This document shows positions 1-19,662 of a stretch of DNA of 19,662 nt, piece by piece. Origin of the DNA: Candidatus Aenigmatarchaeota archaeon (GTDB lineage: Archaea > Aenigmatarchaeota > Aenigmatarchaeia > JACPZZ01). The notes below the pieces were generated by a model. That model saw only the letters and a list, made by a program, of their open reading frames with translations. It made no database searches and was not told the origin of the DNA. Positions within the stretch are counted from its first letter, which is position 1; every line of letters begins with the position of its first letter. The position numbers were made by a program, and so were the translations under genes. The DNA lies in the NCBI GenBank assembly GCA_043801595.1, contig JAZDLW010000027.1:1-19662 (forward strand), written 5' to 3'.

Positions 1-367
1 AACATGGGCAACGCAGTATATGACCCAGCAGACAAGCACGCTTACGGCAAAAGGGCAGGAAGCGAACTGCGTTTATGCGCGGATGGGTCTCGACAGTTTT
101 AATTACGAAAAAACAACCGGACAGCTTGTTTTGATTGTAAATAACAACGGCAGGATCGGGCTTCAGAATTTCACACTTTTCCTGTACAATTCAACCGGAA
201 TAGGGCGACTCTCCCTTGAAACGGACGTGAGCGTTGTAAACAGGCAGAACGTGACGCTGCCGCCCGGAGAGCCGCGCTCGTTCATAGTAAACGGCATAGC
301 GAACATAACAAGATTCAAGATTGTTTCAAACTGTCCGGACTATTCGTTCGTGGATCAAAGCGTATAA
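1..367 (+). CDS. Archaeal type IV pilin-like protein, 5'-truncated by the window edge
   Basis: Frame is open from position 2: TWATQYMTQQTSTLTAKGQEANC aligns with VWITGFTQQQTTTVGARGEKQTSC and NWVLDYSKAQTQVLDTRGSQQVGC of the two downstream pilins. Shares the C-terminal Cys (SNCP). The ATG at 20 is internal. Confidence 0.85.
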   Translation, partial: TWATQYMTQQTSTLTAKGQEANCVYARMGLDSFNYEKTTGQLVLIVNNNGRIGLQNFTLFLYNSTGIGRLSLETDVSVVNRQNVTLPPGEPRSFIVNGIANITRFKIVSNCPDYSFVDQSV

Positions 368-429
368 TTTGTACAGACACGATTCAATGTTTATAAGGGT
401 CGGAGACGATAAATATTTACAGAACTGAA

Positions 430-900
430 ATGAGAAAGGGTATTTCGCCATTAATAGCATCCGTACTTCTCGTAGCGTTTACGATGGCTGTTGCCGCTAT
501 CCTTGTTGTATGGATAACAGGATTTACACAGCAACAGACAACAACAGTCGGTGCGCGCGGAGAGAAACAGACATCGTGCAGTTTTTCAACAATTTCCATT
601 AACAAAGACGATGTCACAGCTTTGGGAAGCAAACTGAACATAACAGTAACTTATTCCAGCGGTACTGAGAAACTCAATATTACAGGCTTTGCACTCAGGG
701 ACGCCAACAGTGTAACTTATTACAACACCACTGTTGCAAGCGATACCACTTCCCTGAACATGAATGTCGGAGAAAACAGGAAGTTTATCAATTACGCGCT
801 TAACAGCCCCATCACCCCTGCCGGAACCGCGTGGGCCGAAGTCAGGGTAACAGCGCTTTGCCAGGACCAGGTTGCCATAGTGGGCACTGCAAAGGCTTAG
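430..900 (+). CDS. Archaeal type IV pilin (class III signal peptide)
   Basis: N-terminus MRKG|ISPLIASVLLVAFTMAVAAILVVW: basic residues plus Gly cleavage site, then a hydrophobic helix. Thr/Ser/Asn-rich body with two Cys. TTTATAAG at 390-397. Confidence 0.93.
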   Translation: MRKGISPLIASVLLVAFTMAVAAILVVWITGFTQQQTTTVGARGEKQTSCSFSTISINKDDVTALGSKLNITVTYSSGTEKLNITGFALRDANSVTYYNTTVASDTTSLNMNVGENRKFINYALNSPITPAGTAWAEVRVTALCQDQVAIVGTAKA

Positions 901-940
901 ATAACTTTATTCGGCTGAAGCGCGAATTAATGTTGATGTT

Positions 941-1402
941 ATGAAGAAGGGCTTGTCACCGCTTATTGCCACTGTCCTTCTTGTCGCGTTCACTATGGCA
1001 GTAGCCATTGTGCTAAGCAACTGGGTTTTGGATTATTCTAAAGCGCAGACGCAGGTTCTTGATACGCGGGGATCGCAGCAAGTCGGCTGTTCGGGAGCGT
1101 GGCTGGACGCGGACAGTGCGGTTTACAATACAACAGCGAGGCGATTTTCCACGGAAATCGTAAACAAGGGAAACGTGCCGCTTGGCGAATTCAAGATGAT
1201 AATCATATATAATAACGGCACCAGCAACGAGTACATCATTGCACCTGCAAATCTTTCTTTGGGCCCGGGTGTGCCGGTTTCGATACAAAACGTAAGCGTT
1301 GACAGTTCCGCGATTACAAGGGTACGCATCCCGCATAACTGCAGCGGTTCAAATGCTGCTGCGACAGCTACAATCGAATACGCCAACATAAAAGTTGTTT
1401 AG
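941..1402 (+). CDS. Archaeal type IV pilin (class III signal peptide)
   Basis: MKKG|LSPLIATVLLVAFTMAVAIVLSNW, nearly identical to the previous pilin's N-terminus. Two Cys and several N-x-S/T sequons. Confidence 0.93.
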   Translation: MKKGLSPLIATVLLVAFTMAVAIVLSNWVLDYSKAQTQVLDTRGSQQVGCSGAWLDADSAVYNTTARRFSTEIVNKGNVPLGEFKMIIIYNNGTSNEYIIAPANLSLGPGVPVSIQNVSVDSSAITRVRIPHNCSGSNAAATATIEYANIKVV

Positions 1403-1435
1403 ATCCTGCGACGCCCGACAAACAGTTGATTGTTC

Positions 1436-1876
1436 TCAGATAACAAACGCGAGGAAAAAGTACACCAGGAATATGTGCCTTAACGGAAGTATTACGTGTT
1501 TGTGATTTGTGAAACTGCAGACCGATAATGCGTTGTTCAGCGCAAACAGGTAAAACCATGGCGTGAAAAAGGGCGCGAATATTATTCCTTCCGACAGCCT
1601 GTCAGCGAATACGTCAACCATGTAGCCCTTTTCGGACACGAGCCCGTATTTCTTTGCTATAATCCCGTCAAACCAGTCCAATAAAAGGTTGGCGGCAAGC
1701 GCCACGAAAGCTATTGCAGTCGAATAGTGCAAAGACAAGACGAAGGCTATCCCAGCCAGTATCGACATGCCTGAAACGAAATTCGGGCTTATTTTCGGCA
1801 GAGGCAGGCCTATTACTGCCGCGTCCGTGAATTTCCGCAGATTTTTTACGATCCCTAATTTGCCATGCTTAACCAT
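1436..1876 (-). CDS. CDP-alcohol phosphatidyltransferase family protein (short, 146 aa)
   Basis: Signature DWFDGIIAK...GYMVDVFAD matches DxxDGxxA(R/K)...GxxxDxxxD. Preceded by 'ISPNFVS' (PN-x-x-T/S motif). Several TM segments. Confidence 0.9.
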   Translation of the reverse strand: MVKHGKLGIVKNLRKFTDAAVIGLPLPKISPNFVSGMSILAGIAFVLSLHYSTAIAFVALAANLLLDWFDGIIAKKYGLVSEKGYMVDVFADRLSEGIIFAPFFTPWFYLFALNNALSVCSFTNHKHVILPLRHIFLVYFFLAFVI

Positions 1877-2307
1877 ACCATCACGCCCAACAACGATGTC
1901 AAGATTATTTCCGATAAAACCCTGTACTTTTCAGGGACAATGCCCAGCGAAACCTCTTTTTTTGAGAACGGATAAAACGGCCGTGATTTTCCGACAAGAA
2001 AATCCGACGCAATATGGAGCGTCAGCGACATTGCGGCTATTTTTGCGAGCATAGAATTGAAGAAAAGGGACGCAAACGAAATTATGACCGAATAAACGAG
2101 CAAGCCGTACATTTCATGGAAGCGCGAACGAGATTCCGAACCGAATTTTTTTTTGATGAGTTTTTTTCCATTCCTGATTACGTAAGGGATATGGTCGATG
2201 TCCGGTAACACCGAAAACAATGCTATGAACGCTATATAGCCTGCAGCATTGCCGAAAACAGTGTTAATCACTATGTAGCTTATCAGGAAATGCAAAAGCG
2301 GGTTCAT
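1855..2307 (-). CDS. Membrane-bound metal-dependent hydrolase (YdjM/DUF457-like)
   Basis: Start moved to MNPLLH (ATG at 2307). Motifs N-terminal H, SVLPDIDH, RSRFHE, LHIASD, PFYPF are typical of the family. The longer ORF to 2577 overlaps the upstream gene. Confidence 0.8.
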   Translation of the reverse strand: MNPLLHFLISYIVINTVFGNAAGYIAFIALFSVLPDIDHIPYVIRNGKKLIKKKFGSESRSRFHEMYGLLVYSVIISFASLFFNSMLAKIAAMSLTLHIASDFLVGKSRPFYPFSKKEVSLGIVPEKYRVLSEIILTSLLGVMVWLSMAN

Positions 2308-2309
2308 AA

Positions 2310-2867
2310 TTATCGGTTTTTCCTGCTTTCTCTCCATTTGCTGTATGCGACAGGCGCTCCTGCCAATGCGAACAGGCCAGCGATTGCACCGGCCGTATAC
2401 GGTATTGCGTTTGCGTATCCTGCCAACGCTTCGATGACGTATACAGGAACGCCCACGGTTATTGTGTGGGAAAATGATGATGATAATATTGAACCTATGC
2501 TCGCGCGAACTGGATGTTTGTTTCCGCCGAGTGCTGTATAGACGCGTCTGTGCACATCGTGAGAAGGCTTGTTCCACGTCGACCAGAACGCCTCGTACGC
2601 TTTAAGATATTGGCCGCGGTCCGTGTACCTCTTTACCATTGCCTTGTTGTACATGTTGTCCGTGTAGTCCGGTAAACCAAGCTTTTGCACCATTTTCTTT
2701 TTCACGCCTTTTGGCAAAGGAAGATCTTTTGCTATTTCAAAACCGAGCCATTGCTTCGGGTTTGCGTGATAATTCTTTACAAAATTCGCCGCGTTCCTTA
2801 CTTTTACGTAAAAACCGCTACCTTTTTCCAGACTTTCCCTGATTGATTTTATATCCTGTTTGTCCAT
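2310..2867 (-). CDS. Hypothetical protein, basic soluble N-terminus with C-terminal hydrophobic segments
   Basis: Fills the gap between tadC and the hydrolase on the same strand. GGTG SD-like element 6 nt before ATG 2867 (GTG 2876 is the alternative). C-terminus TAGAIAGLFALAGAPVAYSKWRESRKNR looks like a membrane anchor. Confidence 0.7.
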   Translation of the reverse strand: MDKQDIKSIRESLEKGSGFYVKVRNAANFVKNYHANPKQWLGFEIAKDLPLPKGVKKKMVQKLGLPDYTDNMYNKAMVKRYTDRGQYLKAYEAFWSTWNKPSHDVHRRVYTALGGNKHPVRASIGSILSSSFSHTITVGVPVYVIEALAGYANAIPYTAGAIAGLFALAGAPVAYSKWRESRKNR

Positions 2868-2880
2868 TGACAGCACCAGT

Positions 2881-3753
2881 CTACATGTGTATGGCTGCAG
2901 CGGTCACCCAAGCGCCGTAACCTATCGAAACTAATGCGACCGAGTGTTTAAGACCGCCGAACAATGACCCTTCGGCCATTTTTCCGATTGCGAGGCCTGA
3001 GAATGTTCCTTGGATGATTATCATTGCCGTGAACATCAGATCGTACGAAGCAGCGTTCATCTCGCCTGACAAGCCGCCGCTTTCCAGGCCGCCCCCAAGG
3101 CTGGACAGCGATGGCAGCAGGAATTTCTGCAATCCGATCAGTACGCCCAAGAACACAAAGAAAATAGTGTAGCCGGTTATCATCTGGCCGTATATGTGCG
3201 ATGCGCGTTCTTTTTTTATTTTGTTTACTTCCAATATTGCGCCGGAAACGGCCTGCAAGACGTCGACAATGTTTCCACCGGATCTGTGCGTTTCGATTAC
3301 TGTCGCGACAGTGCGCTTGATAACAGGAGTCCCGCTTGTGTCGGCAAACGCCTTTAACACATCGTCGAAAGGCACTCCCCAGTCCATCTGGGCTGCCATC
3401 TGCCTTACAGTCGAATTAAGTTTTCCATAATCGTGCTTTGCAGCGGATTTCATTGCTATGGGCAGCGTCATGCTGGCGCGTACGCCGTCGACGACGTCGG
3501 TCAGGAAAAGCGGGAACGACGTTTCGATATCACGGGCAGTCGAATATTCGGAATAGCTGATTGACAGCGAAGGTCCGAGAGCGAGCGTTATTGATAGAGC
3601 GCCAAGCAGCTGGAATGCGATCGCGTTGTGCGAGAAATAAAGGAAGTTTATTATCACGACTATTATTGCCAGTATAAGGGAACCGCCGATAATGGCGGTC
3701 TTTTTCTTGTTTTTCAGCACCCAGCTTACAAGCCAGTTCTTTTTCACGTTCAT
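2881..3753 (-). CDS. Type II secretion system F / TadC-like pilus platform protein
   Basis: FPLFLTDVVDGVRASMTL...DYGKL...MDWGVPF...ETHRSGGNI is the T2SS-F domain pattern. C-terminal IGKMAEGS..GLKH is typical of archaeal TadC/FlaJ. Multiple TM helices. Confidence 0.9.
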   Translation of the reverse strand: MNVKKNWLVSWVLKNKKKTAIIGGSLILAIIVVIINFLYFSHNAIAFQLLGALSITLALGPSLSISYSEYSTARDIETSFPLFLTDVVDGVRASMTLPIAMKSAAKHDYGKLNSTVRQMAAQMDWGVPFDDVLKAFADTSGTPVIKRTVATVIETHRSGGNIVDVLQAVSGAILEVNKIKKERASHIYGQMITGYTIFFVFLGVLIGLQKFLLPSLSSLGGGLESGGLSGEMNAASYDLMFTAMIIIQGTFSGLAIGKMAEGSLFGGLKHSVALVSIGYGAWVTAAAIHM

Positions 3754-3755
3754 TT

Positions 3756-4631
3756 TTACAACTCCGGTTGGGTCATGTGTACGAATGCGAGGAATGCTAT
3801 ATTCATTAGGGGCAAGCCTACGAATATACCAAGCATCATCACGTTCTGGATCGAAGTTCCTGCCAGCTCACCGCCCATCATGTTCATGACAGTCAATATC
3901 GCAACGAGGAACAGCGGGGCTGCGATCAACATCGCGGTGTAGAAGTCGGCGTACGTTGCTAACAATTCCATGTATTTTTCCCTTCGTATCCGATAGTCGA
4001 AAAGCGCGTCTTTTGCCTGTTCCTTAAGGAATCTTTTCAGGTCTCCTCCTGTTTCGATGCTTGATTTTATACCTTCGAGCAGCTGACGGAAGTTTTTTGA
4101 AGGCGTCCGCTCCGCGATCTGCTGTATAGAGCTTGTAACGCTGAGCCCGAACGTGTCCACGTTCCTGACAATCTTGCTCGCTTCTTTGGATATTTCGCCG
4201 TACTCCTTGAATGAAGTCAGCAGGTTGAACATTACATAGGTCGGCACACCCGATGCAGCAATCGCAGCCATATGGTTGAGCGCGAAGGGCAGGTTCGCGT
4301 CTATGGACCTTTTTCGCGCCAGCGCCCTCTGGTAAGGGTACAAAACCAGGACGGAAAAAGACGATACGCCAAAAATGGGCGGAAGGCTTAACAAAAGGAG
4401 TAAAGTGTTCGTGAAATCAAGCTTGATGTTGTATGAAATTACGGACAGCAAAATGAAGGAAAACATTGCCGCCCCGACGCCTATTGCCGCGGACATTGAT
4501 ACCCACGTCCTTACCAGGTATTTCATGTCCGACTTTTCCAGGCCTGTTTTTACGAGTTTGAATCTTTGTTCGTATTTCTCAGGTATCCATCCGAAAATCG
4601 ATATTGCGAAAGAAGTGAAGTTCTGGGCCAT
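3756..4631 (-). CDS. Type II secretion system F / TadB-like pilus platform protein
   Basis: IDANLPFALNHMAAIAASG...YGEISKE...RTPSKNF...SIETGGDLKRFL is the archaeal T2SS-F pattern. Adjacent to the second F protein and the ATPase. Confidence 0.9.
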   Translation of the reverse strand: MAQNFTSFAISIFGWIPEKYEQRFKLVKTGLEKSDMKYLVRTWVSMSAAIGVGAAMFSFILLSVISYNIKLDFTNTLLLLLSLPPIFGVSSFSVLVLYPYQRALARKRSIDANLPFALNHMAAIAASGVPTYVMFNLLTSFKEYGEISKEASKIVRNVDTFGLSVTSSIQQIAERTPSKNFRQLLEGIKSSIETGGDLKRFLKEQAKDALFDYRIRREKYMELLATYADFYTAMLIAAPLFLVAILTVMNMMGGELAGTSIQNVMMLGIFVGLPLMNIAFLAFVHMTQPEL

Positions 4632-4691
4632 TTTAACCTATTTTAACTATTGTCGGGCTGGGCTAAATAAATTCTTTTCGCAAGGAAAACC

Positions 4692-5378
4692 CTATTTCAT
4701 CACAGCTTCTTCTTCCGGATAAGTCACCAGGCCCTTTTCGTTTATCTCGTACGGGTGGATTTTCTTAGAATGGTTTGTTGCGCGCATTTTCCATATGGTT
4801 ATGGCGCGGGTGAAGGTTGTCTCCGACTTGAAATAGTAAAGTACGACAACGCTGTCCGAGATGAATTCCTCCACGCCGAATCTGGATATTCCCACAGCTC
4901 CAGGCGGGATTTCGGACGTTATTATCGATGTGCAGTTGAGCTTTCGCAGAGTCATGCCAAGATTGAATATCATCCTGCGAAGCTCCGGAATATCCCTCAC
5001 GTAAAGCCCGAGCGCCGAGATCGAGTCTATGCAGACCCGTGTGGCGCCGGTGAGGCGAACGTTGGATTCGATTATATCGAAGATATCTTCTATGTGGTAC
5101 GGGTCGTACTTGATAAACACGACCTTCCTGTCCGCCTCAAGCGAATCAAAATCCATCCCGAACTGCCGCATGTCGCTCTTTATTATTTCCGGATTTTCCT
5201 CGAAAGAAATGTAAACGCCCCTTTCGCCGAACTTGGTCGCGCCGTTGTAGAGAAATTGCGCGCAGAATGTCGTTTTTCCAGTACCGCATGTCCCAGTGAG
5301 CAATGTCAATGAATTTTTCGGAAGCCCGCCTGCCACCATTTCATCGAATCCCGCAACGCCTGTTGGAACGCGTTCCAT
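4692..5378 (-). CDS. Single-domain KaiC-like (RecA superfamily) ATPase in the pilus operon
   Basis: RVPTGVAGFDEM, Walker A GTCGTGKT, SFEE, Walker B RVCIDS, EEFISD, WKMRAT. Start overlaps the ATPase stop (TAATG) with a GGTGA SD. Confidence 0.92.
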   Translation of the reverse strand: MERVPTGVAGFDEMVAGGLPKNSLTLLTGTCGTGKTTFCAQFLYNGATKFGERGVYISFEENPEIIKSDMRQFGMDFDSLEADRKVVFIKYDPYHIEDIFDIIESNVRLTGATRVCIDSISALGLYVRDIPELRRMIFNLGMTLRKLNCTSIITSEIPPGAVGISRFGVEEFISDSVVVLYYFKSETTFTRAITIWKMRATNHSKKIHPYEINEKGLVTYPEEEAVMK

Positions 5379-7090
5379 TATTTTTCACCAAGCACTGTTA
5401 TTCCCGCAGGGGTGGATTTGAGGTTCTTGATCTCTTCCTTGCTTATCGTAGAATACGGTTCCATGTTCTTCTCGATCCAATCCATTAATGTGGGCCTGTC
5501 CCTGTAATAAAGATTTATCATGTTTGACACGTCTTCGAACTTGTTCACTTTCTTCGCTATCATCCAGTTTATCACACGTTCCCGTTCCTTGACGTCTTTT
5601 TCAAGTGTTTCAAACGTAACTCCAAGTTTTGTGCCGAGCCTTCTCAGCAGAACACTTTCGTCTTTTTTCAAATACGTGTCAGATATCGGGTCCCACGCGT
5701 ACGATTTCAGGAAATGCACTTTTCCTGTTACCGTATCCATTGATTCAATTTCGTCTATCTCGCTTATTCTTCTCGCGGATTTTCCAATTTCGCGGGCGTG
5801 CGTTAAAACGATTATCATGTCCAACGATTCTATCAACGACGGTGGCAGGCTTATGGGCGGCGTTATTAGTCTTCGTATCACGCCTTCAATCGAGTCTGCG
5901 TGCATTGTTGTCATTGAAGGATGTCCCGAGGCCATGCCCTGAAACATCACGTACGCTTCCTGACCCCGCACTTCACCCACGATAACGTAATCCGGATTCT
6001 GACGGAACGAGCCTTTTAGAAGGTCGAACAGACTCACTTCTCCGTATTTTTCCCCGCTTTCCGTTGGTATTCCGAATCCGGAGCGTGAAACGCTCGGTAT
6101 CCAGTTTTCGTGCGGCAAACTCAATTCGCGCGTGTCCTCGATCGTGATTATTTTTTGCTCGGGTTTTATGAACATTGATAGACAGTTTAACAGCGAGGTT
6201 TTACCAGTAGCAACACCTCCGCACAACAATATGCTTGAACCATGTTCGACTGCGACCCACAGGTAAGACATCAACTCGGGCGAGGCTGTTCCCACGCCAA
6301 TGGTGTCGACGGGTGAGAACGGATCTTCCCTGAATTTTCTTATTGAGAATGTCGGGCCGTGCGTTGTGACGTCCGACGATAACGAAGCGTGCACTCTGGA
6401 TCCGTCCGGCAAACTTCCATCAAGGATCGGCTCTGCGTAACTTATGTAACGCCCGCACCTTTCCGCCATCTTGACCACAAAGTCCCTTAAATTTTCGGCG
6501 TTGTCGAATTTCACGTTTGTCTTGACCGATCCGAACACCCGATGGATAATGTATACGGGCACACCAATACCGTCGCAGCCTATGTCTTCTATTCTCGGGT
6601 CGTTCATGAACGGTTCGATTTCATTTAGCCCGATAAAGTTCCTGTAAATATAGTAGAATATCTTGGCATACTTGTGCGTCGGAACGTTAAGGCCGGCATC
6701 TGCGATCACTTTTTTGACATGGTCTTCGAGGTATTTTACAGCCTCTTCCTTTTTCGTGATGGACGAGAGTTCGACATCGAGAAGTTCCATAAGGTCTGAT
6801 GTTATGTCTTTTATGATCTGCTTGTCCTGTTCTGAGAGAATGGGTTCAATTACCTTGTAAACAAGCTCGTGTTTCTGGTCATCCCATACTATGTTTGCGT
6901 AAAGAAACGGCTCTATAAGCGGATAGCGCGAGTTCATTTCGCGGATATGTTCGGCGTGCGCCGTGATTATTACCGGACTTTTCTGGTGTTTCAGGAAAAG
7001 CGGATAGACGCTTTTGAATTTATCGGCATTCGGAGTCGACGTGACAAACCTTTTTCTAAGCGCACCGCGCAGGGATGTTATTCGGAACAT
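5378..7090 (-). CDS. Type II/IV secretion (pilus assembly) ATPase, VirB11/TadA/FlaI family
   Basis: IEDIGCDG, LPDGSRV, FSIRKF, Walker A GGVATGKT, Asp box TIEDTREL, RQNPDYVIVGEVRGQE, His box SGH...TMHA. Confidence 0.96.
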   Translation of the reverse strand: MFRITSLRGALRKRFVTSTPNADKFKSVYPLFLKHQKSPVIITAHAEHIREMNSRYPLIEPFLYANIVWDDQKHELVYKVIEPILSEQDKQIIKDITSDLMELLDVELSSITKKEEAVKYLEDHVKKVIADAGLNVPTHKYAKIFYYIYRNFIGLNEIEPFMNDPRIEDIGCDGIGVPVYIIHRVFGSVKTNVKFDNAENLRDFVVKMAERCGRYISYAEPILDGSLPDGSRVHASLSSDVTTHGPTFSIRKFREDPFSPVDTIGVGTASPELMSYLWVAVEHGSSILLCGGVATGKTSLLNCLSMFIKPEQKIITIEDTRELSLPHENWIPSVSRSGFGIPTESGEKYGEVSLFDLLKGSFRQNPDYVIVGEVRGQEAYVMFQGMASGHPSMTTMHADSIEGVIRRLITPPISLPPSLIESLDMIIVLTHAREIGKSARRISEIDEIESMDTVTGKVHFLKSYAWDPISDTYLKKDESVLLRRLGTKLGVTFETLEKDVKERERVINWMIAKKVNKFEDVSNMINLYYRDRPTLMDWIEKNMEPYSTISKEEIKNLKSTPAGITVLGEK

Positions 7091-7151
7091 TTTATCTGTA
7101 AATTATATTCCGTTTTGTGCCTATTATTGTTTATTTATCGAGAAATCGGCG

Positions 7152-7451
7152 TTACATTGGCCTGCTTCCGGCCAGGTGGTGTTTTTTCCTTACGCTTTTG
7201 CCGGGTTGGACTATTCCCCTGTGACGGGCGCAGCTGGGACAAGCGTATACTTTCTGGGAGTACACGGAAACATACCTCGGATCAACGGCTTTCAATATGC
7301 CCGGGTCTGTTATTCGGAAACCTTTGTACTTAACGAATGTTTTGTAACGGGGAACCATACGACCGCAGTAACCGCAGGTTACTGTTGATTCCGCACCTCT
7401 AGTTTTTGTGTGCGCGTACTTTCTTGTGTAAGGAGCTGACGATATAGGCAT
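7152..7451 (-). CDS. rps26e: Small-subunit ribosomal protein eS26 (S26e)
   Basis: Small basic protein with VTCGYCGRMVPRYK...YACPSCARHRGIV, matching the eS26 pattern CxxCgrxVPxdK...CxxCAxHxxIV. Start taken at ATG 7451 (MPISS). Confidence 0.85.
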   Translation of the reverse strand: MPISSAPYTRKYAHTKTRGAESTVTCGYCGRMVPRYKTFVKYKGFRITDPGILKAVDPRYVSVYSQKVYACPSCARHRGIVQPGKSVRKKHHLAGSRPM

Positions 7452-7535
7452 AACAACCAAACCAAATTTGTTGGCTATGTATATAAGGTTTCTTCCCGCC
7501 TAATATTATAGACTTTTAACCCGGCGATGTTAGCT

Positions 7536-9008
7536 ATGACATTCAATGAACGCAACCTGCAAAAACCCAAATTAGAGAAAATAAACGATTTTGTCTGGGA
7601 AATACCGAAAACTTTCAAGGCGGGCATGCGCGTTCCTGCGCGCATCTACGCTTCTGAAGAACTCGTAAAAAACATGGATTTGCAGGTTTTCGAACAGATC
7701 ACGAATGTTGCGACATTGCCTGGGATTATCAATCATGCGTTTTGCATGCCAGACGGACATTCCGGATACGGTTTTCCAATAGGCGGTGTCGCTGCGTTTG
7801 ACGCGGATGAGGGCATCATCTCGCCCGGAGGAATAGGTTTTGACATAAATTGCGGGATGAGGCTCTTATTGACGAATCTTTCATACAAGGACGTAAAGCC
7901 GCACCTGAAAAATCTTGTGGACCGCCTTTTTGAAAAAGTTCCGGCTGGAGTCGGATCAACAGGTTCTGTTAAGCTAACAAAAGAACAGTTCAAAAAAGTC
8001 GTAATGGAAGGGTCGCGGTGGTGCGTTGAGAAGGGCTACGGCTGGGACGAGGATCTTGAGCGGACAGAATCGGAAGGCGTAGACGAGGGCGCGGATGTCA
8101 GCGCCGTTTCGCAGAAAGCGATTGACCGCGGTTTCAACCAGATCGGGACGTTGGGATCAGGAAACCATTACCTCGAAATACAAACCTTGAAAAAGGAAAA
8201 TATATTTGACGAGAAACTTGCGAAAAAGTGGGGATTGTTCGAGAACCAGGTTGTAATCATGTTTCACTGCGGTTCGCGCGGTTTCGGACACCAAATCGGG
8301 ACGGATTATCTGCAGAATTTTCTCGAGGTTATGGAACGGAAATATAAAATAAGCATACTTGACAAGGAATTGGCGTGTGCGCCTTTTAACTCTGTCGAAG
8401 GGCAGAATTATTTCAAGGCAATGAAGTGCGCCGTAAACATGTCCTTTGCGAACAGGCAGGTTATTCTTCACAGAGTGCGGGAAGTTTTCTCGGAAGTCTT
8501 TAAACAGGATGCGGAAAAACTCGGAATGCACCAGGTTTACGATGTCACGCATAACCGGGCGGCTCTCGAAAAACACAAAGTTGACGGTAAAACAAAAGAA
8601 GTTGTAGTGCACAGAAAAGGCGCGACCGGATCGTATCCAGCCGGCCGCGAAGAGATACCAAAGAAGTATCGCGATGACGGATCGCCGGTGATAATCGGCG
8701 GGTCAATGGAGACCGGTTCTTATTTGTTGGTAGGCGGCGAAAAAGCAACGGAAACGTTCTGTTCGACTTGTCATGGTTCCGGACGCACGATGTCAAGAAC
8801 GCAGGCAAGAAAAATGGTGCGCGGCGAAGAGCTGCAGAAACAAATGGAATCGCGCGGAATATACGTTAAGACCGTGTCTTATTCCGGTTTGGCAGAGGAA
8901 AGCGGGATAAGCTACAAGGAAATAGACGAGGTGGTGCGCAGCGTCGACGCTGTTGGTTTGTCGAAGCGCGTCTGCAAGCTTGCGCCGATGGGAAATGTTA
9001 AAGGCTAA
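7536..9008 (+). CDS. rtcB: RNA-splicing/repair ligase RtcB
   Basis: MPDGHSGYGFPIGG, GFDINCG, GTLGSGNHYLE, HCGSRG, HN, HRKGAT, HGSGR, C-terminal GNVKG. ATG 7536 preferred from TATA spacing (7527 is the alternative). Confidence 0.98.
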   Translation: MTFNERNLQKPKLEKINDFVWEIPKTFKAGMRVPARIYASEELVKNMDLQVFEQITNVATLPGIINHAFCMPDGHSGYGFPIGGVAAFDADEGIISPGGIGFDINCGMRLLLTNLSYKDVKPHLKNLVDRLFEKVPAGVGSTGSVKLTKEQFKKVVMEGSRWCVEKGYGWDEDLERTESEGVDEGADVSAVSQKAIDRGFNQIGTLGSGNHYLEIQTLKKENIFDEKLAKKWGLFENQVVIMFHCGSRGFGHQIGTDYLQNFLEVMERKYKISILDKELACAPFNSVEGQNYFKAMKCAVNMSFANRQVILHRVREVFSEVFKQDAEKLGMHQVYDVTHNRAALEKHKVDGKTKEVVVHRKGATGSYPAGREEIPKKYRDDGSPVIIGGSMETGSYLLVGGEKATETFCSTCHGSGRTMSRTQARKMVRGEELQKQMESRGIYVKTVSYSGLAEESGISYKEIDEVVRSVDAVGLSKRVCKLAPMGNVKG

Positions 9009-9021
9009 TATCAGCGGTGAT

Positions 9022-9315
9022 TTAAAATAATCCCAACTGGAATGACGCCGTTATCCCTATTACCGTGCCCAGCGTGATGCTTGCGAACATGACCGCCTTC
9101 TTTGAAGTTGGCATAACGCTGAATTCGTGAAAATTTCCTGCTATATTCAAATCGATTTTCTTCATTGCTACGACTGCGATGGCCATGACAACCAGAGCAA
9201 TGAGCCGACCGAAAATCCTGTAAACCAATCCGAGCAGCGTAATCACGACGGGAATCAGAATCAAAAACGAAACGCATATTAAATAATAATTCCTGTAATT
9301 CTTTTCCTGTTCCAT
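9022..9315 (-). CDS. Small hypothetical membrane protein (about 3 TM)
   Basis: 97 aa with three hydrophobic stretches. TATA-like TTTAATAC on the minus strand begins 30 nt upstream of the ATG. Confidence 0.7.
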   Translation of the reverse strand: MEQEKNYRNYYLICVSFLILIPVVITLLGLVYRIFGRLIALVVMAIAVVAMKKIDLNIAGNFHEFSVMPTSKKAVMFASITLGTVIGITASFQLGLF

Positions 9316-9363
9316 AAATTAGTATGATCATTGTTGGGTATTAAAGTTGTCTGTTTTAAAATT

Positions 9364-10074
9364 TTATACCACCCGGTAATACAGCCGACGATTCGACTTA
9401 CCCTTGTTCTCCACATCGACCAATTCTATTCTTCCTATCTCGGAAGTGTTTTTAACGTGCGTTCCGCCGTCAGCTTGTGCATCGACATCGCCTATTTTTA
9501 CTATTCTCAATTCGGGTATTTCCGGCGGCAGCGCGTGCGCCAATTTAACAACCCCCGGAATTTTCATCGCGGTCTCGCGTTTCATGAACTCCGTTTCAAC
9601 AGGAATATTCCTCGCGATAATGTTGTTTGCAATATCGACATACCTGCTTATCTTTTCCCTGTCGAAATTCTCCATATTGAAATCCATGCGAGATTTATCA
9701 ATGTTTAGCTGGTTTCCGGTTATTAGAACACCTTCTTCTTTGTTGAACACGGCACTAAGAATGTGCGCGGCTGTGTGCATCCGCATCAATACGTGGCGGC
9801 GAGTCCAGTTTATCCCGCATTCCACCATATCGCCCGCACTTAATCCGTCTGTGCTGACTTTGTGGATTATCTCGTTGTTTTTTTTCGTGACTTCCACGAC
9901 GTCAAACGATGCGTCGGCATTGATAACGGAGATCGTGCCGGTGTCGCCGGGCTGCCCTCCGGACGACGGGTAGAAAGCGGTGACATCAAGTATCACGTTC
10001 GTCCCTTCGGTAGAAACAACTGCAGCTGTAAAGTTCCTTATGTACGAATCGTGCAGATAGAGTTGTTCCGCCAT
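9364..10074 (-). CDS. alaXM: Free-standing alanyl-tRNA editing protein AlaX-M
   Basis: LYLHDSY, TAFYPSSGGQPGDTG, MRMHTAAHIL (HxxxH), ADGGTHVKNTSEIG, KGKSNRRLY. Confidence 0.95.
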   Translation of the reverse strand: MAEQLYLHDSYIRNFTAAVVSTEGTNVILDVTAFYPSSGGQPGDTGTISVINADASFDVVEVTKKNNEIIHKVSTDGLSAGDMVECGINWTRRHVLMRMHTAAHILSAVFNKEEGVLITGNQLNIDKSRMDFNMENFDREKISRYVDIANNIIARNIPVETEFMKRETAMKIPGVVKLAHALPPEIPELRIVKIGDVDAQADGGTHVKNTSEIGRIELVDVENKGKSNRRLYYRVV

Positions 10075-10093
10075 TCGGATATTTTGAATTTTT

Positions 10094-10103
10094 TTTATTT
10101 AAG
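10094..10103. promoter_or_regulatory. TATA element apparently shared by divergent alaXM and archease genes
   Basis: TTTATTTAAG reads TTTATTTA on + (31 nt before ATG 10125) and CTTAAATA on - (29 nt before ATG 10074). Same spacing as other promoters in the window. Confidence 0.55.
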
Positions 10104-10124
10104 CCTATCATGACGATGTTATGC

Positions 10125-10556
10125 ATGGTTTACAGGTTCATTGAAGGATTGTCGCTTGCCGATGTCGCTTTTGAAGCGGAAGGCAAGACGCTCGAAGAAT
10201 TGTTCGAGTCCGCGGCGCTAGCCACGATGAACGTGATGGTAAAGGATCTCACAAAAATCGAACTAAAAAAACGCAGGAAGATCACGGTTTCTGCGAAGGA
10301 AATCGATAAGCTCCTTTTCAATTTTTTGCAGGAGATAATTTATGTCAAGGATGCGGAGCTTCTGATTTTCGGAAAGTACAAAATCAGGATAAGGGAGAGA
10401 GGCGACCTTTATTCCCTTGTGTGCAGCGCGTTCGGAGAAAAACGTGACATGGAAAAACACGAGCTGGTTGTTGATGTCAAGGCTGTCACCTATCACATGT
10501 TTGAGGTGAAGAAGGAAAAGGACAAGTGGAAAGCGCGGGTTATCCTAGATATTTGA
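10125..10556 (+). CDS. Archease (RtcB activation cofactor)
   Basis: YRFIE..ADVAFEAEGKTLEELF, LLFNFLQEIIY, DVKAVTYH, C-terminal ILDI. About 1.1 kb from rtcB. Start at MVYRF by family length and TATA spacing. Confidence 0.95.
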   Translation: MVYRFIEGLSLADVAFEAEGKTLEELFESAALATMNVMVKDLTKIELKKRRKITVSAKEIDKLLFNFLQEIIYVKDAELLIFGKYKIRIRERGDLYSLVCSAFGEKRDMEKHELVVDVKAVTYHMFEVKKEKDKWKARVILDI

Positions 10557-11771
10557 AAAGTAATCAGCCAGTTCCGATAATTTCACACAATCTTCTTTGC
10601 GGGTTTGCATGTTCCTTACCTTTGCGGTTTTATTTTTTATTTCGTCAGGCCCGACCACGACAACGTACGGTATTGCAAGCGCGCTGGCGTATTCGAGTTG
10701 TCGTTTGACGTTTCGGTCGCCGAGCTCGATGCTTGTGCTGATCCCTTTTTTCCTAAGATCGTTGGCAATGTTAAAAGCTTCTTTCCTGATATCGCCGATA
10801 ACCGCTATGAACACCTTTGACACCGTTTTCGCATCACCCTTGTCGAGAAGCTCGATCAGGCGGTCGATGCCTATTGACATGCCAACCGCAGGAAGGTCGC
10901 CGGCGCCATACAGCGACATAAGCTTGTCGTATCGTCCTCCGCCTCCGATGCTGACGGATAATGATGATACTACTTCGAAAACGTTGCCGGTGTAATATTC
11001 GAGCCCGCGGACAAGGCTGATGTCTATTTTTACACGTTTTCCGAAGCCGTTATCCTGAAGTATTTTTTTCAATTCCGAAAGCTCGTTGTACCCGTCAACA
11101 TCTTTCAGCGTAGAAACGTCCTTTCCAAGATAAGAAAATATTTCCTTCGCATCTACGCCGAGTTTTTTAAGCTCTTCATCAACGCCGTTTTTCCCGATCT
11201 TGTCCATTTTATCTATGATTCTGAACACGTCTTCTATCTTATTTTTTCCCACGCCGCATTTCAAAAGAATGCTTTCCAAAAATTTCCTGTTGTTGATGCG
11301 GACAACAAAATCTTTTAATCCGACTGCCTCCAGCGATTCTATTGCAGCCGATACGCACTCAGCATCGGCGGTTATCGACGACGAGCCCACTATATCCACA
11401 TCAGCCTGCGTGAACTGCCGCCAGCGCGATGCCTGCGGGTTATCGTAGCGCCAGACATCGCCTATTGCGTAGCGGCGGAACGGTTTCGGCATGTTCGGAT
11501 TGTTCGATAAAAATCTTGCAAGCGAGACTGTCAGATCGAAACGCAATCCTAGTTCACGGTTGCCCTGATCCTTGAAATTGTATATTTCGCGGCGTATTGC
11601 GTCGCCGCTGCCCTTCATTGAAAGCATATCAAAACTTTCCAATGCAGGCGTGTCCATTGGCGAGAAACCGTAGCGTTCGAAAACAGACCTTATCGCGTCT
11701 ACAGTTTTCTGTTTCTTTATCATATTCTCTGGCGCAAAATCGCGCATGCCTTTTGGCGGACTGAACTTCAT
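10545..11771 (-). CDS. hisS: Histidine--tRNA ligase (full length, with anticodon-binding domain)
   Basis: PKGMRDF, LRFDLT, motif 2 WRYDNPQASRWRQFTQ, HisA VRGLEYYTG, GGGGRYD, motif 3 AVGMSIGIDRL, C-terminal anticodon domain (QLEYA...VVVGPDE...VRNM). GGTGA SD 5 nt before ATG 11771 (11783 is the alternative). Confidence 0.96.
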   Translation of the reverse strand: MKFSPPKGMRDFAPENMIKKQKTVDAIRSVFERYGFSPMDTPALESFDMLSMKGSGDAIRREIYNFKDQGNRELGLRFDLTVSLARFLSNNPNMPKPFRRYAIGDVWRYDNPQASRWRQFTQADVDIVGSSSITADAECVSAAIESLEAVGLKDFVVRINNRKFLESILLKCGVGKNKIEDVFRIIDKMDKIGKNGVDEELKKLGVDAKEIFSYLGKDVSTLKDVDGYNELSELKKILQDNGFGKRVKIDISLVRGLEYYTGNVFEVVSSLSVSIGGGGRYDKLMSLYGAGDLPAVGMSIGIDRLIELLDKGDAKTVSKVFIAVIGDIRKEAFNIANDLRKKGISTSIELGDRNVKRQLEYASALAIPYVVVVGPDEIKNKTAKVRNMQTRKEDCVKLSELADYFSNI

Positions 11772-11791
11772 TCGATTCACCATTTACGTAT

Positions 11792-12415
11792 CTATTTGGG
11801 TCTTTCAATTAATATCGCATTGCTATCTAATACCTTTTCGAGCTTTTTTAATTCGTTTGCTTCGCTGGTTTTTCCGCCGTTAACCACGTCAACAACAACG
11901 TCGGTCAGGTCCAAATCAACCAAAGCTTCCCAAGAACCTTCCAAGCGATTCAGAGGTATTGAATTGACCTCGCTCCAAAGCCCCAGTTTCCTCATCATTC
12001 TTTCGCTTAATTTTGGATATGGGCTTGCCACGCGTATTGGCTGATTATAATTTTCCAGAGGTTTTCTTCCAAGGATATACAAACCGCAGTATCCGAAGTC
12101 CAAATCAGCGACTTTGTTTAGTCTTGTTGTATAACGGTTGCTTAAAAGATATTCCTCGAATATATCTTTACCTGTTATTCCGTAATCCCCTATCAATTCG
12201 GTTATTTGCGGAACGTCCCAGCTCCTCATTTTGACTATTCTCACCTTTTGCATTTTTTTTGCGCTTCCACTATAACGAACAAACCAATAACCTGGTAATG
12301 TTTCCACGTAGTCCTTTGAACTCAGATCAGCCGGGATTCCCAACGATTTTAGAAATTCTTCAGAACCTTTCGATAATTCGCCTTTTGGGCAAACATACGT
12401 AACCAATTCACCCAT
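11792..12415 (-). CDS. hisG: ATP phosphoribosyltransferase, short form (HisG-S)-like, divergent
   Basis: 207 aa from MGELV. PKGEL, RSWDVP, DYGITGKD, LDFGYC, RVASPYP, LEGSWE, DVVVDVVNGGKTSEANEL and SNAILI follow HisG motif order. No C-terminal ACT-like regulatory domain. Confidence 0.85.
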   Translation of the reverse strand: MGELVTYVCPKGELSKGSEEFLKSLGIPADLSSKDYVETLPGYWFVRYSGSAKKMQKVRIVKMRSWDVPQITELIGDYGITGKDIFEEYLLSNRYTTRLNKVADLDFGYCGLYILGRKPLENYNQPIRVASPYPKLSERMMRKLGLWSEVNSIPLNRLEGSWEALVDLDLTDVVVDVVNGGKTSEANELKKLEKVLDSNAILIERPK

Positions 12416-12590
12416 CTTTATCGCCCCTTTCCGCAACCAATTTATTATCTTTGATCGTAAGCCTAACTGAGATACCCTCAAGAAAACGCAGTTTAGCCCT
12501 TAATCTGATAGGAATAAAGATCCTGCCTTTTTTATCGATGTTGGATAGAATATAGCTAGAACTGGACAAACGCGTGAAGTGATTCACCAT
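12408..12590 (-). CDS. AbrB/MazE/SpoVT (MraZ-like) swapped-hairpin DNA-binding protein
   Basis: IDKKGRIFIPIRLRAKLRFLEGISVRLTIKDNKLV matches the family pattern. Stop overlaps the hisG start by 8 nt (ATGGGTGA). Start is ATG 12590 or TTG 12608. Confidence 0.85.
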   Translation of the reverse strand: MVNHFTRLSSSSYILSNIDKKGRIFIPIRLRAKLRFLEGISVRLTIKDNKLVAERGDKDG

Positions 12591-12605
12591 TGTTTTTGTC
12601 TGCCA

Positions 12606-12634
12606 CAAAGTTCACCTTTGCTATATTGATAGCA
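12606..12634. promoter_or_regulatory. Candidate operator: two adjacent inverted repeats upstream of abrB-hisG-hisS
   Basis: CAAAG-ttcac-CTTTG (12606-12620) and TGCTAT-attg-ATAGCA (12619-12634), just downstream of minus-strand TTAATATA (12645-12638). Confidence 0.4.
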
Positions 12635-12718
12635 GCGTATATTAATCTTCCAAGGTGGGAAAATCGCCTATAAAGCAGTCTGTATAAACGCTTAATCTTT
12701 AACCATCCATATCTAACT

Positions 12719-13489
12719 ATGAAAATCGCGGTAAGTGCGAACAACTGGGTCCGCCATTCCGACTTCGAATTATGGTTAAAGGAATGCGAAATGCTCGGTT
12801 TCGGCCATGTCGAGCTGACGGATACGGTCATAAACGAAAAAAACATTGCCGCACTGAAGCAATTTAAAATAAAACCGATTTCGATCCATCTTAACAAAAC
12901 GAAAGGCTTCAATCTCGATTCCTACGACGAGACGAACGAGTTTGAAAAGTACCTTGGCAGGTATTCGGAGATCGCGGTGATGCTCGGGGTGAAGACGATA
13001 AGTTTTACGATGCCGTCCTTCCGTTCGAACGCACGCCGTGCGGAAAGCAGTTTGAAGATTTCAATGCTAAAACCGCGTGCTGTCAAGGTTTTATTGGAAC
13101 TGCACTGCGATTCGCCAAACCAGATACTGAATAATTTTACATCTGTGCAGAATTTCATAGGAAGCACGAAGTCTGCGCTCGGCGTCCAAATTGAAACGTC
13201 GTACATGTTTTCGGAGGGCGTTACAGTCGAGAAGTTTCTGGAAAAATACGAGCGGAATGTGAAGTCTTTCCATGCCTCGGATTTCGTAACGAAGCTGGGC
13301 AAGGGCGGTTTTATCATAGGCGTCGGCGACGTAAGATGGGACAAATTATTGCAGACGATAAAGATGCTCGAGAAAAAAAACAAAGTTGATTATCCGTTCA
13401 TAATCGACCTTGACAGGAATTACACGCATCACGAGTCTTACATATCAAAGGAAATACTCGAGAAGATTGCTGCGGAAAAGGCCTTTTAG
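12719..13489 (+). CDS. Xylose isomerase-like TIM barrel (sugar-phosphate isomerase / AP endonuclease 2 fold), divergent
   Basis: MKIAVS start, LGFGHVEL, AVMLGVKTI, VLLELH, SFHASD, IGVGDVRWDKLL follow the family layout. Confidence 0.75.
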   Translation: MKIAVSANNWVRHSDFELWLKECEMLGFGHVELTDTVINEKNIAALKQFKIKPISIHLNKTKGFNLDSYDETNEFEKYLGRYSEIAVMLGVKTISFTMPSFRSNARRAESSLKISMLKPRAVKVLLELHCDSPNQILNNFTSVQNFIGSTKSALGVQIETSYMFSEGVTVEKFLEKYERNVKSFHASDFVTKLGKGGFIIGVGDVRWDKLLQTIKMLEKKNKVDYPFIIDLDRNYTHHESYISKEILEKIAAEKAF

Positions 13490-13500
13490 GCCGCGAAACG

Positions 13501-14169
13501 TCATACGACAACGCGCAAACCCGACGCAGTAAACTCGAGCGGGAAATATCCACGCGCATGTTTTGTGCGCCGCATTTTCCTTATTTCAATATTGTTGAAT
13601 TCTTCACCGCCAAGGCCGGTGTAATAAAGGCCGATAACGCCGTCTGCGATAAACTCTTCTATCGCGTAACGCGAAAAGCCTTTAGAACTTTCAGTCACCT
13701 CTGACGTCATCAATATTGTGCAACCGGTTTTTTTCAAACTCTGAACCAAACGGTAAATCTTTTCGCGCACCTTAAATTCATCCCGCACATACATAGCAAA
13801 GACGGATGTCGAATCTATTACGAGGCGTTTTGCACCTATTTTTTTAACTTCGTCGACAATGAGCTTGTTCGTATCTGCTATTTCGAGAGGATCGTAGAAA
13901 ACTATCTTGCACATTTTTTTCCTTTCATAAGCGTCAAAATTCCAGCCGAACATCATCGCGTCTTCCTTGACTTCTTCGGGCGACTGTTCGAAAGTAACGT
14001 AGACACAGGGCTCGCCTTTCTGCAAACCGTGCCATAAAAATTGAAGGCAGAACAACGTCTTTCCGGCACCGGTGTGACCGGAGACCAATACGGCTGAACC
14101 AGGAATTAAGCCTCCGCCGATAAGATCGTCAAGACCGCTTATGCCAGTTTTCACTCTTGATAATGCCAT
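13501..14169 (-). CDS. Second single-domain KaiC-like ATPase
   Basis: RVKTGISGLDDLIGGG, Walker A GHTGAGKT, TFEQ, RLVIDS, EEFIADG, RKMRRT. Own TATA (TTTTATTA) 30 nt upstream. Confidence 0.92.
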   Translation of the reverse strand: MALSRVKTGISGLDDLIGGGLIPGSAVLVSGHTGAGKTLFCLQFLWHGLQKGEPCVYVTFEQSPEEVKEDAMMFGWNFDAYERKKMCKIVFYDPLEIADTNKLIVDEVKKIGAKRLVIDSTSVFAMYVRDEFKVREKIYRLVQSLKKTGCTILMTSEVTESSKGFSRYAIEEFIADGVIGLYYTGLGGEEFNNIEIRKMRRTKHARGYFPLEFTASGLRVVV

Positions 14170-14252
14170 TATTATAAACTGGCTGTTGCTATAATAAAAG
14201 TTTACATTCCCTTATCGCAGGGTTTTAAATCAGCAACGTCCATAGTTATTTC

Positions 14253-15332
14253 ATGAAACGCTCGGCTGACGAAGACATAGAGTCGTATCTGGCAAAGCTA
14301 AAACCGATAATAAACAAAAGGATCGAAAAATGGATACCGCGGGGATACGACGAAAAATCGCTCGAGTTTGTGCTCGGCAGACCAAGATACAAAAACAGCG
14401 TTGAGACGTCAACGAAAGGCGTAACAGAGCCGATATGGGAGTTCCTGGACAGGGGCGGAAAGCGATGGAGACCAGCGTTAATGATCCTGATCGCCGAGGC
14501 GCTTGGGCTAAAGGGCGAGGATATCCTTGATTTTGCGATAATACCCGAGGTTGTGCATAACGGAAGTCTTGTTGTCGACGACATAGAGGATAACAGCGAT
14601 ATGCGGCGTGGAAAGCCTTCGCTGCACAAAATTTTCGGCGTGGACATTGCGATAAACGCCGGCAATACCATGTACTTTTTGCCGTTACTTGTCCTTCTAA
14701 AAAACAGCAAATTAGCGTCGGACAAAGTGAGGAAGCTTTACGACGTTGTTGTGCAGGAAATGATAAGCGTAAGTTTTGGACAAGCCATAGACATAGTCTG
14801 GCACAAAGGCGGCGGCGATTCGGAAAGGATAAGCGAGGAACAATACCTTCAGATGTGCGCTTACAAGACAGGTGCGCCTGTGCGGATGTCTGCGAAAATG
14901 GGCGCGATATTGGCAGGTGCTACAGCAGAGCAGACGGAAAGCGTTGCGGAATTTGCGGAAACGATCGGCGTCGCGTTCCAGATACAGGACGATATCCTAA
15001 ACATACTCGCCGGCGACAAATGGGGAAAGGAGTTCGGCGAAGACATCAAGGAGGGAAAACACACGCTGCTTGTAATACACACTTTGCAGAAAGCATCTGA
15101 TGCGGACAGAAAAAAGCTTCTTGAAATATTGAGAATGCATACAAACGATCGTGCATTGCTGGAGGCGGCGGTGGCTATAATAAAGAAGTACGGATCGCTC
15201 GAGTATGCGAAGGATTATGCAAGAAACATGGTAAAAAATTCCTGGGAAAGGATGGACAAAGTTTTGCCGGATTCGAGTTCCAAGGAAACTTTACGCTCGT
15301 TTGCAAATTTTTTGGTCGAGAGGGATTTGTGA
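14253..15332 (+). CDS. Polyprenyl diphosphate synthase (probable GGPP synthase)
   Basis: GGKRWRP, FARM HNGSLVVDDIEDNSDMRRG, GQAIDI, YKTG, SARM FQIQDDILN, GEDIKEGK. Overlaps the IDI-2 start. Confidence 0.95.
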   Translation: MKRSADEDIESYLAKLKPIINKRIEKWIPRGYDEKSLEFVLGRPRYKNSVETSTKGVTEPIWEFLDRGGKRWRPALMILIAEALGLKGEDILDFAIIPEVVHNGSLVVDDIEDNSDMRRGKPSLHKIFGVDIAINAGNTMYFLPLLVLLKNSKLASDKVRKLYDVVVQEMISVSFGQAIDIVWHKGGGDSERISEEQYLQMCAYKTGAPVRMSAKMGAILAGATAEQTESVAEFAETIGVAFQIQDDILNILAGDKWGKEFGEDIKEGKHTLLVIHTLQKASDADRKKLLEILRMHTNDRALLEAAVAIIKKYGSLEYAKDYARNMVKNSWERMDKVLPDSSSKETLRSFANFLVERDL

Positions 15333-16363
15333 TGCGCAAGACTGAATCGAGAAAACTAGACCATATAAACATAGTTTTGGAAAAGGAAGTGCGCAACAAA
15401 AATCCGTCCGGCTTTGGGGATGTCGAGTTAATACACGATGCGCTGCCGGAGATAAATTTTGACAATGTTGATACGAGTGCAGAGTTTCTGGGGAAAAAAC
15501 TTTCAGCGCCGATCATAATCAGCGCCATGACCGGAGGTACGAAAGAGGCGGAAAAGATAAACAAAAACCTGGCGAAAGCGGCTGAAGAATTTGGCATAGG
15601 CATGGGCGTAGGCTCGCAAAGGGCGATGATAGAAAACGGCAAGCTTTTGAGCACCTATTACGTGCGGGACGTTGCGCCGAACATTTTTTTGATCGGAAAC
15701 ATCGGAGCAGCACAACTTGTCAAAGGCTATGGCATCGAAGAATGTCGCAAGGCGGTAGAGATGATAAAGGCGGATGCGCTGGCAATACATCTTAACGCTG
15801 CGCAGGAACTTGTACAACCGGAAGGCGATGTTGACTGGGCTGGGGTTGTTGACAAGGTACGAATTATTTCAAAGGATTTGGGATATCCGGTTATTGCAAA
15901 GGAAACGGGCGCAGGAATAAGCGGCGACACTGCGAAAAAACTCGAGGCTGCGGGCGTTAAGGCCATAGACGTATCTGGCGCAGGCGGGACTTCGTGGACT
16001 GCGGTTGAATCGTTCCGCAATTCGCGTATCGGAGACACGTTCAACAACTGGGGAATACCGACTGCTGTTTCTGTAAAATGGTGCAAGCGATCTGTTAAAA
16101 TTCCGATCATTGCGTCAGGAGGAGTGTTAAACGGTCTTGATGCCGCAAAAGCGATAGCGATTGGCGCGGACATGTGTGCGGTTGCGAGACCGTTCTTAAA
16201 AGCAGCTACGATCAGTTATGAGAAGACGCGTATTGAAGTTGAAAAAGTCATACGCGAATTGAAGATTGCGATGTTCCTGACAGGGTCGAAAAACCTGCAT
16301 GAATTGCGGAATAAAAAGGCAGTGATAACAGGAAAAACGAAGGATTATCTGGGACAAATATAG
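15332..16363 (+). CDS. fni: Type 2 isopentenyl-diphosphate delta-isomerase (FMN-dependent)
   Basis: RKLDHI, SAMTGG, MGVGSQR, AIHLNAAQELVQPEGD, KETGAG, GAGGTSW, WGIPT, ASGG. ATG 15332 or GTG 15329. Confidence 0.97.
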   Translation: MRKTESRKLDHINIVLEKEVRNKNPSGFGDVELIHDALPEINFDNVDTSAEFLGKKLSAPIIISAMTGGTKEAEKINKNLAKAAEEFGIGMGVGSQRAMIENGKLLSTYYVRDVAPNIFLIGNIGAAQLVKGYGIEECRKAVEMIKADALAIHLNAAQELVQPEGDVDWAGVVDKVRIISKDLGYPVIAKETGAGISGDTAKKLEAAGVKAIDVSGAGGTSWTAVESFRNSRIGDTFNNWGIPTAVSVKWCKRSVKIPIIASGGVLNGLDAAKAIAIGADMCAVARPFLKAATISYEKTRIEVEKVIRELKIAMFLTGSKNLHELRNKKAVITGKTKDYLGQI

Positions 16364-16414
16364 TTCTGTGCATGTATCGTGCGTTTATAACCTTTAGCGT
16401 TCTTTTTAGATTTC

Positions 16415-17044
16415 ATGGGAAGACTGAGTTCGCTGTTAAGATCAGCCGAAGTGCTGGACGATCATCTGAAAAGAAATGACCGGTCAGATTACGAAAAGCG
16501 CTACAAAAAAACGGAAGCAAGTTTCGATGCATTGAGGAAAGATATGCTCGGCGGCGGATATTCAACAGGCAATAAAACCCGCGATTTTTGCTTTCTTGCC
16601 GAATGCAGCAGTTTTGATATGATAGCTGGCATAAAACATCCGGAATACGCGGAATGCGCCACATACATCAACGAATTCAGGTATAGGTTGGGGTCGTACA
16701 TAGGTGCGTTAGCATTGTACGAGGATGAAAAAACCGGAATATCATATTGCGGGCGAATACGCAACCCGCCTCTGAGAATCGACATTCCGAACATGATTGC
16801 GGAAATAAACGCAGGAAAGCTGATTGCTTTGAACAGCTCTGGCAAGTGGCGTAAAGAGGGCAAGAACATACCTGTCATTGACATTGCAAGATATGACGAC
16901 TTCGATGTGGTAGATTTGACATCAGAACTTGATCAGGTTGTTTTAGGCAATGCAGAAGTCGAAGAGCGGCTCGGAAGCGATTACAATCTTGTCCGCGATC
17001 TTATTACGCCGATTGCGCGCCAGCAGATCAGAATGGCTTTATAG
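16415..17044 (+). CDS. Hypothetical protein (209 aa, soluble)
   Basis: Long ORF filling the gap, with TTTATAAC 31 nt upstream of the ATG. No family recognised. Confidence 0.75.
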   Translation: MGRLSSLLRSAEVLDDHLKRNDRSDYEKRYKKTEASFDALRKDMLGGGYSTGNKTRDFCFLAECSSFDMIAGIKHPEYAECATYINEFRYRLGSYIGALALYEDEKTGISYCGRIRNPPLRIDIPNMIAEINAGKLIALNSSGKWRKEGKNIPVIDIARYDDFDVVDLTSELDQVVLGNAEVEERLGSDYNLVRDLITPIARQQIRMAL

Positions 17045-17085
17045 CTGTTATGAATTTATAAATCTTCGCCTTCTTTAGAAGTTCT

Positions 17086-17445
17086 ATGACGAAGAAAGCT
17101 TACGAATGGGATACCAGAATTTTTTCCATACCCATGCAAAGGGGTATTGTCGAACGCAGAGCCGAAGCGCTGGCTGCGCTGACAAGAGAATACGGAAACG
17201 ACGGGTTTTTCAGAGAGACGGAAGCTTACAGGGGCGTGTTAAGAGACGCTAATTTTCGCTGGTGCGAGCCTTCTATAAACCTTCGTACACTCTGGGCTGA
17301 AGGGCTCCTTTCAAGGCGTTACAGCGGGGCGGGAAATATTTACTATTACAGGGTCGCGGAAGGGTCGTTGGATTATCTGAAAGGAAATCTGAACGAAAGA
17401 AGAGGAAACTCTGCAGTTGTCGGGCAGCAGCTTGCACTGTTATAA
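17086..17445 (+). CDS. Hypothetical protein, possibly winged helix-turn-helix
   Basis: TTTATAAA 31 nt upstream. Segment SINLRTLWAEGLLSRRYSGAGNIYYYRV resembles a recognition helix plus wing. Confidence 0.65.
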   Translation: MTKKAYEWDTRIFSIPMQRGIVERRAEALAALTREYGNDGFFRETEAYRGVLRDANFRWCEPSINLRTLWAEGLLSRRYSGAGNIYYYRVAEGSLDYLKGNLNERRGNSAVVGQQLALL

Positions 17446-17499
17446 AATCTTGAACATCAAACGAAAAACTTTATCTTTCTTGGGATGTTATCATAGATT

Positions 17500-17805
17500 A
17501 TGACATTCGTAAAAGTCGCTTCTGCAAATGATATTCCTCCGGGAAATAAAAAAGAGGTCACGATCAAAGGCGAGAGCATACTCGTTGCAAACGTTGACGG
17601 CAAATATTATGCGATAAATAATATTTGCCCCCACGGGGGCTGCAAGCTTTCTTTCGGCGCGTTAAAAGGAGCGGATATCGACTGCCCATGCCATGGTTCT
17701 GTTTTTGATGTCAAGGCGGGCAGCGTTTTGAAAGGGCCTGCGACAAAGGCTGTGCGCTCTTTCAAGGTGAAAGTTGAAAAAGACCAGATTTTGGTTGACG
17801 CATAA
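17500..17805 (+). CDS. Rieske [2Fe-2S] ferredoxin
   Basis: CPHGGCKL (CxH) and CPCHGSVFDVKAG (CxxH), then GPA. 101 aa, no TM anchor. Confidence 0.95.
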   Translation: MTFVKVASANDIPPGNKKEVTIKGESILVANVDGKYYAINNICPHGGCKLSFGALKGADIDCPCHGSVFDVKAGSVLKGPATKAVRSFKVKVEKDQILVDA

Positions 17806-17858
17806 TTCCTGTTTTTAAAAACAGAAAGGCACTTAAGTTTAAACCGCAACCTAATCGT

Positions 17859-18800
17859 ATGCCTGATTTTGTTGTCGGCAACGACGATTTTGGCAAAATT
17901 CTTTCAAAATCACTCGGCTGCGCGTACAGACAATTTGTTGAGGAATTTTACGCTGACGGCGAGCCGTGCCCTAGAATAAACGCGAATTACAACGAACTTT
18001 CCGGTAAACACGTTGTCTTTGCCCCGCGGGCTTCGCAAAAACCGACGCGCGAAACGATCGCGTTGTATCTTCATGACTGCGAGCGCGTTCTCGGAGCGTT
18101 GACGAACAAGGATCTTTACAATGCCGGACGCGTCGAACTGGTTCTGCCGTATTTCATGCTTGGCAGGCAGGATCATAATCCTCGCACAGATAGCAATGAA
18201 AGCGTAAGGATGAAAGACGCCGGAAAGGACGTAGGATACGCTGCAATAGCCGCAATTTATAAGGCTTTGGGAGCGGACAGGATTATAACGTTCGATCCCC
18301 ACTTTTACAGAAAAGAAGGCATTATCAGAGTTTCCGGAATCGACGTAGTTTCGCTTTCCGGCGTTTACGCTTTGGGAAGGTATTTTCAGGGCACGGACGG
18401 AGATACTGTTGTTGTCGGCCCGGACATGAACGCCAGCACGCTTTCCACAAAGCTTGCGGACATTCTCGGAGCGAAATCGCACAGCTTTCCGAAAAAAAGA
18501 ATAAGCGACACGAAGGTCGAAATAAAGGAGGCTTATGACGCAGAAGGCGCGCATGTTATTCTCGTTGACGACATACTATCGACAGGAGGAACGATACGGG
18601 AAGCCATAGACAACCTTTACGGCGCTTCAAGCATTAACGTGGCGTTCATCCATCCCGTACTGCCGGATGTCGGTTATAACAGGATAATGCAATTGCATAA
18701 ATCCGGAAAAATACGCGATGTTGTTGCGACGGACACGATAAACTCCGAGTTCAGCAAGGCGAGCGTTATTCCGGAACTGACAAAAGCGTTGATGGGCTAA
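17859..18800 (+). CDS. prs: Ribose-phosphate pyrophosphokinase (PRPP synthetase), divergent archaeal type
   Basis: FYADGE, PYFMLGRQD, TFDPH, VVGPD, KKR, PRT loop LVDDILSTGGTI, HPVL, TDTI. Confidence 0.88.
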   Translation: MPDFVVGNDDFGKILSKSLGCAYRQFVEEFYADGEPCPRINANYNELSGKHVVFAPRASQKPTRETIALYLHDCERVLGALTNKDLYNAGRVELVLPYFMLGRQDHNPRTDSNESVRMKDAGKDVGYAAIAAIYKALGADRIITFDPHFYRKEGIIRVSGIDVVSLSGVYALGRYFQGTDGDTVVVGPDMNASTLSTKLADILGAKSHSFPKKRISDTKVEIKEAYDAEGAHVILVDDILSTGGTIREAIDNLYGASSINVAFIHPVLPDVGYNRIMQLHKSGKIRDVVATDTINSEFSKASVIPELTKALMG

Positions 18801-18829
18801 TTTTTATAGGCTGCCTGATAAATTTATTC

Positions 18830-19662
18830 ATGGCTCTCAAAAGAGCATTATCTTATTTCGATCTGACGAGCATTGTTGTCGGTTCCATCATCGGGTCGGA
18901 CATATACATCGCTTCCGCGATAACTGCGGGCCTTGTCGGACCGTTTTCAGTCGTTGTCTGGATTATTGCGGCTGTGATCGCGACATTGTTGGCATTGGTT
19001 TTTGCGTACTGCAGTTTCTACGTTCCGCGCGTCGGCGGGTCTTTCGCATTCGTCTCGGAAGCTTTCGATGATTTCTACGGTTTCCTGAGCGGCTGGAGCA
19101 TGTGGATTGCTGAGATGCTCGCGCTTCCGGTTTTCGCGATAACGTTTACGAATTATCTGCAGCATTTCATTGTTTTGGATTTTTTCCAGCAAACTGTTGT
19201 TAAAGCGTTGTTCCTGTTCGGTTTGACATTCATAAACATAATCGGCGTAAAGGCGGCTGGCAAGGTTAACGACGTGCTTACGATTGTGAAACTTTTACCG
19301 CTGATATTGATCGTTGTCGCAGGCTTTGCAATGTTCGCGCAAAATCCGTCGTTCATTGCGAATTATTCCCCGCTTGCGCCGCTTGGGTTTGCGAATGTCG
19401 GAACAGCCTTGGTTTTAATATTCTGGGCATACGCGGGTTTTGAACTAGGCACACTGCCGGCGAGCGAAGTAAAGAATCCGAAGAAAACCATACCGAAAGC
19501 GATCATTACTGGAATGGCGATCGTCACTTTGTTTTACCTGACAACAAATTTCGTCGTGTTCGGAACTGTCAACTGGACCGAGCTTGCGACTACGAAAACG
19601 CCGCTGATACTCGTAGGAGCTGCGCTGCTGGGAACAATAGGCGCTGCGATAATGAGTTTCGG
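18830..19662 (+). CDS. APC-family amino acid permease, 3'-truncated by the window edge
   Basis: Absent from the ORF track because it has no stop. My translation: MALKRALSYFDLTSIVVGSIIGSDIYI...PRVGGSFAFVSEAF..FYGFLSGW...NIIGVK...FWAYAGFE...EVKNPKKTIPKAI. TTTATAGG 27 nt upstream. Confidence 0.95.
   Translation, partial: MALKRALSYFDLTSIVVGSIIGSDIYIASAITAGLVGPFSVVVWIIAAVIATLLALVFAYCSFYVPRVGGSFAFVSEAFDDFYGFLSGWSMWIAEMLALPVFAITFTNYLQHFIVLDFFQQTVVKALFLFGLTFINIIGVKAAGKVNDVLTIVKLLPLILIVVAGFAMFAQNPSFIANYSPLAPLGFANVGTALVLIFWAYAGFELGTLPASEVKNPKKTIPKAIITGMAIVTLFYLTTNFVVFGTVNWTELATTKTPLILVGAALLGTIGAAIMSF

Follow-up and report, generated by a model that had tools for sequence, protein, structure and literature searches.

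The window analysed here, i.e. the whole stretch of 19,662 nucleotides, comes from an Aenigmatarchaeota MAG that is 86% complete and is referred to in the following as G000. All features discussed lie on its minus strand. The most upstream of them is a CCCAC (GTGGG) box (12655..12659), a candidate operator to which an AbrB/MraZ-like protein may bind, followed by a TATA-like element, TTAATATA (12638..12645), which by its sequence is a putative promoter. An SD-like AGGTGA (12612..12617), identical in three related contigs, is situated 5 nt 5' of the GTG start of a leader ORF of 16 codons, MADKNNGESLHAFVQF (12556..12606), with one His codon. The leader harbours a candidate +1 frameshift cassette (12574..12588), composed of GGTGAA as internal SD, the 3-nt spacer TCA, the P-site codon CTT and the A-site His codon CAC. 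The +1 frame (12408..12578) encodes an AbrB/MraZ-like predicted DNA-binding protein with a DxxGR motif and without His, which would comprise 65 aa as trans-frame product; the open frame upstream of hisG spans 12408-12659, and its stop overlaps the start of hisG (11792..12415). This gene encodes a short homologue of ATP phosphoribosyltransferase with a HisG fold, 207 aa long and likewise devoid of His. It is followed by hisS (10545..11783), a canonical, single-copy histidyl-tRNA synthetase (HisRS) without any His residue and with a probable start at 11771, ahead of which the sequence contains an SD-like GGTGA (11777..11781). The preliminary description of this DNA did not mention the leader, the frameshift cassette or the AbrB/MraZ-like ORF (12408-12659). 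A chimeric assembly was ruled out: GC content is unremarkable, the flanks are common to genus sisters, and an unrelated contig also joins the cassette to hisG.

The three proteins AbrB, HisG and HisRS contain no His in 675 residues, compared with 1.57% in the proteome. Absence of His was also found in 20 of 24 HisRS and in 18 of 22 HisG of the clade, versus 26 of 84 other HisG; HisRS is His-free as well in the sisters G002 and G006, which showed no cassette in the vicinity of hisS.

HisRS reaches 384 bits with TIGR00442 (cut-off 286.75) and fails the hisZ model (207, cut-off 271.65); it carries the anticodon domain PF03129 as well as the RGLEYY and GGGRYD motifs, which bears out the preliminary description of a full-length enzyme with RGLEYY and an anticodon domain. 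It is 67-71% identical to HisRS of genus sisters without hisG and forms a normal branch in a quick tree. The hisG stop lies 8 nt from the first ATG of hisS (11783) and 20 nt from the second (11771); since the latter has GGTGA 5 nt upstream and coincides with the start in relatives, the earlier statement that hisG ends 20 nt before an SD-preceded hisS fits this second ATG. The ORFs of the window (10 scanned against Pfam) showed no further his gene, in agreement with the same description. On its suggestion to look for more his genes throughout the genome, profile searches of the 86% complete G000 found no separate hisZ and no hisE, hisB, hisD or hisA/F, but one divergent hisI is present. The one PF13393 match in G000 is the canonical HisRS itself, and the sole PF00977 match is partial and looks like geranylgeranylglyceryl-phosphate synthase rather than hisA/F. 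To judge from this gene content, G000 as assembled cannot lead from the HisG product to histidine. Neither a tRNA-His (ARAGORN, blastn) nor a 16S 3' end for the anti-SD was found in the assembly.

HisG matches PF01634 with 83 bits and TIGR00070 with 87.8 bits (cut-off 75.75). Profile searches and structure comparison show a catalytic core only, without the C-terminal regulatory domain, as previously noted, and the AlphaFold2 model (pLDDT 93) resembles solved ATP-PRT cores, with TM 0.71-0.77. In fold, length, PRPP-loop and glutamate motifs the protein resembles HisG(S) of the HisG(S)-HisZ hetero-octamers (5M8H, 8OY0, 1Z7M, 1USY); the differences are that here HisZ is missing, that the adjacent gene encodes a canonical HisRS present in one copy, that E13 and K34 occupy the R32 and R56 positions and that the searches did not recover the remaining pathway. 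HisZ, moreover, is a HisRS paralogue without anticodon domain that occurs beside a true HisRS, whereas the single HisRS of G000 has this domain. Both catalytic arginines are thus replaced (R32 by E13, R56 by K34), assignments that derive from profile alignment and not from superposed coordinates. The PRPP-binding motifs (D94, E163, D179 and T183 equivalents) are present and residues D84, E163, D176 and T183 are kept; the K137 and T180 equivalents and the lysine of ATKY are replaced. In 17 of 17 clade members the E163 and D94 equivalents are invariant and the PRPP loop has T/S, and an acidic residue occupies the R32 position in 10 of 16 aligned clade HisG, versus E in 2 of 126 canonical sequences. 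Only 3 close homologues were retrieved in a protein search (3 at E<1e-30), and a metagenome scan returned one locus. HisG identities, 21-43% to the protein of G000, are near saturation, and branches are long.

Across the phylum, hisG occurs in 46 of 371 genomes, and hisD and hisI in 8 and 16, respectively. The absence of HisZ found above for G000 has a counterpart in 43 of the 46 hisG-bearing genomes, which possess a single HisRS-family match. Adjacency to hisS, for which a survey of related genomes had been proposed, does recur, in 14 of 59 HisG ORFs. Of 78 loci with the upstream module, 60 have a HisRS-family gene behind it, and only one has hisG alongside. The gene for tRNA-His, often directly upstream and often read through by the AbrB-like ORF, lies within the module in 32 of 78 loci, irrespective of the presence of hisG. 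None of six genus sisters has hisG, and four of them keep the same cassette without it. The slot between module and hisS is filled by a racemase (8 cases), hisI (4), a HisRS-like gene (3), an aromatic amino-acid lyase (3) or a radical SAM protein with a methyltransferase (3), further occupants being hisG, hisD and an M20 peptidase; judged from these gene orders, it is a place for interchangeable cargo. Intermediate operons (hisG-hisD-hisS, hisI-hisG-hisS) exist, and the full his operons of G200, G345 and G337 likewise have this module at their start and hisS as their last gene.

The leader reproduces, with SD, 3 nt, CUU and CAC, the +1-frameshift layout known from prfB, the bacterial gene for release factor 2, except that a His codon replaces the stop. 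According to the available part of PMC5009743, prfB shifts on CUU_U with an SD 3 nt upstream, and it shares with the present locus a short zero-frame ORF, an internal SD 3 nt 5' of a CUU-type codon, a slow A-site codon and a product in the +1 frame. The A-site is occupied here by the His sense codon CAC/CAU instead of UGA, so the input would be the supply of His-tRNA; furthermore, the arrangement is archaeal, often has two serial sites, and yields not RF2 but a small transcription-factor-like AbrB protein that heads an operon. The predicted frame rule, by which AbrB is in +1 relative to the last site and in +2 relative to the previous one, applies to 21 of 23 loci of the discovery set and to 64 of 78 of the held-out set, or strictly to 85 of 101 loci pooled, counts that are not independent because the loci come from related genomes. 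On post-hoc inspection, 11 further held-out loci fit with a weaker SD match; four loci break the rule (G113, G118, G108, G120) and G084 has no site. Tandem sites are 16, 19, 22, 25 or 28 nt apart (3n+1 in 36 of 37), and at 125 of 130 sites the zero frame terminates before it reaches the AbrB motif. With the A-site codon left unrestricted, His follows a strong SD and slippery codon in 100 of 109 cases. P-site codons, in a search confined to NUU/CCC, are GUU (75), CUU (41), CCC (7), UUU (6) and AUU (1); CUU_C of the window can re-pair in +1 (CUU to UUC), and re-pairing of GUU, the commonest, at UUC has a first-position mismatch. The GG.G core of the internal SD, 3 nt ahead of the shift codon, is found in 94-98%, and 91 of 93 loci have an in-frame start before their first site. 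Positions 12566-12589 show no differences in three contigs that are ~85-90% alike, and in a related contig the leader stop is kept through a double change from TAG to TGA.

The AbrB/MraZ-like ORF matches PF02381 (MraZ) weakly, with 20-21 bits that fall short of the cut-off (23), and its DxxxR motif is invariant in 22 of 22 such proteins, which have a single domain and ~55-80 aa across loci. Of 93 cassette loci, 89 have a CCCAC box, where 3.4 would be expected, and in most of them it lies 5-8 nt 5' of the TATA-like element; since only 12 such arrangements occur among 6995 TATA-like words in G000, the idea that CCCAC is a general promoter element was dismissed. MraZ binds GTG(G/T) boxes (PMC12957436, available part), and MraZ/AbrB-SpoVT proteins share with the present one the DxxxR motif, the position as first gene of an operon and a GTGG-type box at their own promoter (PMC12957436, bioRxiv 10.1101/2022.02.09.479790, both as far as available). 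The present protein differs in being a single-domain, predicted trans-frame product, usually with one box upstream of a TATA-like element and with an ORF that often runs through the tRNA-His gene. A toxin-antitoxin reading of AbrB and HisG was dropped because the AbrB module is mostly found without hisG.

From these patterns we consider it probable that hisG lies next to hisS because an operon induced by histidine starvation carries both as cargo, behind a widely conserved leader with a predicted +1 frameshift at a His codon, and not because HisRS replaces HisZ. With ample His-tRNA, the ribosome would decode CAC and halt at the leader stop. When His-tRNA is scarce, the A-site would remain empty, the SD-rRNA contact would shift the tRNA-Leu in the P-site from CUU onto UUC, and translation would yield the AbrB-like protein. 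By binding to the CCCAC box at its own promoter, where the position suggests that it probably acts as activator, this protein would raise HisRS, the cargo gene and, where present, tRNA-His. Ribosomes terminating on the hisG start may add translational coupling; hisG and hisS each have their own SD-like elements, so such coupling is not strictly required. In the his attenuator of E. coli and Salmonella, a leader likewise reports charging of His-tRNA to the his operon through its His codons (PMC3896937, available part), but here a single His codon stands in a shift context, as against seven consecutive ones there, and a change of frame would replace terminator/antiterminator folding. The best reading of hisG is that of an optional, feedback-free cargo of the hisS operon, and in G000 its product most likely works alone, as a slow PRPP-binding transferase that is insensitive to histidine and is left over from a his operon; the orphan HisG that the preliminary description had offered as its alternative fits this genome.

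It is possible, albeit unlikely, that the switch is real and HisG nevertheless no longer functional, a decaying relic of a his operon that has collapsed. The replaced arginines and ATKY lysine, the long branches, the lack of hisG in all six genus sisters, the intermediate operons and an orthologue interrupted by a stop (G282) would all suit such a relic. Against it speak the intact reading frame in G000, the E163, D94 and PRPP-loop residues kept throughout the clade, the retained His-free composition, the far greater frequency of hisG than of hisD or hisI, and a related contig with the same cassette-hisG layout, where 14 of 25 listed differences fall at third positions (hand count of a partial list).

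That HisRS doubles as regulatory subunit of the short HisG, in the pre-HisZ complex proposed in the preliminary description, with the operon co-expressing the partners, we now regard as decidedly unlikely and as not required to account for the adjacency. The general lack of HisZ would be in keeping with it, as would G200, G345 and G337, which combine a full pathway and a short HisG with a single gene of the HisRS family (canonical in both of those examined) and no HisZ and in which such a complex may yet occur, and G116 and G034, where an HGTP anticodon domain is followed by a fused HisG domain. Of the 14 directly adjacent HisG, 10 are short, but the other 4 are of the long form, which needs no HisZ. 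Most modules lead to hisS without hisG, and no co-divergence is apparent: HisRS of G000 is close to that of hisG-less sisters, and the distances of the two proteins show no correlation (Mantel rho -0.15, p 0.84, 12 pairs; 0.12, p 0.17, 18 pairs), in a test that is weak owing to HisG identities near saturation. In P. arcticus, HisZ restores single Arg mutants of HisG, but R56K or the loss of both arginines is not rescued (PMC9734150, available part), and HisG of G000 carries E13 together with K34; short HisG alone, furthermore, has low activity (PMC10795190, available part).

Quite improbable is an explanation without frameshifting, in which GTGAA-N4-TTCAC acts as DNA operator or RNA hairpin and translation of the AbrB-like protein begins at an ordinary start codon. 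AbrB-family proteins bind DNA, the arms GTGAA/TTCAC are able to form a hairpin or palindrome, and the window copy is a perfect palindrome with a 5-bp hairpin fold. Direct initiation is conceivable because the +1 frame of G000 has its own ATG (12590) and GTG (12587); in many loci GGTGA itself provides a GTG, and some in-frame start exists in 50 of 78 held-out loci. However, AbrB frames without start codon occur in 9 of 23 discovery and 28 of 78 held-out loci, and ATG 12590 is absent from a related contig and from G003. All 5 pairs are formed in only 30 of 130 sites, fold stability is no greater than in shuffles (z -1.2), CCC-CAY variants lose the palindrome and retain His codon and slip, the 3n+1 spacing holds across five lengths, and CCCAC at the promoter is a better, separate operator candidate.

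Salmonella HisG reportedly binds His-tRNA, and a repurposing of HisG for binding or modifying tRNA-His instead of PR-ATP synthesis could draw on the acidic R32 replacement, the frequent upstream tRNA-His and the anticodon-domain fusions, but it is highly improbable given that tRNA-His accompanies the module with or without hisG, that none was found in the G000 assembly and that the 207-aa protein has no identified RNA-binding feature.

The available part of a 2016 review (PMC5009743) records no known hungry-codon frameshifting with a starvation-specific functional product. Our search of the open literature, with subscription and older papers largely outside it, found no amino-acid-sensing frameshift in archaea and nothing on ATP-PRT of Aenigmarchaeota or on archaeal HisZ/HisRS with short-form HisG. 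If real, the cassette would represent SD-stimulated +1 frameshifting in archaea and an undescribed mode of amino-acid sensing, a compact sensor of 15 nt in about a hundred Aenigmatarchaeota genomes, and it would account for the odd his fragments beside hisS in reduced genomes. The HisZ-free genomes with short HisG (G200, G345, G337) are the proper place to ask whether HisRS can act as an ancestral HisZ. As a tentative extension that we hold to be rather improbable, starved host-dependent archaea might sense His by +1 slips at hungry codons, often two in series, that lead to an activator of the hisS/tRNA-His operon, while of histidine synthesis they would retain only the committed first enzyme, normally under feedback block, in the form of a histidine-insensitive short HisG that would make PR-ATP, or be passed on, and so drive the host pathway beyond feedback towards histidine overproduction.

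The short hisG of this genome (814 kb, 86% complete; the window is its contig C5) is probably cargo of a module that comprises a CCCAC box, a short leader, a candidate +1 frameshift site and a small AbrB/MraZ-like ORF. The HisG-like ORF (11792-12415, minus strand; 207 aa) scores above the Pfam and TIGR00070 cut-offs, and its predicted structure resembles solved ATP-PRT cores. The next gene (10545-11783) encodes a canonical HisRS, which shares 68-71% identity with records from Ca. Aenigmatarchaeota or an uncultured archaeon. The pairing of a short hisG with a full-length hisS, noted in the preliminary description, is confirmed, as HisG lacks the C-terminal domain and HisRS possesses the anticodon domain; likewise, a whole-genome check for hisZ returned this HisRS as the sole family match. 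A genome search did not find hisD, hisE or hisB in the 86% complete assembly; one divergent lone hisI is present on another contig (C23, near 50100; L003:1393-1734; PF01502, 65 bits), and PF00977 matched only partially. This hisI directly follows two lumazine-synthase-like genes and one GTP cyclohydrolase II-like gene of riboflavin synthesis, and no cassette precedes it. Neither tRNA-His nor the 16S 3' end was detected in the assembly, and only 17 tRNA genes were, several called with long introns. The window also holds a putative RtcB-like gene, an AlaX-type editing protein and an archease beside hisS (7527-10556), pilin-like, secretion ATPase and KaiC-like genes (1-7090 and 13501-14169), and a divergent ribose-phosphate diphosphokinase (17859-18800; TIGR01251 above cut-off), a PRPP source, followed by an apparent amino-acid permease (18830-19660).

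Short HisG alone has low activity (PMC10795190). In P. arcticus HisG(S), R32A and R56A lower activity 25- and 42-fold, and HisZ rescues neither R56K nor the loss of both arginines, according to the available text of PMC9734150. The HisG studied here carries E13 and K34 at these positions, while D84, E163, D176 and T183 are retained; the R32 position is acidic in 10 of 16 aligned HisG of its clade, versus two E in 126 others. That HisG is a decaying relic is unlikely. In another genome (G282, L079:1065-1790), an in-frame stop splits a hisG located between tRNA-His and hisS. Each of the rival explanations concerns a different part of the system, and they overlap.

The proposal that HisRS itself serves short HisG as HisZ is rather improbable. 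In its favour are three full his operons without hisZ (G200, L092; G345, L095; G337, L068), with short hisG first and hisS last, and two fusions of HisG behind an HGTP anticodon-binding domain (L070:1524-3242 in G116, which has three HisRS-family genes, and L091:3863-4723 in G034). These operons, which encode hisA-I-E fusions and a distinct short-HisG clade, are the most suitable systems in which to examine short HisG in the absence of HisZ; the rule that hisG(S) implies hisZ, given as textbook in the available part of PMC8305728, is broken by such genomes. Distances among the HisG proteins show no correlation with those among their HisRS neighbours (12 short-HisG/HisRS pairs: rho -0.15, p 0.84; 18 pairs: 0.12, p 0.17), although the strong divergence of HisG makes this a weak test. 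The nearest HisG with known context (L102, 43%) has a HisRS of a different clade, and the HisRS of the window lies on an ordinary branch among genus sisters devoid of hisG. HisG-like genes occur in 46 of 371 phylum genomes and in none of six of the same genus, where the gene 5' of hisS differs from one genome to another; hisD exceeds the cut-off in 8 of the 371 and hisI in 16, and among the 46 we found hisD in four, hisI in 12, strong hisE in three and full-length hisA/F in five. Exactly one HisRS-family match is present in 43 of these 46 (three in G116, two fragments in G193, none in G326). Of 59 HisG ORFs, 14 directly precede hisS; four of the 14 are long and ten short, so the adjacency is not specific to short HisG. 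Given the long forms and intermediate arrangements (hisG-hisD-hisS, hisI-hisG-hisS, a hisG-hisI fusion), it is what a collapsed operon would leave.

The AbrB/MraZ-like ORF (12408-12578, minus strand) lies 5' of hisG, and its stop overlaps the hisG start. Ahead of it, in frame with a short leader (12556-12606, minus strand), stands the motif GG.GA.-NNN-(NTT|CCC)-CAY, which is arranged like the +1 shift site of prfB (SD, 3 nt, CUU and a slow codon), as described in the available text of PMC5009743. Of 23 discovery loci, ten contain a single site, relative to which AbrB is in +1; in 11 there are two, the first in frame +2 and the second in +1, and two are exceptions; the AbrB frame is without a start codon in nine. 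A second, longer AbrB class (~130-140 aa; L097, L098, L099, L064 and L090 in G309, G327, G319, G323 and G177), which adjoins pairs of very divergent HisG-like genes, is without an SD-led site; it has GTGGG repeats upstream and a C-terminal part that appears ACT-like. In relatives the AbrB-like reading frame frequently continues across a tRNA-His gene, which is intact and in frame in L027 (1082-1363), L028, L085 and L102, and looks decayed in G264, G345, G224 and G281.

An AbrB-domain profile matched in 170 of the 371 genomes, and 78 of the best-scoring new loci among the matches listed (E <= 6.4e-13; G017 and G324, within this range, left out) served as held-out set. At a fixed SD threshold, 38 loci showed frame pattern '1', 25 '2,1', one '1,2,1', five '2', one '0' and eight none, so that 64 of 78 satisfy the frame rule; with a weaker SD, applied post hoc, 11 more fit, two resemble the earlier exceptions and one is without a site. 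In both sets together, tandem sites are spaced by 3n+1 in 36 of 37 cases, over five lengths, and at 125 of 130 sites the zero frame meets a stop ahead of the AbrB motif. With any codon permitted, the A-site codon is His in 100 of 109. Four rule-breaking leaders (L036, L083, L200 and L208 in G118, G113, G120 and G108) have a second His site that follows at a distance of 17-20 nt and lies within the AbrB frame itself. Positions 12566-12589 show zero differences in three contigs of one groundwater run that are ~85-90% alike; one of these, which runs on into hisG, has lost the ATG of the +1 frame, whereas its leader stop is preserved through a double change. Histidine, which makes up 1.57% of the proteome, is absent from all 675 residues of the AbrB product, HisG and HisRS. 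That the conserved element is an operator or hairpin, with no frameshifting, seems quite improbable: perfect palindromes occur at only 30 of 130 sites. Counted against the favoured reading, set out below, are the in-frame ATG of the present genome, the separate SDs of hisG and hisS, five non-conforming loci and the non-independence of the genomes underlying the locus counts.

In 89 of 93 loci, compared with 3.4 expected when the bases are shuffled, the CCCAC box lies 5' of a TATA-like element, an arrangement that occurs 12 times in this genome. MraZ uses a DxxxR motif to bind GTG(G/T) boxes in the promoter of its own gene, according to the available text of PMC12957436 and 10.1101/2022.02.09.479790, and this motif is also invariant in the AbrB-like proteins examined here. 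The prfB architecture, His leaders, MraZ boxes and short HisG are each known already; a literature search did not find their combination in print, nor anything relevant on such a frameshift system, and the available text of a 2016 review knew of no functional hungry-codon frameshift product at that time (PMC5009743).

A same-strand HisRS-family gene lies downstream in 60 of the 78 held-out loci, the remaining 18 having <= 1.6 kb of downstream sequence, and four genus sisters keep an identical cassette. tRNA-His occurs in 32 of the 78 and hisG in one, the set excluding by construction loci already known to carry hisG; a tRNA-His role of HisG is very unlikely. The cargo between module and hisS comprises racemases (8), hisI (4), HisRS-like paralogues (3), aromatic amino-acid lyases (3), radical SAM plus methyltransferase (3), creatininase-like (2), GNAT (2) and DUF6282 (2) genes, hisD, an M20 peptidase, an FAD oxidoreductase and unknowns. 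The paralogues (L216, L240 and L204 in G065, G066 and G090) occur without hisG, two with a creatininase-like gene. Cargo proteins of 290-355 aa that contain no histidine and match no Pfam family (L262:598-1662, L243, L270) recur in several genomes.

As a general rule in Archaea, a box upstream of TATA points to an activator. The following reading is probable. Histidine shortage would leave the A-site empty at CAC, and the ribosome would slip +1 and produce the AbrB-like protein. With its box placed 5' of TATA, this protein would probably activate the promoter from which it is itself expressed. Translational coupling would feed hisG, and HisRS and cargo would increase. HisG itself would be a feedback-free leftover, slow or PRPP-binding, whose product could not be taken on to histidine with the genes assembled here. 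Several of the other cargo proteins could plausibly supply histidine.
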